From the IMG/VR virus record IMGVR_UViG_3300033121_001869, positions 45,076 to 109,075 of that record: a DNA stretch of 64,000 bases; one strand, 5' to 3'. The number at the start of each line of letters is the position of its first letter. The stretch's first letter is position 1. The notes below the pieces were generated by a model, which did no database searches, had not been told where the DNA came from, and was given only the letters and a program-made list of their open reading frames with translations. Positions 1 to 64,000 of this stretch are shown in pieces. A program made the position numbers and the translations under genes. The stretch is from a virus. Taxonomy: Duplodnaviria > Heunggongvirae > Uroviricota > Caudoviricetes.

Positions 1-72
1 TAAATTACCATCATCGTAGATATACTCAATTAGTATATTTTTATCAATTCTAACATATTTAGATATCTTCAT
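1..72 (-). CDS. 5' end of a gene running off the left edge (MKISKYVRIDKNILIEYIYDDGNL...)
   Basis: ATG at 72-70, open to position 1, TATATATA just upstream; not in ORF track. Confidence 0.45.
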   Translation of the reverse strand, partial: MKISKYVRIDKNILIEYIYDDGNL

Positions 73-98
73 CTATTTATATATAAAAAAATCTCTCG

Positions 99-497
99 TT
101 ATGAGAGATTTAATTTTTTTAAATAAGATTGAATTTCATTTTTTATTTCTTCATCAGATAAATTAAAATAAGATTTTTTTATTTCATTATATAATGTGAT
201 TTCATCTTCTTTTAGTTTATCAATTTTTTGATTTAATGAATCAATTGATGTATCTACTTTATTTATATCATCTTCAATTTGAACCATTATAGTATGAAGT
301 TCATTTTTTGATGTTTCAGGGTTGGTTATTTTATTATCATTTATTTTCTTCAAAAGCCCCTCCAAATCTTTCATCCTAGCCTCCAAAGAAGAGCTTAATT
401 GTGTTGCGATATTCTCATATGATCGAATATCTGTCATTATCTTAATGTAATCTCGTCTTATTGATGCCGCTCTCTTAAGATATAGTTCCTGTATCAT
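99..497 (-). CDS. hypothetical coiled-coil protein
   Basis: 132-aa ORF with heptad-like charged/Leu pattern. Confidence 0.6.
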   Translation of the reverse strand: MIQELYLKRAASIRRDYIKIMTDIRSYENIATQLSSSLEARMKDLEGLLKKINDNKITNPETSKNELHTIMVQIEDDINKVDTSIDSLNQKIDKLKEDEITLYNEIKKSYFNLSDEEIKNEIQSYLKKLNLS

Positions 498-1386
498 TGA
501 TGCTCTTTTTTTTATATTTTCTCTTAACTGGAGAATTTTCTTTAGGCTGTTCCTTAGACTCTTCTTTAACTTCTAATTTATTTTCGGGTAAATTTTCAAC
601 TGGTAATGTCTCACCATAAACCATTTTTTTGATTTCCTTAATTATTTTATTACGAATAGAATGTGGATTTTTAACAATATTGGCAGTAAATTCATCAGCT
701 AGATATTCAATGATTGATAATTCATAAGAATCCTCCATCATTTCAATAAAATCAGTTCTTGGGATTTTACCATCAACACTTATCTCAATTGAGAAATCTA
801 TATTTCTTTTAGCATTCTTAAAAATACTAATAATTGGATCTTCTACGGCTTGATAATTAGATTTAGGAGTATTTTGAACAATATTTTCAGAAACTATTGT
901 TTCAACAATAGGTTGCACAACAGGTTGCATAACAGGAAGAGTATCATCTCCAAGTAGTTTATTAAAAGCTTCGTTTTGTCGACTTATAGATTCGGAATTT
1001 GCAACTGTTGCTCCATATTTTCTCTTTAGTTCTTCAACTTCATCTTCTGGGTCCGAATATATCACAGCACTTTCATTACTAACAGGTAATCCATTAACAG
1101 TAGTAGGATATTGAATATCTAAAGCTGTATCATTTCGAGATTCTTCAGAATCCGGAATTTTACTAAGATCAATATTTTTAATTTTTTCAGCAAACATATT
1201 ATAAGTGTTTGGACTATTAAAAAAAGATTTTGGATCAATATATTCAGTATAGTACCTAGTATCTGTCAACCTTTTAGCATCAATTTTTTCCTTTCCTTCT
1301 GTTATGGCTATATTCTGATAAGAATCAACAATTCTTACAATTTCACCAGTTTGGTTGTTTTTAAATGATTTATTTATCAAATCCAT
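475..1386 (-). CDS. hypothetical protein
   Basis: 303-aa ORF, codirectional with neighbours. Confidence 0.7.
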   Translation of the reverse strand: MDLINKSFKNNQTGEIVRIVDSYQNIAITEGKEKIDAKRLTDTRYYTEYIDPKSFFNSPNTYNMFAEKIKNIDLSKIPDSEESRNDTALDIQYPTTVNGLPVSNESAVIYSDPEDEVEELKRKYGATVANSESISRQNEAFNKLLGDDTLPVMQPVVQPIVETIVSENIVQNTPKSNYQAVEDPIISIFKNAKRNIDFSIEISVDGKIPRTDFIEMMEDSYELSIIEYLADEFTANIVKNPHSIRNKIIKEIKKMVYGETLPVENLPENKLEVKEESKEQPKENSPVKRKYKKKSINDTGTIS

Positions 1387-1439
1387 GATTAATATTTACT
1401 TTTTAATTATATTTATTGAATATACATAAGTTTATATAA

Positions 1440-1471
1440 AATTAAACCCCTCTAAAGTGAGGGGTTTAATT
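1440..1471. terminator. intrinsic terminator after ssb
   Basis: aattaaacccctc-taaagt-gaggggtttaatt hairpin. Confidence 0.8.
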
Positions 1472-1485
1472 TTTAAAATGTGAGA

Positions 1486-2445
1486 TTAGTCAAAGTCTGA
1501 AAAGAAATCATCATCACTAGTTTCTGCTTTTGATGTTGAGAAGTTATCCTCAAATTCAAAGTCCTCACTTGTTGGTTTTGATTCTTGTCTAGAAGATTGG
1601 TATCCACTAGATGACTTACCAGTTAAATAATTTGAAATTTCAGTTATTTTAGCCTGTTGTTCTTCGGTTAATTTTTTAGCTGAAAATTCTTCCAAATCAT
1701 GGTCTCTGTCAAGTAAAAAATCTTTAATTTTTGATTGTACTTCAACAGTTACTTTACCATCAGATCCAACTGGAACATTTTTAAAAATTTGTTTTTCCTT
1801 AAAGTATAAAGGAAGTGATGTCAATTCTGGTTTGAACATTGACATTTTGTAGTCAGGATAAATCTCATCACCTGTTTGGATTTCCTTAACCACAAGGACG
1901 AAATCTTTACCACTAGAAAGATCGAATACATTACATCCGGTGCCAGTAATTTCTCCGTTCTTTTCAGCTAAGATTTTATCCTTAATTGTTTTACCATATT
2001 GGAAAATCATTATTTTTCCAACTAATTCAGGTTGTTGCTCATCTTCTAAAATAAGAACATATGAATAATACTTTTTAGAATATTTCAACATTTTTGCTCT
2101 TTCTTGAAGAATTGCATTTTTAGAATTTGTCATTTGATAGTATAAATCTGTTAATGCACATTTATCACCAAAATTCTTTGGACTATCAAAGAAACCAGAC
2201 AATTCCTTAGGTGTTTTAATATCAACATAGTGAGTAATTTTCTCAATTGCTGATTGACCCACTTTGCCTTCTTTAGTTAAATTTGGTAAAAATCTAACTA
2301 CACTTCTGTAGCCTTTCTTTTTGTCTTTACATTTAGAAAGATCAATTCTATAAATCCCATCTAAATTTTTGTTTGTTGTTTGTTCATTTAGGAAGTCCAT
2401 TTTATTGTCAAGACCGCCAAATAATTCGTCATTTAATTCTGCCAT
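1486..2445 (-). CDS. gp32: T4 gp32-like single-stranded DNA-binding protein
   Basis: VVRFLP motif, gp32-like size, acidic C-terminal tail DDDFFSDFD. Confidence 0.85.
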   Translation of the reverse strand: MAELNDELFGGLDNKMDFLNEQTTNKNLDGIYRIDLSKCKDKKKGYRSVVRFLPNLTKEGKVGQSAIEKITHYVDIKTPKELSGFFDSPKNFGDKCALTDLYYQMTNSKNAILQERAKMLKYSKKYYSYVLILEDEQQPELVGKIMIFQYGKTIKDKILAEKNGEITGTGCNVFDLSSGKDFVLVVKEIQTGDEIYPDYKMSMFKPELTSLPLYFKEKQIFKNVPVGSDGKVTVEVQSKIKDFLLDRDHDLEEFSAKKLTEEQQAKITEISNYLTGKSSSGYQSSRQESKPTSEDFEFEDNFSTSKAETSDDDFFSDFD

Positions 2446-2525
2446 GATTGCCGTTTATTTTTTTTAATATCAAAGTATATTTGAAATACTCCGATTAAAA
2501 ATTATATAAAATATATAATAAAAGT

Positions 2526-2933
2526 TTATCTAAAATTCAAATTTTTTCTATCAAAAATAATTATATCCATCTCTACAATTTCCTCGTATTCATACTCGGA
2601 AATAAAGTCTTCTACTGACAAAAATTCCATTGACCGATTATCCGGATCTATATGAATATCACAATTTATCGTAGATGATATTTTTTTCATCCTCATTATA
2701 TAATCCAATAATTTAGATATATCAATAAAATAATCATCTCCATGATTAATAGTTATTGAGATTGCATTATGAACAGAACTATTATTATGATAATCATGAT
2801 ATTTACATTCATAATTAGTATCGATTTCATAATTAGTATTATCAGATATATCCTGCACTATATCTTTAAAATCATCAACATAATCATATATGCTTATGTT
2901 TTCATTAGATTCAAATCTTTTTAGATACTTCAT
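2526..2933 (-). CDS. hypothetical protein with N-terminal capsid-targeting-like tag
   Basis: starts MKYLKRFESNE. Confidence 0.7.
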   Translation of the reverse strand: MKYLKRFESNENISIYDYVDDFKDIVQDISDNTNYEIDTNYECKYHDYHNNSSVHNAISITINHGDDYFIDISKLLDYIMRMKKISSTINCDIHIDPDNRSMEFLSVEDFISEYEYEEIVEMDIIIFDRKNLNFR

Positions 2934-3682
2934 TTAATGGAATTAATTCTTTCATATTGATATTTTCTAATATCAACATTAATATTATCTTTTAATGATG
3001 AGAATATCTTTATAAACATATCCATCATTAATCTACAATCTGTTAATGCATCATGATAACCCGACATATTAATACCTAAAGCTGGTCCAACTTTTGATAA
3101 TGATGATGATATCAATCCATTATCTCTATCAGATGTTCCAATTGATTGGACCATGTTTAAATAAAAATTATCTGTCTCAGATAATTTTAAAATAAGTGGT
3201 AAATAAAATAATTGTAATATCTGCTTAGTATCTATAATTTCATTTTTAAATTTTATATTAGGATTTCTAGTATTTAGAAAACTCATATCAAATTCGGCAT
3301 TCTGTATAATGAAAATTGAATTTGGATATTGATTAATGAAATCATAAAAATCCGAAATTGTATTTTGTTCATCATAATATTTAGTCTTTTGTCCATAATG
3401 ATTAAATGATAAAACTCTTTTGATATTATGAGTTTTCATTGATTGTAGAGTTGTATCTGTTAATTTTATCTTCTTATTAAATTGATCAACTTCTACAAAT
3501 CCATTATTCCATTTTGTAACTATACAAGATATTTGAGTTAATTGAACATCATATCCAGAATTTCTGAGACCTGTTGTCTCAGTATCAATCCATATCCAAT
3601 TTTTATCGAGCTTAGAATTAATATAGGAAATAAACTCCGAAATGGATTTCCCCCAAAATTTATGTTCAAATAAATGCATCAT
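2930..3682 (-). CDS. DEDDh (DnaQ-like) 3'-5' exonuclease
   Basis: IDTETTG, QNAEFD, IDT and YHDALTD motifs. Confidence 0.85.
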   Translation of the reverse strand: MMHLFEHKFWGKSISEFISYINSKLDKNWIWIDTETTGLRNSGYDVQLTQISCIVTKWNNGFVEVDQFNKKIKLTDTTLQSMKTHNIKRVLSFNHYGQKTKYYDEQNTISDFYDFINQYPNSIFIIQNAEFDMSFLNTRNPNIKFKNEIIDTKQILQLFYLPLILKLSETDNFYLNMVQSIGTSDRDNGLISSSLSKVGPALGINMSGYHDALTDCRLMMDMFIKIFSSLKDNINVDIRKYQYERINSIK

Positions 3683-3688
3683 TTTTAT

Positions 3689-4105
3689 TTAAAATTTTTT
3701 TCTAAAAGTGACCTCAAAATAATCAGCTTCATCAGATGATCTAGCAAATAAAAACATACCTCCAATATGTGGTAAATAAACCTCCTCACTATATGAAGGT
3801 GTAAATCCATCACCATCACTACAAGTCCGAATATCGCATCGATATCCAGACATATAAATCATTGCTCTTTTAATTGAGTCAACTCCTACTTTCCCAATTG
3901 ATACACCATGATCATAATTATCAAAAGCATCCCAATCAACAACAGGCATAATAATAACTCTATATCCATAATCCATTTTATCAGCTCTTATTTTCCAAGA
4001 GCTATTTTTTGAATAATCACCAATATCTTGAAAGATATTTTCTAATGTGATTTGAATATCATCTTTATCAAATTCAACGGATTCAAATTTCTTTAAATAT
4101 TTCAC
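3689..4105 (-). CDS. hypothetical protein, N-terminal tag
   Basis: GTG start, MKYLKKFESVE, TAATATATA 4 nt upstream. Confidence 0.7.
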   Translation of the reverse strand: MKYLKKFESVEFDKDDIQITLENIFQDIGDYSKNSSWKIRADKMDYGYRVIIMPVVDWDAFDNYDHGVSIGKVGVDSIKRAMIYMSGYRCDIRTCSDGDGFTPSYSEEVYLPHIGGMFLFARSSDEADYFEVTFRKKF

Positions 4106-4115
4106 AGATTATATA

Positions 4116-4685
4116 TTAATATAAATCAAAATTTAATTTCACACCATTTGGCTTAGAATATTCAATTTGATTTACCTTAAGATTATTGATTTTAAAATCT
4201 TTATTAACATATTTATCTGATGTTCCTAGATTAACAAAAGAAATTGTTATATGTGGTGTATAGTCAGGAAATTCATTTGAGTTAGGCAATTTTGAAAGTT
4301 CATCATGAAAGGATTGAAGAATATCGTTGTTTTTAACGCCCAATTTAACAACCTCAAATTCCTTATTCTTGAAATTAGTTATTCCTTCAATTTCAATATC
4401 GAAATTTTGATACTTATATTTATTTATAATACTAACCACATCAGAATCAGAAACATCTTGGTGTAGTCCATATAGTATTGTTAAGTGTGGATCATTTTCA
4501 ATCCCGTAACTAGGTGATGGCTCATAAATATCTTTTGTGTCTATTTTGGAAATAATTTGATTCCAATTTGGAATGTCTAATTCCAATAAAACACATCCAA
4601 ATTTATAATCCTCTGATTTTCTTCCCTCTTTTAAAAAGCTTTCATATTTCTTTAACATATAAATTATATAGTTTTTGAATTTCAT
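4116..4685 (-). CDS. 2H phosphoesterase, T4 gp57B/Acb1-like; probable start 4658 (MLKKYESFLKE)
   Basis: two HxT motifs PHLTILYG and FPDYTPHITISF. Confidence 0.8.
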   Translation of the reverse strand: MKFKNYIIYMLKKYESFLKEGRKSEDYKFGCVLLELDIPNWNQIISKIDTKDIYEPSPSYGIENDPHLTILYGLHQDVSDSDVVSIINKYKYQNFDIEIEGITNFKNKEFEVVKLGVKNNDILQSFHDELSKLPNSNEFPDYTPHITISFVNLGTSDKYVNKDFKINNLKVNQIEYSKPNGVKLNFDLY

Positions 4686-4721
4686 AGTTTAAACTATAAT
4701 TATAAAAAAAATATAAATTGT

Positions 4722-5531
4722 GTGTCAGAATTAATAAAATGGAGTGGTAGTAAGGAATCACAATCAAACCACATAATAAGCCATATTAAAAAAATAAAAT
4801 TTGAAAATTACTATGAACCATTTGTTGGTGGTGGGTCTATTTTCCTAAATTTATTAAAGACGGAAACAGATATTAAAAATTATTTTATATCCGATTTAAA
4901 TTCAGATTTAATTGGAATTTATAATTTGATAAAATTAAATCCTGATATAGTCATAGAAAGGTATAAATATCACTACTTTAATTATAACTCTAAAGACATC
5001 CAACATAGGAAAAATTATTTCAATGAAGTAAAAAAATTATACAATATTGATAAAGATCCAAGTGACTTTTATTTTATTATGAGAACAACAACAAATGGAA
5101 TGCCTCGGTATAATCAAAAAGGAGAATTTAATAATTCGTGTCATTTTTCTAGAAGTGGAATGGATCCTAAAAAAATATCAAATTTAATTATTGACTACCA
5201 CAAACTTTTTGAAAATATCAATTTCTATTCTTGTAGTTATGATAAAATAAATTATGCAAACAATAGCTTAATTTATCTAGATCCACCATATGAAAATACA
5301 AAAGGAATGTATTTTAATAATTTTAATAATTCTGATTTTCTAAATTGGCTAAACAACCTAAATCAAAAATGGATTCTATCATATGATGGAAATGGAAATG
5401 TAATTAATAATGATGTGTTGAAATATGACAGACATGTTTATTTAAATTCTGGAAATTCATCTTTTAAAAGAATATTGGGAAATTCTAAAGATTCTATTGT
5501 GAAAGAATCCATTTATTTAAAATTAAATTAA
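4722..5531 (+). CDS. dam: DNA adenine methyltransferase (Dam/D12 class)
   Basis: IKWSGSK, EPFVGGGS and YLDPPY motifs. Confidence 0.9.
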   Translation: MSELIKWSGSKESQSNHIISHIKKIKFENYYEPFVGGGSIFLNLLKTETDIKNYFISDLNSDLIGIYNLIKLNPDIVIERYKYHYFNYNSKDIQHRKNYFNEVKKLYNIDKDPSDFYFIMRTTTNGMPRYNQKGEFNNSCHFSRSGMDPKKISNLIIDYHKLFENINFYSCSYDKINYANNSLIYLDPPYENTKGMYFNNFNNSDFLNWLNNLNQKWILSYDGNGNVINNDVLKYDRHVYLNSGNSSFKRILGNSKDSIVKESIYLKLN

Positions 5532-6259
5532 TAGTAATCAAGTCCTGGATTTAATCCGAATTCGACAGTATTGATTATTCTTTCTCCTCTACCACTTGCG
5601 CCAGTATATGACTGTTTATAATCTCTATAAATTTTATATTTAGAAACCTCATTACCACTAAAGGTGCTATATGACCAAGTTATTTCTGTATTCAATTCAA
5701 CTCCAAATACTTTTAAGGTTTGAAAGTCCTTTATTAATTGGTCTTTATATTTATCTAACTCTTCTTTATTTTTGAATTCAAAATTTAATCTATGACTACT
5801 ACCAAAAGATGTATAAATATCAACTGAATTAGGTAGATTCAAAATTTTTCTCAATTTAGAATAATCAAACTTAATTCCATGTTTTGTTTCTTTATAAAAA
5901 TCACCTTCTTTTGATTTGCCTGGAGTGAAATGCAAAACAAATTCATAATCCGAATTACTAACTGAAAAATCACAATCTATATCATAATCAATATCATATA
6001 TTTTGTCAATTCTTTCAACAGATTCTTTTATCTCCTTTAAAAGACTCATTTCTTCCTCTTTGTGTGAGAGGAAAGACTCAAAATCTGAAGAATATGATAT
6101 ATTAATCTTTGACCATATAATAACTTCCTCACCACCATCATGAATCTCTATAAATACCCTCTCATCATCTATTAAATGACTAAATGAATCCTTAATAGCA
6201 TTGACAAAATCCTCTTGTCCAAAATTCTCAAATAATTTAATTCTCATATTACTTTTCAC
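5528..6259 (-). CDS. hypothetical protein, N-terminal tag (probable start 6247, MRIKLFENF)
   Basis: 243-aa ORF. Confidence 0.65.
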   Translation of the reverse strand: MKSNMRIKLFENFGQEDFVNAIKDSFSHLIDDERVFIEIHDGGEEVIIWSKINISYSSDFESFLSHKEEEMSLLKEIKESVERIDKIYDIDYDIDCDFSVSNSDYEFVLHFTPGKSKEGDFYKETKHGIKFDYSKLRKILNLPNSVDIYTSFGSSHRLNFEFKNKEELDKYKDQLIKDFQTLKVFGVELNTEITWSYSTFSGNEVSKYKIYRDYKQSYTGASGRGERIINTVEFGLNPGLDYY

Positions 6260-6710
6260 CGGAAAATGGAGAGATTAAGTGTTTTGTATTCCAACCAGAT
6301 ATAAATTTCTTATTATGCTTATCAAAATCTTCTCTAGTCTCGATATTAGAATCAATTACATTTTTATCAAAATGTATGTTAGCTCCTTGTTTTTTAAGAT
6401 TCGGTATTCTATCTCCTATATCTACTCCTTTTGTTTTCTTTCTTAATTGTCTTAATTGTCTTAAATTGTGATCACTTGGAAGAGATTCCTCAATTATTGC
6501 TGGTTCAGTGTGTGTATATCCACTAATATCATTTCTCTTGGATAATGTGTATAATATCTGTCTAATTGTTGCCTTAGTTAAATCACACTCCAATGCTAAC
6601 TGACCGATTTCAGTCATACCTTCATCCCAAAGTTCTTTTACAATTTCCATATCGGACATTGTAAAATCTTCATACTCATACATTTCATTAAATCTTAGTA
6701 TTCTAACCAT
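6249..6710 (-). CDS. hypothetical protein, N-terminal tag, possible HTH
   Basis: MVRILRFNE; TAATATATA at 6715-6723. Confidence 0.65.
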   Translation of the reverse strand: MVRILRFNEMYEYEDFTMSDMEIVKELWDEGMTEIGQLALECDLTKATIRQILYTLSKRNDISGYTHTEPAIIEESLPSDHNLRQLRQLRKKTKGVDIGDRIPNLKKQGANIHFDKNVIDSNIETREDFDKHNKKFISGWNTKHLISPFSGEK

Positions 6711-6760
6711 ATTTTATATATTAATTTTTATTTTTCATTAAAAATTCATAATTTTGTTGA

Positions 6761-7273
6761 ATGTACAATCGAGGCAAAACAAATACAATCAAATACATAA
6801 TAAACTCATTCGCTAATGGGGAGATCGATCGTATTAAAGATATTGTCAATAAACAAGGAGAAGATATATTTGAATTAATACCAAAACTTAATAGTGGTAA
6901 CTATAGCAGATTGGCTGTTTATCCTATCAAGAATGGACACTTTGAGGCATTTAGACTATATTTGAATAGTTCTAATCCTAAACCACTTTCTCGTTCTGAG
7001 TTATATTTAATAACTAAGCATAATTCTAGTAAAAAAAGATTCAAATCTTGGATAGAAAACTATAAAAAATATACTGATGTCCAATCTTTTATAGAATTTG
7101 AAACAATATTCCCAATGTTTTTAAATAGCATTATATCAACATATAATGAAGAACTAATTGAAGAGTTTTTAGAAATGTATCCAGAAAATTACAATTTTAT
7201 AGTTGATAAAATAAATACATCAAATAAAGGAATTCAATTAAAACGTAATTTGAAACTAAAATATCTTGTATAG
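6761..7273 (+). CDS. hypothetical protein with C-terminal tag
   Basis: ends KRNLKLKYLV; TAATTTTG at 6749-6756. Confidence 0.6.
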   Translation: MYNRGKTNTIKYIINSFANGEIDRIKDIVNKQGEDIFELIPKLNSGNYSRLAVYPIKNGHFEAFRLYLNSSNPKPLSRSELYLITKHNSSKKRFKSWIENYKKYTDVQSFIEFETIFPMFLNSIISTYNEELIEEFLEMYPENYNFIVDKINTSNKGIQLKRNLKLKYLV

Positions 7274-7317
7274 TTACAAAATGGAATAATGAATTTGAGA
7301 AGTACATAAGAATATGC

Positions 7318-7563
7318 GTGGATTTCAAGGACTTAGATAAATTAAAACTAATGACATATGATAAATATTCATCTAAAGATGTATCATATACTTTAAAATT
7401 TGATGATAATTACCATATTGGATATTTTGACATCAAGAATATATCTGGAATATCTGGATATAATAATGGAGTGATATTAGATTTAGAATTAAAAAAATTA
7501 GAAATAGAAAAAGCCCCAATAGATTGGATTAGGAATTTTCATATCAATGAATTATTGAATTGA
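7318..7563 (+). CDS. small hypothetical protein with C-terminal tag
   Basis: ends IRNFHINELLN. Confidence 0.55.
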   Translation: MDFKDLDKLKLMTYDKYSSKDVSYTLKFDDNYHIGYFDIKNISGISGYNNGVILDLELKKLEIEKAPIDWIRNFHINELLN

Positions 7564-7735
7564 TTTTCCTATCCCGTTTATAGGTAATCCAGAAATTCTC
7601 ATGACAAGAAAATTGAGTACCATCATCCAAGTAAAGAAAGTAAGTATCACCAACTTTATTTTCAACAACTATATTTAAAGAATCAATATAATTGATATCG
7701 ACTTCCAAATCAATTGATCCAATATGAATAACCAT
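7544..7735 (-). CDS. small hypothetical protein with C-terminal tag
   Basis: ends KRDRKINSIIH. Confidence 0.55.
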   Translation of the reverse strand: MVIHIGSIDLEVDINYIDSLNIVVENKVGDTYFLYLDDGTQFSCHENFWITYKRDRKINSIIH

Positions 7736-8164
7736 ATAAAAAATTTAAAAGAAAAATTATATGATGTATATACCTACTATTTTGATTTGTTGTTATTTTT
7801 ATTTATAAATACAATCAATAGAAACAAAATAACAAGAAAAATTGATAAAATTATAATTCTAGAGAATTGGGTCATTTATTATGATGTTTTAGTTATTAAA
7901 AATTTAAACATAAATAGTGTAATATTAAATACCTCAAAGAATTGGTATACAATATTTACTCACAGTCCAAAAAATATTGAAGAGGCTAAAAAATATTTTC
8001 CTAGTATCTTAAAAAATTTAATACACATTGATGGATTTAGTAAAAATAATATTCCATTTAACAATGATGATTATTTTTTTAAAAAAATTAAACTTCAACC
8101 GCTACCCGAATATATAAGTGAGCAACGAAATCTACAATTAAATAAACTAATTAATGAAAAGTGA
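7724..8164 (+). CDS. hypothetical protein with C-terminal tag
   Basis: ends QRNLQLNKLINEK. Confidence 0.55.
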   Translation: MNNHIKNLKEKLYDVYTYYFDLLLFLFINTINRNKITRKIDKIIILENWVIYYDVLVIKNLNINSVILNTSKNWYTIFTHSPKNIEEAKKYFPSILKNLIHIDGFSKNNIPFNNDDYFFKKIKLQPLPEYISEQRNLQLNKLINEK

Positions 8165-8468
8165 AATTAAAATAGAATTTTCCAATAAAGAAATTCTAAA
8201 CCAACTAATCCAAAAATCCTATTTTGAAAATGGTCAACTCGGTAGACTATCAGGATCCAAAACCTATATTGAAATAACTCCCGAAATAGATGATATAGTA
8301 CATACTATTGTTAAGGGATTGAATAATGCAACAATTAAAATAACTAATTCCGATATTATTGATGGATCATTTAGATTCATAGTGGAAGAAAAAAACGAAA
8401 AAATAAAATTAATTCCAATATCTATTTTTTGCATTGAAGATGAAAATAACAAGTACTCATTCTATTGA
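8154..8468 (+). CDS. hypothetical protein
   Basis: 104-aa ORF overlapping neighbours. Confidence 0.6.
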   Translation: MKSEIKIEFSNKEILNQLIQKSYFENGQLGRLSGSKTYIEITPEIDDIVHTIVKGLNNATIKITNSDIIDGSFRFIVEEKNEKIKLIPISIFCIEDENNKYSFY

Positions 8469-8613
8469 TAAAGACATAGACATAATATCATATGATATTG
8501 TCTTGAAGCCTTCTATGTCATTAATGTATATAGATACAATAATATCTATAACTCGAACAAATAGCAGACTAAATAAAATTGAAAAAATACTCAAAAAGAT
8601 AAATGAAATTTGA
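8440..8613 (+). CDS. 57-aa protein with C-terminal tag (not in ORF track)
   Basis: MKITSTHSIDKD...SRLNKIEKILKKINEI; fills the gap before guaC. Confidence 0.55.
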   Translation: MKITSTHSIDKDIDIISYDIVLKPSMSLMYIDTIISITRTNSRLNKIEKILKKINEI

Positions 8614-9541
8614 TTTTGAAGAGATAAATCTCATACCCAAACTTTGTGTCGTCGACTCAAGAAATGAATGTGATACTTCGATAGTTTTTGGTAAACATAA
8701 ATTTAAACTACCAATTGTTCCATCTAATATGGAATCAGTAATTAATGAATCACTAGCTATAAAATTGGCACAAAACGGGTATTTTTATATAATGCATCGA
8801 TTTGATATAGATGTAATTAAATTTATTTCAAATATGAAAAAGCTAAATTTAATTACATCTATATCTATTGGTGTTAATCAGGATTCTTATAATCTAATTG
8901 ATGAATTAATTGGGAAAAATCTTATTCCAGATTTTATAACTATTGATATAGCTCATGGACATGCACTCAAAATGCAAAAAATATTGGAATTTATCAAATT
9001 AAAAAATATACAATCATTTATAATTGCAGGAAATGTTTCAACTAAGGAAGCTGTCAAAGATCTAACTGAATGGGGAGCTGATGCAATCAAAGTTGGTATA
9101 GGACCCGGAAGCGCATGCACAACTTGGCCATCGACAGGATTCGGATCTAGGAATTGTCAAGCATCAACAATATTAGAATGCTCATCAGTATCAGATATTC
9201 CTATCATAGCAGATGGTGGAATCAAAACACCAGCAGATATAACAAAAAGTATTGTACTTGGAGCATCAATGATCATGGTTGGTGGTATGTTAGCAGGGTT
9301 TAATGATTCTCCAGGTCATCTAATAGATATAAATGGAGTCTATAAAAAAGAATTTTGGGGATCCGCATCCGAATTTCAATCTGGTAAAAAAAATAGAATT
9401 GAAGGTAAAAAGATATTAATTGATTTCAAAGATAAATCAATTTTAGATGAATTAAAATACCTTGAAGAATGCTTACAAAGTTCAATATCATATGCCGGAG
9501 GTAAGGGTATTAATTGTTTAAGTGGTGTTAAGTGGATTTAG
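8603..9541 (+). CDS. guaC: GMP reductase
   Basis: TIDIAHGH, KVGIGPGSACTT, IIADGGI; short IMPDH/GMPR-family length without CBS domains. Confidence 0.9.
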   Translation: MKFDFEEINLIPKLCVVDSRNECDTSIVFGKHKFKLPIVPSNMESVINESLAIKLAQNGYFYIMHRFDIDVIKFISNMKKLNLITSISIGVNQDSYNLIDELIGKNLIPDFITIDIAHGHALKMQKILEFIKLKNIQSFIIAGNVSTKEAVKDLTEWGADAIKVGIGPGSACTTWPSTGFGSRNCQASTILECSSVSDIPIIADGGIKTPADITKSIVLGASMIMVGGMLAGFNDSPGHLIDINGVYKKEFWGSASEFQSGKKNRIEGKKILIDFKDKSILDELKYLEECLQSSISYAGGKGINCLSGVKWI

Positions 9542-9736
9542 GTTTATATTTCTTAAATTCTTCGGGGATATCCATAAGACTTTTCTTAGACATCAACCAT
9601 TGTAGGATGTTACCAACAGGAACACTTTTCCCATCATTTTGACTATTAACTCTATAATCAAATCCATACTAATATCATCTAAATTAAATTCTAATTTAGA
9701 ATCACTGTCTGTATGTTCTAAAAATTTCTTTATCAT
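9528..9736 (-). CDS. probable 69-aa protein broken by a 1-nt deletion (MIKKFLEHTDS...EEFKKYKPKST)
   Basis: adding one T to the T3 run at 9660-9662 joins two frames into a 210-nt ORF filling the gap. Confidence 0.5.
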
Positions 9737-9746
9737 AAATTATATA

Positions 9747-10307
9747 TTAAACCTTTTCGTCAAAAAAAACTTCACAGTGATCTTTAGAATAATATCCCGT
9801 TATTCCCCTAGATTTATTAATATCAGAAATAGCAAACATATCTTCACCATATCTATGTTTAAGACTCATTTTTGAAAAAGCTTTCTTCCAAGTATTGATA
9901 TCTGTCTTGACCCAAGATCCATGAGAATCAATTATTTCGTTCAAATCAACATAATCTCCTAAGTGGTGCCAAATATTACCATCTGATTTTCTAAATTCTT
10001 TTCTAATAGCTGAAATGCTCTTCTTTCTTCTTTTTTCCCACTTTTCAAATCCTTCTTCATTGTCATATTCATCCTTCCATTTAGGAACAACTCCTGGTTG
10101 AAAGGAGTCAATAGATCCAATTAGAAAAAGTTCTTGTGCTACTTTTGGCATGGCATAAAATCCTCTTGGTGCTGGGGGAGCATGAAATGTTTTTGGATCT
10201 TTAGAATATCCATCTTGGTTTTTTAAATCCAAACCACCAAATCGAACAAAGATATTTAAATCCTTTCCTTTTGGATTTTTATTTTTAAATCCATGTAAAT
10301 GTTTCAT
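9747..10307 (-). CDS. hypothetical protein
   Basis: 186-aa ORF, weak N-terminal tag MKHLHGF. Confidence 0.7.
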   Translation of the reverse strand: MKHLHGFKNKNPKGKDLNIFVRFGGLDLKNQDGYSKDPKTFHAPPAPRGFYAMPKVAQELFLIGSIDSFQPGVVPKWKDEYDNEEGFEKWEKRRKKSISAIRKEFRKSDGNIWHHLGDYVDLNEIIDSHGSWVKTDINTWKKAFSKMSLKHRYGEDMFAISDINKSRGITGYYSKDHCEVFFDEKV

Positions 10308-10328
10308 TATGTAAAATTAATAATTTAA

Positions 10329-11186
10329 TTAAACTTCCACAACATATTGTCCACTATATTCCCTAAAATCTGGCTTTCTCATGACTGTTATAACTGTTAA
10401 TTTAAATTCATTCTCACCAGCCTCTAATTGACAAACAATGTTTAGATTTGTTTTTTTATTTCTTATGACAAATCTATTAGGTTCGCCAGCTTTAACTCCC
10501 TTAGTTGGATAATCATCCTCCTCTTGATTTATATTAAACTCATCTTGCATAAGTGAAATAGTCAACTGCTCAATCGATGATTGAATATCGTCCAATATTT
10601 CATCCTTAGAGATATTAGCTCCTATTTTATCATTATCATTTGATGAAAATCCATGTCTGAATTGTCTATCAAGTGCATGTGAAACTGCCTCAACATCAAT
10701 TCTAATTTCAACTGGTTCTTTTATATCACCAATGAATTCTGGCTTTCTATATGATTTTCCTATGTATGGATTTCTAATCTGATTAGTTTCTGAAATACCC
10801 TTCATTCGTCTTCGTGATACTTCCCTATCTTTTTTAGGAATATCTAATTTATCTATAACATCTATAAACTCCTGTGGTGGTTTATAATCATGTTTTTCAA
10901 TATAGTGTATTAATAATTCTGGATAGCAATAAATTTTGCCGTTTCCTCTAACTTCATAATTTGTAGATCCCCTAGCATCATTACAAAAAGGACAACGATG
11001 AAATCCCTTGTATCTTTCACTTGGTTCTATCAGTTTTAATTTCTGTATTATATTATCATCAACTTTACCTTTAGTATAATCCTTAGATGAATCTAACCAT
11101 CCAACATTAACTCTGCCTTCCTTTCTGGAATATGTATATGGTGTTAAATCTTCATAATATGATTCAAATAATTTTAAATACTTCAT
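10329..11186 (-). CDS. two-domain hypothetical protein, N-terminal tag
   Basis: MKYLKLFESYYEDLTPY, GFHRCPFC, HYIEKHDYKPP; TAATATATA at 11192-11200. Confidence 0.7.
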   Translation of the reverse strand: MKYLKLFESYYEDLTPYTYSRKEGRVNVGWLDSSKDYTKGKVDDNIIQKLKLIEPSERYKGFHRCPFCNDARGSTNYEVRGNGKIYCYPELLIHYIEKHDYKPPQEFIDVIDKLDIPKKDREVSRRRMKGISETNQIRNPYIGKSYRKPEFIGDIKEPVEIRIDVEAVSHALDRQFRHGFSSNDNDKIGANISKDEILDDIQSSIEQLTISLMQDEFNINQEEDDYPTKGVKAGEPNRFVIRNKKTNLNIVCQLEAGENEFKLTVITVMRKPDFREYSGQYVVEV

Positions 11187-11197
11187 AAGTGTATATA

Positions 11198-11599
11198 TTA
11201 TTTATAATAAATTGTTATATCAAATGATTCCTCCAAATCACCTTCAACTTGAACCCATTCCATATACTGCCTAATATTATCACATTCCACTTTATATCCA
11301 AGTCCCTCTATCAATTTAACAAAATGATAAATATCTGGACCCATTTGTTGAAATTTATCTAAATGATCAACTCCACACCATAAGTTTATTTGTAAATAAG
11401 GATCTGGTTTGTCCAATTCCAAACCATAAGTAAAGAAATTATAAAAAATACCAGGGGTTTCATCTTCACTTGTTAGAAATTCTTCTTTTTCCAAATTATA
11501 TTTATCAACTATATCTTGAAAATAGTTTGCAATCTCATTAATAAAATCTTCTTGATCAATCTTATCAATTAATTTTTCATATGTTTTTAAATATCTCAT
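11198..11599 (-). CDS. hypothetical protein, N-terminal tag
   Basis: MRYLKTYE. Confidence 0.65.
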   Translation of the reverse strand: MRYLKTYEKLIDKIDQEDFINEIANYFQDIVDKYNLEKEEFLTSEDETPGIFYNFFTYGLELDKPDPYLQINLWCGVDHLDKFQQMGPDIYHFVKLIEGLGYKVECDNIRQYMEWVQVEGDLEESFDITIYYK

Positions 11600-12261
11600 T
11601 TCACTTTAACACCCTCAAATTCAACATGAGGTAATTTTTCCTTAACTAATTTTTCAACAGCATTAACTATTTTAGATTTATCATCATAAAATTTAGCCTT
11701 TTTAAATCCACCATCTTCTATTATCTTAACAACTGTTTTTGATTTCCATATTGCAACTTTACTACCAGATTCATCTCTGCTAGGGTAACAATGCAATCCA
11801 TGGTTTGGCTGATCCAATCCTAATTTATCTAAATATTCAGATACTTTATCTTTAACTGTTTTAATTCTGGCAGTTACGATTGCTTTGTTTTTAACACTAT
11901 TGTAAAGCTTAGATAATTCTAATGATTTATCCGGAAAAGATAAATCCGTATAGTAGAATTTATCTGGTGAAAAAAGATAAACTCTAGATTTTTTTCTAAC
12001 CCAATTTCCTTTTACTTTTATTTTTTCATCTGGATCATCAACATATATTCGACCATTCTCTATTTTTAAATCATCAATTGAAACCTTTATTAGATTAACC
12101 GATTTGTTTACCAAATCTCTTATAGTAACATTTTCTTTAAGCAGTTTAATGACTAAATCCTCGAATTTCGGACTATCGACAATGGTTCCATCAAAATCAA
12201 ATATATGTATTGTCTCATCCTCTTTAAATTCAAACAACCTATAAGTTGAAATATACTTCAT
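11596..12261 (-). CDS. HAD-superfamily phosphatase, N-terminal tag
   Basis: IFDFDGT motif I, FYDDK motif IV. Confidence 0.75.
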   Translation of the reverse strand: MKYISTYRLFEFKEDETIHIFDFDGTIVDSPKFEDLVIKLLKENVTIRDLVNKSVNLIKVSIDDLKIENGRIYVDDPDEKIKVKGNWVRKKSRVYLFSPDKFYYTDLSFPDKSLELSKLYNSVKNKAIVTARIKTVKDKVSEYLDKLGLDQPNHGLHCYPSRDESGSKVAIWKSKTVVKIIEDGGFKKAKFYDDKSKIVNAVEKLVKEKLPHVEFEGVKVK

Positions 12262-12274
12262 TCAGTATATATTA

Positions 12275-12988
12275 TTATTTAGACCAAGTATTCAAATCTT
12301 CTTTTTCTTTAGGAGTCAAAGAATCCATGCCATATTTAGATATCTTATCTAAAATGTCATCCAATTCCTTCGGAGCTTGCATATCATCCAAATGTGAAAG
12401 TGCTTTATCAAAATGACTCAATGTTTCCTCTTTACTTCTATTAAATATTTTTGGATTCCTTGGATCTAATTCTTTCATTATTTCTGTCAGTTCTTTTAAT
12501 TCATTTAGAAACTTTTGATGTTCAAAAACGCTATCATCCACCATTTTAACAATAGATATAATTTTTTTAAAAAGTTCAATACTTTGATTTAACTTTTCTA
12601 CTTGTTTCTGTTTGATATCCTCATTATCAGACACTATTAAATTTTCAATCTTTAATTTATCAATTATATCTTCGGAAGATTTATAAACATCAATACCACT
12701 TTTTAATTTAATATATTCTGAGAAACTTGTATTATAAACTTCATTATTTATCTTCTTAGATATTCTCATTTTAATAGCATTGGTAAATACCGCATCTATA
12801 ATATTAATAGTAGTATCTGTGAGATCAGATTCTAATTTTTTATCTTTGAATATAAATGGAAAATAATTTCCTTTAATCTTTTGTGCCAAAATATTTATAT
12901 ACCCAGTGACTTGTAAAATACTTTTCAAAATAAATCTTGTGATTTTACCTTCATTAATGAATTCACTATATGTTGTTATATGTTTCAT
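12275..12988 (-). CDS. hypothetical protein, N-terminal tag, C-terminal DUF6576-like helix pair
   Basis: MKHITTYSEFINEG; LDDILDKISKYGMDSLTPKEKEDL. Confidence 0.7.
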   Translation of the reverse strand: MKHITTYSEFINEGKITRFILKSILQVTGYINILAQKIKGNYFPFIFKDKKLESDLTDTTINIIDAVFTNAIKMRISKKINNEVYNTSFSEYIKLKSGIDVYKSSEDIIDKLKIENLIVSDNEDIKQKQVEKLNQSIELFKKIISIVKMVDDSVFEHQKFLNELKELTEIMKELDPRNPKIFNRSKEETLSHFDKALSHLDDMQAPKELDDILDKISKYGMDSLTPKEKEDLNTWSK

Positions 12989-12998
12989 TTATTATATA

Positions 12999-13982
12999 TT
13001 ATTTATACTTCCAAATAAAACCACTTGCGGATTTTAATCTACCAACACAACAATCACCAATATTTCCATCATTGACATTACAAGTAACAGAGGCTTCTTT
13101 AATTGATTTAAATTCATTTAATAAAATTCCATCTTTTGAATATTGAAAAACTGCCCTTAGTGTACTTCTATCAAGTTTATCCAATCCCAAATCAAACCAA
13201 GAATCTTTATATCTCCAAATAAATCCATGACAAGTCTTCATTCTACCTTGGCAACATCTTTCAGGTTTAATTTTTAAATTTTTATATACCGAAATAGCAC
13301 TATCCCACTCCTTTATCAAATTACCACTCAAGTCATATTGTAAAACAATTTTTGTTGGTTGAGAAGCACATTGTTTTTTCCAAATTCTTTTATCTTTCTT
13401 TATATCATAATCTTTAATATTATCCCAAACCTTTTTCTCACTACAATCTAACTTTTCGGCAATTTTCGGCATTGATAAATTCTCTTTAATATAAAGTTGA
13501 TATAATAAATCTCTATCGATTGGTTGTTTCAAATTATCACCTGATCGATTGTAGTTTGGAGTTTCCAAAGACTTTTCTTTAATAGAAATTGATATTTTAT
13601 TTTTATGTTCTTCAGATAATTTTTGACCAAGTTTAGATTTTCTCATTCTATCTCTGGATTCTTCGGTGTGTTTATATCCACTTCCACCTTGACCACCATC
13701 AGTTAAATTGGTTAAGTTATATCCTCTTGATTTATACAATTCAATATAATAACATTCCCAGTATTTCCACTCATCTTGTGGAACTTCATCTACTATTTTA
13801 ATTAATGGTTTAAGTCCTTTAGATAATAAAGATTTTATCCAAGATATTTTATGTGATCTTTTGTCAGATTTAGATTCTTGGATATGTGAGTAGAGTCTTT
13901 GTTTAAGATATTGATCTGTTTTTCCGATATACCTAACTTCTTCGGTTATTGGATCACAAAGTGAATAAATAAAAGTTTTCAT
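12999..13982 (-). CDS. GIY-YIG homing endonuclease with NUMOD repeats
   Basis: FIYSLCDP...YIGKT, E..YI, NLTDGGQG, HTEESR, VLQYDLSG repeats. Confidence 0.85.
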   Translation of the reverse strand: MKTFIYSLCDPITEEVRYIGKTDQYLKQRLYSHIQESKSDKRSHKISWIKSLLSKGLKPLIKIVDEVPQDEWKYWECYYIELYKSRGYNLTNLTDGGQGGSGYKHTEESRDRMRKSKLGQKLSEEHKNKISISIKEKSLETPNYNRSGDNLKQPIDRDLLYQLYIKENLSMPKIAEKLDCSEKKVWDNIKDYDIKKDKRIWKKQCASQPTKIVLQYDLSGNLIKEWDSAISVYKNLKIKPERCCQGRMKTCHGFIWRYKDSWFDLGLDKLDRSTLRAVFQYSKDGILLNEFKSIKEASVTCNVNDGNIGDCCVGRLKSASGFIWKYK

Positions 13983-14015
13983 AGGCTTTTTATTTTATAT
14001 ATAAAATAAGGTAAC

Positions 14016-14816
14016 CTACTTTTTCACCATAAAGAAAAAGCTTGAGTCTGACTGTCCTTTTATCTCTTCCTCGACCTCTTTTACCTCTTCTTTACCTTGA
14101 GACGTTATATCCGCACTGTTTATTTTCACATTTCCGGGAAGTGTAAAATCATATCGACCAGTCAAGTTTCCATATTGAATTTTAGCTAATCCAGTCACAT
14201 ACTTAATAAATAAATCATCTTTAAATAAATACTCTGGTAATATATTAGCATATGCTTCCATAACAACATCATGCTTAACATCCGTTAATATATGTAATCT
14301 ATGTTGTAATTGATTGAAATGATATCTTAGTGTGTATTTATTCAATTGATTTAACATATCAGACATTGAGTCTAATATTGTCTTATAAACACCCAAATCA
14401 CCTATTGTAGTAACGTAGGATGATAAGTAAGGTTGATTAGTCACACCAAGGTTAACAGATAAATTTGGAGTATTTATTCCCAGTTGAAATAAGCTAGCAT
14501 TTCTAACTTCATATAGATAAGTTACTGATTGAATCTCACACGGAACATTAACATATCTATAATTAGTAAATTCTTCTGTAAAGAAAGCATCCTTTTTTAT
14601 AAGAAAATATAACTTCTGAACAGCAAATTGGTATCTTCTATAAAAATACGGCATCGCTTTAGTTTCAACAATTCTCCTTATTTCAGAATCAGGTAAATTC
14701 TTTGGTAAAGCGCAACCAACTGTTATTTCATTTTGAACAAAGTCAATAAACTCTTCAATTGTATATCCTCCTTGATAAGGTGTGTATTCATTTCCATAAC
14801 CATTTAAATCTGCCAT
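14016..14816 (-). CDS. gp13: T4 gp13-like neck protein
   Basis: C-terminal KYVTGLAKIQYG...TLPGNVKIN...EEVKEVEEEI pattern; TAATATATA upstream. Confidence 0.7.
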   Translation of the reverse strand: MADLNGYGNEYTPYQGGYTIEEFIDFVQNEITVGCALPKNLPDSEIRRIVETKAMPYFYRRYQFAVQKLYFLIKKDAFFTEEFTNYRYVNVPCEIQSVTYLYEVRNASLFQLGINTPNLSVNLGVTNQPYLSSYVTTIGDLGVYKTILDSMSDMLNQLNKYTLRYHFNQLQHRLHILTDVKHDVVMEAYANILPEYLFKDDLFIKYVTGLAKIQYGNLTGRYDFTLPGNVKINSADITSQGKEEVKEVEEEIKGQSDSSFFFMVKK

Positions 14817-14853
14817 ACACTATATATTAATTTAATATTCTATTAATATATGA

Positions 14854-15186
14854 TTATCTTAACCACCAATCACCAGATCTAACTTCTTCAAATCCAGAAG
14901 TATCATACTTATATTCATAAATCCAACAAGATTTATCTGATATTAATATTTTTCTTCTTTCAAACTCATGACCTTCAAATTCATCTAATTCTTGGAATAT
15001 TTCCGGATCAACTAAATAAATATCTCCCGTTACTTTTCCAGATTTTGTTCTTACAAATCCAGGATAAAATTCATTAACTTTATAAATTACACCATTGGCA
15101 AATGTTCTTTCACAAAAAACGGCATTTTTTAATAGTGGCTTAGCAGAATCTCTAAATTGTCCATATACAAATAAATACTCTTTCAT
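14854..15186 (-). CDS. gamma-glutamylcyclotransferase (AIG2-like)
   Basis: YLFVYG, LDEFEG, ERRKI motifs. Confidence 0.8.
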   Translation of the reverse strand: MKEYLFVYGQFRDSAKPLLKNAVFCERTFANGVIYKVNEFYPGFVRTKSGKVTGDIYLVDPEIFQELDEFEGHEFERRKILISDKSCWIYEYKYDTSGFEEVRSGDWWLR

Positions 15187-15208
15187 ATTTATTATATATT
15201 TGATTATT

Positions 15209-16249
15209 TTATTTAAAGTTATTACTCTTACCCAGATCTCTTAAAATATTTTTCTCATCACTTGTAATAGAAGTTGGTATTTTTATATTAATTCTAATAA
15301 ATAAATCTCCCATTCTACCGTGCATATCGGGGATTCCTTTACCAACCACTCTAAGAAGCTTGCCGTGTGAGGTTCCTGGTAATATAGTGTATTTTATGTC
15401 TGTATTGTGTGGTGTTTTAATAGACTTTTCAACACCCAATATAGCATCAATAACAGGAATTGTTTCATCATAAATAAGATTTATATCTTCTCGTTTAAAT
15501 TTAGAATCTGGTATTTCATCAATGATTATTTGTAGATCCCCAGGAATACCATCTTTTATGTGATTTCCATATTGTGGCATAGACATGTAATTACCATCTA
15601 CTGCTCCTTTAGGTATTTCAACATCAACGGTTTCTTGTTTAACAACTACACCCTGCCCATGACATTTTTTACAAGGATTTTTAACAGATTTTCCATTTCC
15701 AGAACAATGTGAACAAACAGCAGTTTGTCTAATCGATCCAAATGCTGTATTTTGAACATAACTTCTATGTCCAGTTCCATTACAGTGTCCACAATTTACA
15801 ATATCTTCTCCTCCTTTACCATCACAAGTATCACATTTAACATTTCTATTATATTTTATTTTCTTGCGAACACCAAATATAATATCATTCAATGTTAAAC
15901 TAACTGTCATTCTTAAATCAGATCCCTTACGTCTTTGTTGTTGTCTGCGGTTTCCAAAACTTCCAAAAATATCTCCAAATTGTGAAAATAGATCTTCAAA
16001 AGGAACTCCGCTTCCTCCACCAAATGGATTTTGATTACCTGTTGTTCCAAATCTATCGTATTGTGATTTTTTTTCTTCGTCGGAAAGAATTGAGTATGCA
16101 TTTGAAATTTGTTTAAATTTTTCTTCAGATTCCTTCGATCCATTATTTTTATCCGGATGGTATTTCAATGCCAACCTTTTATATGCCTTTTTAATGTCAC
16201 TAGAAGTAGCATTATTGTCTAATTCTAGTATTTTATACAAGTCTTCCAT
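15209..16249 (-). CDS. dnaJ: chaperone DnaJ
   Basis: J domain with HPD, four CxxCxGxG repeats, GDL motifs. Confidence 0.97.
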   Translation of the reverse strand: MEDLYKILELDNNATSSDIKKAYKRLALKYHPDKNNGSKESEEKFKQISNAYSILSDEEKKSQYDRFGTTGNQNPFGGGSGVPFEDLFSQFGDIFGSFGNRRQQQRRKGSDLRMTVSLTLNDIIFGVRKKIKYNRNVKCDTCDGKGGEDIVNCGHCNGTGHRSYVQNTAFGSIRQTAVCSHCSGNGKSVKNPCKKCHGQGVVVKQETVDVEIPKGAVDGNYMSMPQYGNHIKDGIPGDLQIIIDEIPDSKFKREDINLIYDETIPVIDAILGVEKSIKTPHNTDIKYTILPGTSHGKLLRVVGKGIPDMHGRMGDLFIRINIKIPTSITSDEKNILRDLGKSNNFK

Positions 16250-17167
16250 TTATATCTTATTCCATTTTCGTTCTAAATAAATAAATTTATTATCGATTAT
16301 AAATTTTTTAAAATCATCACATCTCTTACCGGTAAATTTAAAAGAATAAATATTACCCTTTGGTATTATCGAGATATTACTAACATCGATTATCTTATTT
16401 AATTGACTTTTAGACCAATTTAAAAGTTCAAAATTACCCAACAAAGTTATTGATTTCTTTTTATGTTTATTTAAACATACCGTCCCATCCCCGTCTATTA
16501 ATCCGGTTATATAACTCAAATTAAGTATTAAATCGTCACCAATATCAGGTGGTTGTAAAGTAAATGTCTTGTTAGCCCCTATTTTAAAATTAGAATATAA
16601 GTCTCTCTTAATTTGCTTTGAAAATATATCTAATTGACAAAATGTTCTTTTTGCGCCGAAAGATTTACTTTCAAATGTTCTTATCGGTGATTGTGTTTTT
16701 ATTTTATTCTTTAATAAATCTAAATGTGGTTTATCCTTTAAGGATAATTTGATTGCTATTCTAGAGTAGTTATTATCAATAAATCCATCAGCTGCTATAA
16801 AACCAGCCCAATAACACGAATCAATGTTTTTATCAAAAAAATATCTATGATTTACCTCATATTTATTTTTTTTAATTTTCTTTACACTCTTCTTTAACCC
16901 CAATTTAAAAGCTCTATTTAAAATGGAACTGTCGCTTCTATTACAAAGTAAATTCCTATATTCTTTAATTTCTTTAAATGGATAATTTTCCAATAAAATC
17001 ATATCTTCATTTTCTTTCCATCCTCTATTTACAATTTTTAATTTATTCAATTTGGCGGATATTTGAGACTTTTTACACTTCAACTGATATGAAATATCAT
17101 CCAAGGACATAATATTATAATTATCCACTAAATAATTTATATCTTCATCCGTCCAAATCTTTTTCAT
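16250..17167 (-). CDS. double-motif LAGLIDADG homing endonuclease
   Basis: YWAGFIAADG and YITGLIDGDG; N-terminal WT.EDI..L repeats. Confidence 0.85.
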   Translation of the reverse strand: MKKIWTDEDINYLVDNYNIMSLDDISYQLKCKKSQISAKLNKLKIVNRGWKENEDMILLENYPFKEIKEYRNLLCNRSDSSILNRAFKLGLKKSVKKIKKNKYEVNHRYFFDKNIDSCYWAGFIAADGFIDNNYSRIAIKLSLKDKPHLDLLKNKIKTQSPIRTFESKSFGAKRTFCQLDIFSKQIKRDLYSNFKIGANKTFTLQPPDIGDDLILNLSYITGLIDGDGTVCLNKHKKKSITLLGNFELLNWSKSQLNKIIDVSNISIIPKGNIYSFKFTGKRCDDFKKFIIDNKFIYLERKWNKI

Positions 17168-17213
17168 TACCTATATATTAGGAATAACCTTGTCCCTTCT
17201 ATTTTATTTAAAT

Positions 17214-17654
17214 TTATTGTGAAATAATTACTTTTGGATATTTAATGATTTTACCATTCAAAGTATATCCCTTTGATACAACACTAACAATGCCTTCGGT
17301 TCCAGTATTAATAACGGAAATAACTTCATGTAGGTTATCGTCATATTTATCTATCGGGACTTCCTCAATTCCTTGTGAATTGAGGAAATTTTTAAATTTA
17401 TCAGATATAAACTGAATATCCTTCAGAGTTTTTTCATCCTTTATCATTTTCAATGCTATATGTAAATCATTATCTAAATCTAAAATAGCATTTAATGATT
17501 GTAGTTTTGTGGAGTTTTTAATTTCTTCCTTTTCCTTCAAAACCCTTTTTTTATAATTTTCAAAATCGGCATATAACCGAACATAACTATCCTTCCAATC
17601 TTGCTCAGCCTTCTCCGTCTCAATCTCTATTTTTTCAATTTTGTCTGTCTCCAT
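17214..17654 (-). CDS. grpE: nucleotide exchange factor GrpE
   Basis: RLYADFENYKKR, LHEVI, KGYTLNGKIIKYPKV. Confidence 0.93.
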   Translation of the reverse strand: METDKIEKIEIETEKAEQDWKDSYVRLYADFENYKKRVLKEKEEIKNSTKLQSLNAILDLDNDLHIALKMIKDEKTLKDIQFISDKFKNFLNSQGIEEVPIDKYDDNLHEVISVINTGTEGIVSVVSKGYTLNGKIIKYPKVIISQ

Positions 17655-17691
17655 ATTTCAATTTTTATTCATCAAATTTTATGCCAATTAA

Positions 17692-18237
17692 TTAATAGTT
17701 AAACGATAAAATCTTTTTAACATTATTAGAATTTATATATTCGTGTGTTCCAAATTGATCAGTAACTCTTTGTATATCCAATTTTTCAGTTTTAGATTTA
17801 AAAACTTCAATATAGTCAACCAATTCAACCAATGAATTTTTATATTCAGCATCAGGAGTCCAATAGTCAGGAAATTTATCCAAAAATTTATCAACGACAG
17901 CTTCTAAACCTTTTTTTCTAACCAACACCAATGATCCTTGGTTTATTGATTTATTTGCCAAAAACTCGACAATATAAGTATTAAATTTGTGTATTAAATT
18001 TGAAGTTTCAATTATTTTTAATAGTCCAATGACTAAAGCATCTCTTTCAGAGATTTCAAATTCCTTATTCTCTTTTAAAATTTGTTCGGCTTCTTTTTCA
18101 GATCCAAGAACGTAATAAACGTATGTGTCCCAGACACACCTGACCACCAAATCAGTGGGAAAAACTCGTATTTGCATTTTAATATATAATTTTAAATTTA
18201 TAAAGAAAAAAACATAAAAGTTTATGATAAGTACCAA
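17692..18237 (-). CDS. hypothetical protein (probable start MQIRVF)
   Basis: 181-aa ORF. Confidence 0.65.
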   Translation of the reverse strand: MVLIINFYVFFFINLKLYIKMQIRVFPTDLVVRCVWDTYVYYVLGSEKEAEQILKENKEFEISERDALVIGLLKIIETSNLIHKFNTYIVEFLANKSINQGSLVLVRKKGLEAVVDKFLDKFPDYWTPDAEYKNSLVELVDYIEVFKSKTEKLDIQRVTDQFGTHEYINSNNVKKILSFNY

Positions 18238-19291
18238 GAAAACGATAGAGGAAGTACAGAAAGAAATTAATGTACAGGGTATTGATTTCCAAATTTTAGA
18301 ATATAATGGATTTACAAAAAATAATAAATTTAAACATTCTTGTGGATTTGAATTTGAAACTAGATTATCACATCTTCTTAACAGAAAAAGATGTCCAAAA
18401 TGTCATGGGAAATGGAGAGACAAAGAAATGTTTCAAAGTGAATCGAATAAGATTCATAATAATGAATATGAAATATTGGAATTTTCAAATGGCAATTCTA
18501 GCGTGAAAATAAGACATAAAAATTGCGGTAAAATATTTACACAAATAGGATATCAACATTTAAAAGGAAATAGATGTTTTCACTGTTATGGAATTAAAAA
18601 ACTATCAAAAGATTACATAATTAAAAAATCGTGTGAAATGTGGAATAATGAATATAAAATATTATCCGAAAAGATAGATTATAATAAAAAATCTAAATTT
18701 AGACATATTTGTGGATTTGAATATGATCAAATAACGAGCTCACATCTACTTGGACATGGGTGTCCAAAATGCGGCGGAAACGCAAGACACAACAAACAAT
18801 CAATTCAAGAAAAATCAGATAAAATTCACAACAAAGAATACCTAATATTATCCGAAGGCAAAAACACAAAAGATATTATTAAAATTAGACATACTGTTTG
18901 TGGTCGAGAATACACACAAAAAGTGGACTATCATATATCAGGAAGCATGTGCCCATATTGTAATTTGAGTAAAGGTGAAAAAATGATTGAAAAAGTACTA
19001 TCTGATTTAAATATTAAATATGAAAAGCAAAAAACATTCGAGGGTTGCAAATTCAAAAATAAATTAAAATTTGATTTTTTTATTCCAGAAATGAATATTT
19101 GTATAGAGTATGATGGAATTCAACACTTTCAGCCATGTTGGTATTTTGGAGGGAAAAAAGCATTCACATTACAAAAAATAAAAGATCAAATAAAAAATGA
19201 TTTCTGCCTCAACAATAAAATTAATTTAATTAGATTTAAATATGATGAGGATATTAAAATAATCGAAAATACTTTATTAAAGTTGAATTAA
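18224..19291 (+). CDS. homing-type endonuclease: zinc-ribbon repeats plus Vsr-like PD-(D/E)xK domain
   Basis: repeated H..CG..F...HL.G..CPKC units; FDFFIPEMNICIEYDGIQHF. Confidence 0.8.
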   Translation: MISTKKTIEEVQKEINVQGIDFQILEYNGFTKNNKFKHSCGFEFETRLSHLLNRKRCPKCHGKWRDKEMFQSESNKIHNNEYEILEFSNGNSSVKIRHKNCGKIFTQIGYQHLKGNRCFHCYGIKKLSKDYIIKKSCEMWNNEYKILSEKIDYNKKSKFRHICGFEYDQITSSHLLGHGCPKCGGNARHNKQSIQEKSDKIHNKEYLILSEGKNTKDIIKIRHTVCGREYTQKVDYHISGSMCPYCNLSKGEKMIEKVLSDLNIKYEKQKTFEGCKFKNKLKFDFFIPEMNICIEYDGIQHFQPCWYFGGKKAFTLQKIKDQIKNDFCLNNKINLIRFKYDEDIKIIENTLLKLN

Positions 19292-19301
19292 TATATACGT
19301 T

Positions 19302-20129
19302 ATGAAATACTTAAAGTCATTTGAATCAATCAATTTTGGAGATAAACATTTTGGAATTGCTGTCTTTGATTATATACCTTGGGCTAAATATCCAAAATCA
19401 ATAACTCAATTGCCTAAATATGATGATAAAATGAGAAGATTTTTATTAAGCTGGTTAAGTGATACACCATATGCGCCAATGGCTTATGTTTGGATGAATT
19501 ATGAAGGAAATTGGCTATTTAGATGGGACGCTCACCTTATTCAAAATAGAGATAGTAGTGAATATATGTTGGTTAATCAAAACACCAATGAATTATTATT
19601 TAATGGACGTTCTATTGATATAGAAGATTGGGAAGATATTGAAAAAATTAAACTAACACTTTTTTTAGGCAAAAGGGATAAATCTACTGAATATTTCAAT
19701 ATACTACAAGATGCTATAGAAGTATATGAAGTATTTGAGGATTATGATTTATCTAGTGATGATAATAATTCTTATACTGATAAGGATTATAGAATGATGA
19801 AACTAAAATCCGCAATCGAAGAGGAAGAAGTATATTTAGATATAACAGATGAGATGTTGATAGAATTTATCAAGAATTATACTGGAGATGTTGAATTTTA
19901 TAAAAGCCTAAGGAGATTTTTAGAAAAAAATGGAAATTTAACTTATCGTCAATTACAAGCAATGAAGAAAAAACCAAATATAGAAATGTATAATTTAGAT
20001 CCAAATAAAATATGTATTTTTCTAAATCCAAATATATATAAACACATAGGTGAGAGATTAGTAAACATGGGATATAAATCCCAAAAATGTAGATCAAGCT
20101 ATGGACATGAAATAATGTTATATAGATGA
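19302..20129 (+). CDS. hypothetical protein, N-terminal tag
   Basis: MKYLKSFES; TAATATATA at 19289-19297. Confidence 0.7.
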   Translation: MKYLKSFESINFGDKHFGIAVFDYIPWAKYPKSITQLPKYDDKMRRFLLSWLSDTPYAPMAYVWMNYEGNWLFRWDAHLIQNRDSSEYMLVNQNTNELLFNGRSIDIEDWEDIEKIKLTLFLGKRDKSTEYFNILQDAIEVYEVFEDYDLSSDDNNSYTDKDYRMMKLKSAIEEEEVYLDITDEMLIEFIKNYTGDVEFYKSLRRFLEKNGNLTYRQLQAMKKKPNIEMYNLDPNKICIFLNPNIYKHIGERLVNMGYKSQKCRSSYGHEIMLYR

Positions 20130-22141
20130 AAATAGCACATAAAATAGATTCAATTGTGAAAAGTATCTCATCAGAGATACCAGGTGGAAATAAATTCTTC
20201 GATAAAATAGACGATGCTATAAAGAAAAATGAAAATCAGGATATAATAATTGAACTCTTCAATCAAATCTATAATGATTTTAATTTTAATTTTAACATGA
20301 TAATTAGTGGAGGATTTGGTGATTTGGTTATGTATTTATTAAAATCAAAAAAAATTATTTGCCATGGATCAATTTTACAAGTCGCTGGTGGTATAACATC
20401 ACATTTTGGTAATATGAATTCTGCACAAATAAATAATGCTAAAATAGAAAAGGTTGTTGGGGATATTTATAATAAAGATTTTATATTTATAGATGATTCA
20501 TATTATTCAGGAACAACAAAAATATCTATTGATAATTTTCTAAAAAAATTCTTCTCATCTAAAATTATTAAAACATATGTTATTTATGATGGAAATGATA
20601 CAAAATCAAAAGATAGAATATCATTATACAATTACTATGATTGGAATCGCGGGTCTAAAAGAAAACTAACTGAACTTTATGATGAATTATATAAATATAA
20701 TGATATACCCTATGATATTTTTGAAAAAGATATTTTAAATGGAAAAATATCAAGCGTAATTGAATTAAGAAAGAAAATCAACGATTTCAAAATTAAATCA
20801 AATCAATCAGAGATAGACATACACCATCGAATCAGAGAAAAAAAATCTACAAAAAGATTTAAAAAAATAATATATAATGTGATGTTAAAATATTCAAATT
20901 TCTTATTAGAGCAAAAAATATGTTCTCTTATTTTAGAGAGTAAAGTCGAATTCTCAAAAAACTTTAGGGGTATATTATCAAACATGCAGAATCCAATAGC
21001 ATCTTCGATCTTATCACTACAAGATCAAGATAAAGAAGTTACGCAGAACTATATTGATTCAGATTTAAAATCAATAGACATGGTAACATTTATACAAGAT
21101 AGAAGAGCTAAGCAATTAACAAAAGATAAAGAAGACAACTTTAAGATAATTAGAGATCAGCACTTAAAAATAAGTGACTTTCAAACTGAGGATGGTGAGC
21201 GCCAAAATACAGAAATATACCGATTGTTAGGACTAGATATTAAGAAAGCCAATAGGGCTGAAACTGGAACAGAAGTCAAAATACTTAATAGAATTGTATC
21301 ACCATTTAACAATACCAAAACATATTGTTCTTATATATCTGTAGATTCTAAATATAATGGAGTTATAAATATAGAAGCTTTGGAACCATCAAACGATGTA
21401 TATAAACAACTATGGTCAACTTCACGAAATTCAATGAGGATAGGAAGACTTATCAGAGCTTTAATACCATTCACTGGGAAGAAATTTACAGATTCAGAAA
21501 TTGAAAAATTTGTAAATGAATATAAATCAGTCGTTAATATAATGAATGATGCTTTTTTAAAATTTGATATTGTTAGCGGAAGAGATATTATTCATTTTTA
21601 TAATATTGATAATTATGCTAAGGAAGAAGGAACTTTAGGAAGTTCTTGTATGGCAGATGTGCCAGATTCATATCTCTATATCTATGGTAGTAACCCAGAA
21701 GTTTGTAACTTAGTAATACTATATGATGAAGCAGGAAGTCTGAAAGATGGTAAATATAAATCTAACAAAATAATAGGAAGAGCTTTACTTTGGACGACTA
21801 CAACAGGTGATATGTTTATGGATAGAATCTACACAGTGAATCAGAGTGATGAGGAATTATTTAAAAAATTTGCAGCGAAAAATGGCTGGTGGTGTAAAAA
21901 ATACCAAAACTCTAGCAATTCATTTACTGCTGAGAGAGGTTCAGAAAGTAAAACCCCAGGATATATAGTTAAATTAAAAAATTGGGATGACGAATTCCCA
22001 TACTTAGATACTCTTTGTTATTTAAATGATGAAGAGGGTAAAATTAGCAATAAAGGTTCTTTAATAAGCGCCAATAGAATTTGCAATGATACAGACGGTA
22101 GTACTCAACCAGTCGATGAAGATGAGTATGATGAAGATTGA
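20126..22141 (+). CDS. apparent fusion: phosphoribosyltransferase-like protein (about 20126-20870) plus a tagged hypothetical protein starting at 20882
   Basis: FIFIDDSYYSGTT PRPP-binding loop; internal TAATATATA then MLKYSNFLLE; an A7 instead of A8 at 20838-20845 would stop gene 1 at 20868-20870. Confidence 0.65.
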   Translation: MKIAHKIDSIVKSISSEIPGGNKFFDKIDDAIKKNENQDIIIELFNQIYNDFNFNFNMIISGGFGDLVMYLLKSKKIICHGSILQVAGGITSHFGNMNSAQINNAKIEKVVGDIYNKDFIFIDDSYYSGTTKISIDNFLKKFFSSKIIKTYVIYDGNDTKSKDRISLYNYYDWNRGSKRKLTELYDELYKYNDIPYDIFEKDILNGKISSVIELRKKINDFKIKSNQSEIDIHHRIREKKSTKRFKKIIYNVMLKYSNFLLEQKICSLILESKVEFSKNFRGILSNMQNPIASSILSLQDQDKEVTQNYIDSDLKSIDMVTFIQDRRAKQLTKDKEDNFKIIRDQHLKISDFQTEDGERQNTEIYRLLGLDIKKANRAETGTEVKILNRIVSPFNNTKTYCSYISVDSKYNGVINIEALEPSNDVYKQLWSTSRNSMRIGRLIRALIPFTGKKFTDSEIEKFVNEYKSVVNIMNDAFLKFDIVSGRDIIHFYNIDNYAKEEGTLGSSCMADVPDSYLYIYGSNPEVCNLVILYDEAGSLKDGKYKSNKIIGRALLWTTTTGDMFMDRIYTVNQSDEELFKKFAAKNGWWCKKYQNSSNSFTAERGSESKTPGYIVKLKNWDDEFPYLDTLCYLNDEEGKISNKGSLISANRICNDTDGSTQPVDEDEYDED

Positions 22142-22156
22142 TGATATACTATTTAA

Positions 22157-23128
22157 GTGAAACATTTAAGATCATATAAATTATTTGAATCTAACCAGAG
22201 CATCGATGATATCTGTAAAGAGTATAATATCGAAAATTATACCATAAATCCAGATGGATCAATTGACGTGGATGGTAATGTTAATCTAACAAGTAAAGGA
22301 TTAACCAAACTTCCTCTTAAATTCAATAAAGTCAGTGGTGATTTTTATTGCTTTTATAACCAATTAACCACACTAGAAGGATCTCCTAAAGAGGTTGGTG
22401 GTGGTTTTTTTTGTAATAACAATAAATTAACCACACTAGAAGGATGTCCCGAATCAGCGTATAAATTTTATTGTAATAATAATAAATTAACCACACTAGA
22501 AGGATGTCCCGAATCAGTTGGTGGTGATTTTCATTGTCATTATAACCAATTAACCACACTAAAAGGTGGTCCTAAATCTGTTGGTCGTAGTTTTCACTGT
22601 TATGGTAATCAACTAACCACACTAGAAGGCTGTCCCGAATCAGTTGGTGGTATTTTTTATTGTCAGTATAATAAATTAACCACACTAGAAGGCTGTCCTG
22701 AATCGATTAGTGGTAGTTTTTATTGTTATAGTAACCAATTAACCACATTAGAAGGTGGTCCTAAATCAGTAGATGGTCATTTTTATTGTCAGCATAATCA
22801 ATTAACCACACTAGAAGGCGGTCCTAAGTCTGTTGGCAGTTTTTTTAATTGTTCTGATAACCAATTAACCACACTAGAAGGTGGTCCTCAATCAGTTGGT
22901 GGTGTTTTTTATTGTGATGACAATCAAATTATAAATTTTAGGGGATTTCCTGAATTCTGGGAAGGTGATGTTAGTTTTGGTAATAATCCTGTTCAGAAAA
23001 TACTAAGTCAATTCCAAAAAGAATTGTGGGCGAAAGCCATTTATTGGATCAACGAATATGATGTCATTGATGAAGATGGTAATGTTAACGAAGATAGACT
23101 AGATGAAGTTAAATATAAACTTAATTAA
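22157..23128 (+). CDS. leucine-rich repeat protein, N-terminal tag
   Basis: about ten 22-aa repeats F.C..N.LTTLEG.P.SV.G. Confidence 0.9.
   Translation: MKHLRSYKLFESNQSIDDICKEYNIENYTINPDGSIDVDGNVNLTSKGLTKLPLKFNKVSGDFYCFYNQLTTLEGSPKEVGGGFFCNNNKLTTLEGCPESAYKFYCNNNKLTTLEGCPESVGGDFHCHYNQLTTLKGGPKSVGRSFHCYGNQLTTLEGCPESVGGIFYCQYNKLTTLEGCPESISGSFYCYSNQLTTLEGGPKSVDGHFYCQHNQLTTLEGGPKSVGSFFNCSDNQLTTLEGGPQSVGGVFYCDDNQIINFRGFPEFWEGDVSFGNNPVQKILSQFQKELWAKAIYWINEYDVIDEDGNVNEDRLDEVKYKLN
22380..22925 (+). repeat. 66-bp coding tandem repeat (LRR units)
   Basis: recurring aattaaccacactagaagg core every 66 nt. Confidence 0.9.
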
Positions 23129-23167
23129 AATAAAAAAGATCTCAAAAATGAGATCTTTTTTATTTTA
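23126..23167. terminator. bidirectional terminator between convergent LRR gene and dnaK
   Basis: taaaataaaaaagatctca-aaaa-tgagatcttttttatttta. Confidence 0.85.
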
Positions 23168-23186
23168 ATTAAATTTATAACTTAGG

Positions 23187-25061
23187 TTATTTAACCTCTT
23201 CATAGGCAACATCCTCTGGCTCAGAAGAATTCTGTTCTGTATTTGGAGGTGTTTGAGTCTGAGAATATATCTCTGTACTTATTTTACTCCAAGTTGAGTT
23301 TAATTCATTAAGCTTAGAATCTATTTGATCTACATCCCCGGATTTATGAGCCGTTCTTAGTCCATCCAATACAGATTCTAACTCGGACTTATTTGTATCG
23401 GATAATTTATCGCCAAACTCTTTTATTTGTCTTTCAGTTTGGAAAATCATATTATCAGCCAAATTCATTTTATCGACTCTCTCCTTTTCCTTCTTATCAG
23501 ATTCAGCATTAGCCTCAGCTTCAGCTTTCATCTTTTCAATTTCCTCTTTAGAAAGTTGAGAACCACCCTCTATCCTAATCTTATTCTCTTTACCAGTAGC
23601 CTTATCTTTTGCGGTTACAGATAATACACCGTTGGCGTCGATATCTAAAGTAACCTCAATTTGAGGAACTCCTCTAGGAGCCGGCATAATTCCATCTAAA
23701 TGGAATCTACCTAGTGATCTATTGTCTTTAGCCATAGGTCTCTCACCTTGAAGGACGTGTATCTCTACTGATGCCTGGTTATCAGATGCTGTTGAGAATG
23801 TTTCAGATTTCTTTGTAGGTATTGTAGTATTTGCCTCAATCAGTTTGGTAAATACAGAACCCATTGTTTCAATACCTAAAGATAAAGGAGTTACATCTAG
23901 TAATAAAACATCTGTTATGTTGCCAGTCAACACAGCTCCTTGAATAGCAGCTCCAATAGCTACAACTTCATCTGGATTTACTGATTTATTTGGCTTTTTA
24001 CCAAATGTTTTTTCAATAGCTTCTTGAATAGAAGGTATACGTGTTGAACCACCAACCAATATAATCTCATCAATATCTGATGCTTTTAAATTGGATTTTT
24101 TAAGGGCTGTCAATGCACAATCGATTGTTCTCTTAACCAAATGTGATGTCATTTGATCAAATTTCGATCTTGTTAATGATTTAACAAAATGTAAAGGAAC
24201 ACCATCTTGTGCGGTTATATAAGGTAAGTTAATATCACTTTGTACCGTAGATGATAATTCAATTTTTGCTTTCTCAGCAGCATCTTTTAACCTTTGAAGT
24301 GCCATAACATCCTTACTCAAATCAATATTATGCTCGGATTTAAACTCCAGCACCATCCAATCAATGATAACATTATCAAAATCATCACCACCAAGGTGAA
24401 CATCACCATCAGTAGATTTAACTTCAAATACACCATCACCAATTTCTAAAACTGAAACGTCATGTGTTCCACCACCACAGTCAAATACTAAAATCTTAGA
24501 ATCTTTTTCTTTTTTATCCAAACCATAAGCTAAAGCTGCTGCGGTTGGCTCATTAATAATACGTTCAACTTTCAATCCCGCAATCTCACCAGCCTCAATA
24601 GTAGCTGTTCTTTCAGCATCACCAAAATAAGCTGGGACAGTTATAACTGCTCTTTTAACCTCATACCCAAGATAGTCTTCAGCAGTTTTCTTCATTTTTT
24701 GAAGTATAATAGCAGAAATTTCTTGTGGTGTAAATTTTCTACCATCTATATCGACTGCGGGTATATTATTTCCAGCCTTTACAACTTTATAAGGAACTCT
24801 TTTAATCTCATCACTACAATTTGTATAATCTTTTCCTATAAATCTTTTTATAGAATAAACTGTTTTTGATGGATTTGTTACCGATTGTCTTTTAGCTGGA
24901 TCTCCAACCTTTCTATCAGTTCCAGTGAAACCAACAATTGAAGGTGTTGTTCTTTTACCTTCTGAGTTTGTAATTACAATAGGCTCTCCATTTTCTACAA
25001 TTGAAACTGCCGAATTTGTGGTTCCAAGATCCACACCAATAATAACATCTTTTTTTGCCAT
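23187..25061 (-). CDS. dnaK: chaperone DnaK (Hsp70)
   Basis: [48 protein letters not shown]. Confidence 0.98.
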
Positions 25062-25167
25062 GATAATTTTATTTTTTTATTTACTAATATCAAATATTGT
25101 GCCAAGTTTGATAGGTATCAACTTAGGAACGAATTAAATTATTATATATAATATAAATGAAAAGTTT

Positions 25168-26007
25168 ATGAGATATATCTATATTTTAATAGATCCAGAA
25201 AATAAAAACATAGGATATGTTGGGCAGACAAATAACCTAAAAAGGAGATATAATACACATCTAACAAAATGCATGATAGAATCAGACTGTGAATATCAGA
25301 CATATAAATCAAGATGGTTGAGAAAATTAATATCAAATGGATTAAAGCCAATAATAGAAGTATTAGATTTTTGTGAAAATTTAGAGCAATCTAATGAAAA
25401 AGAAAAATTTTGGATTGACAAAATGTCACAAAATGGATTTGAATTGACAAATTCACATCGAACAGATGTGACTGAATTTTCACTAATAACAAGACAAAAA
25501 ATGTCTAGTATTAGAAAAGGTAAAAAACTTGAAGAGATTATTGGAAAAGAAAAAGCAGAAAAACTTAAAATTTATAATTCAGAAAGAATAAAATTAAATA
25601 ATCCAAACAAATCCAACGATCCTTTAGTTAAAGCAAAAATTAGCAAGTCTCTAAAAAAGTATTTTTTAAATTCAGAAAATCATTGGGCACATGGGAAAAA
25701 AATGAATGAAGATCATATAGAAAAATTAAGAAAATCCAAAATTGGAAATCCAAAAAATGTCGGTAATAAAAATCCAAGAACAGACGAACAAAAACAAAAA
25801 ATTAGGGATAAAATTCTCGGAACAAAAGTAGAAAGACATATTATATTACAATTAGATATAGAGAATAATTTAATTAAAGAGTGGAAAAGTATGAGAGAAA
25901 TAGAACGAAAGACTGACTTCTCAAGACTACAAATTTCAAGGTGTTGTAAAGGTTTAAAAAAATATCATGGTGGATTTATTTGGAAATACAAGCCTCAACC
26001 TCTATAA
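25168..26007 (+). CDS. GIY-YIG homing endonuclease with NUMOD tail
   Basis: YIYILIDP...YVGQTNN...R, EKFWI, C-terminal GFIWKYK. Confidence 0.85.
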   Translation: MRYIYILIDPENKNIGYVGQTNNLKRRYNTHLTKCMIESDCEYQTYKSRWLRKLISNGLKPIIEVLDFCENLEQSNEKEKFWIDKMSQNGFELTNSHRTDVTEFSLITRQKMSSIRKGKKLEEIIGKEKAEKLKIYNSERIKLNNPNKSNDPLVKAKISKSLKKYFLNSENHWAHGKKMNEDHIEKLRKSKIGNPKNVGNKNPRTDEQKQKIRDKILGTKVERHIILQLDIENNLIKEWKSMREIERKTDFSRLQISRCCKGLKKYHGGFIWKYKPQPL

Positions 26008-26019
26008 AATATAAAAATT

Positions 26020-26839
26020 CTAATCTATTTGATTAGCAAGAGATACGTGTAACATATTATTATAAGGTCTGATACTGACAGTTAGAAAAAATCCTTCCAG
26101 TCTTTTAGATAATTTCTTAGCATCATTAAAAATCTCATCCGAAAACTGTTTTTTTTGAGGATTCTATTCCAGTATATGTATATTCGCGTGTATGTGAATT
26201 CCAATCTGTCGATATTTTTAATTCACTATCATCACGAATTAAAAATCCTAGCTGAATTCCTCTAAATAATTCTACATAAGATAGATAAACATTTAAACCA
26301 TGATCATCTGCAAAATCGGTAATTAAGGCATCGATTTCACTATAAACCTCAAAATTATGATCTACAAAACATGTTTTCCAAATCCAATGCAAATCACTTA
26401 AATCCACATCCAATTCTCTCAATTGATTCACTAGTTTATATTCCTCTTTAGTTCCTTTGCGATTAAAAATATCATCCCATCTTCCTTCCAATTGAGTTCT
26501 AATATCTTTTTTCTTTTTTTGTTTTTCATCGAGGTATTTAACAAGATCATTAGGATTTTTATAATCCTCCATGAATTTTAGAAGTTTTTTTAAATCTCTT
26601 CCATATCCAAATGGCACATAAGAAGAATTTATTTGGAAAATCTCAGCAGGTAATTTAGACATTTTCTCACCAACCGTTGATTTAAATTGATTCCAATATG
26701 AGTACATTTTTGGAATCCAAGTTCCATAATCATTTAGAGATTCATTCCATTTTCTATTTTTCTCCTCTATGAAGGTATCATATACAAAGTCGTGGAAAAG
26801 AATGTGGAGGTTCAAGAGATGATAACAATTGTTTTTCAT
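26020..26839 (-). CDS. hypothetical protein; track ends it at 26135 but a 1-nt change in the A8 run extends it to 26020; 5' end probably lost
   Basis: +1 frame reads QFSDEIFNDAKKLSKRLEGFFLTVSIRPYNNMLHVSLANQID* and fills the intergenic gap. Confidence 0.55.
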
Positions 26840-26888
26840 TTGAAATCAGAATATATGATTTAGACTTCCAAGCACCAAAATTTGAATA
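26763..26888 (+). pseudogene. 3' remnant of a paralog of the 26896-27621 gene
   Basis: reads RGKECGGSRDDNNCFSFEIRIYDLDFQAPKFE*, versus RGPNHFRKNCYEFEIRLIDLDFTPPPF. Confidence 0.6.
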
Positions 26889-26895
26889 AAAAAAA

Positions 26896-27621
26896 ATGAA
26901 ATGGATAAAAAAATATAAACATCTTAACTCCTTAAATGAATCAGGATACTATCCATATCATCATAAGTTAAGTGATACTGAAATTGAAAAAACGTATAAG
27001 TATTTCTTTTATCATGTATTTCCACAAGAAAGATATAAACTAATGAATGAAATTATAAAAGAATCAATTGAATACACCGATTTTATTGATTTCTACAATA
27101 AAGTAAATCATCCAGACCAATTCGTTATCCGACCACAATTATTAATAAATTACGCTAATTCATTTGCATCAATGACAAACATGTTTAAAGTTGAAGTTTT
27201 TGATAATAATCCAAACTATCAAAATGTTGCTAGAAACGGATGGGCACACATTCTAAAAGATAATTTTAATAATCTTTATACTAATAATGATGTATCCACC
27301 GGAAAAGAAAGACACGGTTATCCTTGTTACGAATACCGATTACAACTTACTATTACCGATCACTGGACAGAAGATGGAAAAAGAACTCCTATGAAAGAAT
27401 TAATAAACTCTTTTATGGAATCTACTGATGATGTCATCAAAACAAAAATTACTAAACTTATCAGAGATAATATAAAATTATTTGCTAAACACATGGATGT
27501 TGATGTAAATCTATTCATCTCTAAGAGAGGACCTAATCATTTTAGAAAAAATTGTTATGAATTTGAAATCCGACTGATTGATTTAGATTTTACCCCACCA
27601 CCTTTTAATATCATTAATTAA
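26896..27621 (+). CDS. hypothetical protein, N-terminal tag
   Basis: MKWIKKYKHLNSLNES. Confidence 0.7.
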   Translation: MKWIKKYKHLNSLNESGYYPYHHKLSDTEIEKTYKYFFYHVFPQERYKLMNEIIKESIEYTDFIDFYNKVNHPDQFVIRPQLLINYANSFASMTNMFKVEVFDNNPNYQNVARNGWAHILKDNFNNLYTNNDVSTGKERHGYPCYEYRLQLTITDHWTEDGKRTPMKELINSFMESTDDVIKTKITKLIRDNIKLFAKHMDVDVNLFISKRGPNHFRKNCYEFEIRLIDLDFTPPPFNIIN

Positions 27622-27639
27622 TATAAGATTGAGGAATAG

Positions 27640-27772
27640 CAATACAATATGAAATTCCAATTTGGGGTTCTCTGGGTTATTCAAGTTTTGTTCTTCTTTA
27701 TTCATTTTATTTTTAATTTAAAGTTTCTACTATTTAATCCCAAACTGGGTATATCTGCGAACCGTTATGTGT
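27640..27772 (-). mobile_element. degenerate attC-like site downstream of cassette gene
   Basis: ACACATAAC right after the stop codon; CCCAGTTTGGG / CCCAAATTGG inverted arms; far end decayed. Confidence 0.5.
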
Positions 27773-27781
27773 AATAAAAAA

Positions 27782-28324
27782 TTAAAATTGATTTTTAATT
27801 ACTATGATAATTTCTCTATTATTATATTTTGTTCTCGCAATAGCTTTTGATATATCTACCTTTTCACTATCCGTGAAATATTGCCCCCATATATAATCAA
27901 ATTTATTTTTAAACTTATTAAAATATATATTTATATCGTCATTACCGATAAAAGTTACCAATTCTACACCATTACCAAGATTTAATATACTATCATAATT
28001 ATACCCGTTTAGAAATTCTAATTCAGTATTATCTTCGTACCATTCTAATTCATCTTTTAATATATTATTTGATGTTAAGAAAATTGAAGTTATGTTACCA
28101 TTATCATTTTTATTATAAAAAGAATTTTCAAAATTTGTTACTTCGAGTGTATATTTATCAGATTGTGATTTATCAGAATAAATATGTTTCATATTTTGAT
28201 ACTTAAAATATAAAATGTCATCAATTATTACATCATTAACCTTACTGATTAAAGACTCGTTAAGTTCATCAAATCTTTTAATATGTTTCATAATAAGTTT
28301 TAATTTTTTTACTACACATAACAA
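27782..28324 (-). CDS. cassette-borne hypothetical protein, N-terminal tag (probable start 28291, MKHIKRFDELNES)
   Basis: ORF bounded by two attC-like sites. Confidence 0.7.
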   Translation of the reverse strand: MLCVVKKLKLIMKHIKRFDELNESLISKVNDVIIDDILYFKYQNMKHIYSDKSQSDKYTLEVTNFENSFYNKNDNGNITSIFLTSNNILKDELEWYEDNTELEFLNGYNYDSILNLGNGVELVTFIGNDDINIYFNKFKNKFDYIWGQYFTDSEKVDISKAIARTKYNNREIIIVIKNQF

Positions 28325-28404
28325 GGTGTATATGTAAGTTTTTTATTTAGTTTTTAGTATATATTAAAAATGAAAACCTAAATATATCTGTGACCGTTAT
28401 AAAA
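28314..28404 (-). mobile_element. attC-like recombination site
   Basis: TTTTATAAC ... GTTATGTGT ends, imperfect internal inverted repeat (TATATTTAGGTTTT / AAAACTTACATATA), TAATATATA in the loop. Confidence 0.6.
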
Positions 28405-28534
28405 CATAAAAATTATTTACTTAAATCATTATCGTTAAATAATTCTTTTAATCTAACTTTTAGTTTATCAAAAAATTGTTCTTTACCCATGATATCTGCT
28501 CCGCAAAATGGGTCATCAGTTTCACCATATATTA

Positions 28535-28675
28535 ATGAGATATGAGGGATTTACCCCACAAGAAAGACAAGATGAGATTTTAGATAAGATCTCAAAGTAT
28601 GGTATTAGTTCAATAACAGAAGATGAGATCAATTTTTTAAATTCATTTGCTCTTGGTAATCATTATGCTCCTTAA
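28535..28675 (+). CDS. 46-aa DUF6576-like protein, possibly truncated (not in track)
   Basis: DEILDKISKYGISSITEDEINFL matches the C-terminus of 12275-12988. Confidence 0.55.
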   Translation: MRYEGFTPQERQDEILDKISKYGISSITEDEINFLNSFALGNHYAP

Positions 28676-28694
28676 AAAGTCTAATATATTTCAT
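28629..28694 (-). pseudogene. 5' remnant of a tagged gene (MKYIRLFKEHNDYQEQMNLKN*)
   Basis: TAATATATA at 28700-28708 plus tag, stop after 21 codons. Confidence 0.45.
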
Positions 28695-28698
28695 TTTA

Positions 28699-29217
28699 TT
28701 ATATATTATAACGCAACTTCAAATTACTTATTGCAATACTAAAGTTAATTGTTTTACTCTTGGTTATCAAATATGGATGTTGATATTCTTCATTGGAATG
28801 CTTTCGAGTTGGATTTCCATTTTTAGAAAATTGTTCTAAATACTTAGATGTTGTTGTTACATTTAATTGGTCAACTCGACAGTCCGTATTTGATAATCTA
28901 TCTTTTAATGATTTCAAAGATTCTATTAAATAATTATCATCATAATCAGATGATATAGATTCCGATATAGAATATTGAATTGTAGGTATCTCTTGATCTA
29001 TCTTTTCTTTTACCCACATTTTAAATTCTTGTAAATTACCAGCTCTCACATTGGCGTTATAATTATAAGATCCACATCGTATAATACACCTGCAATTTAT
29101 TCCATATTTTTCATCGATATCATCGATAAAGTCTTGAATATAATCAATATCATCAAAAATATTTTGATTAATATCGAAGAAAGAATTAGTTTCAAATATT
29201 TTTTTTAAATATTTCAT
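28699..29217 (-). CDS. hypothetical protein, N-terminal tag
   Basis: MKYLKKIFE. Confidence 0.65.
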   Translation of the reverse strand: MKYLKKIFETNSFFDINQNIFDDIDYIQDFIDDIDEKYGINCRCIIRCGSYNYNANVRAGNLQEFKMWVKEKIDQEIPTIQYSISESISSDYDDNYLIESLKSLKDRLSNTDCRVDQLNVTTTSKYLEQFSKNGNPTRKHSNEEYQHPYLITKSKTINFSIAISNLKLRYNI

Positions 29218-29219
29218 TT

Positions 29220-30482
29220 TTAATTATCATCATCATTTTCATCAGGCTCTTGAAAAAATAAACTAGGATCTCTTCGTTTAAGAAATTCTCTAGCTATTAT
29301 TAATTTACAAGTGTTGTCCTTAACCCAATTTTTAGCCAACTCATATGGATCAACTCCCTTTTCCATTTGCATAACATATCCAAAATTCGGTTCTTTTTTA
29401 TAGTATTTTATAGCATAGGATTTTCTATCTCGACCCATTTGTAAAAAAACATCGTATGATTTTTTCAATTCCTGTACCTTCTTATCTAATGTTTCTCTAA
29501 TAATATGTATTATTTTATTAATACGATTATGCGCATCAACTTCATCTTCTGGTATTTGTCCTAATATATCATCAATTTTATCTTCTAAAATATACTTAAT
29601 AATTATATGCTCACGATATATATCATTTGTTAGTAATCCATGTCTTTCACAATACCATGGTGTTTTTATTTTAAAAAAGAAATCTTTTCCAACACTATCG
29701 ACCGCCTGTACAATAACTCCCTCTTTGTCTACCTGTTTAGCAATAACTTCAATTAAAGTATCAAGATCCATCATATCATCCTCAAACGGAGCCATTCTAA
29801 TGGTATCAATCTTATCTAGATGATCTTTCATATCAATATGCTTTCCGGTGATTGAATCCCTCATTCTCAAAAGTATTAAATCCTCCTTAAGATATTTTAA
29901 AACAATTCTATTAGAAGGTGATACATACTCAAATATTGGTATTATATTATTCTCAATACACCAATTAACAAAATTGTAAATATCTTCTCTTGTTTTATAA
30001 ATTCGATTTATACCATTAGCTTGTTCATTATCAAATCCCATTTTTGATTTTCCAATTATTCTACCATTTGGTAATTGTATAAAAGAAGCTATTGATCCAT
30101 CCTCTTTATTATTAATAAATTTTATTTTGTAATCTTTAACGACAGAATACATTGTCTCAGGAACTTGATTTATATTAAAAAATTTCTCAAGTAAAATAAA
30201 TCTTTTGAATAATGTCCCGTCTGTATTAAACACAAAGGTTAATCCTCTCATTTCATAGGCTTTAACATCTGGCCTATTTTCAATAGGAGTTACAAAATCT
30301 TTATATTGTGCTAATCGATAATTAAATACAGATATATTAAATCCATCAATGATAAATTTCGACTCATAAAAGGCAGAATCATCTCTAGAACACATCTCAA
30401 CACAATCCTCATAGGTTGGTATAAAGTGACTTCCGTCTGTTTTACTTTCTTTTATAAAGTCTTTGTATTTAAATAATCTCAC
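29220..30482 (-). CDS. rnlA: T4 Rnl1-like RNA ligase
   Basis: KEDGS motif I, EMRGLTF, LEKFFNIN, FEYVSP.NRIV, EGVIV, FKIKTPWY. Confidence 0.9.
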   Translation of the reverse strand: MRLFKYKDFIKESKTDGSHFIPTYEDCVEMCSRDDSAFYESKFIIDGFNISVFNYRLAQYKDFVTPIENRPDVKAYEMRGLTFVFNTDGTLFKRFILLEKFFNINQVPETMYSVVKDYKIKFINNKEDGSIASFIQLPNGRIIGKSKMGFDNEQANGINRIYKTREDIYNFVNWCIENNIIPIFEYVSPSNRIVLKYLKEDLILLRMRDSITGKHIDMKDHLDKIDTIRMAPFEDDMMDLDTLIEVIAKQVDKEGVIVQAVDSVGKDFFFKIKTPWYCERHGLLTNDIYREHIIIKYILEDKIDDILGQIPEDEVDAHNRINKIIHIIRETLDKKVQELKKSYDVFLQMGRDRKSYAIKYYKKEPNFGYVMQMEKGVDPYELAKNWVKDNTCKLIIAREFLKRRDPSLFFQEPDENDDDN

Positions 30483-30519
30483 TTTCTATATATTATTGTG
30501 CAAATATAATATATAAATT

Positions 30520-30615
30520 ATGAAATACCTAAGTCTCTTTGAATCATACACTTCTATAACTGATGGACATTTCAAATCAAAAGAAATAATTTCTAAATGC
30601 GAAGGAAAAGGGTAA
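30520..30615 (+). CDS. 31-aa tagged micro-ORF (not in track)
   Basis: TAATATATA at 30507-30515 then MKYLSLFES. Confidence 0.45.
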   Translation: MKYLSLFESYTSITDGHFKSKEIISKCEGKG

Positions 30616-30863
30616 TAAGAATGAGTAGGAAAAAATTAATTTCTTTAATTAAAATGCTAGCGATTGTAGCAAATGAGATTGTTATTGATTTCAGCATTGG
30701 TGATTTTGATTTTAACTCAATAGAATGGGACAAAAAAAATAATAAAATTCTTCTTCACAAATTTGAAGATGATGATATAGATATTGAATTTGATTATGAT
30801 GATTTACCAGAAAGTTGGAAAAAGGAATTATACTTCTTTCTTATCCGTAACTTCTTGAACTGA
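30597..30863 (+). CDS. hypothetical protein
   Basis: 88-aa ORF. Confidence 0.6.
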   Translation: MRRKRVIRMSRKKLISLIKMLAIVANEIVIDFSIGDFDFNSIEWDKKNNKILLHKFEDDDIDIEFDYDDLPESWKKELYFFLIRNFLN

Positions 30864-31361
30864 CATTCTCTCATTTCTCTTTTTCTCTATATAAGCTTTA
30901 ATGTCATCATATCTAACAGCTCCTGGATTCTGAGTCAAAATATCAGGATTGGATTCTCTTTTAACCTCTAATTTTTTAAGTTCTGCTTCTCTTACTCTTT
31001 CTTCATATTTAGTTTCTAATTCCTTTAGTACATGTCCTATATAAAAATCAGGACCTTTCTCTTCTAAAAGTTTTTGATCTAATTGAAAAATAAATTCTTC
31101 ACTGTTTAAATAAACAGCCAAAACATCTTCATTTATATAATGGTCCACATAAAACATTATATCGCCAATATTTCCGGCGGCATGAATGGTTGTTTTATAT
31201 TCAGTATTATAAAAATAAGCAAATTTATCTCTATCATTATAAACCCTATCACCATTTTTATCAATAGTGTTAACAATTCCTAAACTTGTTTTAAAATACT
31301 TACTCTTTGATTTAAGCGATTGACAAATCTTACTATTAGTAACAATATTATATCTATTCAT
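30828..31361 (-). CDS. hypothetical protein
   Basis: 177-aa ORF. Confidence 0.7.
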   Translation of the reverse strand: MNRYNIVTNSKICQSLKSKSKYFKTSLGIVNTIDKNGDRVYNDRDKFAYFYNTEYKTTIHAAGNIGDIMFYVDHYINEDVLAVYLNSEEFIFQLDQKLLEEKGPDFYIGHVLKELETKYEERVREAELKKLEVKRESNPDILTQNPGAVRYDDIKAYIEKKRNERMSVQEVTDKKEV

Positions 31362-31395
31362 AAAGTATTTATTGTAATATGATAATTCCCTAAAT

Positions 31396-31423
31396 AAAAA
31401 AATCTGATTTCTCAGATTTTTTT
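31396..31423. terminator. intrinsic terminator
   Basis: aaaaaaatctga-tttc-tcagattttttt. Confidence 0.7.
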
Positions 31424-31477
31424 AGCCATACTTACGGTACTATGGTTACCAATTATTATATCTCTAGTATATAATAG

Positions 31478-32020
31478 CTATGTTTCGAACTCCAGCTCTT
31501 CCTTCTCACCAAACTCATCATCCAAATCTATCTTAAGACTTACTAAAAATTCCTCATTGATTTTATCAATGTCAATTTTTTTGGGTCCTATTTGACCGAT
31601 CAACTCAAAGTTTTTATTTATATCATACTTTTTAAATTTATAAGAACAAGTTTCTATTTTTTTATCTTCATCTTCTTCACCAACTACAGCTTCCTCAAGA
31701 GGTATTGTTATATACAAATCATATCTAAAGTCCGGATCGGAAAATATAATTTTTAAACTGTCATAGACTGCTGAATACTTACTCAATTCACAAGATTCCA
31801 AACTAACATTTAATTCTTTAAATGAAATATCGTTTTTATCTTTTTTAGCTCCTCTTTCTAATGCTTTAGACATAGTAGTAACTTCTTCAGGATCAACTTC
31901 CTCAAAAAAACCCTCAATTCTCTTCTTTAATTTCATTAGGGCTATTTTAATATACTCCTCAGGAGGATCTCTGAAATCATCACTCTCCTTTATAAACTCA
32001 CTAAATTTTATTACCTTCAT
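31478..32020 (-). CDS. hypothetical protein, N-terminal tag
   Basis: MKVIKFSEFIKES; TAATATATA at 32026-32034. Confidence 0.7.
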   Translation of the reverse strand: MKVIKFSEFIKESDDFRDPPEEYIKIALMKLKKRIEGFFEEVDPEEVTTMSKALERGAKKDKNDISFKELNVSLESCELSKYSAVYDSLKIIFSDPDFRYDLYITIPLEEAVVGEEDEDKKIETCSYKFKKYDINKNFELIGQIGPKKIDIDKINEEFLVSLKIDLDDEFGEKEELEFET

Positions 32021-32092
32021 TAAATTATATATTAAATATGATCACTCGTATTATTATCAAGTATGAAACCCAACGGATTTAATATATAAATA

Positions 32093-32890
32093 ATGAAAAT
32101 TTGTAAAGTTTGTAAGATTGAAAAAAATGAGTTTGAATTCAATCAACGGGGAAATGGTAAACTTAGAAATGAATGTAAAGAGTGTAAAAAATTATACTTA
32201 AAATCTTATAGGAAAGGAGAACTTAATAATCCTTACACTCAAAATGCTAAAAATATATCAGAAAAAATTTGCAATAACTGTGGTGAAACAAAACCAGTTA
32301 ATGATTTTATAAAACAAAAAAGAATTTGTAGAATTTGTAGATATAAGTATCTTAAAAATTATTATGAGAAAAATAAAAAAGAAATATCAGAGATTAATAA
32401 AATAAAATATCAAAAAAAGAAAGAAGAAAAGAAAGAATATAGCCGAAAATATTCAAAAGTCAATAGAGAAATAATAAATCGATATAAAAGAAAATATAAG
32501 AAAGATGTTCTTAAACAAACCCCACTTTACTCAATAATTACTTCGATATCTTCTAATATTAGAAGAATTCTGAAAGAAAAATCAGAAGTTAAAGATTTTA
32601 AAACACTAAATATAATTGGATGTTCTAAATCAGAATTAAAATCTCATATTGAGTCCCAATTCCTAGAAAATATGAACTGGGAAAACAGAGATAAATGGCA
32701 CATTGATCATATTATACCTATATCTATGGCAAAAAATAAAGAAGAAGTAAAATTATTAAACCACTATTCTAACCTAAGGCCGATGTGGGAATATGAAAAT
32801 ATTATAAAATCAAACAACATTGAAAATAAAGATCATCCAATTTATTTGAAAATATTAGAAATGAGATATCAAGAATCTTTATTATCATAA
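32093..32890 (+). CDS. HNH homing endonuclease with Cys-rich N-terminal repeats
   Basis: CKVCK, CNNCGE, WHIDHIIP, NHYSNLRPMW..N..KSN. Confidence 0.85.
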   Translation: MKICKVCKIEKNEFEFNQRGNGKLRNECKECKKLYLKSYRKGELNNPYTQNAKNISEKICNNCGETKPVNDFIKQKRICRICRYKYLKNYYEKNKKEISEINKIKYQKKKEEKKEYSRKYSKVNREIINRYKRKYKKDVLKQTPLYSIITSISSNIRRILKEKSEVKDFKTLNIIGCSKSELKSHIESQFLENMNWENRDKWHIDHIIPISMAKNKEEVKLLNHYSNLRPMWEYENIIKSNNIENKDHPIYLKILEMRYQESLLS

Positions 32891-33186
32891 TGTTTAATTT
32901 TATTAAACCAAACATTTAAGAAAATATCTTTTAATTTCGTTAAAGGATTAATGTTAGATAAGTAGAAATATAATCCAAAAAAACAAGCCGAAATAAAATA
33001 AAAGAATATATCCGTAATCCAATAGGAATCTGTCAGTCTCATTAATGCAGCAAATGCCGCATCGTAACCAAACGGTAGAAAAAAGGATCCTAAGAATAAA
33101 CAAATTGCAGAAAACTTCTGCTTCCTGTTTGTGTTCATCTTTTTGTTCTTTTGTGAATTCATTTCTTGTCTCATTTCCACTATCAC
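32869..33186 (-). CDS. small membrane protein (2 predicted TM segments)
   Basis: hydrophobic FSAICLFLGSFFLPFGY and IFFYFISACFFGLYFYL. Confidence 0.55.
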   Translation of the reverse strand: MIVEMRQEMNSQKNKKMNTNRKQKFSAICLFLGSFFLPFGYDAAFAALMRLTDSYWITDIFFYFISACFFGLYFYLSNINPLTKLKDIFLNVWFNKIKHYDNKDS

Positions 33187-33274
33187 TTTCCATAAATTTA
33201 TTAATTATTGAAGATTCAATCCCTAAAATACACAAAATCAAGACACTTGACTGAATCCTATTGAATATATATTA

Positions 33275-33306
33275 TTTGTTTAATACATAAAAGTTTACTA
33301 TATTTG
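33275..33306 (+). promoter_or_regulatory. Bacteroidota primary-sigma promoter
   Basis: TTTG-N20-TATATTTG, 3 nt before ATG 33310. Confidence 0.7.
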
Positions 33307-33309
33307 CGT

Positions 33310-33462
33310 ATGATTATTAAAGAATATCAGAAGAATATTTTGCACAAATTTATTGTAGAATACTATAAGTACTTATCAACATGGAATAAAAGCGCATCTT
33401 TAATTTCAATGATAGAAAGTGGTACTATTGACAGAAAAATTAGATCCAAAAAGTATTACTGA
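33310..33462 (+). CDS. 50-aa hypothetical, possibly the frameshifted N-terminus of the next ORF
   Basis: ATG directly after promoter; overlaps 33419 in another frame. Confidence 0.45.
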   Translation: MIIKEYQKNILHKFIVEYYKYLSTWNKSASLISMIESGTIDRKIRSKKYY

Positions 33463-33637
33463 TGAAATATTCGAAGAATTAATATCTATTGCGCATTTTG
33501 AATATAAAGATACGAAAACAATGACATCAGAGCTTTTAGCGGATATACTCTTTTTTATCATGCCTCTTATGTCCATAGATGATATATTAAAAATGATAAA
33601 TAGAGACTCAAAAATAAACTCAATACTAAATGAATAA
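33419..33637 (+). CDS. small hypothetical protein with C-terminal tag
   Basis: ends NRDSKINSILNE. Confidence 0.6.
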   Translation: MVLLTEKLDPKSITDEIFEELISIAHFEYKDTKTMTSELLADILFFIMPLMSIDDILKMINRDSKINSILNE

Positions 33638-34550
33638 AATTGGATATTGTTGTATCTCAATGGGTATTAATAAAGGAAAATCCAAGAAAGATCAAATATT
33701 AGTAAACCGAGGAATGGTTCGAAGGACATTTGATGCTAAGGGACTGCCTTATGTCTCTGAATTGATAATTCTGAATCTCAAAGATACACTAAAAATTCTT
33801 GACTATAACATACAAAATGAAATATATGTTTATAGAATGAGTTCGGATTCATTTCCATGGATGAGTGAATATAAATTTGAAGACTTACCTAATTTTACTG
33901 AAATAAGTAATTTGCTAATATCAATTGGTGATAAAATCAAATCTAATAATATTAGAGTATCTTACCACCCAGGTCCCTTTAATGTATTAGCTAGTGAGAA
34001 TAATTCTGTTGTTGAAAAGACAATAAATGAATTAAATAAACATGCTGAACTAATGGATTTAATGTGCCTTGAAAAAAGTACATACTACCCAATAAACATT
34101 CATATAAATACTACTCGACCAACTTGTGAAGAAGCTGCCAAAAGATTTTGTGATAATTTTAAAAAACTATCCGATTCTTGTCAAAAAAGATTAACAGTTG
34201 AGAATGATGATAAATTATCACAATATTCTGTTAAGATGCTTTATGACATGGTATATAAAAATATTGAAATACCAATTGTATTTGACCAACTACACTGGAA
34301 ATTAGGACCAAAAGATCAATCTTTAGAAGAAGCTTTAAGATTAGCACTATCTACTTGGAAAACAAAACCAATGACTCATATGGCATCATCAATAAGACAT
34401 GAGGATCCAAAAGGATTAGAAAGAGCTCATGCAGATTTTATCTATGAAAAAATTGAAGATTTCGGATTAGAATTTGACACAGAAATCGAATCTAAGTTAA
34501 AAGATTTAGCATTAATTGATTATAGAAAAAAATATCTAACTATTCTCTAA
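33630..34550 (+). CDS. uvsE: UV-damage endonuclease
   Basis: IGYCCI, YRMSSDSFP, SYHPGPFNVLAS, LTVENDD, FDQLH, AHAD, EIESKLKD. Confidence 0.92.
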   Translation: MNKIGYCCISMGINKGKSKKDQILVNRGMVRRTFDAKGLPYVSELIILNLKDTLKILDYNIQNEIYVYRMSSDSFPWMSEYKFEDLPNFTEISNLLISIGDKIKSNNIRVSYHPGPFNVLASENNSVVEKTINELNKHAELMDLMCLEKSTYYPINIHINTTRPTCEEAAKRFCDNFKKLSDSCQKRLTVENDDKLSQYSVKMLYDMVYKNIEIPIVFDQLHWKLGPKDQSLEEALRLALSTWKTKPMTHMASSIRHEDPKGLERAHADFIYEKIEDFGLEFDTEIESKLKDLALIDYRKKYLTIL

Positions 34551-34982
34551 TTCCTCAGGAGTTAATAATCCTCTTTTAAATTTCTTAAACCTTTCGGCAT
34601 ATCTTGTCTTAACTCTATCAGATATTGGAATTGGATCGCCCTCGTCATTTATCTTAACAAAGACAACTGTTGTAGAACAAACTATTTGTTGAGTTCCGGT
34701 TTCAACTTGGTGTTTTCTAGCCTCAAGTTTTATAGTTATTGATGTATTGCCAAATTTGACAACTTCTCCATATATTTTTATTAAATTTCCAATTTTACAA
34801 GGCTTTTCAAAAACGACTTCTTCAAATTTTTTTGTTACTAGTCTTGGAGAATCACATAATTGTGCAGCATATGCTGCACCTGCTTTATCTAATTCAGAAA
34901 GCATTATACCACCAAATAAGTTATCATTAACTCCAATATCAAGAGCAAGTATAGTTTTAGTTGTTATTAATTCCATAGCCAT
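34536..34982 (-). CDS. acyl-CoA thioesterase (hotdog, YciA-like)
   Basis: DIGVNDNLFGGIMLSELD, FVKINDEGDP. Confidence 0.85.
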   Translation of the reverse strand: MAMELITTKTILALDIGVNDNLFGGIMLSELDKAGAAYAAQLCDSPRLVTKKFEEVVFEKPCKIGNLIKIYGEVVKFGNTSITIKLEARKHQVETGTQQIVCSTTVVFVKINDEGDPIPISDRVKTRYAERFKKFKRGLLTPEELENS

Positions 34983-35020
34983 TTATATGTTTTTCTTTGT
35001 TTAACCTCCAAATTCCATTT

Positions 35021-35296
35021 TTACTTTTTTGTTAAATAATCGATTTTTTTATTACGAATCTGTTTTATATCTTTTATCTCTGCTATTTTAATTGTGAAGG
35101 ATGATTTCATAGTTTCTAAATTAACTAACTTCACTATTGAATATAAAACCAATATTGAAAATTTACCCATTTCTGATATTGTTTTTTTTATATCATCTAT
35201 GTTTTCAAATTCAAGTGTTTCACAAGTATAAGTACAAGAAACAAACTCGCCGTTGATAGTAAAAACATCAAATAATAGATACGAGAAGAAAGATAT
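35021..35296 (-). CDS. uncalled open frame with C-terminal tag; start uncertain
   Basis: open frame ending QIRNKKIDYLTKK*; first ATG at 35170. Confidence 0.4.
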   Translation of the reverse strand: MSFFSYLLFDVFTINGEFVSCTYTCETLEFENIDDIKKTISEMGKFSILVLYSIVKLVNLETMKSSFTIKIAEIKDIKQIRNKKIDYLTKK

Positions 35297-36058
35297 TTAA
35301 TTATCAATTGACCAATTCTTTGGTAAAAATTTACAATCATTGTGTTTTATAAAATGATTTCTCCAATCAATAATAAATTGATCTATATCTTTCACCTTAG
35401 AAATAACAATCTCACCATGTGTTCGATTATAGATTTTTACTTCTGAATCCATTATTTTCATTAATCTTTTTTTAGATAATGTCTTCCAAGAGAAATATGA
35501 TTTAATTTCCTTTTTAATTTCCAATATTCTTCTTTTTGGTATAGATCTATAGATATTATCATCTATAAGACATGTTGACATTTTCTTTATTTTTAGAATA
35601 TCTTTATTATCAAATAATTCCCCGTTAATTGGTGCATTGTATTTATCTGCCAATTCTAATTTATATTCGAATGCGAATTTCTCATAATTCTCATGACATT
35701 CTGCACATACGGATAAAACATCATGAAAATTATGTGACTTCTTTTCTAAAGGGAAAAATTTTCGATAACAAGTTGGAACAACATGGTGCCTTGTTAAAAA
35801 TTCATCAGAACCACAAACGACACAAATATTCTCAATAACTGAAAGTCCATATTTTTTATTATGATTTCCTAATCCCTTTGGTTGAAATTTTAATTTTACA
35901 ATCAATGGATCATTGGAAATTATCTCAGCTAGATTTCTCTTAATATACCAATTAGCTTTTTTCTCGTCACATCTGAACATTAAATGGCCATCCGGTGATA
36001 ACACCTGATAATTTCCATATATTTTTCTGTCCTTTGTAACTGTTCGAGATAGTCCCAT
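35297..36058 (-). CDS. HNH-domain protein
   Basis: CVVCG...LTRHHVVP.CY...HDVLSVCAECH; N-terminal LMFRCDEKKANWY. Confidence 0.7.
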   Translation of the reverse strand: MGLSRTVTKDRKIYGNYQVLSPDGHLMFRCDEKKANWYIKRNLAEIISNDPLIVKLKFQPKGLGNHNKKYGLSVIENICVVCGSDEFLTRHHVVPTCYRKFFPLEKKSHNFHDVLSVCAECHENYEKFAFEYKLELADKYNAPINGELFDNKDILKIKKMSTCLIDDNIYRSIPKRRILEIKKEIKSYFSWKTLSKKRLMKIMDSEVKIYNRTHGEIVISKVKDIDQFIIDWRNHFIKHNDCKFLPKNWSIDN

Positions 36059-36071
36059 TTATACAAAGATA

Positions 36072-36626
36072 TTAAATCTTTTTGATTTGAGAAAAATTTA
36101 AATCAACAGCAGTAGCTCGTCCAAAAATTAGAACAAGTATTTTAACTCTTTTTTTCTCTTGATCGATAGTATCAACTTTACCTCTGAATGATGCAAAAGG
36201 ACCATCCATAATTTCAACTTCTTCACCAACTATAAAAACAGTACTAATATCTTTTGTATCTGTCTCTTCTTGCTCTATAATTATTTTCTTTACCTCATAA
36301 TCTTTCATTGGCATAATTTCACCTGAGCGAGTTCTAACAAAACCAGCTGCTCCGTTTATTCCCTTTAAAAGATTTATTAATTCACCCTTTGCGCTTGTCT
36401 CAATAAAAATATATCCAGGATATATAATTTTTTCTCTTATTACTCTTTTTCCGTCTTTTACAGAAAAAACCTTTTCTGTTGGAATGATTGTTCTCCCCAA
36501 TTTGTTCTCTAATTTAGAAAATTTTGTTTCCACTTTTAATCTTTCCAACACAGATCTTTCTTTATTATTCTGTGTCCTTACGGCATACCAATTCATTGTT
36601 TCTACCGATTCATTTTGTTTAATCAT
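36072..36626 (-). CDS. nusG: transcription elongation factor NusG
   Basis: WYAVRTQ, YPGYIFIE, GAAGFV, KOW GEEVEIMDGPFASF, IFGRAT. Confidence 0.93.
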   Translation of the reverse strand: MIKQNESVETMNWYAVRTQNNKERSVLERLKVETKFSKLENKLGRTIIPTEKVFSVKDGKRVIREKIIYPGYIFIETSAKGELINLLKGINGAAGFVRTRSGEIMPMKDYEVKKIIIEQEETDTKDISTVFIVGEEVEIMDGPFASFRGKVDTIDQEKKRVKILVLIFGRATAVDLNFSQIKKI

Positions 36627-36951
36627 ATATTAATTCATTTAATTTTTCACTTCTATTATAGATTATCAAATCACTAAGATCAAATCTATCTTTATATTCA
36701 TTTATAAATTCAGTTATTTGGATTTCTTGACTTTCACTTGATAATATTATATCTATAATTATAGATTCTTGAATATCTCTATATATACCATGTAAATCTT
36801 GTACAAACTCAGCTGATAATTTAAATTTAAATCCATATGTTTTTCCGGAATAGTTATCCATCCAAAATACCAATAAATATTTAGAGAATGTATGCAAGTT
36901 AACCATTGATGCATATAAAATATTAATATTATCTCTCTCTATTTTTTCCAC
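36619..36951 (-). CDS. hypothetical protein with C-terminal tag
   Basis: ends NRSEKLNELIYD. Confidence 0.6.
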   Translation of the reverse strand: MEKIERDNINILYASMVNLHTFSKYLLVFWMDNYSGKTYGFKFKLSAEFVQDLHGIYRDIQESIIIDIILSSESQEIQITEFINEYKDRFDLSDLIIYNRSEKLNELIYD

Positions 36952-37333
36952 TTTTTTTATAAAAATCTAATTCTTGTTTTATCAAATCTGGATATTTATC
37001 CATCAGATATAATAAATCACTTTCCTTATCCAATTTAATTTTTGACATTAATAGTTTTATATCCTTGTCATCAATTGTAGATACTTCTTTTTTTGACTTA
37101 CTCCAAAACCAATTTGGATAAATTCTTTCATTTTTAAGTAGTTCAAACCACATATCTAAGATTACTGATTTATCTTGATTTTTACTATTCAATAGTATTG
37201 AATACTGTGGGTATTTCTTTGAAAAATATCTATTAAATATGAATGAAAACTTATCTTTATCTTCGGATGATATTGATTTCCAATCATTTTTGTTCTTAAA
37301 AAAAGCATTAGCAATATCAATCAATTCAGCCAT
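36929..37333 (-). CDS. hypothetical protein, possibly replication accessory
   Basis: follows RNase H; family not recognised with confidence. Confidence 0.55.
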   Translation of the reverse strand: MAELIDIANAFFKNKNDWKSISSEDKDKFSFIFNRYFSKKYPQYSILLNSKNQDKSVILDMWFELLKNERIYPNWFWSKSKKEVSTIDDKDIKLLMSKIKLDKESDLLYLMDKYPDLIKQELDFYKKSGKNRER

Positions 37334-37378
37334 TTAGATAGTCAAAGATATATTTATATATTATATAATTAAACAAGT

Positions 37379-38338
37379 TTAAAATAATTTTCTCATTGAC
37401 TCAACAATGACATCTGGAAGTTTATCTATTCTTAGATCAACTAGAATCATATTATCTTGTATATTTTTAGAAATCTTAGATATATTGGTCTTGGATATTT
37501 TCTTTTTCTCACAAATTATATCCGCAATATTTTCATATAAATCAGGATCTGTCAAAGATATATTACCAAATTCCTCTTGATATGAATCATATATCGATTG
37601 AGCACCCTTAGCCCCAATTCCTCTGGTCTTTCCATTTTTGGTTATTTGGTATACTGATTGTATATTATCACTAACATCTCCAGATATAACCTTAACAATC
37701 AACGATTCTATACAATCTATTTCGTTAATAGTACATTTAGATAAAAACTTATCTATGAGATTAATAAAATCACTATTATCATTTAGACTAAAAATATCGT
37801 CATTTGGTAAATTTTTTAATTCATTAATAAAAATTTGATAATTCTTTGGTATAAAAATTTTTTCCTGATTGTACATTTCATTTGTCATGAAATTTATCCA
37901 TAATGGATCCAAACTAAAACCTAGGAGTTGTTTTATATCATGGTCATTTGAAACAATTATATTTGACTGATTTAGTTTATTAGATTCATGTACTAGAAAT
38001 GATATCCAATCATCTCCCTCAATTCCAGGATATTCAAATATTTTAGCTCCCGTAACTCTGGATTTAAATTCATCATAAGTTTTATAGACAAATTGCCAAT
38101 CAATCTCAGAGTCCTTTTTTCTATGTGATTTATATTTAGAATTTATTGATTTTCTCCAAGATTTTTCTTTTGAATCTGAAACAATATAAACATTTGTAAA
38201 TGGATACCATTTTTTATAATTGGATATCGTATTTTCCAATGCGGTATATAAAGCACCATACAATAAATTATTTTTGTGAAGTGTAAAAACCAATCTTGAT
38301 AAGATATAATTCCCATCTATTATAATATTTAGTAACAT
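37379..38338 (-). CDS. rnh: T4-type RNase H / 5'-3' exonuclease (FEN family)
   Basis: IIDGNY, SDSKEKSWR, YKSHR, EGDDWI, SNDHDIKQL, GDVSDNI, GIGAKG. Confidence 0.9.
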   Translation of the reverse strand: MLLNIIIDGNYILSRLVFTLHKNNLLYGALYTALENTISNYKKWYPFTNVYIVSDSKEKSWRKSINSKYKSHRKKDSEIDWQFVYKTYDEFKSRVTGAKIFEYPGIEGDDWISFLVHESNKLNQSNIIVSNDHDIKQLLGFSLDPLWINFMTNEMYNQEKIFIPKNYQIFINELKNLPNDDIFSLNDNSDFINLIDKFLSKCTINEIDCIESLIVKVISGDVSDNIQSVYQITKNGKTRGIGAKGAQSIYDSYQEEFGNISLTDPDLYENIADIICEKKKISKTNISKISKNIQDNMILVDLRIDKLPDVIVESMRKLF

Positions 38339-38385
38339 TAATCATTTAACCATTTTTATGTTATATGTCACTTATATCAAGTGGT

Positions 38386-39321
38386 TTAGATTATCAGGTT
38401 ATTTAAATTAACATATCGGTAAAAACTTGTAGTATTGGGTAACAAACATTCAAATTCTTGTGCAAAAGAACGAGTATTATAAATGTTATTCATCATATCT
38501 TTTTTCCAAGCTTCATCTCTATTTGGAATAACATACCAAGGATATTCCTTCTTAACAAAGTTATTATTATTTAAATAAATATCGGAAAAATATTTATCAC
38601 TTTCAGTAGGTGTAGAAAAAATTATAATCCTACCATCTCTAATAGATAATAACCTCGGAACTAACATACTATTAATTTCAGATTGGTGTGAATTATGTGC
38701 TAGATCAGATAAAACTAAAGTATCAATATTTGTCATGATATATTTTTCGGGATCTATTCCCAATAATATCTGAGAACCATTATCAAATACTATTTTATAT
38801 GGTGATCTATTATTAGCTATTCCCTTCTTAAGAAAGTAAGGCAAAGGTATATACAGTGAATATATTATTTCATAAAAACTCTTACACAATGCCGTTGTAG
38901 GACAAAGTACTAATGTGGTTTTATTTTTATTAAACATGGCATAGTGTAAAACATAAAGAGCCATTATTGTTGTTGTTCCAATTTGCCTCGATACATTAAG
39001 AATAGATAATCGATTCTTTGATACCGTATCAAGCATATCAATTTGTGAATTATAAAAAATAAATGATATAAATTCTTGAATATTCTTAATATCAGACTCA
39101 ATATTTGAATATTTTTTCTCCTCTTCCTCGGTGAATTTAAATTCGATATTGGGGGCTCTTATTCCTACTATAACATTACCACTATTTATAATATATGGAC
39201 TAACAAAAGTATAATTTGACTCTGTTCCCCCATCAATAATACCATCTATGAGAAAATCACGAATAAATGGTTTTTCTCCCATATCAGTATATAACTTTAA
39301 AAGATATGAATTCCAAATCAT
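38386..39321 (-). CDS. degenerate terminase large-subunit ATPase-domain paralog, no nuclease domain
   Basis: SRQIGTTT (K lost), LVLSDLAH (DE lost), FDNGS, FSTP, W..IPNRDEAW, FAQEFEC. Confidence 0.75.
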   Translation of the reverse strand: MIWNSYLLKLYTDMGEKPFIRDFLIDGIIDGGTESNYTFVSPYIINSGNVIVGIRAPNIEFKFTEEEEKKYSNIESDIKNIQEFISFIFYNSQIDMLDTVSKNRLSILNVSRQIGTTTIMALYVLHYAMFNKNKTTLVLCPTTALCKSFYEIIYSLYIPLPYFLKKGIANNRSPYKIVFDNGSQILLGIDPEKYIMTNIDTLVLSDLAHNSHQSEINSMLVPRLLSIRDGRIIIFSTPTESDKYFSDIYLNNNNFVKKEYPWYVIPNRDEAWKKDMMNNIYNTRSFAQEFECLLPNTTSFYRYVNLNNLII

Positions 39322-39366
39322 AGTGGTTATATTTAAAATACTATTATTGTTTTAATATATAATGAA

Positions 39367-40905
39367 ATGAATATTCAAGATTTTAAATCGTTTCTAGAGA
39401 AGAATCTAAGCTTAGCAGATTTAGAAAAAACATCAAAAGGAGGAGGATTAAGAGGTGATATTTTAATTAATAAAATTAAAAATGAAGAGCCTATGAAGTT
39501 GACTTCGGGAGATGATGTTGTCGTACAAACTGATATTGATAAACTAACTGATGATAAACAGAAATACTCACCAAAGAAAGCTAAAAAGTTTCTTTTAAAA
39601 CCAAACACAAATAGATATGATCAGAAATTTGTAGATGAAGATGGGGAAACATATAAACTATCTGACTTTGTTAAAATTGGAGAATTCTCTGATAATGAAA
39701 GAGGAACATCTTTAGGAACTAAGGATACTAGAATAGTTGAAAGCGTTCAAACACTGGTATTATCTTATAAACAATCCATGATAAGAAATGGTGATTACAA
39801 ATATTTATCCTCAAATATCTTTGAAGAAGAAGATATCTTAGATAAATTAATGGAATTTAAAGATATAACAGCATTTATAGCTGATGTTGAAATCAATGAT
39901 ATTGAAAGGTTTTCCGGGTGGTATGAAACGTTTATAAAGACAGCAAATGCATTTATTCATCGAGGAAGAATTAGTGTACTATCAAATAGAATCTATTATA
40001 ATTTTTATCAAATGTCACATAAAGGTGATTTTATACAAGCTCTAACTGATGCATATAATAGATGTTGCAGAAAAACAATGGGACTTGGATTAAAGCAAGG
40101 AAGAACAATAAATATGGCAAAATGGTCTCCTAGTGATATTTGGGCAATAAATAGAACTAAAGAATCTGAAATAATTAAAAAATTAAATAATCCAACATTA
40201 ATATCGGATATAAATGACTTGAATAATTATATTGATAATTTATTTGATACTAAAAATTTAGTTGGGCTGTCACTAAAGAAACTACCAGAAATTCACAGTG
40301 CATTTCCTATAATAATAAATAAGGAAGCTCCTCGACCAAAATATACTATTGATAATTTCGTTTTTTCTCGAAACCCATTTACAAAAAATATCAAAATAGT
40401 TCTAAATAGAAACCTAAAACAATACTCCGGTAAAGATAGTCTGACAATAAGGAACTTCACAAGTGGACTTTCAAACATAGGTATTGAAGTTGATGGTGTT
40501 AGCTCAAGACAAGGAAAATTAACATCTCTAGAAACTATAAATCAATATTTGAAAAGTAAAAAATATCCATTGATTCCAGATGCCAAAACATTAGATTCAA
40601 AATTTACTAAAGATCACTTAATTAATAAAGTATTTTCATTAGATCAGAAATTAAAAAGTAATGATAGAACTGATGAGAGGGGACAAGAGAGAAATAAAAA
40701 ATTTGGAAATACAGTATCAAAAGAAGCATTAATCTGTAAATATCAGGGGTTATTATTAGTCCAATTTCTAATAGAGTGTTTAGTCAAAGGTGGATATGGG
40801 AAAACCAAAGCTAACTCAATTATAAATTCAATGATGTATTATGCACTTTCTATTGAAAATGATTATTTTAAATGTCCTAAATATGCTCGTGTAATTGATT
40901 ATTAA
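39367..40905 (+). CDS. large hypothetical protein, possible PD-(D/E)xK nuclease, N-terminal tag
   Basis: KWSPSDIWAI...LVGLSLKK; MNIQDFKSFLE; TAATATATA at 39353-39361. Confidence 0.6.
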   Translation: MNIQDFKSFLEKNLSLADLEKTSKGGGLRGDILINKIKNEEPMKLTSGDDVVVQTDIDKLTDDKQKYSPKKAKKFLLKPNTNRYDQKFVDEDGETYKLSDFVKIGEFSDNERGTSLGTKDTRIVESVQTLVLSYKQSMIRNGDYKYLSSNIFEEEDILDKLMEFKDITAFIADVEINDIERFSGWYETFIKTANAFIHRGRISVLSNRIYYNFYQMSHKGDFIQALTDAYNRCCRKTMGLGLKQGRTINMAKWSPSDIWAINRTKESEIIKKLNNPTLISDINDLNNYIDNLFDTKNLVGLSLKKLPEIHSAFPIIINKEAPRPKYTIDNFVFSRNPFTKNIKIVLNRNLKQYSGKDSLTIRNFTSGLSNIGIEVDGVSSRQGKLTSLETINQYLKSKKYPLIPDAKTLDSKFTKDHLINKVFSLDQKLKSNDRTDERGQERNKKFGNTVSKEALICKYQGLLLVQFLIECLVKGGYGKTKANSIINSMMYYALSIENDYFKCPKYARVIDY

Positions 40906-41423
40906 GATAATAAGCTCCGAATTTTTATTTGTCTATATAAACTATTAAATTCCTCTCTAATTTCATCGCTAAAAATATAATATGATTTATTTGTATACCA
41001 ATCATAATCCTGAGCCTGTACCGATTTATTTACATAATCATAACAATCTTTTACAATATCCATTGAATCGAACTTCTTACAGTAAAAAATAATATTATCA
41101 ATAATATTGAAATTTATTTTTTTAAATCCATAAAAAAAAGATGTTTTTGCATAATTACAAAAATAGTGCTCAATATTCACCTTGTGATTTTCAATCGTTG
41201 AGAATTTTGGATTTGAAAAAAGAGGTGATACCAGATAAAATTCACTTTGAGAAATTTTGGGAATTAACCATAAAATTTCCTTAGACAGTCTATCATCAAA
41301 ATAAATTTCAATATAGTCTTTCTTACAATTCATTATAGGTATCCAAACTAATTTCTTTTTGAAAACTAATCCATTAGATATTTTCCAATCCTCCTTATTC
41401 AATATAATATTATTAATATCCAT
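40902..41423 (-). CDS. hypothetical protein with C-terminal tag
   Basis: ends YRQIKIRSLLS. Confidence 0.65.
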   Translation of the reverse strand: MDINNIILNKEDWKISNGLVFKKKLVWIPIMNCKKDYIEIYFDDRLSKEILWLIPKISQSEFYLVSPLFSNPKFSTIENHKVNIEHYFCNYAKTSFFYGFKKINFNIIDNIIFYCKKFDSMDIVKDCYDYVNKSVQAQDYDWYTNKSYYIFSDEIREEFNSLYRQIKIRSLLS

Positions 41424-41751
41424 TATAATACTCCTTTATTATCTTCATTACTAACTCTTTATCCTTTTCCCTTGTTCTATAAGTTTGGTTTTTTGGTTTT
41501 ACATCCCTATACCTAGATCCCCGTTTCGCACTATTCGGTGAATATTTGGATTTATATTTTGTATCATTTTTAGTTGTTGTCAATGTTTTTAAGAAAAAAA
41601 AGTCTTTTCTTCCAATAAAATCTGTCCAAGATGGGCATGCGATATAATCACCATTAGAAGTATAAAATTGATGCCATTCACCATGAAATCTTTTTAACCT
41701 CTTGATATAAACTCTTTCTAAATGATATCTCCGCCATTCCTTGCTTCGCAT
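41413..41751 (-). CDS. basic hypothetical protein
   Basis: 112-aa Lys/Arg-rich ORF; TAACTTTG upstream on minus strand. Confidence 0.6.
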   Translation of the reverse strand: MRSKEWRRYHLERVYIKRLKRFHGEWHQFYTSNGDYIACPSWTDFIGRKDFFFLKTLTTTKNDTKYKSKYSPNSAKRGSRYRDVKPKNQTYRTREKDKELVMKIIKEYYNGY

Positions 41752-41794
41752 ATAATATTTACTAATTAATATATATCTTTACAATCGCAAAGTT

Positions 41795-42475
41795 ATGAAA
41801 ATGAAATGGATTAAAAAATTCGAAGCTAAAAGAAAAGTGCAAAATCTACATAAAGTTGATGACGCATCTAAAAAAACAGAATATCTTGAAAAGTGTCAAG
41901 ATATTGATGAAATGTCATACATATCCTTTGATAGTTTTTATAAATCTTTGGATTTCGATATTTTCTCTAAACATGATTATAATAAATTCTATTCTTCAGG
42001 AATTGCAATTCACCATGATGTTAAATCAGCAACATATGGTCAAATTGATGGTGTTTATATTTCAAGCTCTGAATATGGAAGAAGTGATCACTATCTTAAA
42101 GATCTTGTAGAATGGCAAAAAAGAAACGCATTTTTATTTGCTGAAGTAAATACGGGTGGGGCATCAGGAGGAAGTTGCTGGGATGGAATGCCTGGATATG
42201 AAGATAGTGGACCAAGAGAATACTATGGAAGTTCATTAGATCTTCATGAATTTATTTATAGTTATCTAAAGCCAATATTTGATTCAATATTAAATAATTA
42301 TGCGAATGATAAAAGTTCTACTGAGTTATGTGACATATTGTATAATAATCCAAACATTATAAAAGAAGATGATAGAAGCAATTATGAATATTATGGCAAT
42401 TATGATAATTATTCAGCATACTATATAACATTGGGTGACTTATTTGAATTCCTATTAAAAAATGGTTCTTTTTAA
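41795..42475 (+). CDS. hypothetical protein, N-terminal tag
   Basis: MKWIKKFE; TGGASGGSCWD motif. Confidence 0.7.
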   Translation: MKMKWIKKFEAKRKVQNLHKVDDASKKTEYLEKCQDIDEMSYISFDSFYKSLDFDIFSKHDYNKFYSSGIAIHHDVKSATYGQIDGVYISSSEYGRSDHYLKDLVEWQKRNAFLFAEVNTGGASGGSCWDGMPGYEDSGPREYYGSSLDLHEFIYSYLKPIFDSILNNYANDKSSTELCDILYNNPNIIKEDDRSNYEYYGNYDNYSAYYITLGDLFEFLLKNGSF

Positions 42476-42891
42476 TGTCGAATATATTATTCATAGTTGG
42501 TCTACCTGGATCTGGAAAAACCAGATTAGCAAAATCTATTAATCAAGATAGCAATTTGAAATATAAAATTATTGATGATCCAAAAAACTTTGCTACCGAT
42601 ATCGAACCATATCTAAAAGAAGATCTAATAATAACAGATCCTAATCTTTGTTTTGAATCAAATAGAATTAAAGCTGTAAATAAGATTCATAGTATAGATA
42701 ATACTATTAAAATAGATTGGATTTTTTTTGAAAATGATCCGAAAAATTGTCTAATCAATTCAGATGTTAGAAACAGAGTTAATAGAATATCATTTAAGCC
42801 TGTAAAAAAGGTAGATTCATTTATTAAAAATCTAAGCCAATATTATACAATACCAAAAGATTCAAATATTGTATCTGTATATCAAGGCTAA
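42475..42891 (+). CDS. P-loop kinase-like protein
   Basis: FIVGLPGSGKT Walker A. Confidence 0.7.
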   Translation: MSNILFIVGLPGSGKTRLAKSINQDSNLKYKIIDDPKNFATDIEPYLKEDLIITDPNLCFESNRIKAVNKIHSIDNTIKIDWIFFENDPKNCLINSDVRNRVNRISFKPVKKVDSFIKNLSQYYTIPKDSNIVSVYQG

Positions 42892-43613
42892 TCAGATACA
42901 AATACCTTAAATTTATTATCACCAGCCGATAAAATTCGGTGATATCCATCTATAATTTTATACTTATTTCCAAATTTTCTAACAACACCTCTTGGTAAAG
43001 TATATTTATCATCATAAAAAATATAATTGTTATATTTTAATGGTAAAGATTTTTCAATATTTGAAATATGATTTTTATTCAATGCACTAAAATCAATATC
43101 TGATTTATCTATTTCAATTAAATTAAACTCAGAATTGGATATATCATCTAATAAATATCCATATTCTATTGATAAAACATATTTTATTTTATCAGATAAA
43201 TTATCAAATGATAATACTTTCTCACACAATTCAATAATTAAATTAAATGTAATCTTATCCAAATAAACATCACCAATCTCATCACCATAATATCCACCCA
43301 CAACGCTTATATTCCAGGTATCTGAATGGTATAATTTATATTTTGTAATAATTCTATTAATACAATAAATATCAATTTGTTCACCACCATAGAAAATGGT
43401 ATCAATTTTTAAATTTCTTTTTCCAGACTTTGTTCTAGGATGCATTAATTCATCATAGATATGCTCTGACATTCTCATAATATCGACATGTGTGACACGT
43501 GCATCATAAATTTGACCGCATCGGCATATCCCCTCAGATACACACCCAGAGTCAGAACAACTATAATCTGTTTCATAGTCATACAGAACAATATCATTAA
43601 ATCGATTTTCCAA
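42888..43613 (-). CDS. hypothetical protein with C-terminal ParB/Srx-like motif
   Basis: IIDGYHRI. Confidence 0.6.
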   Translation of the reverse strand: MENRFNDIVLYDYETDYSCSDSGCVSEGICRCGQIYDARVTHVDIMRMSEHIYDELMHPRTKSGKRNLKIDTIFYGGEQIDIYCINRIITKYKLYHSDTWNISVVGGYYGDEIGDVYLDKITFNLIIELCEKVLSFDNLSDKIKYVLSIEYGYLLDDISNSEFNLIEIDKSDIDFSALNKNHISNIEKSLPLKYNNYIFYDDKYTLPRGVVRKFGNKYKIIDGYHRILSAGDNKFKVFVSD

Positions 43614-43959
43614 GATTTCTTTTAACTCTTGTTTTACAAAATTGGGTATTGTTAACTTGTTTTAAAAAATATACCCTATTACTTTTTAATTCATTTAAGG
43701 CTCTTATTAGTAATTTTCCATTCAAATCTCCCCAAGGAATTGGAAGAACTTTATCCTTATAATAAAAATTACCTCTACCAAATCTATTTATTCTATCAGT
43801 TGAATTTGGGATTGGTTCTATTGGTGTATCAAAAAATAAATAGGAATTGGCTGGAACATCACAAATTTTCCTTTTTTCGTTATAAACTCTAAAAACCTCT
43901 TCTATCAAATGTTTCTTGATAAAGTTACTTTTTGTATTATTATTTTTCACAACTACCAT
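43597..43959 (-). CDS. hypothetical protein
   Basis: 120-aa ORF. Confidence 0.6.
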   Translation of the reverse strand: MVVVKNNNTKSNFIKKHLIEEVFRVYNEKRKICDVPANSYLFFDTPIEPIPNSTDRINRFGRGNFYYKDKVLPIPWGDLNGKLLIRALNELKSNRVYFLKQVNNTQFCKTRVKRNLGKSI

Positions 43960-43975
43960 TTTAATTTTAAAAATT

Positions 43976-44186
43976 ATAAAAAGAGAGAGTAACCAGCCTT
44001 CTGCTTTATCGTGTAATTTGTCTATTGTCCTCTACCTCGATATCATCGCGTCGCTCACCCGCTAATCTGTTTTGAGTTTATCCCTCGGTGGTCAATCAAA
44101 CTTTCAGTTTCCCTACTAATTCTCCCACCTTAAGCGAAGGATGGCTGAGTTTTCTCACCGTAGTGCTACACGTCCTCTCTTTTTAT
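43976..44186 (-). ncRNA. rnpB: compact RNase P RNA
   Basis: 12-bp P1 (ATAAAAAGAGAG/CTCTCTTTTTAT), P2 CGTGTAG/TTACACG, P3 CAC-TACG-GTG, P4 AACTCAGCC/GGCTGGTT with bulged U, GGATAAAC, GAGCGA, TAGACAAAT and GCAGAA conserved-region matches. Confidence 0.85.
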
Positions 44187-44398
44187 TTTATACATTCTGT
44201 AATTATAATATCTTTAACTCCATAAAAAACAGAATATTCACCATTTCTATTTTTTTCATTATAAAAGTTTATGACTTTATTCCTGGCGGATTCTAAATCA
44301 CTCGCCATAACTATATGTAATTTGGTTTCATTCTTCCTACCATTATCCATATAGTATGTTTTATAATACTCAACTTGTGCCAAAAACAATAATTCCAT
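44183..44398 (-). CDS. small hypothetical protein
   Basis: 71-aa ORF ending at the RNase P RNA 5' end. Confidence 0.55.
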   Translation of the reverse strand: MELLFLAQVEYYKTYYMDNGRKNETKLHIVMASDLESARNKVINFYNEKNRNGEYSVFYGVKDIIITECIK

Positions 44399-44799
44399 TA
44401 TTTTATAAATTTATTATTAACAAATCCTCTATGAAAATATCTATAATCACTTATATCAACACCATCAATCACTTTAATATAGTGTAAAATTAACCCTATA
44501 ATATTTTGACGACCATTTGTATTATCAGTATGTACATACCAATCGGGAAATTTTTTTCCCAGTGTTAAACACTTATTGATAACATATTCACACGCCGTTT
44601 TACCAGTAAATTCACCATTTTCACGAAAACACGCCAAATCATGATCGAATGATATAAGTTCAATTTTATCTAAATGATTATCAATGATTTCATAAAAATC
44701 AACATCATTTCGTACAATAGTAAAATCCAAATTCCCCAAACCCTTATTTTCATTATGGCTCTGGTCAATTCGTCTTAAATCATCTAAAAATACTCTCAT
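44398..44799 (-). CDS. cyclic-phosphate-processing receiver-like domain protein (start MRVFLDDLR; track start 44988 is too long)
   Basis: FLDDLR, ISFDHDL, TGK, HTDN..G motifs. Confidence 0.7.
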   Translation of the reverse strand: MRVFLDDLRRIDQSHNENKGLGNLDFTIVRNDVDFYEIIDNHLDKIELISFDHDLACFRENGEFTGKTACEYVINKCLTLGKKFPDWYVHTDNTNGRQNIIGLILHYIKVIDGVDISDYRYFHRGFVNNKFIK

Positions 44800-44845
44800 A
44801 AAAGGTAAAGATAAGGAATTATTTACATATTTTAATATATAAGTA

Positions 44846-45568
44846 GTGAAAAATGTTAAAAAATATAGAGATTTCTGTAATGAAGAAATAAACCTAAAAA
44901 ATGCACTTATAGGTGGGGCAATAGCCGCATCCACAATTGGTTGTGATTCAACAGAATTAAATAAGAGACAAGGCAGTGAATGGATCACAACACCAACTCC
45001 AATTGAAAGCGCAACCGAAATAAAAGAACTACCAAATAAATTTGAGATGGATGAAGTTATAATGACAATAGGAACAGATATGAATATTAATGTTGGTGAC
45101 CAACAAGTAGGAAAAGTTGAAGAAAGAACGCTAAATTGGGGTAAAACATTTGAATACTTTGATAATAAAGGTCACAAAATAGCAACAGGAAAAGAAAAAG
45201 CACTGAGTTTATTAACTACAATAGATATCTATGACAGTAATGATAAAAAAATAGGAACATTTGAAGAAGAATTATTTAAAAATTTCTTCTCTATAAAAAC
45301 ATATTATTCAATAAAAGATGCCTCAGGCAAATTAATTGCAGAATCAGAAAAACTGGATTGGTTATCAACTAATATAGAAATATTCTCACCGAGTGGTGAA
45401 ATTCTATGTAAAATGAAAAGACCGGCATTTAACTTACTAAGTGATAGTTGGAAAGTGGAGGTACTTGGAAATATTGATAAACGTCTAATAGTTTTCATAC
45501 CTTGTTATAAAACATCAGCCGATAATGAAAGGAAAAGTGAGGATGATAAAAATAACAATGAAGACTAA
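44846..45568 (+). CDS. LURP-one/scramblase-like protein with N-terminal tag and lipobox-like segment
   Basis: MKNVKKYRDFCNEE-INLKNALIGGAIAASTIG-C; repeated beta-hairpin units; DKRLIVFI. Confidence 0.65.
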   Translation: MKNVKKYRDFCNEEINLKNALIGGAIAASTIGCDSTELNKRQGSEWITTPTPIESATEIKELPNKFEMDEVIMTIGTDMNINVGDQQVGKVEERTLNWGKTFEYFDNKGHKIATGKEKALSLLTTIDIYDSNDKKIGTFEEELFKNFFSIKTYYSIKDASGKLIAESEKLDWLSTNIEIFSPSGEILCKMKRPAFNLLSDSWKVEVLGNIDKRLIVFIPCYKTSADNERKSEDDKNNNED

Positions 45569-45596
45569 TCCTTCAAAGAAACAGTCTATTTAAAAA

Positions 45597-46943
45597 ATGA
45601 GAAATATTAAAAAATTTGAAGCATTTTCTGATGAAATTCACATTCATCCAACACTTAGTAACTTTAATAAGGAAGATATGCAAGACTTTTATGATGAGTT
45701 TCAAATAATTGCTGATAGCTATAATCTAACTGAAGTTAAATTTATTGATCCAGATAATGAAATCAATCAATATAATATTGGTGTTCTTAGAAATGCCTTT
45801 ATAGAATTAGTATTATTTAAAGATAGTGATGAAATAATTGATGAATTAAAATCGTTCATTGAAAAAGTAAAACAATTTGGATGGAGAATAATCAATAAAA
45901 TTAATATTGAAAATTATGGTGAATATAAAGAGGTAACAATTGTATTTACTAAAAGAAATCTAACTGAATCAATTGATAATGAAAGCGATATAGAAAAATG
46001 GGAAAGCATTCAAGCACAGTATGATGTTTATCAACTCTATGATTTATTGGTTTATAAATATGGCCCGATATTCATTGATACAAAACAAAATATTGATGAG
46101 GATGAAGGTGATTATAATCCAGATTATATTTATGATGTTATTGAATTGGAACTTAAAAGTAAAAAATTATGGGACGATTTCATAAATAATTATGAGAGTT
46201 ATCAAAATGATAAAGATGAGGCAGATCCATTTCATTGGAAATATAGAAAAAAAATGCAGGATGATTTTACAAAGAATTTTAAATCTAGTTTGGAAAGCAT
46301 GAAATACATAAAAAGAATTAATGAACATATAATTGACTACGATTCTAAAAATATACGTGACTTTTACAATGATTTAATATCAGAATTAAAAAATACTCAA
46401 AGAATACCATTTGATAAAGTACAAGAAATTGGAAATAAAAATGATATAGAAGTTGTCGACTATAAAGGATTTAAAGATGAAATATCTGAAGATATGAAGA
46501 AAGGGGCTCCACCAAGTACAACTCCATTATTTGGTTTGGTTAATCCAAAAACTAAAAAAATAAGATTGGTAATAACTGTTCCTGCTATTGGCAGACCATT
46601 TGTAGAGATGGCATATCATATGATAAAACATGAAAATATACATATAGGTCAGTATGCAAGAAAAAATACCTCAATGGATAGCGAGGTTTTAGGAGATGTT
46701 AGAGATCTAAAAAAATATTTTTCAAATAAAGATGAGGTTATGGCATTTTCACAATCAATATCAGATATGATAATGGGTCGAGGTCCGAAGAATCTAAAAG
46801 ATGCTATTCAAAGAATAAAGAATAATGAATTATATAATGATATCAAAAAACATGTAGATGAAGAAATATTAAAAAGATATCAAAAATACATTTTTTTGTA
46901 TTTAGAAAAGGAATTTGAAAATGAGACATCTAAAAACATATGA
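45597..46943 (+). CDS. multi-module hypothetical protein, N-terminal and internal tags
   Basis: MRNIKKFE; internal MKYIKRINE at 46299; KHENIH possible HExxH. Confidence 0.7.
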   Translation: MRNIKKFEAFSDEIHIHPTLSNFNKEDMQDFYDEFQIIADSYNLTEVKFIDPDNEINQYNIGVLRNAFIELVLFKDSDEIIDELKSFIEKVKQFGWRIINKINIENYGEYKEVTIVFTKRNLTESIDNESDIEKWESIQAQYDVYQLYDLLVYKYGPIFIDTKQNIDEDEGDYNPDYIYDVIELELKSKKLWDDFINNYESYQNDKDEADPFHWKYRKKMQDDFTKNFKSSLESMKYIKRINEHIIDYDSKNIRDFYNDLISELKNTQRIPFDKVQEIGNKNDIEVVDYKGFKDEISEDMKKGAPPSTTPLFGLVNPKTKKIRLVITVPAIGRPFVEMAYHMIKHENIHIGQYARKNTSMDSEVLGDVRDLKKYFSNKDEVMAFSQSISDMIMGRGPKNLKDAIQRIKNNELYNDIKKHVDEEILKRYQKYIFLYLEKEFENETSKNI

Positions 46944-47706
46944 ATCCTATAAAGTCCTATTTGATAGAATTGACGACATACTAACAGGATGCGGTATGTT
47001 TGATGAATTTCCAGAGTTAAGGTTTAGTATTGAGAATTCAAAATGGTCTTATGCTATTGAAAGAATGATAGAATTTGGTGAAATATCTAAAGAAGATGCT
47101 GAAGATTTAGTTAAAAAATCATTTTTTATTGAGATTTTTGAAGATGTAGATATGTTAAGAAAAGAAGTTCTACATTATACAGAGCCAAAAATTTGGAAAA
47201 TAATTGAAGAAATTAATTTAAGATTAAAATCTTATGGACTTAAAGTATGTTATTCTGAATTTGGAGCAAATGATTTATCCTACGAATTAATAATAACTGA
47301 CATAAACTATAACTTTAAAAAATTAAATGAGTCTTCAATTGCAGCTTTAAAATACAAGTTTCGAAAAAATGATTTAATTCCGCAAGTTAAAGATATACTA
47401 AATGATTTAGATGATAATTTCCTAATATCAGAAGTTTTTTTCGAAGATCAAATCATCACATCATCTAAAACATTAGTAGTCAATATTAAAAAATCAGAAT
47501 GGGTTTCTAATATTAAAATATCAAAAATTTCAGATTCTATAAATCATATGATAGACTTCCTTAAAAAAGAAGGGTTTAATCTAAATTATCTATCCTATCA
47601 ATCTAGAGAAAGCGCAGTAGAGTCAATACCAATTAAGGATAATATAATAAGTGATATACCGGATATAATTTTTAATAATTTAGTATTAAAATTTATATCC
47701 CAATAG
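46915..47706 (+). CDS. hypothetical protein, N-terminal tag
   Basis: MRHLKTYESY; internal FKKLNES. Confidence 0.7.
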   Translation: MKMRHLKTYESYKVLFDRIDDILTGCGMFDEFPELRFSIENSKWSYAIERMIEFGEISKEDAEDLVKKSFFIEIFEDVDMLRKEVLHYTEPKIWKIIEEINLRLKSYGLKVCYSEFGANDLSYELIITDINYNFKKLNESSIAALKYKFRKNDLIPQVKDILNDLDDNFLISEVFFEDQIITSSKTLVVNIKKSEWVSNIKISKISDSINHMIDFLKKEGFNLNYLSYQSRESAVESIPIKDNIISDIPDIIFNNLVLKFISQ

Positions 47707-48040
47707 AAGATAATTTGTCTGATCTAATTTCTGATAAAACATATTCCAATCTTTTCTCATAAATAAATTCATCCAATGTTAATAAAGATCTTTCAAAATC
47801 GCTAAATTTTTTACCTTCAATTTTATTGTAATATGTGGTTTGTAATAAATTTGAATTAATATAAATGACACTATCAGTTATTTTCATAGCTAAGTAAATA
47901 TCATAATAAAAAAGAACTGAACTATCTTGATCTTTATATCTAGCCTCAGAAATTAAAATATCAATAACATCATCAAATTTAGTCCCATGATATTTATGAA
48001 TACTTTTTCTATAAATTTTTCTTGCTAATTGAATATTCAT
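47693..48040 (-). CDS. hypothetical protein with C-terminal tag
   Basis: ends IRSDKLSSIGI. Confidence 0.6.
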   Translation of the reverse strand: MNIQLARKIYRKSIHKYHGTKFDDVIDILISEARYKDQDSSVLFYYDIYLAMKITDSVIYINSNLLQTTYYNKIEGKKFSDFERSLLTLDEFIYEKRLEYVLSEIRSDKLSSIGI

Positions 48041-48270
48041 ATCCTTGATTCATAATACTTTATAGCATCATCAATAGATAATGGTATTGGAAAATCTTTA
48101 ACAATGAAATTTGGATTTTTTTCTTTCTTAGCTTTAAGTCTATCTATTTTCTTTTGAATTTTAATTTTCCTTTTAATAGATTCTATATCTGTATTTCTAC
48201 GTCTAAAATCACCAAATTCTATTCCACTAAAATAATTATCCATAATAATATATACTTTTATGATATTCAA
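48037..48270 (-). CDS. small hypothetical protein
   Basis: 77-aa ORF. Confidence 0.5.
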   Translation of the reverse strand: MNIIKVYIIMDNYFSGIEFGDFRRRNTDIESIKRKIKIQKKIDRLKAKKEKNPNFIVKDFPIPLSIDDAIKYYESRI

Positions 48271-48808
48271 TTATGAGATATTTGTTGAGGAAATGTCTAT
48301 GGCTCCTTTGTATCATGCAATCGAGTTTAAAAAAGGCGAAAAAGCTATAAGGTCAAATAAATTAGATTGTTATTCCTTTCAGAGAATTTGGGATGAAGGC
48401 AAAAGATTAAAAGATGATGATCCAGAATATTACAAGTCTAAATATCTAAGAGGAATATCACTGAGTAGAGATATTGAATATGCTAAAGTTTGGAATAATA
48501 TTGTATTTGAATTTGATCAATCTAAATTGAAAACAAAATGGAAAATAATACCTTACAATTGGGGATATTCAATTGGTGGTGGATATAGACAGAAAGAAAG
48601 AGCTAAAAGAGAACGTGAGGAATTTTTAATTACCGGAATCACAAAAGAGATTGACATAGAAAAACCATTTGGAAGTATTCAGCCGTTGGATAAATATTTG
48701 ACAGGATTTTGGATAGATTCCTTTATTAAAGGATTAAACGGATATGATACTAGATATTTAGAGAATCATGAATTATTTAAGGGATTTTTTAATCGAAGAA
48801 AAAATTAA
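48260..48808 (+). CDS. hypothetical protein, N-terminal tag
   Basis: MIFNYEIFVEE; LYH...ISLSR...EREE pattern is weakly ADP-ribosyltransferase-like. Confidence 0.6.
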   Translation: MIFNYEIFVEEMSMAPLYHAIEFKKGEKAIRSNKLDCYSFQRIWDEGKRLKDDDPEYYKSKYLRGISLSRDIEYAKVWNNIVFEFDQSKLKTKWKIIPYNWGYSIGGGYRQKERAKREREEFLITGITKEIDIEKPFGSIQPLDKYLTGFWIDSFIKGLNGYDTRYLENHELFKGFFNRRKN

Positions 48809-49014
48809 GACTTCTTCTTAACTTTCTTAGGAGGAGTTGTTTTAAAAGAAACTACTTTCTTTTTATTAATTGTTGGCATTCCAGATTCATCTTTTCCAAT
48901 TTCTTTAACAATTGTTTTTTTATTTTTAAATCTACCCATATAGATTGTATCACCAATATTTACTGGAATATTTATATCTTCATTTAATTCTATGAATGAT
49001 TTTATATACTTCAT
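48805..49014 (-). CDS. small hypothetical protein, N-terminal tag
   Basis: MKYIKSFIELNEDINIPVNIGDTIYMGRFKNK. Confidence 0.7.
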   Translation of the reverse strand: MKYIKSFIELNEDINIPVNIGDTIYMGRFKNKKTIVKEIGKDESGMPTINKKKVVSFKTTPPKKVKKKS

Positions 49015-49030
49015 ATTAGGTATATATATT

Positions 49031-49462
49031 AAGTTATGGAAGTAGGACTCGAATTTATAATTACGGCTTAATACTTATTCTTTGAGTATATATCCAAGCT
49101 TTAAATCTTTTTTCTGAAGCTATGTCTTCTTGTATTTTATATTCAACATATTTTCTATTTGTCATTTTAGATGTATGCTCAAATCTATCTTTGTATTTAA
49201 AATACGATTCACTTAAATTATATACTTCTTGACCGTCTTTAGTGTCAAAAATAAATACAAATTTTTCATCTAAAATATTTCTTATTTTATCAGATAATTC
49301 AAAGTCCTTATTTTCTCTGGCAATATTTCTATCATAGATTAATTCATCTATAAATTTTCCCTTAAAATCTCCCTCTGATATTATCATAATAATATCAAAA
49401 ATACAAATTAATATTTAAATCAAGAAATGAAAGTTATGGAAGTAGGACTCGAATTTATAATT
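49031..49462. repeat. 32-bp perfect direct repeat at 49031-49062 and 49431-49462
   Basis: aagttatggaagtaggactcgaatttataatt twice, 400 bp apart. Confidence 0.95.
49061..49387 (-). CDS. stand-alone CysRS C-terminal (anticodon-binding-like) domain protein
   Basis: RNIARENKDFELSDKIRNIL...DTKDG. Confidence 0.65.
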   Translation of the reverse strand: MIISEGDFKGKFIDELIYDRNIARENKDFELSDKIRNILDEKFVFIFDTKDGQEVYNLSESYFKYKDRFEHTSKMTNRKYVEYKIQEDIASEKRFKAWIYTQRISIKP

Positions 49463-50121
49463 TTCTGATTTTTATTTAACCATTTTCTTACTGCATTATC
49501 ACTAACACCATATTTTCTACTTGTTGCTGAATAACCAAAATCCTCTATTTCCTTTTTTAGATCTTCGATGTTAGGTCTTTCAACTTTTCTTCTTTTTTGT
49601 CCATAACATTTAGAACAAATTTCAGATTTTCTATCTTTTTTAAGTCCGCACTTACAAATGTTTCTTTTTTTTAAATTTCGTCCAGCAAATGTATCTAATC
49701 CAGCATTGCAATTAGGACAAACAATTCTTAAATTTTGTAGTCTGTTATCATCACAAACTCCATTTATATGGTCTAAAATTAATGCAATTTTCATACCATT
49801 CCAATTCTCGTCTTGACCACATAAGCAACATTCTCGTTTTAAAATACCATCATTATATAATCTATCTTTTAGATGTCCTCTACTAAATGTTGATTTTTCA
49901 ATTAAAATTTCACTAAGTGGTATTTTAGTCTTCAACATCAACATTTTTGAGTAATTTTTTGTAAAATGTTCCGTTGAAATATCATATAGTTTTATAAACT
50001 TTCTCAGAGTAGAGAAGTTCGACCCAGCAATTCCTAATCCAAGTTTATTTAAAACTTCTCTTTGAGTTTTTGATTCTGAAATTATTTTCATCAAATTTTC
50101 TTTAGACCAATTTGCTTTCAT
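49420..50121 (-). CDS. HNH homing endonuclease
   Basis: CCLCG, LDHING..DDNRLQNLRIVCPNCN. Confidence 0.9.
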   Translation of the reverse strand: MKANWSKENLMKIISESKTQREVLNKLGLGIAGSNFSTLRKFIKLYDISTEHFTKNYSKMLMLKTKIPLSEILIEKSTFSRGHLKDRLYNDGILKRECCLCGQDENWNGMKIALILDHINGVCDDNRLQNLRIVCPNCNAGLDTFAGRNLKKRNICKCGLKKDRKSEICSKCYGQKRRKVERPNIEDLKKEIEDFGYSATSRKYGVSDNAVRKWLNKNQKIINSSPTSITFIS

Positions 50122-50196
50122 ATATATTTTTTATTTTTATATATTAAAATGTCTAACTTCTATACCCATTTAGATTCGGATGTTTTACCAATTTTG

Positions 50197-50270
50197 CTAC
50201 CATGGGTGGATTCGAACCAAACCATTATGAGGGTCAAAACCTCATGTCCTGCCAGTTAGACGACATGGTA
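50197..50270 (-). tRNA. tRNA-Gln(TTG)
   Basis: TACCATG acceptor, loop TTTTGAC, GGTTCGAATCC; no encoded CCA. Confidence 0.88.
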
Positions 50271-50276
50271 AATTTG

Positions 50277-50350
50277 ATGTCCTGTTTGGAATTGAACCAA
50301 AATTTTCACTTTCAAAGAGTGATGTAATAAAACCATTATACCACAGGACA
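50277..50350 (-). tRNA. tRNA-Gln(TTG)
   Basis: TGTCCTG acceptor, TCACT-CTTTGAA-AGTGA, TTCAATT T-loop. Confidence 0.85.
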
Positions 50351-50356
50351 ATTTAG

Positions 50357-50428
50357 TTATTGTGTCAAGATTCGAACTTGAATTGCCAACTTCAAAGGAA
50401 GGAGTGTTAGCCATTACACTACACAATA
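50357..50428 (-). tRNA. tRNA-Gln(TTG), two mismatches in the anticodon stem
   Basis: TATTGTG acceptor, CCTTC-CTTTGAA-GTTGG, TCAAG-TTCGAAT-CTTGA. Confidence 0.7.
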
Positions 50429-50430
50429 AT

Positions 50431-50460
50431 AAAAAAACCCAGTCAAGATTGACTGGGTTT
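50431..50460 (-). terminator. attenuator terminator 1
   Basis: AAACCCAGTCA-ATCT-TGACTGGGTTT plus TTTT on minus strand. Confidence 0.9.
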
Positions 50461-50483
50461 AATACTATATTTTTAGCAATAGA

Positions 50484-50540
50484 TTACCTGTCAACCTCTC
50501 GGATGTTATTTTGCTGCTGTTGCTGAGTAATCATTTTCAT
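50484..50540 (-). CDS. Gln-sensing leader peptide MKMITQQQQQNNIREVDR
   Basis: five consecutive Gln codons (CAG CAA CAG CAG CAA); 3' end carries the antiterminator AGGTTGACAGG. Confidence 0.85.
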   Translation of the reverse strand: MKMITQQQQQNNIREVDR

Positions 50541-50611
50541 AAACTTTCTATTTTATCTTTTAATTTTTTAACTGTTGAGAATATCTTTCCAAAATATTCT
50601 GCTCTTTCAAG

Positions 50612-50684
50612 TAGGGTATGCCAGACTCGAACTGACGATCTCATGGTCCCAAACCATGTGCGTTACCAACTACGCTAATACCCT
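50612..50684 (-). tRNA. tRNA-Pro(TGG)
   Basis: AGGGTAT acceptor, CATGG-TTTGGGA-CCATG, TTCGAGT. Confidence 0.9.
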
Positions 50685-50685
50685 A

Positions 50686-50757
50686 TATATGATGCTAATT
50701 CGAACCCACAAACCAAGGCCTCAAAAGCCCTGCTCTACCAATCGAGCTCATCACATC
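50686..50757 (-). pseudogene. degenerate tRNA (anticodon TTG), T-stem unpaired
   Basis: GCTC/GAGC D-arm, AGGGC-TTTTGAG-GCCTT, TTCGAAT with mismatched stem. Confidence 0.55.
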
Positions 50758-50764
50758 AATTTTG

Positions 50765-50835
50765 CGGTCCCTCCCGGAATCGAACACGGGATCACCACCC
50801 ACACTGGTGGTACTCTACCCTTAAGCTAAGTGACC
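50765..50835 (-). pseudogene. degenerate tRNA with non-canonical 6/8-nt anticodon loop
   Basis: GGTCACT/AGGGACC acceptor, CCACC-AGTGTG-GGTGG, TTCGATT. Confidence 0.55.
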
Positions 50836-50894
50836 ATATCCAATTCTATATTTTACCCATTAAACCGGTCTATGAATTGGTAACATTCTCCTTG

Positions 50895-50966
50895 CGGTCC
50901 ATACGGGACTTGAACCCGTTCCTCCAAGTTGACAGCCTGGAAGCTTAACCCATCGCCTAATGGACC
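50895..50966 (-). tRNA. tRNA-Asp(GTC)
   Basis: GGTCCAT acceptor, CCAGG-CTGTCAA-CTTGG, G73. Confidence 0.85.
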
Positions 50967-50971
50967 AGTTG

Positions 50972-51046
50972 CGGACATGAAGGGATTCGAACCCTCGATC
51001 TCGCTCCGTGACAAGGAGGTATGTTTGACCTCTACACCACATGTCC
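50972..51046 (-). tRNA. tRNA-Asp(GTC)
   Basis: GGACATG acceptor, loop TTGTCAC, GGGTTCGAATCCC, G73. Confidence 0.88.
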
Positions 51047-51092
51047 GTTCTGAGAGTTCCTTTTCCTCCACGGAAAGTCACTCACAACCTTG

Positions 51093-51177
51093 CAGTAACG
51101 ACGGGAATTGAACCCGCTACAATATATTCCAATCACAGGGCGACAACCTGCTGCACCAACCATTATGCGCCGCTACT
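51093..51177 (-). tRNA. tRNA-Asp(GTC) with a 17-nt variable region
   Basis: AGTAGCG/CGTTACT acceptor, GCAGG-TTGTCGC-CCTGT, GCGGG-TTCAATT-CCCGT. Confidence 0.7.
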
Positions 51178-51744
51178 ATTTTTAATAAAATTATTTCTAT
51201 AATCAATAACTTTATCAATAATTTCGTGTCTATATTTACTATGTAAATAATTATGATGTGTTGCACAAAGTGGTATTAAATTCTCTGGGTTATTGTTAAA
51301 TTTATTACCATCAAAATGATGAACATCTAATAATTTACTCTCCTCACACACAATACATAAATGCTTATGATTTTGAAAACAAATTTCTCTATATTTTATA
51401 GAATATCGACTTTTTCTTTTATCATATTCATCTATGCTTTTCCAATTTCCGTTGTTTTTACCACTTCTAAACAATGTATTCGAACAAGATATTGAACACG
51501 TTGCTCTTTCTCTTTTACCACCATTAAAAGTTTCAAAATTTTTTTTACAAATTGGACATTCCTTTTCTATTTTTTCATATTTTATTTTTTTACTTTTTCC
51601 ATTGTCAAAATGATCTGTATTTAAATTAAAATCATTTATAATTTTTTTAGCCTTTGAATATCCAACACCATTTATCGGGAGATTTATAATTTTACAAAAA
51701 TCTGAAAGACTATAACAGATATTGATAATTTCATTATAATTCAT
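51163..51744 (-). CDS. HNH endonuclease inside the tRNA cluster
   Basis: CIVCEE..LLDVHHFDGN..NN.PENLIPLCATHH. Confidence 0.88.
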   Translation of the reverse strand: MNYNEIINICYSLSDFCKIINLPINGVGYSKAKKIINDFNLNTDHFDNGKSKKIKYEKIEKECPICKKNFETFNGGKRERATCSISCSNTLFRSGKNNGNWKSIDEYDKRKSRYSIKYREICFQNHKHLCIVCEESKLLDVHHFDGNKFNNNPENLIPLCATHHNYLHSKYRHEIIDKVIDYRNNFIKNSSGA

Positions 51745-51807
51745 AAAACATTTTAATTTTATATATTTAAATGTCTTACTCCCGCTATTTGGGTCAAACT
51801 TATGTTG

Positions 51808-51882
51808 TCTGAAAAGTAGGATTTGAACCTACGATCTCTTACTTCCAGGGTAAGCGAGGACTCCGAGCTCCTCCATTTTCAG
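51808..51882 (-). tRNA. tRNA-Pro(TGG) with C33
   Basis: CTGAAAA acceptor, CTTAC-CCTGGAA-GTAAG, GTAGG-TTCAAAT-CCTAC. Confidence 0.82.
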
Positions 51883-51896
51883 TTTTTTACGCAAAC

Positions 51897-51931
51897 AAAA
51901 AACCCAGTTTGTTTTTTAGACTAACTGGGTT
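51897..51931 (-). terminator. attenuator terminator 2
   Basis: AACCCAGTT-N13-AACTGGGTT plus TTTT on minus strand. Confidence 0.85.
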
Positions 51932-51953
51932 CACCTTATTATAAACGTATTAA

Positions 51954-52052
51954 TTATCCATTTATACCAACACAGTTAGTCTCCAATCGATCGGGTTGAT
52001 CGACAACAACCTGCGGTTGTACTTGGTTAACTATGTTGATTACTTTGTTCAT
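51954..52052 (-). CDS. leader peptide MNKVINIVNQVQPQVVVDQPDRLETNCVGING
   Basis: TAATATATA 6 nt upstream; contains AGACTAACTG complementary to the terminator 5' arm. Confidence 0.78.
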   Translation of the reverse strand: MNKVINIVNQVQPQVVVDQPDRLETNCVGING

Positions 52053-52151
52053 TTTTATTATATATTATAATTGTTAAGTCCCTTTTGGACATTTTTTATT
52101 ATAGAATACAAATATAGATAAGTTTTTTCAAATAAAAAATTATTTTTGAAA

Positions 52152-53540
52152 TTAATTTCCAATTTCTTTTAACCAATCACTCATTTCTAATGATTTCCAA
52201 GCACCCTCCAATTCATCATCTGACATTTCTGTTAGATCTGTCAAATTAAAATTAGAAGACGCTGATAGTAATTCTATTATCTCTTCTCTATTCATAGTAT
52301 TAAATGGAGAATCAAAAGATTCAAATAGCCTAATATATCTCATACTCTCAGAACTCTCAATATATTGGAATTGTCCAGATTTTAACATATCAACATCTCT
52401 TTGAGATGTATGGAATAATTTAACAAAATTATCTAATACTTTAAATGTTCTCTCAATATCCTCTGGATGAAAAAGAAGTCCATATCTTTTTAAATTATCA
52501 TTAGATATTGCTGTAATAATATTTCCAACTTTTCCGATAACTTTAAATCCATCCGGACATTTTGTAACAATATCATGGAAAGCAAAGCTAAATTCACAAT
52601 TTTCCAAATCTATACCATCAAATAAAAAAGATTTATCATAACTTGTTAATTTTTTTGAACTTTGTACAAATTTACCTGAATCTTTTACCTCACCACCATG
52701 AAAAACAACCATTGATTGCATACCGTAACATAAACCAAGAATCGGACACTTAAGTATCTCCAAAGCCTTTTTACTTGCCAATGGCTCCGACTCATCTAAT
52801 GGTTTTGTAAATCTATAATCTGATCCAGATAAGATAGCACCAACGATATTATCATTAGAATTAATTCTACTAACATCTTCTGGATTTGTAGCAACAATAT
52901 ATTCAATTCCTCGCATTTTTAAATATTTTAAAATATTATGTAAAAAACGATTCTCTTGTGGTTTTGCATTATTTACTACCATAACTTTTTGATCCCCAGA
53001 AAGAGGAGCCAATTTAACATCTTCAGCAACATATGTTTCTGGATATTTATCTATAAAAGAGAAATCTTTTGTCTGAAATTTAAATCCAAAGGCATTTATA
53101 AATTTAGTCAAATCTTTTATAGAATCATCACATAATCCAAAGTGTGTTTCGGGATCCGCTTTTGATCCTATACCATTGTAATGGATAACATCTAATTTAT
53201 TAGGTTGTTTTACACTAAATTCGGATACCATACTATCACCATATGTAATATCAATAAGGATTTTTAGCTTATTATCCTCTTTAACAAAATGCATATCAAA
53301 TTCTAATGTATCGGGCTCACCATCTGCCAGAGCATTTCCACCAAATTCTTCCATTGTATTATGCTCATAGCAAATTCTTAGAATATCTATCTCTCTAGTA
53401 ATGGTATCCTTTTTCATGGAAAATTCACCATTAGACGTATAAATTCTGAATTTTTCAGGTAAGAATTTCTTTATAGCCTCATCATAAATAACAACCGAGT
53501 CCTCATGATTAGATTCATAGAAAGATTTTAAATACTTCAT
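52152..53540 (-). CDS. class I glutamine amidotransferase (GuaA N-domain-like) fused to tagged modules
   Basis: ILSGS, PILGLCYGMQ, LLFHPE triad; MKYLKSFYES; internal MRYIRLFES at 52343. Confidence 0.8.
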   Translation of the reverse strand: MKYLKSFYESNHEDSVVIYDEAIKKFLPEKFRIYTSNGEFSMKKDTITREIDILRICYEHNTMEEFGGNALADGEPDTLEFDMHFVKEDNKLKILIDITYGDSMVSEFSVKQPNKLDVIHYNGIGSKADPETHFGLCDDSIKDLTKFINAFGFKFQTKDFSFIDKYPETYVAEDVKLAPLSGDQKVMVVNNAKPQENRFLHNILKYLKMRGIEYIVATNPEDVSRINSNDNIVGAILSGSDYRFTKPLDESEPLASKKALEILKCPILGLCYGMQSMVVFHGGEVKDSGKFVQSSKKLTSYDKSFLFDGIDLENCEFSFAFHDIVTKCPDGFKVIGKVGNIITAISNDNLKRYGLLFHPEDIERTFKVLDNFVKLFHTSQRDVDMLKSGQFQYIESSESMRYIRLFESFDSPFNTMNREEIIELLSASSNFNLTDLTEMSDDELEGAWKSLEMSDWLKEIGN

Positions 53541-53556
53541 GAATCTATATATTAAA

Positions 53557-54249
53557 TTATAGAAAATTTTTCAGTACTATTTCACACTTATCCAAATCAA
53601 AAATATCATTCGTTCTTATTTTATTTTCCATGTCAATAAATACAGTAGCATCAATATTAGTATTAATAATACTTTCAGTTATTTCTTTAATATTATCTGG
53701 ACCAATTCCTCCGGAATACCCAGTGTAGCATTTAAAAGGTGGTGAAATTTGATTTATTAATTTTCCAGTGCCTCCACTAGAATCATATAAAATATTTAAA
53801 TTTTTTGGAATATCTCCATTGAGTAGATTATCAATCTCCTTAGAATTGTATTTATTATATTGAAGTATAATACTTTGATCAGTAAAATTTCTCATGTGTT
53901 CAACTAAAGGATCGATAGTATATTTACTACTTCTCTCAAAATTGTAGTTCAACTGAACTCTTGAAAAACCTGAGAGTATAGTCATTAATCCAAAATTCTC
54001 TTCCTCAAATATTTGTCTTGACCACCAGCCACAAAAGTGAGCTGATAATTTAAGACTCATATTTCTCTTTTCGTTTTCTTCTGAAAGCTTCATAATCCAT
54101 GGAAGTGTTGGATATTTACCCATTCCTTCTTGTGATTTACTAAAAAGTATTCCAAATTCAACAAATGGATATTTTTCACCCAATGAAAATAAATCCTCGT
54201 AGTTTGTTGACATATCAGCCCCAGTTAATACAACTCTATCAATTTTCAT
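53557..54249 (-). CDS. TIM-barrel protein, TrpF-like (phage family)
   Basis: LTGAD, VEFGIL, LYDSSGGTG, GYSGGIGPDN, IDMENKIR. Confidence 0.55.
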   Translation of the reverse strand: MKIDRVVLTGADMSTNYEDLFSLGEKYPFVEFGILFSKSQEGMGKYPTLPWIMKLSEENEKRNMSLKLSAHFCGWWSRQIFEEENFGLMTILSGFSRVQLNYNFERSSKYTIDPLVEHMRNFTDQSIILQYNKYNSKEIDNLLNGDIPKNLNILYDSSGGTGKLINQISPPFKCYTGYSGGIGPDNIKEITESIINTNIDATVFIDMENKIRTNDIFDLDKCEIVLKNFL

Positions 54250-54580
54250 ATTTAAATATGTTTTTTTGTTTTTGTCTATCAGAAATTTGACTTTCCCATT
54301 TTTTATTTTTCAATTCTACTTCTGATAAAAGTTCTTCCAAGGAGATATTAAATCTAGAACATATCAAAAGTAAATTTTGTAATGTGTCTGCCATTTCTTC
54401 CTTTATATTAGATAAAACTTCCTCATTTGTTTCCCTTAATATCTTACGTCCAGTAGTTTTATTAATTTCTCGGATTAATTCACCAGATTCTTCAACAAAT
54501 TTACAAACGGCTTCGGAAATTGAACATTTATCTGTTTTGTCGAGAGTTTTAATTTCCTCGTATATTTTTTCTATTTTCAT
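54239..54580 (-). CDS. MazG-like NTP pyrophosphohydrolase
   Basis: EESGEL...KEEMADTL...KNKKW. Confidence 0.8.
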   Translation of the reverse strand: MKIEKIYEEIKTLDKTDKCSISEAVCKFVEESGELIREINKTTGRKILRETNEEVLSNIKEEMADTLQNLLLICSRFNISLEELLSEVELKNKKWESQISDRQKQKNIFKYEN

Positions 54581-54852
54581 TTTATAATCTCATTTAATTT
54601 TTTTTCTCTTAGGACAGATACACTAATTGGACACCATTGTGGAACTTTAACATTTTTAGTCTGATACGGTCTTAATCCAACATCAATAGATTTAAATGGG
54701 TATCTATCTACCAAATATTCAGATTTTTTATCGGGAACTTTCATGACTTTTGTACAAACTAAAGCAACATCATCCTGATTAAACCAATCCGTAGGATCTG
54801 GATCTTCAACAACCTTATGGTTTGGACAATCTATGCATCTTTCGTAGTGCAT
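54577..54852 (-). CDS. small Cys-containing protein with C-terminal tag
   Basis: CIDCP...PQWCP; ends LREKKLNEIIK. Confidence 0.65.
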   Translation of the reverse strand: MHYERCIDCPNHKVVEDPDPTDWFNQDDVALVCTKVMKVPDKKSEYLVDRYPFKSIDVGLRPYQTKNVKVPQWCPISVSVLREKKLNEIIK

Positions 54853-55118
54853 TAGTCTAAAATTTTTTCTATTTTATCATCACGAAATTCAACCTTCAGT
54901 AATGATTTAATATATTCAGCCATTCTAATACCCCTTACTTCTATTTTATATCTAACATTTGAATTTACAACAATATTCAATACCCATCTATCATGGTCGA
55001 TTGACTCATATTTATGAATATAAACATATTCAAGACCATCTTGAATAAGTCTACCTTCAACTCCAGGGGTTATTCTAGTAATAGCTAGAACATAATCCTT
55101 TCCTTTTTCGAAAATCAT
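54852..55118 (-). CDS. small protein with C-terminal tag
   Basis: ends FRDDKIEKILD. Confidence 0.6.
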   Translation of the reverse strand: MIFEKGKDYVLAITRITPGVEGRLIQDGLEYVYIHKYESIDHDRWVLNIVVNSNVRYKIEVRGIRMAEYIKSLLKVEFRDDKIEKILD

Positions 55119-55591
55119 ATAATATAATTTTTAATAGATTCTTTGCCACCAAATTCTTCTAACTTTCTAATAGCAGAAGATGAAATGTGTTCATACTCTT
55201 TATCACAAACTATAAAGGTAGTTTTGACTCCTTTCTTAAAATCATTGATAAATCGAAGTTGGTTAACTTCATAATCTAAATCATCACCATTTCTTAATCC
55301 ACGCACAACCACGACATTATATCCCTCAGATTCTAAAGAAGAAATATAATCATGTAAAAATCCTTTATAGAATCTAACTTCTCTTTGTATTTTTACTTCT
55401 ATATCTTTGCATCGTTGCTCAACTTTTTTAATGTATTCTTCCAGTCCATCCGAACTAACCTTATCAGGATTAATTCCAAAACATAAAAAAACATTTCCTT
55501 TACCAAAGATAGCTTCTGCTTTTTCTAAAATATTAATATGTCCGATATGGATAGGATTGTAAGATCCTGGGATTATAGCGATAGTTTTCAT
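55115..55591 (-). CDS. coaD: phosphopantetheine adenylyltransferase
   Basis: PGSYNPIHIGH, VRGLRN..DLDYE..., ISSSAIR. Confidence 0.85.
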   Translation of the reverse strand: MKTIAIIPGSYNPIHIGHINILEKAEAIFGKGNVFLCFGINPDKVSSDGLEEYIKKVEQRCKDIEVKIQREVRFYKGFLHDYISSLESEGYNVVVVRGLRNGDDLDYEVNQLRFINDFKKGVKTTFIVCDKEYEHISSSAIRKLEEFGGKESIKNYII

Positions 55592-55623
55592 AAAACAAAT
55601 TTATAAATAAAAAATTAAAAAAA

Positions 55624-55896
55624 CTAATTTATATCATAGTCTTTTACCTGATTGATTATTTTATCATAAGGCTCTACCATATTTATAATAGATTCCATTA
55701 AAGGAATATAATCATCTGTTGTTTCAATATTTCCAATTTTTTCAGTAAGTTCATCATCAACATTTATTATCATTTTATCAGATGTATAATAAAAAATAGA
55801 ATTATAAAATGTGTTTTCATATACCAATCCAACTGATACTAAAATACCACCCTCATATTTACCCAAATAATCAAGAACTGATGCAGTTATCTTCAT
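55624..55896 (-). CDS. hypothetical protein
   Basis: 90-aa ORF. Confidence 0.6.
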   Translation of the reverse strand: MKITASVLDYLGKYEGGILVSVGLVYENTFYNSIFYYTSDKMIINVDDELTEKIGNIETTDDYIPLMESIINMVEPYDKIINQVKDYDIN

Positions 55897-56101
55897 TTAA
55901 TATTTTTTCTATTTTTTCATCCCTGATACTAACCAAATAACCAGCTTGGTTTAGTGTATTAAATAAAGACATTCCAATTGTGTCTCTACCATCTTGAAAT
56001 GAGTATATCATATCACGATAATACTCATGTATTCTTATTTTATCTCCATCTGAAAGACAAGAAATCTTTTGTAAATCCAAATAATAATTCTCTATATTCA
56101 T
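55871..56101 (-). CDS. small protein with C-terminal tag
   Basis: IRDEKIEKILN. Confidence 0.65.
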   Translation of the reverse strand: MNIENYYLDLQKISCLSDGDKIRIHEYYRDMIYSFQDGRDTIGMSLFNTLNQAGYLVSIRDEKIEKILNEDNCISS

Positions 56102-56116
56102 TCATGTGTTAAAATT

Positions 56117-56380
56117 TTAATCAACTAGAAATTCTAATTTCTTAAATTTATCATCTAAGTCAGTGAAAACGATAGATATTTTTTCAACTGTTTTAATTTC
56201 CTCAGCTTCTCCCTTTATCTCATTTATCAACACATCCTTTTTATATGAAATATCAATACCTGGTTCTTCTCCTAAAAATTTTCTTAATGATTCTTTCATA
56301 AGAGAAAGTTTCCAATCATCTCTTTTAAAATCTATTGTTGAAATATATTCTCTAATAGCTATTTCTTTCATTGATGCCAT
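56117..56380 (-). CDS. hypothetical protein
   Basis: 87-aa ORF. Confidence 0.65.
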   Translation of the reverse strand: MASMKEIAIREYISTIDFKRDDWKLSLMKESLRKFLGEEPGIDISYKKDVLINEIKGEAEEIKTVEKISIVFTDLDDKFKKLEFLVD

Positions 56381-56438
56381 ACAAGTTTGTTTTTTATTTT
56401 ATATATTTGCATAACATGTTTGTTTATTAAAGAAGTAT

Positions 56439-57059
56439 ATGAATAATTTAAAAAATTTCACATCTATAAATTGTATTTGTTGCGGAACAAAAATTGAACT
56501 CTATGATGCAATAAACAATCCACATTTTGACATGAATGAATTTATGAATCAATATCAACCAAATGATAGATATAGACCCGAATCGCAAATATGGGAAAAT
56601 GGCATAGTCGAAGGATTATCAGCGGGTTATGGATCTAAACATGATGGTAATATGTATTACATAGGGATTTGTGATGAATGTGTTGAGACAAATACACTCA
56701 ATGGTAGACTTAGATATTCTGGTTGTTATTTGGGATTTGATGTATTCAATGAAAATGATTTATTAGAATTTGATAAGAAAAGAAATCGTGAAAATAATAT
56801 TAATTCACTAATGGAAAATCAATCCACAAATAGCTATAAAATAAAATTGGTATCAAAAAAATGGATCGATATCAAAGAAGGTGATTATAACACTCTACCA
56901 TCAGAAGGAATTAATGTTTTAATTAGTGATGGTATAAATCATGATGTTGCCTATTACATAAGAAGTGGAGAATATAAGTGGTTAAAAGTAAATATTAAAA
57001 ACGATGAGGCTCCAGAATTTGATGATTTTATTCCGATAAAATGGAAATATATCGATTAA
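56439..57059 (+). CDS. two-module protein: Cys-rich domain ending in an internal C-tag, then a DUF551-like module
   Basis: CICCG...CDEC; RNRENNINSL; KWIDIK...LP....VLISDG; TATATTTG upstream. Confidence 0.6.
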   Translation: MNNLKNFTSINCICCGTKIELYDAINNPHFDMNEFMNQYQPNDRYRPESQIWENGIVEGLSAGYGSKHDGNMYYIGICDECVETNTLNGRLRYSGCYLGFDVFNENDLLEFDKKRNRENNINSLMENQSTNSYKIKLVSKKWIDIKEGDYNTLPSEGINVLISDGINHDVAYYIRSGEYKWLKVNIKNDEAPEFDDFIPIKWKYID

Positions 57060-59485
57060 GTTCTATCATATGAATTACCATTATCTTTAAAATTTGGCAA
57101 ATTAAGTTTCATTGATGCATTATCCGCAAAGATTAAATATTTAGAATCATCCGCAATAATATATTGATTTAATAATTTGTTATGTTCTGTCTCAGGTATA
57201 ATATCACTGAATAATCGAATATTTGTCAGTTTCATATCTGAATTTTCTATATGTGCTAATATAGTTGAATCTAATTCATATTCAATAGGAGTTATATCTT
57301 GGTTAACAAGAGAATAAACAGGCTTCAAAATAGTTGAATTAAGTAATCTAGCTCTATCTTCCTCATCATCTTCTACATTTCTTTTATAAATATATTGTGA
57401 CATTTTTCGCTGCCTTTGATCTATGTTTATAACATAACAATACCAAACATCTTCTGATAAAGCAATATCTCCAGAAGAGCCATTAAAACTCCAAGTATAA
57501 GAATCACTATTTAAAGTTGTAACAATTGAATCTGAAACTAAAGTTGTTTTCCAACCTAATGAATTAGCATCATCATAAAAATTAAAGAAATTATGCTCCT
57601 CACCTTCTAAATAATTTTTTAAATTAAACCAAGCATAGAATCCTATATTATCCGAAACCTTCAATACTGAATTGACATTTTTATACTTAACAATAGGATC
57701 CATTCCCAAAACTTCTGAAAAATCATAATGCTGCTTAGAAATAATAGTTGTAGAATTTTCTACCAATTCTTTGATAATTAAAGTATTAATAAGGATTCCA
57801 TTATCCAATTCAACCCGAATTGGATCTCTGGTAAGTGGTTGTTGCTGATCTTTATTGGCAACAGCCGATTTATCTTTTTTATTTTCGATATTGAATAATT
57901 GATCAATGGTTGAATTATTCGTGAGCTGATTAACTCTATCACGGATTGATTGTTCACCTGCTTGCACATTGGCTGATTTGTTGTATTTTTTAAGTACCAC
58001 CTTGTAGTATATAGCATAATTATTGAAATTTCTAAACTGTTGAGCATGATCAACAATGAATAATCTATTTATATCACAAAAATAAACCAAATCTTCTTTA
58101 GATGGTCTTCTTTCAACACCAAATAAGGATTTAAAAGATTCTTTTGTAATATGTATTTCAAACGAGTCGAATAAATTTAAATCAAACTGATTCATAATTA
58201 TTTGATTATCAGGGAATAAGTTATTATCAACAGCAACCTTTAATTCACCCTCACAAGCAATTGTAAAAAGTCCGTATTCATGAAGTGAATAATCAATTCC
58301 CTTAGAATCCGGATCTGTAACAAAGTATTGTACTCTGTGTCCAAATACCTCCATAGCATCATTACTTAACTTATTAAGTAAATTATTCGCCTGTGTTTGT
58401 TGATAAGGATTATATAATTTGGATTTCTCATCATCTGTCATTGGATTAAAGATATTATCAGCACAACTTTGCCCTGATAAAACGCCTGTCGTGTTGGGTA
58501 TAAAATTTCCGTTTTCATCGACAGATCCAGCATTTGAAGTGTTAGCAGAATTGGCAACTAGAAAGGATTGACAACACTCCCTTATTCCAAACAGATTTGT
58601 TTTTTGGGAATCAAGTGTAACATTTTGAAAATCTCCAATCAGATTTATATCTTGTATTTTAATATTTCCTGAGGAATTATTTTCTATCAAATATTCAATT
58701 TGGAAAAATCTAATTGGATTAATTCGTTTTGTTGATATGTTTTCTTTGGTTAATGGCTCCCACTCAGACCAGGTTCTTGAATTATCTTGTGAAAATCTAT
58801 ATTTTATTGAGACATCAGTTAAATCTGAAGAGCTAATAATTTCAATATCATCTATTCTAAACACCTTGTAAATATAAGGTGGTTTTATTATTGAACTACC
58901 ACCACTGCCTACTATAACTGTATCTGTATTTTCATCTCTCAATAAATCACCATTTAACTCATAACTCAATAATCTTATAAATCCATCTGTCTTTGTGCCG
59001 GATCTTTTCCACTTTAAATCTATCCACATTTTATCTAAAGGATCAAAAGGTGGGAAATTATCCATATTGAACTCCGCCTTAGTAACGGTATAAGTTGTGG
59101 AATTTGTCGCTAAAGTAGTTTGATATGAATTAATCTCATCAAATGGTAGAAATTCTGTCCATGTGCTACCATTTCTTGAAATCCTATATGTTGGTTCAAG
59201 AAATCTGGTTTGTAGTGTTCCAATTGTTTCAAATTCAAATGAATTAAATTTTTTAACCCTTTCCAATTGTATAAATGATATAATATACTCATCATCAACA
59301 TTATAAAAATAGGGTGTAGCATTAATATCTGATTGTGTTGCGGAAACATCATAAAGCTCATCAATTATTATTTCACCTAAGTTAAAATTATTTACTATAT
59401 TTGACATTAAATTATATATTAAAACATTCATGCGAACAATCAAAATACTAGCAAAAAAAGATATATATGGTGGTTTAGGACTCAA
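57056..59485 (-). CDS. large virion structural protein with a T4 gp14-like central domain
   Basis: VFGHRVQYF..D...DYSLHEY and RPSKEDLVYF...RLFIV patterns; beta-rich termini. Confidence 0.55.
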   Translation of the reverse strand: MSPKPPYISFFASILIVRMNVLIYNLMSNIVNNFNLGEIIIDELYDVSATQSDINATPYFYNVDDEYIISFIQLERVKKFNSFEFETIGTLQTRFLEPTYRISRNGSTWTEFLPFDEINSYQTTLATNSTTYTVTKAEFNMDNFPPFDPLDKMWIDLKWKRSGTKTDGFIRLLSYELNGDLLRDENTDTVIVGSGGSSIIKPPYIYKVFRIDDIEIISSSDLTDVSIKYRFSQDNSRTWSEWEPLTKENISTKRINPIRFFQIEYLIENNSSGNIKIQDINLIGDFQNVTLDSQKTNLFGIRECCQSFLVANSANTSNAGSVDENGNFIPNTTGVLSGQSCADNIFNPMTDDEKSKLYNPYQQTQANNLLNKLSNDAMEVFGHRVQYFVTDPDSKGIDYSLHEYGLFTIACEGELKVAVDNNLFPDNQIIMNQFDLNLFDSFEIHITKESFKSLFGVERRPSKEDLVYFCDINRLFIVDHAQQFRNFNNYAIYYKVVLKKYNKSANVQAGEQSIRDRVNQLTNNSTIDQLFNIENKKDKSAVANKDQQQPLTRDPIRVELDNGILINTLIIKELVENSTTIISKQHYDFSEVLGMDPIVKYKNVNSVLKVSDNIGFYAWFNLKNYLEGEEHNFFNFYDDANSLGWKTTLVSDSIVTTLNSDSYTWSFNGSSGDIALSEDVWYCYVINIDQRQRKMSQYIYKRNVEDDEEDRARLLNSTILKPVYSLVNQDITPIEYELDSTILAHIENSDMKLTNIRLFSDIIPETEHNKLLNQYIIADDSKYLIFADNASMKLNLPNFKDNGNSYDRT

Positions 59486-59672
59486 AATATATACAAAAGA
59501 TAAATATTATGAGGCATCATATGATGAACAATTTGATGCTTGGATATTAGATTCTGATATTATTATCAACGAAAGACCTATATATGATAACAAGTTCATT
59601 AAGGAAAATTTTTTACTTCCCGAAGAAATTAGAGATAATAATATTAACATTATTTTGAATAAATCTAAATAA
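59430..59672 (+). CDS. small protein with C-terminal tag
   Basis: ends IRDNNINIILNKSK. Confidence 0.6.
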   Translation: MRTIKILAKKDIYGGLGLKIYTKDKYYEASYDEQFDAWILDSDIIINERPIYDNKFIKENFLLPEEIRDNNINIILNKSK

Positions 59673-59673
59673 T

Positions 59674-59704
59674 TTTGTGGATTAATAATAATTCCGTATA
59701 TTTG
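59674..59704 (+). promoter_or_regulatory. Bacteroidota primary-sigma promoter
   Basis: TTTG-N19-TATATTTG. Confidence 0.75.
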
Positions 59705-59723
59705 TAACTGAAATACATAATAA

Positions 59724-60944
59724 ATGAAAAAATTTAATGTTAAGGAAACATTTCTAAAATTAACTTCTCAGACATATCCTCACGGTACTGAGCACCTATT
59801 ATTTGATATTTTGCCTCAAAACCTTATCATGGACGATTTTGGTAATTTATTCATTCAAATTGGTGAAAGTGATGTGATGTTTACATCACACTTAGATACA
59901 GCAACATCAGTTAAAACTGATGTTAATCACGTTTTTGATGGTGATCTTATTAAAACAGATGGTAAAACAATATTAGGAGCTGATGATAAAGCTGGTGTAA
60001 CGATCATGCTTTATATGATTCAAAATAAAATTCCTGGACTTTACTATTTCTTCCTTGGTGAAGAAGTGGGTTGTGTAGGATCAAAAAAAGTATCTGGTAT
60101 ACATAAAACAGAGCCATTGTCAAATATTAAAAAAGTTATCTCTTTTGATAGAAGAGGAACTGATTCGATAATTACTTTTCAAGCCAGTTCAAGATGTTGT
60201 TCAGATACCTTTGGTAAGGCTCTTGCTGACCAATTAAATTTAAATGAAAGTACATTTAAATATAGGACTGACCCAACTGGATTATACACAGACTCAGCAC
60301 AATTTACATCAATATATCCAGAATGTACGAACATATCTGTTGGTTACTATTCTGAACACACTTTCATGGAAAGACAAGATATCGAACACTTAACTAAATT
60401 AGCAGAAGCTTGTTTAAAAGTTGATTGGAAGTCATTACCTGTTGAGAGAGATCCTTCTAAGATTGAATACTCTGATTACTATGATGATTGGTATGGATAC
60501 GGATATGGTGTTGGTTATGGATCTGGTAGGTATAATACTGGCAGATACAATACTGGAAAATCATATGCCGGTAGCACAAAGCCAAGTGTAATAGTGCCAG
60601 ATGAGAAAGTATTTTTCTACGACAAACAATATGAGTTTCTAAGTAGTTATAAAATAAATAAATCAACTGGTATATTCAGTGATGTAGATATACATGCATC
60701 AAGAATCAAAGATGAAACAGATTTAATTATTGATTTATTTTCACAAATTGAATTAGAATACTCTTCTATTCTGTGGGATGGTTTAAGGTTGACTGTTTTT
60801 CATGAAAATGGTGAAACAGTAAATTCAAATCGTAATGAAATGATTGAGTACTTTCCTCAATTTGATTTGACAAAAATACCTGAATTTGAATTTGACGAAA
60901 AAAGAAAACTATACATAAACGACGAATATTGCGGAGATATGTAA
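59724..60944 (+). CDS. M28/M20-family metallopeptidase
   Basis: SHLDT, LGADDKAG, GEEVG, SFDRRG, HTFME. Confidence 0.85.
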   Translation: MKKFNVKETFLKLTSQTYPHGTEHLLFDILPQNLIMDDFGNLFIQIGESDVMFTSHLDTATSVKTDVNHVFDGDLIKTDGKTILGADDKAGVTIMLYMIQNKIPGLYYFFLGEEVGCVGSKKVSGIHKTEPLSNIKKVISFDRRGTDSIITFQASSRCCSDTFGKALADQLNLNESTFKYRTDPTGLYTDSAQFTSIYPECTNISVGYYSEHTFMERQDIEHLTKLAEACLKVDWKSLPVERDPSKIEYSDYYDDWYGYGYGVGYGSGRYNTGRYNTGKSYAGSTKPSVIVPDEKVFFYDKQYEFLSSYKINKSTGIFSDVDIHASRIKDETDLIIDLFSQIELEYSSILWDGLRLTVFHENGETVNSNRNEMIEYFPQFDLTKIPEFEFDEKRKLYINDEYCGDM

Positions 60945-60951
60945 TAAAAGT

Positions 60952-60974
60952 AACCACCGAAAGGTGGTTTTTTT
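60952..60974 (+). terminator. intrinsic terminator
   Basis: aaccacc-gaaa-ggtggtt plus ttttt. Confidence 0.85.
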
Positions 60975-61130
60975 ATGCCAGAAATTCCGTATATTTGTAC
61001 AATGAAATTTCTCAATTTTCAATTACCCGATTACATGAAAAGTAGGTCGTGAACCTAGATGGTAATGTTTCTAAAAATGAAAAGTATCTTTCTCAGAAAG
61101 ATGAAAACTCTATTATAGATTATTTGGATT

Positions 61131-62081
61131 CTATAAATTTATAGACATATCTAAAAAATGTCCATCTTCCCCATCAATACTAAATCCAAATTTTTTATAT
61201 AAATTAATAGCAGCTATATTATTCCTCAATACTTCTAATTTTATTGAGTTACAATTAAATTTTTTAGCTCTGGCAAAAATTTCCTCCATTACTTTTGTTC
61301 CATACTTATTACCACGATACTTTTGATTAATCTCAATCATAACTACATGAAATATATTGTCTTTTATTCTATAATGTAGTGTTCCAATTCGGTTTTCATC
61401 ATCATATAAAATACTAACATTGTCACCCTTTCTTACAAATCCAATTCCTCTCGGATCTTCTTTCACGATAGTATCATTAAACGTAATATGTTCGTTAAAA
61501 TTAAATACTGACATTCTTTTTATTACATTATTAATACCAAGATACTTTAGCTGAATATTTATTAACTCCATATCAGCTTCTACTTTATTGGTAAATTCAA
61601 ACTCATCCCCATTAACACCTATAAAAATATAATAATCTCCTATGCGCATGCCGTTGACACTATTGATCATCTCTATTAAAATATAATCATCACCTTTCAA
61701 ATCTATTTGACCTGAGATTTTTTCACCAACTCTGCTTATATTTTTATGAAATGAAACATCCCTTATAAGTTCTATTCCTTTTTTATACAAGGTGTCTAGA
61801 AATGATAAAGTCATGATCAATAGATATAAGGTCTTGTTTCTGAAATCATAAGAACATATCTCATATCCAATTTTTGATATAATATAATTAATGACATGTA
61901 TACCAGACTCATCAAAAGATTCACAATCCTCATAATACAAAGCTAAAAATCCACTATGGTATTTAGTCATGTCATTAGATATGTATTTTGGACTTGAATC
62001 AGTTAGATATTGAAGCGCATCTAAAATATCAGAAAGATCATCTTCATCAACCCTCTCATTAAATAATCTTAGATGTTTCAT
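61131..62081 (-). CDS. tagged protein with C-terminal GNAT acetyltransferase domain
   Basis: MKHLRLFNE; KYRGNKYGTK, LEVLRNNIAAINLYKKFGF. Confidence 0.8.
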   Translation of the reverse strand: MKHLRLFNERVDEDDLSDILDALQYLTDSSPKYISNDMTKYHSGFLALYYEDCESFDESGIHVINYIISKIGYEICSYDFRNKTLYLLIMTLSFLDTLYKKGIELIRDVSFHKNISRVGEKISGQIDLKGDDYILIEMINSVNGMRIGDYYIFIGVNGDEFEFTNKVEADMELINIQLKYLGINNVIKRMSVFNFNEHITFNDTIVKEDPRGIGFVRKGDNVSILYDDENRIGTLHYRIKDNIFHVVMIEINQKYRGNKYGTKVMEEIFARAKKFNCNSIKLEVLRNNIAAINLYKKFGFSIDGEDGHFLDMSINL

Positions 62082-62146
62082 AAAACTTTATATAACAAAT
62101 TTATAATTTGATTCTATAAGTATATATAAAAAAATTACTAAAATAA

Positions 62147-62431
62147 ATGACAATAAGCGAAATTGGAATAAAGGGATATAAATCATTTGGAAATAATGAA
62201 CAAATACTCAAACTAAATACAGATAAAGGTGAACTAATACTATTGGTTGGTAATAATGGAAATGGTAAGTCCGTAACGCCAAATACCAAAATAGAAATTG
62301 AAATGCCTCTTGAAAGTTTAAACTTAGAAGATTTTAACAAATTTTTGGAAATAATGGGGAAGGAAAGTAAGTATATTTTATATATAAAGGAGAACAATTA
62401 TTCTCTATATGAACAATATATTAATCAATAA
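62147..62431 (+). CDS. gp46: gp46/SbcC-like ATPase N-fragment plus putative split-intein N part
   Basis: IKGYKSFGN and GNNGNGK Walker A, then SVTPNTKIEI (intein block A-like) and stop. Confidence 0.78.
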   Translation: MTISEIGIKGYKSFGNNEQILKLNTDKGELILLVGNNGNGKSVTPNTKIEIEMPLESLNLEDFNKFLEIMGKESKYILYIKENNYSLYEQYINQ

Positions 62432-63959
62432 AAAACAATTAGATGATTATATTTCTGATTTTCATCCTGATAAAAAAATTGAAATCCTAGAAAAATTCAA
62501 TAATTTTAATTTTGATTGTGGCAGAACTTCTTTTCTTACAAAAATGAAGAAAATCATTTCGATGCCAAAATTTGGAAAAAGAACAATTATTTATTGGATA
62601 AGTAGAGGATGGTCAGAAAAAGATGCTTTAGAAAAGAGAATTCCAGACAACAAAGATCCTGAAACATCACCAATGAATATAAACTTTTGGATGAAAAGGG
62701 GATATTCAAAATCAGATGCTGAGTTTGAAATAAAATCCAGAAGAAAAACAAATAAAGAATATTGGATAAAAAGAGGATTTTCAGAAGCTGATTCCTTACA
62801 AAAGGTGATAGAATTTCAAAAAACTTCTAACTCAATATTTATACAGAAAATTAATTCGGATATAAATTATCGTGAATCTGTTAATTCTAAAAGAACTAAT
62901 AACTTAAAATATTGGATTAATCTTGGATATTCAGAAGATGAATCAATAAAAAAAGTTTCTGAAAGACAATCAACATTTTCATTAAAAAAATGTTTAGATA
63001 AATATGGTATAGAAGGTCATAAAATTTGGCAAGACAGGCAGGTAAAATGGCAAAAATCACTAGCACTTAGTCACTACAATGGTAAGGATAAAAAGGACTC
63101 AAAAACTATTGAATTTTTCAAGAAAAAATATCCAGAAAATTGGATAGATCAATATTTTAATAAAATATCCTTCAAAGAAAAAGATGATATAATGTTTTTA
63201 ACATCTTTTGAAAATTATAAAGATTTAATAGACTCATTGATAGTTGATAAATGGCAGTTAAGTGAAATATCCTATATTCTTAGATATAAGATAATAAGTG
63301 AAATATACAATTGTTCGGATATTGATATGTTTGAATATTTACATCTTAATTATGAGAAGTACTCAAAAACTCCTGATTACTATCACAAAAATTATCCAAA
63401 TTGGATAGATAAATTTATAAAAGACAACAGCTATAAAGACGAAAATACTATTAGAAATCTTTTAAATTTCAAAGATTATAAAGAAATGATTATTTATATG
63501 ATTGATAATTATAGAATTACAGACATAAATATTTACTTACAAAGTAAGCTAATATCTTATTTCTATAAAACAACGCATAAAGAAATGTTTAATTTTTTAG
63601 TAAATAGTGAGCCTACAATAAAATCAAAATACGGGCATATTAGATATTTTAATAACCATATCTGTCGAAGTGATGCTGAATTTTTATTGGCAAAATTTCT
63701 GATTGATAATAATATAAAATATGAATATGAAAAAAAATATGAAAATACATTGAAAAGATGTGATTTTTATCTTAACGATTTTGATTTTTATATTGAATAC
63801 ACAGGAATGCAAAAAAACTCAATTTGTAATACCAAATACAAAGAAAAACAAAAATTTTGTTTAGATAATAACATAAATTGCATTTTCTCAAACAACATTA
63901 AGGAAATAAAAACTAAAATATTAGATGAAATTAAATTTAACAATAGAACAACTGAATAA
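62409..63959 (+). CDS. free-standing homing-type endonuclease, PD-(D/E)xK C-terminus
   Basis: repeated YWI.RG.SE..A units; YEYEKKY...RCDFYL...IEYTG. Confidence 0.75.
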   Translation: MNNILINKKQLDDYISDFHPDKKIEILEKFNNFNFDCGRTSFLTKMKKIISMPKFGKRTIIYWISRGWSEKDALEKRIPDNKDPETSPMNINFWMKRGYSKSDAEFEIKSRRKTNKEYWIKRGFSEADSLQKVIEFQKTSNSIFIQKINSDINYRESVNSKRTNNLKYWINLGYSEDESIKKVSERQSTFSLKKCLDKYGIEGHKIWQDRQVKWQKSLALSHYNGKDKKDSKTIEFFKKKYPENWIDQYFNKISFKEKDDIMFLTSFENYKDLIDSLIVDKWQLSEISYILRYKIISEIYNCSDIDMFEYLHLNYEKYSKTPDYYHKNYPNWIDKFIKDNSYKDENTIRNLLNFKDYKEMIIYMIDNYRITDINIYLQSKLISYFYKTTHKEMFNFLVNSEPTIKSKYGHIRYFNNHICRSDAEFLLAKFLIDNNIKYEYEKKYENTLKRCDFYLNDFDFYIEYTGMQKNSICNTKYKEKQKFCLDNNINCIFSNNIKEIKTKILDEIKFNNRTTE

Positions 63960-64000
63960 TCTTCAAGAATCATTCAATCTAATTGATAATTATGAAATAA
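63925..64000 (+). CDS. 5' end of the presumed intein-C/gp46-C gene (partial)
   Basis: ATG 63925, MKLNLTIEQLNNLQESFNLIDNYEI open to window end; not in track. Confidence 0.5.
   Translation, partial: MKLNLTIEQLNNLQESFNLIDNYEI

Follow-up and report, generated by a model that had tools for sequence, protein, structure and literature searches.

Does a short, glutamine-rich open reading frame (ORF) that precedes three tRNA-Gln genes in a phage tRNA operon serve as the sensor of an attenuator that gates these same genes? The genes known to be controlled by leader-peptide attenuation are those for amino-acid biosynthesis and synthetases. An earlier note, made from the sequence alone, had read the present locus as a trp/his-type attenuator in which a shortage of Gln-tRNA leads to the synthesis of more tRNA-Gln. 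The locus lies in the window (the whole 64,000-nucleotide stretch of DNA that was analyzed), which is contained in a 182-kb IMG/VR phage record with a G+C content of 27.7% and 26 tRNA genes. The source is a large phage of wastewater/freshwater. Here, we conclude that the unit, termed T2, is likely (probability of about 0.75) a ribosome-mediated, leader-peptide attenuator for Gln codons that lies within a tRNA operon of the phage and controls three tRNA-Gln(UUG) genes; translation of the leader, ribosome stalling, termination, and Gln-dependent read-through are all inferred.

A run of five Gln codons precedes a predicted terminator and three tRNA-Gln genes

The elements of T2, together with those of the operon head T1 upstream of it, are collected in Table 1.

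Table 1. Positions of the T1 and T2 elements and of the neighboring genes, numbered along the window
Feature	Position	Strand	Description
T1 operon head	52116-51897	minus	Promoter box, leader, box, and terminator
T1 -7 box	52116-52109	minus	TATATTTG; Bacteroidota-type
T1 leader	52052-51954	minus	32 codons (..QVQPQVVVDQPD..)
T1 box	51981-51973	minus	GACTAACTG
T1 terminator	51932-51897	minus	
tRNA-Pro(UGG)	50684-50611	minus	Followed by a 70-nt spacer before the leader ATG
Gene remnant	50617-50537	minus	26 codons (..ERAEYFGKIFSTVKKLKDKIESL, then stop); 3' end of a small gene cut off by tRNA-Pro; blastn hit and protein match (E 3.8e-7)
Leader ORF	50540-50484	minus	MKMITQQQQQNNIREVDR, then stop; 18 codons plus stop; ATG at 50540, TAA at 50486-50484
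Segment 1 (protector strand)	50532-50519	minus	Pairs with 50495-50482 (GAUUACU:GGUAAUC and CAAC:GUUG) when the ribosome is absent
Gln codon run	50525-50511	minus	CAG CAA CAG CAG CAA; five consecutive, codons 6-10
Segment 2 (antiterminator box)	50497-50487	minus	AGGTTGACAGG; closely resembles the 3' arm of the terminator (TTGACTGGG); runs up to the stop codon
Small spacer hairpin	50478-50463	minus	Between stop codon and terminator; enclosed by the antiterminator
Predicted intrinsic terminator T2 (segments 3 and 4 plus U7)	50460-50431	minus	Hairpin AAACCCAGTCAATCTTGACTGGGTTT (50460-50435), 11 bp, loop of 4, -15.9 kcal/mol; U7 at 50437-50431
Segment 3	50456-50446	minus	Terminator 5' arm and loop (CCAGTCAATCT)
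tRNA-Gln(UUG) no. 1	50428-50356	minus	ARAGORN; Rfam tRNA 55.1 bits
tRNA-Gln(UUG) no. 2	50350-50276	minus	ARAGORN; Rfam tRNA 61.8 bits
tRNA-Gln(UUG) no. 3	50270-50196	minus	ARAGORN; Rfam tRNA 49.8 bits

Following its ATG, the leader reads AAA ATG ATT ACT CAG CAA CAG CAG CAA AAT AAC ATC CGA GAG GTT GAC AGG. Given the phage Gln frequency of 2.8%, a QQQQQ run has P = 1.7e-8 in any one of the 91 possible windows of the calculation. CAG, a rare codon that accounts for 16% of Gln codons phage-wide, occupies three of the five Gln positions in the leader, and the sister leaders likewise use CCG, which makes up 8% of Pro codons. We infer that such G-ending codons, being read by U34 tRNAs via wobble, should sharpen the sensor.

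Only 2 nt separate the U-tract from the first tRNA-Gln gene, and no promoter motif was found between the T2 terminator and the tRNA-Gln genes; the three intact Gln tRNAs should, therefore, be expressible only via read-through of T2. The only other Gln tRNA of the operon (50757-50688) carries a 5-nt T-arm deletion relative to its counterpart in the related contig L075 and was called by neither ARAGORN nor Rfam. As this copy is a pseudogene, all working Gln tRNAs of the phage sit behind T2. The third tRNA-Gln gene shares 99% identity with the first tRNA-Gln behind T2 in another relative, L072. By reading the sequence, two U.U mismatches were seen in the anticodon stem of tRNA-Gln no. 1.

The positions that the earlier note had given for the ORF, the terminator, and the three tRNA-Gln(UUG) genes proved correct to the base, and its pairing of the end of the leader with the 5' arm and loop of the terminator at 10 of 11 positions, described below, held as well. 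It had missed that the start of the ORF overlaps the stop of a 26-codon gene remnant, the TGA of the remnant and the ATG of the leader being fused as ATGA. The full gene from which this remnant derives is intact (83 aa) before the same leader in L072; homologs occur in L007, L009, and L010, and both LR756502.1, a huge phage, and two IMG/VR contigs carry intact copies. Two other candidate signals in this region were rejected. The hairpin AGAATATTTTGGAAAGATATTCT (50600-50578) falls within the coding remnant, is not conserved among its homologs, and was assigned to chance. An E. coli-type promoter inside the ORF (TTGACA-19-TATAGT) has poor spacing, and the host-type promoters here follow TAnnTTTG.

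Terminator, antiterminator, and protector helices are predicted to be mutually exclusive

The evidence for the T2 terminator is at the sequence level only; it is a prediction without termination data. The antiterminator box AGGTTGACAGG can pair with CCAGTCAATCT of the terminator at 10 of 11 positions, with one G.U pair and one A.A mismatch (RNAduplex, -12.1 kcal/mol), and the likeness between box and terminator 3' arm is apparent from their direct comparison (GGTTGACAGG in the box, CTTGACTGGG in the arm). Compared with shuffled sequences, the complementarity of the upstream region to the T2 5' arm gave z = -3.0. When the 28 strong terminators of the genome were ranked by such upstream complementarity, the three that precede tRNA arrays took ranks 1, 2, and 4, and among 15 leaders, that of T2 ranked first for pairing with the T2 arm.

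The spacing of these elements agrees with that of related units. The last Gln codon lies 13 nt from the box (the corresponding codon-to-box gap in Gln/Pro/Asp leaders is 14 nt), and the stop codon lies 23 nt from the T2 hairpin. Both the codon-to-box and the stop-to-hairpin distances also match those of trpL.

Folding of the leader RNA with the ribosome footprint masked returned the expected switch between the two conformers. In the absence of a ribosome, the protector helix (50532-50519 with 50495-50482) and the terminator were both formed, at -28.1 kcal/mol. With the ribosomal A site placed on Gln codon 6, 8, or 10, the box was left free and the nascent RNA paired it with the 5' arm and loop, at -14.0 kcal/mol. 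With the ribosome at the stop codon, the box was covered and the terminator formed. The protector helix, comprising 7 + 4 bp in the minimum free energy folds, is short and weak and is the weakest element of the model, and it shows no sequence variation among copies. At equilibrium, the terminator (-15.9 kcal/mol) is stronger than the antiterminator (-13.8 kcal/mol), and the choice between them must, therefore, be kinetic. Trp attenuation is likewise a kinetic choice.

The T2 module recurs in three genomic contexts

Relatives of the module, which spans 110 nt from the ATG to the U-tail, were reached via an exact look-up of a neighboring 32-aa ORF and placed it in three genomic contexts. In the window and in L005, L073, and L076, it follows the gene stump (cargo in the window, three tRNA-Gln UUG genes). 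In L072, it follows the intact 83-aa gene, and the cargo anticodons are UUG, CUG, and UUG. In L075, it follows a tRNA-Pro and 43 nt that end in TTTTTAATATATAAAGAAGAA-ATG, and the cargo anticodons are UUG, UUG, CUG, UUG, and UUG. The arrays behind the module are thus Gln-only in every context (3, 3, and 5 genes), and the Gln tRNAs they carry mostly share just 47-74% identity with one another.

The leader peptide is identical in L005, L072, L073, L075, and L076, so that the poly-Gln run that the earlier note had described is kept in related phages. Box, peptide, and terminator stems are invariant in all copies of the module, in which variation is limited to codon 9 (synonymous CAG/CAA, the sole variant of the coding region), three spacer sites, and the length of the U-tail (U7 or U6). 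One of the spacer changes, in L075, converts a G.U to an A-U pair in the small hairpin, and the remaining ones fall at unpaired positions. Given that the copies differ at only about four sites, this conservation is weak evidence and the power of the test is limited; the helices show no compensatory change, and covariation of the T2 stems is absent because the copies are too alike.

The general gene-start motif of the phage, TTAATATATA, is present 42 times, in most cases with 4-8 nt between it and the start codon of a long ORF. It precedes the leader in L075 and is missing from the window copy, which also lies behind a broken gene; translation of the latter is, therefore, less certain than that of L075. 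In the more distant relatives L019, L020, L027, and L031, tRNA-Gln lies directly inside the Gln/Pro/Asp array and there is no separate Gln leader, suggesting that the T2 unit is a lineage-specific addition. Since the module recurs in three contexts and always before Gln-only tRNA arrays, we regard it not as debris but as a conserved head that moves together with arrays of Gln tRNAs, with both its cargo and its upstream surroundings being exchanged.

Other searches contributed little. In L006 (a 93% GATase relative), the downstream sequence is unrelated and gives no information on the module. Nothing useful was obtained by searching viral contigs for a 20-mer of the terminator or for close relatives of GATase and ORF108, nor by searching JGI metagenomes for the box-to-arm pattern. 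A tRNA-Gln D-arm pattern returned 23 mostly unrelated phages, none of them with a poly-Gln leader. Three wastewater runs labeled as metatranscriptomes include the locus, with single contigs that span T1 and T2; only assembled contigs were available, so transcript ends are not visible, and DNA carry-over is not excluded.

Leader-headed tRNA arrays form a family with matched codons and boxes

Two proteins encoded beside the array, an HNH endonuclease and a glutamine amidotransferase, have relatives that led to approximately a dozen phage contigs with comparable arrays. Altogether, 15 distinct units from this genome and the related phage contigs, each comprising a leader ORF and a terminator followed by a tRNA array, were compared. 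One layout recurs across the dozen contigs and at the two further array heads in this genome: a -7 box of the form TAnnTTTG, a 5' region containing TAATATATA, a leader ORF that is 22-38 codons long, a hairpin with a U-tail, and the tRNAs. TAnnTTTG is a promoter type of the Bacteroidota. The frame of the leaders is always open, with an ATG and with a stop codon before the hairpin, and the distance from this stop codon to the hairpin is 10-29 nt (20-29 nt in 15 of 16 units). The sequence AAAAGGGACTTAA has exactly two copies in the genome, each located before one of two array-head leaders. Changes between leaders across the family comprise an in-frame indel and synonymous substitutions (CCG/CCA and CAG/CAA between the window and L003).

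In all 15 scored units, the residues of the leader match the downstream tRNA set. Leaders reading ..PQPMQDQD.., ..QQPQDQD.., or ..PQQQPDQDPD.. (summarized as PQPQDQD) precede tRNAs for Gln, Pro, and Asp, with or without Met and His; the T3 leader ..NLNMNNLRTLTVVINTLCINRT.. (NLRTVIC) precedes those for Leu, Arg, Asn, Ile, Thr, Val, and Cys; and ..FSKSFKWFSHKF.. (KFWH) precedes those for Lys, Trp, Phe, and His. The correspondence extends to isoacceptors, as the ..NLNMNNLRTLTVVINTLCINRT.. leader contains the Leu codons CTA, CTG, CTC, and TTA before Leu tRNAs with the anticodons UAG, CAG, AAG, and UAA. Best-window binomial P values for the match between leader and tRNAs ranged from 1e-9 to 1e-5, with the weakest unit, L039, at 0.011.

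Every leader also holds a box that approximates a copy of its own terminator 3' arm and is complementary to its own 5' arm, and the box changes with the arm, as in the box/arm pairs GACTAAC/GTTAGTC, TCTGAGGGTTC/GAACCCTCAGA, CGGGTTTTG/AAAACCCG, TGGGTTTTG/CAAAACCCA, and AAGTTCGG/CCGAACTT. This relationship was evaluated from the duplex energies of each unit with a permutation of cognate versus non-cognate pairings: cognate box-arm pairings were the stronger, and a value as extreme as that observed did not arise in 20,000 permutations. A count of covarying columns in the MAFFT-aligned T1 family was dropped, L019 having been mis-registered in the alignment.

T2 is inferred to lie downstream of a second attenuator

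T2 differs from the array heads in being internal to an operon, lacking a host-type promoter of its own, addressing one amino acid, and being portable with a varying Gln cargo. The operon is headed by T1, which has homologous units in nine further distinct contigs and is followed by tRNA-Pro, HNH, three tRNA-Asp genes, tRNA-His, the Gln pseudogene, and tRNA-Pro. By reading the sequence, no promoter motif was found from T1 to T2. We infer that T1 must supply the transcripts that reach T2, and T2 would receive RNA that has already passed a Gln/Pro/Asp attenuator, thus placing tRNA-Gln under two nested gates.

A model of Gln-dependent read-through

In the proposed mechanism, transcripts would arrive from the upstream array, which has its promoter and its own attenuator at 52116-51897. 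When the five Gln codons are read through, the ribosome would reach the stop codon and cover the box AGGUUGACAGG, the terminator hairpin would form, and transcription would end 2 nt before tRNA-Gln. When usable Gln-tRNA is scarce and CAG/CAA decoding is slow, the ribosome would stall on codons 6-10, melting the protector helix and leaving the box free 13 nt downstream. The free box would then pair with the 5' arm of the terminator before the 3' arm is made, and with this antiterminator in place, RNA polymerase would read through and more tRNA-Gln would be produced. The supply of tRNA-Gln would thus be under negative feedback.

The present analysis shows the sequence elements and how they complement each other, with the accompanying statistics, as well as the persistence of the module across three contexts and a design common to the family. 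At the sequence level, the locus meets the criteria for an attenuator, namely a short ORF with a codon cluster, a terminator, an exclusive antiterminator, codons cognate to the regulated genes, and conservation. Coupled transcription and translation in the presumed Bacteroidota host is an assumption of the model. The trp/his-type layout proposed in the earlier note held and is supported by the three-context module, the family design, and the masked folds. Its further proposal that a shortage of Gln-tRNA elicits more tRNA-Gln is supported by comparison, with translation and Gln-dependent read-through remaining inferred. Its suggestion that the leader may sense attack by a host anticodon nuclease remains speculation.

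A bolder and less likely reading is possible, in which T2 would be a portable sensor that answers acute loss of tRNA-Gln, for instance through a nuclease of the host or of a competitor, with sequence-diverse replacement Gln tRNAs. The unit would then act as a counter-defence homeostat, and the nested attenuators would provide two-level, per-amino-acid control; the link to a nuclease is speculative.

Alternative explanations

The simplest rival holds that T2 is an ordinary terminator accompanied by a chance or relic ORF, that the hairpin merely ends the upstream tRNA unit, and that tRNA-Gln is made by unregulated leak-through. We initially held the relic-ORF reading, on account of the gene stump and of a Q-rich likeness in LR756502.1, and dropped it after L072 and L075. 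The ORF does abut the 26-codon stump, the genome has many such terminators, and the gene that follows the homolog of the remnant in LR756502.1 starts with ..IVQPQQVESEREV, matching ITQQQQQNNIREV at 7 of 13 positions. However, this LR756502 gene has no match in the present genome; in L072, the neighboring gene is intact and yet the 18-codon ORF is present; and in L075, the ORF is preceded by a gene-start motif of its own, the neighboring gene being absent. The QQQQQ run (P of approximately 1e-8 per window of the calculation) and the box complementarity (z of -3.0) also speak against chance, as does the finding that the other arrays examined are headed by the same design. We, therefore, regard a relic as unlikely. 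Even less support was found for an RNA-only switch, in which tRNA would be bound directly as in a T-box, or a protein or small molecule would be sensed, and the frame would be incidental. Alternative structures do exist without translation, and base pairing of CAR repeats with a UUG anticodon is conceivable. Against this reading, the frames are open across the family and change by an in-frame indel and synonymous substitutions, and many different codons match many tRNAs, whereas a T-box reads one specifier codon. No cmscan hit to the T-box (RF00230) was obtained at E <= 1 within 49000-53000, where only sub-threshold matches to unrelated terminator-containing families were seen. None of the Rfam leader families (His, Trp, Thr, Leu, Phe, and others) reached its gathering threshold, the best being the rnk_pseudo leader with 27.1 bits against a gathering score of 55. 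An RNA-only switch thus appears very unlikely.

A different objection accepts leader-peptide attenuation and disputes what it senses: the same hardware could report Gln starvation, that is, charging, or general translation stress, and would then constitute a timing or shut-off device rather than a tRNA homeostat. As is known from trp and his, a stalled ribosome cannot distinguish low tRNA from low charging, and every relative carries a gene for glutamine amidotransferase immediately upstream of the operon. On the other hand, extra tRNA gives no relief from amino-acid starvation, and leader codons and anticodons correspond one to one throughout the family, which suggests that tRNA supply is what is being controlled. 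Hence, we hold starvation or stress sensing to be very improbable and retain the reading of T2 as an attenuator governed by the supply of tRNA-Gln.

Implications and comparison with known systems

No report of leader-peptide attenuation of tRNA genes was found in the searchable literature, and within this scope, the statement of the earlier note that no such case has been described held. One candidate, an attenuator-like leader of E. coli pheV, was discarded, as the 106 nt upstream of this gene in MG1655 contain neither a Phe-rich ORF nor a terminator. If the present reading is true, a known mechanism would act on a new class of targets, tRNA genes, and provide direct feedback on decoding capacity, and phage tRNA arrays would be demand-regulated for each amino acid (or set of amino acids) rather than constitutive codon-usage patches. 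T2 would be the cleanest test object of the family, as it involves a single amino acid and five codons within 110 nt and has natural variants carrying three to five cargo tRNAs, and it illustrates the spread of the sensor, in which the head is kept and the context and tRNA cargo are swapped.

Similar to the T-box, T2 would make a decision between terminator and antiterminator that reports tRNA status and controls genes of translation supply. The T-box, however, binds uncharged tRNA directly via one specifier codon and a conserved T-box sequence, and its targets are genes for synthetases, biosynthesis, and transport; in T2, an ORF with a codon run takes the place of the specifier, and there is no T-box motif. 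The closer likeness is to the single-amino-acid enterobacterial leaders hisL, pheL, and trpL, in which a short translated leader carries a run of one codon type; the protector, antiterminator, and intrinsic terminator are mutually exclusive; and the stop codon allows a finishing ribosome to mask segment 2. For T2, translation and the corresponding helices are predicted from sequence, the protector being the least certain. As predicted for T2, which helix forms in these leaders is decided by kinetics while the RNA is being transcribed, and the codons that do the sensing specify the amino acid that the controlled genes serve. In contrast to these leaders, T2 would regulate tRNAs and not biosynthetic enzymes, is phage-borne, lies inside a tRNA operon after another attenuator, has only five regulatory codons, and shares no sequence homology with them. 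The ilvGMEDA and thr leaders, with several amino acids per leader, resemble the sister units T1 (Gln/Pro/Asp) and T3 (seven amino acids). Compared with ilvL and thrL, T2 is monovalent, and its sister leaders sample up to seven amino acids together with individual isoacceptor codons.

Further leader–terminator units

The unit with the Gln leader and three tRNA-Gln(UUG) genes is accompanied by further leader–terminator arrangements in the phage genome and its relatives (see the table of coordinates below). The sister attenuator T1, which heads the upstream tRNA block of the same operon, comprises a promoter box (TATATTTG), a 32-codon leader (MNKVINIVNQVQPQVVVDQPDRLETNCVGING), a box (GACTAACTG, the leader segment complementary to the terminator 5′ arm) and a terminator with GTTAGTC. 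Its homologues were identified in nine further contigs, and the related contig L003 retains a T1-type leader without the terminator and tRNAs. A third attenuator has MEKMNLNMNNLRTLTVVINTLCINRTMVSGYANFRFES as its leader; downstream lie a terminator and an array of 15-16 tRNA genes (Leu, Arg, Asn, Ile, Thr, Val, Cys), and single Leu codons in the leader correspond to single Leu isoacceptors. At another locus, where a TATATTTG box and a mini-ORF (MIQVRNRNNTEQI*) precede the terminator, upstream complementarity to the terminator 5′ arm was strong (z -3.0 against shuffles, rank 3 of the 28 strong genome terminators); a protein gene and no tRNA lies downstream, and the locus might represent a further attenuator or a small RNA. 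In the relative L043, an ORF (MKNFTYISVVIATGAGRLVERLSYVM) with a terminator (AACCCAGTCTCAAAAGGACTGGGTTT) is placed between tRNA-Tyr and the tRNAs Ile(UAU)/Gly(UCC).

Coordinates of the features (window numbering unless a contig is named)
Feature	Position	Strand	Remarks
Sister attenuator T1	52116-51897	minus	head of Pro/Asp/His block
Third attenuator	L037:545-675 = G000:C1:173444-173574		own genome, outside window
Attenuator-like locus	G000:C1:178330-178490	+	own genome, outside window
Internal unit in relative	L043:1700-1963	+	
tRNA-Gln(UUG) pseudogene	50688-50757	minus	flanked by tRNA-His and tRNA-Pro
First tRNA-Gln	50356-50428	minus	
tRNA-Asp(GUC)	51092-51177	minus	86 nt; low Rfam score (39.9 bits)
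T(T/A)AATATATA, examples	50147, 51769, 53555	minus	
3′ gene stump	50537-50617	minus	26 codons; cut short by tRNA-Pro
HNH-type endonuclease genes, free-standing	49420-50121 and 51163-51744	both minus	within tRNA operon

Divergent and atypical tRNAs

The Gln tRNAs downstream of the terminator (window, L072 and L075 arrays) are strongly divergent, mostly sharing 47-74% identity with one another, and the anticodon stem of the first window copy carries two U.U mismatches. ARAGORN and Rfam made no tRNA call for the tRNA-Gln pseudogene, which differs from L075:2552-2626 solely by a 5-nt T-arm deletion. We have no explanation at hand for the retention of three to five such dissimilar Gln isoacceptor bodies in a phage. 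Besides tRNA-Asp(GUC), several further tRNAs of the phage and its relatives reach 84-90 nt, lengths that could reflect insertions or introns.

Gene-start motif and inferred rearrangement of the tRNA blocks

The motif T(T/A)AATATATA occurs 42 times in the whole genome, mostly 4-8 nt 5′ of the ATG of long ORFs, and is likely a phage-specific promoter yielding near-leaderless mRNAs or else a translation start signal.

The gene stump derives from a parent of ~75-83 aa (..WDNWEHM..ERAEYFGKIFS..KDKIESL). Since this gene is truncated by tRNA-Pro here and intact in the contigs L072, L009 and L010 and the huge phage LR756502.1, we infer that tRNA/HNH blocks were rearranged by insertion into genes. At least six other phage contigs carry homologues of the HNH-type endonucleases inside their tRNA arrays, which makes these enzymes the likely agents of tRNA-block shuffling.

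Follow-up and report, generated by a model that had tools for sequence, protein, structure and literature searches.

The window analysed here is a 64,000-nt stretch (positions 45,076 to 109,075) of IMG/VR virus record IMGVR_UViG_3300033121_001869, a single record of 182,437 bp with 27.7% G+C and 26 tRNA genes. CheckV estimates the record to be 79% complete, and it is probably a fragment or a circularly permuted genome. Nine tRNA genes, called by ARAGORN and Rfam, follow one another 3' of a compact set of elements termed unit 2 (the Pro/Asp gate), in the transcription order Pro(UGG), three Asp(GUC), His(GUG), Pro(UGG) and three Gln(UUG), the last three being preceded by a second such set, unit 1. 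A gene for a 462-aa GATase-domain protein (amidotransferase) lies upstream of unit 2. All elements of unit 2 are found on the minus strand exactly where a first-pass annotation of the sequence had placed them. The features of the locus, in order of transcription, are as follows.

52109..52116, minus strand: TATATTTG, a TAnnTTTG promoter-like element about 57 nt 5' of the leader ATG
52074..52082, minus strand: GGGACTTAA, upstream half of a bipartite promoter-like motif
52059..52067, minus strand: TAATATATA, a general gene-start (promoter-like) motif of the phage, 6 nt 5' of the leader ATG
51954..52052, minus strand: leader ORF of unit 2, 32 codons plus TAA
52028..52040, minus strand: region 1, 5' strand of the protector, 13 bp with 51978-51966
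51990..52025, minus strand: candidate sensing block QVQPQVVVDQPD, leader codons 10-21 (Q10-D21)
51966..51982, minus strand: region 2, the antiterminator 5' strand (51982-51973) together with the overlapping 3' strand of the protector (51978-51966)
51918..51927, minus strand: region 3, the antiterminator 3' strand, combining 5 nt from the terminator 5' arm with 5 nt from its loop
51892..51932, minus strand: intrinsic terminator with a 10-bp stem, a 13-nt loop and the T-run TTTTTTGTTTG
51807..51882, minus strand: tRNA-Pro(UGG), first gene after the unit 2 terminator (ARAGORN; Rfam 51.6 bits)
51163..51744, minus strand: HNH homing-endonuclease-like ORF of 193 aa, between the first tRNA-Pro and the tRNA-Asp genes
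50611..51177, minus strand: three tRNA-Asp genes, tRNA-His, a degenerate tRNA remnant and tRNA-Pro (tRNAs by ARAGORN and Rfam)
50835-50764, minus strand: the tRNA-His gene of this block
50430..50540, minus strand: unit 1, the inner gate, an 18-codon leader with QQQQQ and a strong terminator (2:3 duplex z = -3.7)
50196..50428, minus strand: three tRNA-Gln(UUG) genes, behind both gates (ARAGORN and Rfam)
49420-50121, minus strand: second HNH-like ORF, 233 aa, after the tRNA-Gln genes

The first-pass annotation had listed a tRNA-Pro, three tRNA-Asp and a further tRNA-Pro downstream of unit 2; all of these are present, and the tRNA-His gene, the HNH ORF and the degenerate tRNA remnant are to be added to them. 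The remnant (50690-50760, minus strand, between tRNA-His and tRNA-Pro) retains recognisable D and anticodon arms with a UUG-like anticodon, has a broken T/acceptor stem and is called by neither ARAGORN nor Rfam. The tRNA-Asp(GUC) at 51092-51177 (minus strand) is also atypical, being 86 nt long with a 17-nt variable region that is unusual for tRNA-Asp, and scores only 39.9 bits with Rfam. The 193-aa ORF gives a weak Pfam HNH_3 match (E = 2e-4, under the family cut-off), and the 233-aa ORF is conserved at 40-68% identity and syntenic with tRNA-Gln in more than 80 metagenome loci; the location of these HNH-like ORFs inside and beside the arrays suggests that homing endonucleases shuffle them. Elsewhere in the genome, a search for the Gp23 family (T4-type capsid) found no match but is uninformative, since the control genomes gave none either, and the record opens (positions 1-120) inside what appears to be a reverse-complemented tRNA 3' half beside tRNA-Arg(UCU).

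The promoter-like motifs (52116-52059) stand between the stop codon of the GATase gene and the leader ORF. The TAnnTTTG word occupies an equivalent place in 12 of 14 homologous units and presumably acts as a promoter. Because genome-wide counts of this word show no enrichment over control words, a Bacteroidota host, which its conserved placement before leader units alone would point to, is a tentative assignment. GGGACTTAA occurs only twice in the 182-kb genome, each time 6 nt 5' of TAATATATA and each time at the head of a tRNA-array leader (units 2 and 3, the latter described below), and the same arrangement of the two words exists in the IMG/VR contig L002/L078. TAATATATA itself is present at 52067-52059 and proves to be a general gene-start motif: of its 64 genome copies, 29 precede the ATG of a real ORF by 4-6 nt. 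Such a distribution suggests a general phage promoter yielding leaderless or nearly leaderless mRNAs, and no Shine-Dalgarno sequence is apparent before the unit 2 leader. Many of the genes headed by TAATATATA and an ATG after 4-6 nt (at least 29) begin with MKY or MKH, and in a subset the word AAGGG(G)A(G)C is also found 10-13 nt further upstream. Inside the array, TAAGTTTG at 51802 and a TAAATATATA-like / TAATATATA-like word precede the ATG of the 193-aa HNH ORF, a possible internal promoter that could let the Asp, His and Pro genes escape the unit 2 gate.

The leader ORF was verified at 52052-51954 with the composition first reported, namely 7 Val, 4 Gln, 2 Pro and 2 Asp codons with DQPD (codons 18-21) just before the switch; it has no Pfam match. 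Residues matching the downstream array are gathered in the candidate sensing block, where Gln, Pro and Asp make up 8 of 12 positions (window-corrected p ~1e-3, against a phage proteome in which P+Q+D+H amount to 14%), where 7 of the 8 Gln/Pro/Asp codons can be read by the downstream anticodons under standard wobble, and whose end lies 7 nt before region 2. Over the whole unit 2 leader, taken as a single-unit test, enrichment is not significant (8/31, p = 0.07). Two amino acids do not fit. A tRNA-His gene lies downstream, yet the leader has zero His codons; relatives with tRNA-His genes (L099, L177) have His-rich leaders. Conversely, the caveat raised at the outset, that Val is the commonest leader residue and the cluster has no tRNA-Val, holds: seven Val codons precede an array without tRNA-Val, and the genome's tRNA-Val sits in another array. 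A likely answer comes from locus L105, in which a leader homologous to that of unit 2 (..QVVNPQVDQDPD..) still precedes tRNA-Val(UAC) and tRNA-Val(AAC) genes, so the Val codons of unit 2 were probably inherited, as a relic of an array whose tRNA-Val genes have since been lost or moved.

Three helices had been drawn for unit 2. The antiterminator, in which AGACTAACTG (51982-51973) pairs with CAGTTAGTCT (51927-51918) in 10 perfect base pairs, was verified at these positions; it has a free energy of -12.8 kcal/mol as an isolated duplex, its 5' strand falls with the rest of region 2 within leader codons 24-29, and it is the strongest antiterminator of the family. When the ORF is paired optimally with the 5' arm and loop of the terminator, the duplex is more stable than in dinucleotide shuffles (-17.1 vs -8.4 kcal/mol; z = -4.1, p <= 0.003). 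The protector (52040-52028 with 51978-51966) can be drawn as proposed, with 13 bp, 2 G-U pairs and -14.0 kcal/mol, but is not above chance against shuffles (-16.7 vs -12.8 +/- 2.4, p = 0.06), nor is it conserved family-wide.

The terminator is likewise as annotated, with GC-rich arms at 51932-51923 and 51909-51900, a T-run at 51902-51892 and tRNA-Pro beginning 10 nt later. At -13.0 kcal/mol it is the weakest of the family (the L120 and L115 terminators range from -18.7 to -20.2 kcal/mol), the upper half of the helix having been lost relative to homologues, and a simple terminator scan that calls the unit 1 terminator misses that of unit 2 because of the 13-nt loop. Its AACCCAGT/ACTGGGTT stem core is indeed common to the terminators of units 2 and 1, which had been described as paralogues. 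Because many classes of unit in this group of phages have the AACCCAGT core in their terminators, the resemblance argues for membership of a common family, not for a specific duplication of unit 1. Hairpins of the form AACCC...GGGTTTTT number only 4 in the genome, and 3 of the 4 stand at tRNA-array heads.

Relatives of the locus were found through its short motifs and its neighbours. A search of IMG/VR with the upstream GATase-domain gene yielded no relatives, megablast of 20 kb against a phage genome collection returned nothing, and blastn, a more sensitive search, matched the 4-kb region in the same collection to tRNA and HNH pieces alone. Searching for exact copies of the bipartite motif led to a 276-kb IMG/VR contig with two further units, one with a leader rich in Thr, Ile, Gln, Val, Cys, Arg and Pro codons before Gln, Pro, Thr, Arg, Val, Ile, Cys, Thr and Leu tRNAs, and the other with a leader containing FSHKNFSKSSKWFSPF before Lys, Phe, three Ser, Phe, Trp and Ser tRNAs. 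A looser pattern (GGGACTTAA-N4-8-TAATATA) was rejected, as only one of its 77 loci, L002, was a true relative. The HNH gene behind tRNA-Gln, syntenic with the arrays, served as a handle for 8 IMG/VR and 80 metagenome loci, and further arrays on these contigs were added to the locus set. A mechanical scan for a U-tailed hairpin, an ORF of 12-55 codons whose end lies within 110 nt upstream of the hairpin, and a downstream tRNA then gave 73 unique leader + terminator + tRNA units.

Eleven close homologues of unit 2 were assembled from related phage contigs (L115, L120, L111, L116, L082, L081, L105, L183, L184, L185 and L187). Across unit 2 and these homologues, 93% of antiterminator and 97% of terminator cells are paired, as compared with at most 44% and 59%, respectively, when partners are slid; column shuffles matched the observed pairing in 3 of 500 trials for the antiterminator and 0 of 500 for the terminator. 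When the RNAs are cut before the 3' arm, RNAalifold predicts a single helix, an 8-bp 2:3 pairing with compensatory changes in 4 of its 8 pairs, and for the full units it predicts a 13-bp terminator with compensatory changes in 4 pairs. Two bases of the terminator arm have changed together with both of their alternative partners: a region-3 T>C in L116 is accompanied by A>G in both region 2 and region 4, and a region-3 A>G in L120 by T>C in both partners. Such double compensation would be difficult to account for if either helix were unimportant. The protector, the other member of the proposed three-helix set, is only partly conserved, reaches significance in 2 of 14 relatives and yields no RNAalifold consensus helix.

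The leaders of this family also share their arrangement. A Gln/Pro/Asp block stands just 5' of the antiterminator strand in 12 of 12 units, and Pro/Asp/Gln tRNA arrays follow in all 12. The peptides have in common only a short stretch (xTNC / ANC), and the conserved CTAAC core of region 2 lies in a different reading frame in L084, so that it is the RNA, rather than the peptide, that is constrained. The stop codon lies nearer to region 2 in the relatives, the unit 2 ORF running 2-5 codons further past region 2 than in its closest relatives. In four wastewater RNA-library runs the region is present at 98% of sampled words, in contigs only and with a uniform span that may reflect DNA, and among wastewater strains there is no variation within unit 2 while nearby coding sequence varies.

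The correspondence between leader and array extends to the whole set of 73 units. The mean fraction of leader residues belonging to the leader's own downstream tRNA set is 0.362, as compared with 0.193 +/- 0.012 when leaders and arrays are permuted (z = 13.9, 0 of 5000 permutations), and the match persists among 46 non-redundant leaders (z = 9.9) and at the level of codons read with anticodon wobble (0.318 vs 0.158, z = 15). Matches are concentrated upstream of the antiterminator strand (48%) and fall to background from the strand onward (20%), as would be expected if a stalled ribosome did the sensing. In 62% of the units a 2:3 duplex reaches p < 0.05 against dinucleotide shuffles, and the same shuffle test gives no duplex signal for obviously non-leader ORFs or ordinary gene ends. 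Leader classes (Q/P/D/H, N/L/T/I/V/C/R, K/H/F/W, R/S, Y/E, I/G, Y/K and others) track the arrays: QPQPQHQHQ precedes Pro, Pro, His, Gln and His tRNAs, YKKYKNY precedes Tyr and three Lys, SSSSSSRSS precedes Arg and Ser, YYYEAEG precedes Glu and Tyr, and QQQQQ(Q) precedes Gln arrays. In every unit the sensing block is in frame between start and stop, and it varies with the tRNA set.

Units also occur in combination. No promoter-like word is present before the unit 1 leader, and the tRNA-Gln genes therefore probably need transcripts that have passed unit 2. The proposal of two attenuators in series before tRNA-Gln is strengthened by the relatives, since L120, L105 and L109 likewise have an inner Gln gate behind an outer Pro/Asp/Gln one; in L105 there are three gates in series, with the second leader placed before Asp and Pro genes and the third before four Gln genes. 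In three wastewater runs a variant in unit 1, C>T on the plus strand at 50514, changes a CAG of the leader's Gln run to CAA, a synonymous Gln codon. The genome-wide search for further leader-terminator-tRNA units that had been recommended disclosed a third unit outside the window, at about 173360-173565 of the genome (plus strand), consisting of the GGGACTTAA-N6-TAATATATA motif, a 38-codon leader and a terminator. Its leader is rich in Asn, Leu, Thr, Ile, Val, Cys and Arg, the same amino acids as those of the 15 tRNAs behind it (Leu, Leu, Arg, Asn, Asn, Ile, Thr, Val, Ile, Cys, Thr, Leu, Thr, Leu and Leu).

The original reading of a leader ORF with an antiterminator and a terminator is supported by the compensatory changes in both helices among the 11 homologues and by the family-wide match of leaders to tRNAs. 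With its elements conserved, both alternative helices covarying and its codons matched to the tRNAs behind it, unit 2 is likely to act as the gate of a phage tRNA array by ribosome-mediated (leader-peptide) transcription attenuation; we infer that the ORF is translated, that ribosomes stall on it and that stalling affects termination. The tRNAs would probably be made only when ribosomes decode the leader's Gln, Pro and Asp codons slowly. Transcription would start at the nearby upstream promoter-like motifs, possibly giving a leaderless mRNA, and a ribosome would translate the 32-codon leader while RNA polymerase advances. Slow decoding of Gln, Pro or Asp (perhaps also Val) within codons 10-21 would stall the ribosome 5' of region 2, leaving this strand (AGACUAACUG) free to pair with region 3 and to occupy part of the terminator 5' arm; with the antiterminator formed there would be no terminator, and the polymerase would read into tRNA-Pro and the remaining array. 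Were decoding fast, the ribosome would run over region 2, which region 1 might capture after release, and the terminator would form and stop transcription at about 51895. The three tRNA-Gln genes would lie behind the second, Gln-only gate, and their position behind both gates would explain the Gln codons of the outer leader.

In RNAs lacking the 3' arm, the 2:3 helix is predicted and is lost once a ribosome covers codons 22 onward. When full RNAs are folded to equilibrium with parts masked by a ribosome, every homologue forms the terminator at every ribosome position, so any switch must be kinetic and the choice co-transcriptional; equilibrium folding of full homologue units was rejected as a test of the switch, being invalid for a kinetic one. 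For unit 2, with its weaker terminator, the predicted equilibrium probability of the terminator falls from 0.87 to about 0, but only when a ribosome stalled at codons 4-12 masks region 1. The stall zone fits the geometry of an attenuator. The unit 2 stop codon, however, is placed 17 nt 3' of region 2, and a ribosome terminating there would shield the antiterminator strand only marginally; it may be, as a speculation, that the long protector compensates for this marginal cover.

Several features of unit 2 would also suit an attenuator in decay, that is, a leaky and largely constitutive partial terminator, with the Asp, His and Pro tRNAs made mainly from a promoter before the HNH gene. Compared with its homologues, the terminator has lost its upper half (-13.0 vs about -20 kcal/mol, with a 13-nt loop), the ORF extends 2-5 codons further past region 2 than in the closest relatives, leader and array are mismatched for Val and His, and TAAGTTTG and a TAATATATA-like motif stand before the HNH ORF. 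The mismatches, the possible bypass promoter and the shortened terminator thus leave room for a partly decayed copy; however, the antiterminator, at 10 perfect base pairs, is the strongest of the family, masking of region 1 at codons 4-12 flips the predicted equilibrium (0.87 to about 0), and unit 2 is invariant among wastewater strains in which the adjacent coding sequence varies. On balance, we regard decay as unlikely, and a working attenuator remains the preferred reading.

A mere coincidence of unrelated elements is far less probable still and already disfavoured. The hairpin would then end the amidotransferase transcript, 220 nt 3' of the 462-aa GATase-domain gene, the ORF would be spurious or an unrelated small gene, and the tRNAs would have their own expression signals; that TAATATATA is a general motif of the phage and that whole-leader enrichment is weak in unit 2 alone would agree with this. 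Promoter-like motifs nevertheless separate the GATase stop from the ORF, 11 relatives have kept the ORF with its Q/P/D block as well as both helices, with covariation, the leader-to-tRNA match reaches z = 14 across 73 units, and AACCC...GGGTTTTT hairpins are limited to 4 in this genome, 3 of them at tRNA-array heads. Similarly improbable, to about the same degree, are a translation-independent RNA switch that binds tRNA directly, as T-box RNAs do, and a functional micropeptide gene. T-box RNAs in other bacteria do sense the same physiological variable, tRNA status, and the leaders share the short xTNC / ANC stretch; but Rfam gives zero hits in 51888-52067 even at E <= 1, and so no sign of a T-box specifier loop, T-box sequence or stem I architecture, the conserved stretch is explained by the CTAAC RNA core (frame-shifted in L084) while the rest of the peptide is not conserved, and the sensing blocks, which differ according to the tRNA set, are without exception in frame between a start and a stop.

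Textbook leader-peptide attenuation controls amino-acid biosynthesis and a small number of synthetase genes. Its multivalent forms include the ilvL and thrL leaders of the enterobacterial ilvGMEDA and thr operons, alongside trpL, hisL, leuL and pheL. Like ilvL and thrL, unit 2 has a short ORF with mixed regulatory codons between a candidate promoter and an intrinsic terminator, an antiterminator overlapping the terminator 5' arm, a possible upstream protector and, as the proposed signal, the speed of the ribosome at particular codons. It differs from them in that it would regulate tRNAs rather than biosynthetic enzymes, so that the loop would close on tRNA supply and not on amino-acid supply; it is also phage-encoded, lacks an apparent Shine-Dalgarno sequence on an mRNA that may be leaderless, has a protector that is not conserved, and belongs to gates nested in series. 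The pheST (pheM) attenuator controls phenylalanyl-tRNA synthetase in response to the level of charged tRNA. It likewise subjects a component of the decoding apparatus to attenuation, and differs from unit 2 in having a synthetase as its target, a single amino acid and a cellular genome. T-box riboswitches bind uncharged tRNA directly, without an ORF. They share with unit 2 the reading of tRNA status and the switching of a terminator and an antiterminator, unlike unit 2, which has an ORF and no Rfam match.

Further parallels are found in published attenuators. The attenuation model for pheL has been described (PMC3082878). Leaderless short ORFs encoding polycysteine act as attenuators in mycobacteria (bioRxiv 10.1101/834739) and resemble unit 2 in the leaderless regulatory ORF, and the tandem attenuators of Salmonella mgtCBR, two in series in one leader (PMC3641672), resemble the arrangement of units 2 and 1; the targets and signals of both are others, and neither is known to control tRNA genes. 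In the full-text literature searched, where subscription papers are thinly covered, leader-peptide attenuation is reported for biosynthetic, resistance and other operons and for no tRNA genes or phage tRNA arrays, and attenuator-like leaders of E. coli tRNA-Phe genes, a further possible parallel, were not confirmed there. The mechanism is classical; within that literature, the regulated target, tRNA genes, and the logic of the feedback are new.

It is somewhat more probable than its converse that large phages run a homeostat for tRNA supply, with a codon-matched attenuator for each array and nested gates for hierarchical control of individual amino acids. If so, the phage would top up exactly those tRNAs whose decoding has slowed, for example because the tRNA pools of the host are ill matched to the codon usage of the phage or become depleted as infection proceeds, and attenuation of tRNA genes would appear to close a feedback loop on decoding capacity itself. 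Such control would explain the timing of expression in phages with dozens of tRNA genes, each leader would report the codons that a phage treats as limiting, and the units would supply natural, modular, multi-input sensors of tRNA availability.

Finally, the arrays at two of the collected loci, L098 (G005:10800-14700) and L134, include tRNAs with the stop-codon anticodons CUA (called Pyl) and UCA (called SeC), a hint of suppressor tRNAs or stop-codon recoding in related phages.

Follow-up and report, generated by a model that had tools for sequence, protein, structure and literature searches.

In the genome of a large phage from wastewater, the gene of a Rad50/gp46-type DNA-repair ATPase comes in two pieces. 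What separates the pieces, and whether their products can be rejoined into one protein, are the questions raised by the end of the analysed window, a stretch of 64,000 nucleotides of this genome.

Three overlapping reading frames in a Rad50-like gene

The locus comprises three open reading frames (Table 1). ORF2 overlaps the end of ORF1 by 23 nt in the next frame, and ORF3, which begins with MKLNLTIEQL, overlaps the end of ORF2 by 35 nt in the third frame. The part of ORF3 beyond the end of the window was read in L002 (G000:C1:107000-122000). A preliminary description of the window had reported a gp46-like N-terminus that stops soon after the Walker A sequence GNNGNGK and is followed by SVTPNTKIEI, a 516-aa frame running over the ORF1 stop, and a third frame (ATG at 63925) running over the end of ORF2. 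All of these are present as described; the length of the intein N part alone is corrected, from about 54 to 53 aa (S42-Q94) behind an N-extein of 41 aa.

Table 1. Features of the fractured locus; positions beyond the window end continue its numbering
Feature	Position	Strand	Description
ORF1	62147-62431	+	94 aa; 41-aa Rad50/SbcC N-terminus ending in GNNGNGK, plus 53-aa IntN
N-extein	62147..62269	+	M1-K41 of Rad50/gp46/SbcC-like ATPase, ending in Walker A GNNGNGK
IntN	62270..62431	+	S42-Q94 of ORF1, 53 aa plus stop
ORF2	62409-63959	+	516 aa, free-standing putative homing endonuclease
Predicted C-terminal Vsr-fold nuclease domain of ORF2	63615-63947	+	Residues about 403-513
ORF3	ATG 63925, stop ends 65886 (2001-3962 in L002)	+	653 aa, 1.9 kb beyond the window
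IntC	63925-64296 (window-equivalent)	+	M1-N124 of ORF3, 124 aa
+1 Ser125 and 529-aa C-extein	64297-65883 (window-equivalent)	+	Part of ORF3

Two further sequencing runs yielded contigs, 11.2 and 10.5 kb long, that span the whole 4.3 kb with one base difference and without indels or joints. Since these independent contigs are colinear with the locus and free of indels, the three-ORF arrangement is no assembly artefact. The same layout recurs in six further, diverged viral loci (38-80% identity); there, too, all three ORFs are intact and each has its own ATG, and the overlaps range from 11 to 38 nt. The tight packing leaves no room for an intron RNA, as had been proposed from the overlaps: non-coding space is absent, and up to an E of 1 nothing in Rfam, group I introns included, matched the locus. 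The promoter scan yielded fewer promoter-like sites than shuffled sequence and no terminator, and the repeat search recovered nothing beyond the repeated modules inside ORF2. The locus is also present in three metatranscriptome runs, as contigs that are possibly DNA-derived and so give no sign of expression.

The outer frames encode the two parts of the ATPase. The N-extein displays weak SMC_N, AAA_23 and SbcC matches in family scans, and shares 67-88% identity with the start of the uninterrupted homologous protein in 43 viral loci. The body of the C-extein contains the Rad50 zinc hook CPTC, a long coiled coil, and signature and Walker B motifs. ORF3 matches Rad50 and SbcC entries of the PDB, its SbcC_Walker_B match reaches 28 bits against a cut-off of 27, and the Rad50 fold is recovered for a homologue. 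The zinc hook, Walker B motif and PDB matches bear out the earlier proposal that ORF3 continues the gp46/Rad50-like protein, and all features shared by Rad50, SbcC and T4 gp46 are found, from the N-terminal Walker A through the CxxC zinc-hook coiled coil to the signature and Walker B. The host protein differs from T4-like gp46 in being only about 23-25% identical to it and in that no adjoining gp47/Mre11 gene was found. No Mre11/SbcD/gp47 partner was found anywhere in the 182-kb record (79% complete) with T4-like gp47, Pfam Metallophos and a D.H...GD...GNH motif scan. Metallophosphatase matches occur in related records, and in two fractured relatives they are only weak.

Anatomy of the intein in the Walker A loop

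A Ser-initiated intein had been placed at the GK|S site of the P-loop, and comparison with empty homologues, which read GK|STLL, supports this position. Ser42 of ORF1, position 1 of the intein, stands directly after GNNGNGK. The uninterrupted homologues L003 and L004 read ...GQNGAGK|STLLRSVDFSLYGK, and the window pieces give GNNGNGK followed by SSLLESFEYTLYGK, of the same length. The junction in the predicted splice product, GK+SSLL, equals in length that of the empty alleles, GK|ST(S)LL, and at the DNA level the similarity to empty alleles is interrupted exactly behind GGN AAR. Among 50 related viral loci, 43 are empty and seven are fractured.

Ser1 and the first strand of IntN read SVTPNTKIEIEM; next comes a helical insertion, about 30 aa long. 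The downstream elements that had been expected, TxxH and a terminal HN followed by Ser, are found in ORF3 as SPLH, DLWDIEVDG, SHN and a +1 Ser. Block B is S61-P62-L63-H64 (...GSPLHRV...), with Ser replacing the Thr of T-x-x-H; G60, S61, P62 and H64 are nearly invariant in the family, and the block B His is aligned with that of the VidaL intein. Through block F (DLWDIEVDG), block G (SHN) and the +1 Ser, ORF3 reads DLWDIEVDGHEYYSNGILSHN|SSLLESFEYTLYGK. In the comparison of C-pieces D104, L105 and G112 are invariant and H123, N124 and S125 conserved, with HN|S in every C-piece checked. The NCBIfam model intein_Cterm matches ORF3 at 16.0 bits against a cut-off of 15.6, and ORF3 residues 10-125 match VidaL with E 5.6e-6. 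By its nucleophile, blocks B, F and G, +1 Ser and empty alleles, the element is assigned to the class-1 inteins, and splicing is predicted.

ORF1 and ORF3 tile the contiguous homologue P0007. Residues 1-87 of ORF1 align without gaps to its residues 1-87 (64% identity, E 2e-36), and residues 1-150 of ORF3 align in the same way to residues 85-234 (64% identity, E 5e-67), placing the junction at residue 85/86. In the contiguous relatives IntN is joined directly to IntC with no endonuclease domain, and the spot corresponding to the break point is a loop of variable length. Contiguous inteins have homologues of 44 of the 53 IntN residues, the helical insertion accounting for about 30 of them; the other nine are a tail, SLYEQYINQ (62402-62428), that overlaps the ORF2 start. 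The model of P0007 (residues 39-207) superposes on VidaL with Z 15.5 and an rmsd of 2.1 A over 138 of 145 residues, and on the DnaB, NrdJ-1, RadA and gp41-1 inteins with Z 12.8-13.9. By way of this homologue, 64% identical to both window pieces, the intein is predicted to adopt the HINT horseshoe fold.

As the break precedes block B and leaves blocks B, F and G all in IntC, the split is classed from the sequence as atypical. The description of the element as an atypical split intein thus holds for the position of the break, but at 53 aa IntN is longer than the 15-37 aa of known atypical split inteins. Across 85 clusters IntN ranges from 32 to 66 aa, and the helical insertion is almost absent from the contiguous form P0049. 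The closest solved relative by both sequence and fold is the atypically split VidaL (PDB 6vgv), which is likewise broken near the N-terminus before block B; its crystal construct has HAS in place of HNS, so that the terminal block and the +1 Ser correspond. VidaL has no counterpart of the roughly 30-aa helical insertion (173 alignment columns against 145 residues), and it is cysteine-dependent with an IntN of 16 aa (PMC13014065). AceL-TerL and GOS-TerL, of which the latter starts with Ser1, are likewise split in nature and have a short IntN (25 and 37 aa), but they reside in the terminase large subunit, are split after helix alpha1 (S2 position) and have Cys at +1, differing from the present intein in host gene, split position and +1 residue; on account of the +1 Cys they are not cysteine-less.

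No cysteine occurs in IntN (53 aa), IntC (124 aa) or the 41-aa N-extein. With Ser1 and Ser+1 in addition, the intein is cysteine-less as judged by its residues. The only natural cysteine-less atypically split intein named in a 2026 paper is PolB16 OarG, further natural candidates being said to be lacking (PMC13014065); it resides in a PolB polymerase and has a 15-aa IntN, an NX histidine and two non-essential cysteines (PMC10189870, PMC13014065). Both inteins share the Ser1/Ser+1 chemistry, a natural split near the N-terminus and an origin in phages or metagenomes. Compared by description, the present intein differs in its Rad50-like P-loop host site, the absence of cysteine, the longer IntN and an NX histidine that is not evident: inspection by eye, without structural superposition, revealed no [KR]-H motif from IntC residue 1 up to block B. 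The segment where NX is expected carries conserved K37..G40-I-T42-S43, with an invariant-looking GITS. The NX histidine is reported to be highly conserved in Ser1 inteins, two of 58 being without it (PMC10189870).

The intervening putative endonuclease gene

ORF2 is present in all fractured loci. Its identity derives from homologues and fold alone, since scans of Pfam, PHROGs and NCBIfam returned nothing usable. The N-terminal part consists of repeated helical modules (YW-x-RG-x-SE, residues about 55-225) and is followed by a helical middle part. In agreement with the earlier reading of ORF2 as an endonuclease between the intein halves, a nuclease fold of the Vsr/I-Bth0305I type is predicted at the C-terminus. 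In the AlphaFold2 model (mean pLDDT 88.9), residues 411-513 superpose on the catalytic domain of I-Bth0305I (3r3p) with Z 8.9 and an rmsd of 2.9 A over 91 of 98 residues, and the C-terminal domain scores Z 8.6 against 3hrl and Z 7.1 against Vsr (1cw0); Foldseek gives a probability of 0.99 and a TM of 0.61 on target. Over its N-terminal 220 aa ORF2 shares 39% identity (E 9e-38) with proteins whose C-terminal domain is of the DUF559/Vsr type.

The conserved residues of ORF2 are R420-S421..E424, D452, E463 and K480, and 28 relatives with the same C-terminal module conserve RS..E, DFY, Y.E, G and K. The composite EDxHD motif (E, D-x-H, D) is not apparent, there being no GDxxH among these 28 relatives, which leaves the catalytic mechanism and activity of ORF2 uncertain. 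The middle ORF of L008, at the same intein site, reads IEFNGDVYHG...ERD, taken as a canonical EDxHD motif. Because this motif occurs in L008 while ORF2 relatives have no GDxxH, ORF2 is best described as a sister lineage of the EDxHD enzymes with a replaced or remodelled nuclease module. ORF2 shares with I-Bth0305I the predicted fold of the C-terminal domain, and its N-terminal domain is homologous to that of the DUF559/Vsr-ending relatives, but it is longer than the EDxHD enzymes and has an extra helical middle domain. Its conserved RSxxE, DFY, YxE and K resemble T7 endonuclease I more than the EDxHD family, and the ORF2 family profile matches T7 endonuclease I with E 0.015. It seems that one nuclease module was swapped for another while the DNA-binding scaffold remained common to both.

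Allele states, mobility and the fate of the gene product

Three allele states occur in metagenomes: the empty gene, a contiguous mini-intein and the fractured form. Dozens of clusters of each piece come from metagenomes of several habitats. The N-pieces (94-107 aa) form 85 clusters, 53 with Ser1 and 32 with Cys1, and the C-pieces at least 58; most database proteins were labelled fractured on the ground that the protein starts with IntC. No contiguous allele was found in IMG/VR, and a scan of metagenome contigs with the contiguous form P0011 gave no relative. On a tree of 99 C-exteins the presence of the intein requires 18-22 changes, a patchy distribution. The empty L042 and the fractured P0041 differ at two of 537 residues, and the contiguous P0036 and the fractured P0024 are 97% identical with identical IntC. 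Such nearly identical host genes in different states indicate that the element moved recently. IntN, IntC, ORF2 and the exteins are all under purifying selection: dN/dS is 0.10 for IntN (against L006), 0.11 for IntC, 0.07-0.17 for ORF2 and about 0.1 for the extein, values that are rough because dS is near saturation.

In architecture the locus resembles the fractured genes of Dassa 2009 (gp41-1, gp41-8, NrdJ-1, IMPDH-1 and a terminase locus, mainly in phages), where a free-standing Vsr-like or GIY-YIG endonuclease gene lies between the halves and the frames often overlap; here, too, the split-intein halves sit on separate same-strand ORFs fused to parts of the host gene. By sequence it is a fractured gene of this kind, with trans-splicing and nuclease activity predicted, in a host gene not listed there: Dassa 2009 covers eight host enzyme types with no occurrence of Rad50, SbcC or gp46. 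The locus differs in its N-terminal break, all loci but one in Dassa 2009 being broken at the canonical endonuclease-domain site, and in that all three allele states are recovered.

The anatomy, homologies, folds, empty site, three allele states, purifying selection and patchy distribution together argue strongly for a fractured gene in which a class-1 intein in the Walker A loop (GK|S) was broken by a free-standing homing-endonuclease gene; we consider this very probable, with splicing, nuclease activity and the nuclease target as its predicted components. The endonuclease gene would have landed in the variable loop near the intein N-terminus and split the intein in two. ORF1 (N-extein and IntN) and ORF3 (IntC and C-extein) would be translated separately, IntN supplying Ser1 and the first strand to an almost complete IntC and so completing the HINT fold. 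Trans-splicing would proceed by oxyester intermediates through Ser1, Ser+1 and cyclisation of Asn124, and would yield a 570-aa ATPase of about 66 kDa with the intact P-loop GNNGNGKSSLLES. ORF2 would act as the mobility engine, a modular nuclease cutting element-less alleles of co-infecting phages, upon which recombinational repair may copy in the endonuclease gene, alone or with the intein. In T4 this host gene encodes the double-strand-break resection ATPase that homing repair in T4-type phages needs. If the same dependence holds in this phage, the element occupies a gene that its own spread needs.

Phage enzymes in fragments are known to reassemble without splicing, as with the Aeromonas phage NrdA, whose gene is interrupted by that of an endonuclease and whose parts come together through interaction domains (PMC3045599), and in one SbcD-like gene the fracture by a Vsr-like endonuclease gene involves no intein (Dassa 2009). 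The ATPase pieces might similarly function unligated, the intein halves serving as a non-covalent docking pair, and that no NX histidine is evident would fit such a role. We regard this as improbable. The break falls between GK and S of Walker A, and without ligation some 177 foreign residues would sit at the ATP site. Moreover, Ser/Cys1, the block B His, the block F Asp, HN and the +1 Ser are kept in at least 50 clusters of both Ser1 and Cys1 lineages; as docking needs no conserved catalytic splice residues, docking alone is disfavoured. Even less likely is that the gene is dead or decaying after disruption by a selfish endonuclease, with the intein pieces as relics. Endonuclease invasions are known to inactivate genes, and that no Mre11-type partner was found in the record would agree with decay, but none of the frames is broken, either here or in six diverged loci, every segment, exteins included, has a dN/dS of about 0.1, and each piece persists as dozens of clusters in several metagenome habitats. 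The layout might also be unreal: faulty sequencing or assembly could have broken up a contiguous intein with its own endonuclease, a programmed frameshift could yield one polypeptide, or the endonuclease gene could be carried by a group I intron. The overlap of the ORFs and the stepping of the frames through 0, +1 and +2 would fit this, but it is hardly credible given the indel-free contigs of other runs, the six loci with their own ATGs and differing overlaps, contiguous relatives devoid of any endonuclease domain, a break before block B away from the canonical endonuclease-domain site, and the absence of both an Rfam match and non-coding space.

On the reading of the locus as a fractured gene, the findings might jointly define an abundant, undescribed, VidaL-related intein family in phage Rad50-like genes. 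It would provide a second atypically split intein that is naturally and entirely free of cysteine, and the gene between the halves would represent a new branch of the Vsr-fold homing endonucleases whose acidic site resembles that of T7 endonuclease I; this composite claim we advance tentatively, with slightly less than even confidence. Cysteine-independent split inteins with one short fragment are wanted for protein labelling under oxidising conditions, and the family offers dozens of natural sequences in Ser1 and Cys1 versions. If the joint claim is true, they would constitute a natural series of Ser1 against Cys1, of near-isogenic contiguous and split pairs, and of variants nearly devoid of the IntN helical insertion, from which a short-IntN, redox-independent trans-splicing tool could be derived and with which the fracturing of an intein by an endonuclease gene could be tested directly. 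Within the locus family all three stages of the proposed route can be seen together (empty, contiguous mini-intein and endonuclease-fractured), some in almost identical host genes. The endonuclease gene is inserted away from the canonical endonuclease-domain site, at a break point that may be useful to protein engineers. In the source annotations the N-pieces are labelled as ABC-transporter ATPases or as 'ATP-binding protein involved in virulence'.

Structure of the interrupted ATPase gene

The gene of a Rad50/SbcC/gp46-like ATPase is divided between ORF1 and ORF3, with ORF2 lying between the two pieces. All three ORFs are present where the preliminary description had placed them, overlap one another and use successive frames of one strand. 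The window covers bases 45076-109075 of a viral record of 182,437 bp. Contigs of two other sequencing runs span the full 4.3-kb stretch; they differ by a single substitution and show neither indels nor joints, and assembly error is therefore ruled out as the source of the frame changes.

Positions of the ORFs, related loci and matches (window coordinate = L002 coordinate + 61924; L002 comprises the window end and the downstream DNA beyond it)
Feature	Sequence	Position	Strand	Remarks
ORF1	window	62147-62431	+	94 aa
ORF2	window	62409-63959	+	516 aa; 23 nt overlap with ORF1
ORF3	window, L002	ATG 63925 to window-equivalent 65886	+	653 aa; 35 nt overlap with ORF2
YW-x-RG-x-SE copies	window	62571-63083		four copies; ORF2 residues ~55-225
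DNA before and over ORF2 start	window	62374-62420 (L002 450-496)		TATATATAAAGGAGAACAATTATTCTCTATATGAACAATATATT
N-extein match of X6 contig	window	62222-62271 (L002 298-347)		
Middle ORF at same intein site	L008	3407-4504	+	365 aa
ORF2 tblastn match	L013	2029-2343	-	E 0.002
ORF2 tblastn match	L023	5936-6682	-	E 0.006
Most distant fractured relative	L048	2966-6408		middle ORF 432 aa

ORF1 reads MTISEIGIKGYKSFGNNEQILKLNTDKGELILLVGNNGNGK, then SVTPNTKIEIEM, and family scans match its first 41 residues weakly to SMC_N, AAA_23 and SbcC. Read past the window end, ORF3 consists of 124 intein residues, then SSLLESFEYTLYGK, then a Rad50/SbcC body with CPTC zinc hook, signature motif and Walker B; it thus continues the gp46/Rad50-like protein, as had been predicted of the downstream ORF. 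The intein blocks anticipated there are found as well, block B as GSPLH and the F and G blocks in DLWDIEVDGHEYYSNGILSHN. ORF3 scores 16.0 bits with the NCBIfam intein C-terminal model (cut-off 15.6), and its residues 10-125 match the crystallised intein VidaL (E 5.6e-6), with the block B His and the terminal block aligned.

The uninterrupted gene of related phages (L003/L004, 567 aa) reads ...GQNGAGK-STLLRSVDFSLYGK. Joining K41 of ORF1 to S125 of ORF3 gives GNNGNGK-SSLLESFEYTLYGK, the same length as the uninterrupted gene at the junction, and alignment of the DNA with intein-less alleles ends directly after the GGN-AAR Gly-Lys codons. The intein hence begins at Ser42 of ORF1 and ends at Asn124 of ORF3, and the +1 residue is Ser. 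Its site is the Walker A loop, and this loop cannot work without ligation of the pieces. The N and C parts of the intein (IntN and IntC) would associate and trans-splice via oxyesters into an ATPase of 570 aa.

The Rad50-like ATPase of this phage is under selection, although no Mre11/SbcD/gp47-type metallophosphatase was found in the 182,437-bp record (estimated 79% complete) with a T4-like gp47 protein, Pfam PF00149 or a motif scan. In a comparison of the window with the fractured locus L006, IntN and the C-extein each have a dN/dS of 0.10, IntC one of 0.11 and ORF2 values of 0.07-0.17, with dS near saturation. In a database protein of 1017 aa (P0317), residues 2-193 form a Metallophos domain and residues 448-571 a related intein; the protein may be a Mre11-Rad50 fusion with the same kind of intein.

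Break point and known split inteins

In the contiguous versions of the protein database (712-743 aa), a single chain comprises the N-extein, the complete mini-intein and the C-extein. One such protein, P0007, aligns gap-free over its residues 1-87 with the same residues of ORF1 (64% identity, E 2e-36), and over its residues 85-234 with residues 1-150 of ORF3 (64% identity, E 5e-67). Together, ORF1 and ORF3 thus tile a contiguous intein that is broken at residue 85/86; the inserted cassette contributes the final nine residues of ORF1 (SLYEQYINQ) and the initial Met of ORF3. At this position ten contiguous forms have a variable-length loop between two helices, and one contiguous form, P0049, is almost devoid of the helical segment preceding it.

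The AlphaFold2 model of P0007 (mean pLDDT 74.8) has a first strand, two short helices (60-80), the break, and a strand and helix that in our reading would form the rest of block A. Its residues 39-207 find their best match overall in VidaL (Z 15.5, rmsd 2.1 Å, 138/145 residues), with other inteins next at Z 12.8-13.9; Foldseek uses 173 columns for the 145-residue VidaL target, in keeping with an insertion of ~30 residues relative to VidaL. The break thus lies N-terminal of block B, in the region, compared at that level, where VidaL and PolB16 have their S1-type split (PMC13014065). The atypical split proposed earlier holds; the IntN, put there at about 54 aa, has 53 aa and is longer than the 15-37 aa of known natural atypical split inteins. 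Neither IntN nor IntC contains cysteine; PMC13014065 gives PolB16 as the sole natural cysteine-less atypically split intein. Inspected by eye, the window intein shows no clear NX histidine of the kind reported for Ser1 inteins (PMC10189870).

Split inteins in fractured genes, accompanied by Vsr-like or GIY-YIG endonuclease genes, have been known since 2009 from eight host enzyme types, with a non-canonical break at only one locus (PMC2677866), and AceL-TerL, GOS-TerL, VidaL and PolB16 are natural atypically split inteins. The locus is therefore a further case of a known kind, in a Rad50-like gene. Rad50, SbcC and gp46 are not mentioned in the 2009 paper, and a full-text literature search, with most subscription journals outside it, returned no paper tying an intein to any of them. 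The added value lies in a cysteine-free, abundant intein that occurs in nature both contiguous and split, and in Ser1 as well as Cys1 forms.

The middle gene and its nuclease module

Scans with the Pfam, PHROGs and NCBIfam family libraries found nothing for ORF2, which has 135 relatives in the protein database. The helical YW-x-RG-x-SE modules lie within its first ~220 residues, can still be made out in the DNA as repeats at distances of 75-168 nt and have no match among the Pfam NUMOD models; a second repeat pair, K-x-SKT...YP-x-NW, occurs further on. The N-terminal region shares 39% identity (E 9e-38) with its counterpart in proteins ending in DUF559/Vsr.

In the AlphaFold2 model of ORF2, a confident one (pLDDT 88.9), residues 411-513 resemble the catalytic domain of the homing endonuclease I-Bth0305I (3r3p; Z 8.9, rmsd 2.9 Å, 91/98 residues, Foldseek probability 0.99), the DUF559-like protein 3hrl (Z 8.6) and Vsr (1cw0; Z 7.1). 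Fractured genes are where this endonuclease family was discovered (PMC2677866, PMC3239194). The fold is alike, but the active site differs from that of the I-Bth0305I/EDxHD enzymes: RS..E, DFY, Y.E and a Lys are conserved in 28 relatives with the nuclease module, GDxxH is absent from the module of ORF2 and of these 28, and ORF2 is missing the EDxHD histidine. The best PDB sequence match of the ORF2 family profile is T7 endonuclease I, over its E/D/E-x-K region (E 0.015). ORF2 would cut alleles devoid of the element, and repair would copy the element in. Homing repair in T4 depends on gp46/47; the element would therefore sit in a gene that its own spread uses.

The middle ORF of the fractured locus L008 shares its N-terminal domain with ORF2, and its end aligns over the full length to a DUF559-bearing protein; we read there the canonical Vsr/DUF559 EDxHD motif, IEFNGDVYHG...ERD. 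Because the Vsr-fold nuclease modules differ under a shared N-terminal domain, such modules seem to be swapped on one DNA-binding scaffold.

The DNA at the ORF2 start exceeds neighbouring codons in nucleotide conservation in all five aligned fractured loci, and may be an expression signal travelling with the endonuclease cassette. Weak tblastn matches cover the nuclease end of ORF2 (L013) and its residues 237-488 (L023), on the opposite strand and adjoining intein-less gp46-like genes; judged by sequence, they may be free-standing endonuclease relatives beside the same target gene.

Distribution and mobility

Among 50 related IMG/VR loci, 43 are intein-less and seven fractured, each of the latter with three overlapping ORFs that have their own ATGs and overlaps of varying length. 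Identity declines to 38-40% in L048, which has Cys at intein position 1. Clusters in a large protein collection number at least 58 for ORF3-like pieces, 85 for ORF1-like pieces (Ser1 in 53, Cys1 in 32) and ~30 for full-length ORF2. Compared with 50%-identity representatives, IntC has 352 related clusters; counted by start position, roughly three in four of the best 150 bear it at the very N-terminus.

On a maximum-likelihood tree of 99 C-exteins intein presence requires 22 changes, with at least 18 of them forced by well-supported branches. The intein-less L042 and the fractured P0041 differ at 2/537 residues; the contiguous P0036 and the fractured P0024 are 97% identical with identical IntC, P0024 starting with MKFK where P0036 has RRHV. 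These patterns fit an element still moving, and are compatible alike with gain by homing and with precise loss. A contig of the riverine run X6 matches the N-extein and diverges exactly at the intein insertion point; reading SSLISSFDYA after GK, it represents an empty allele of a related phage in the sample.
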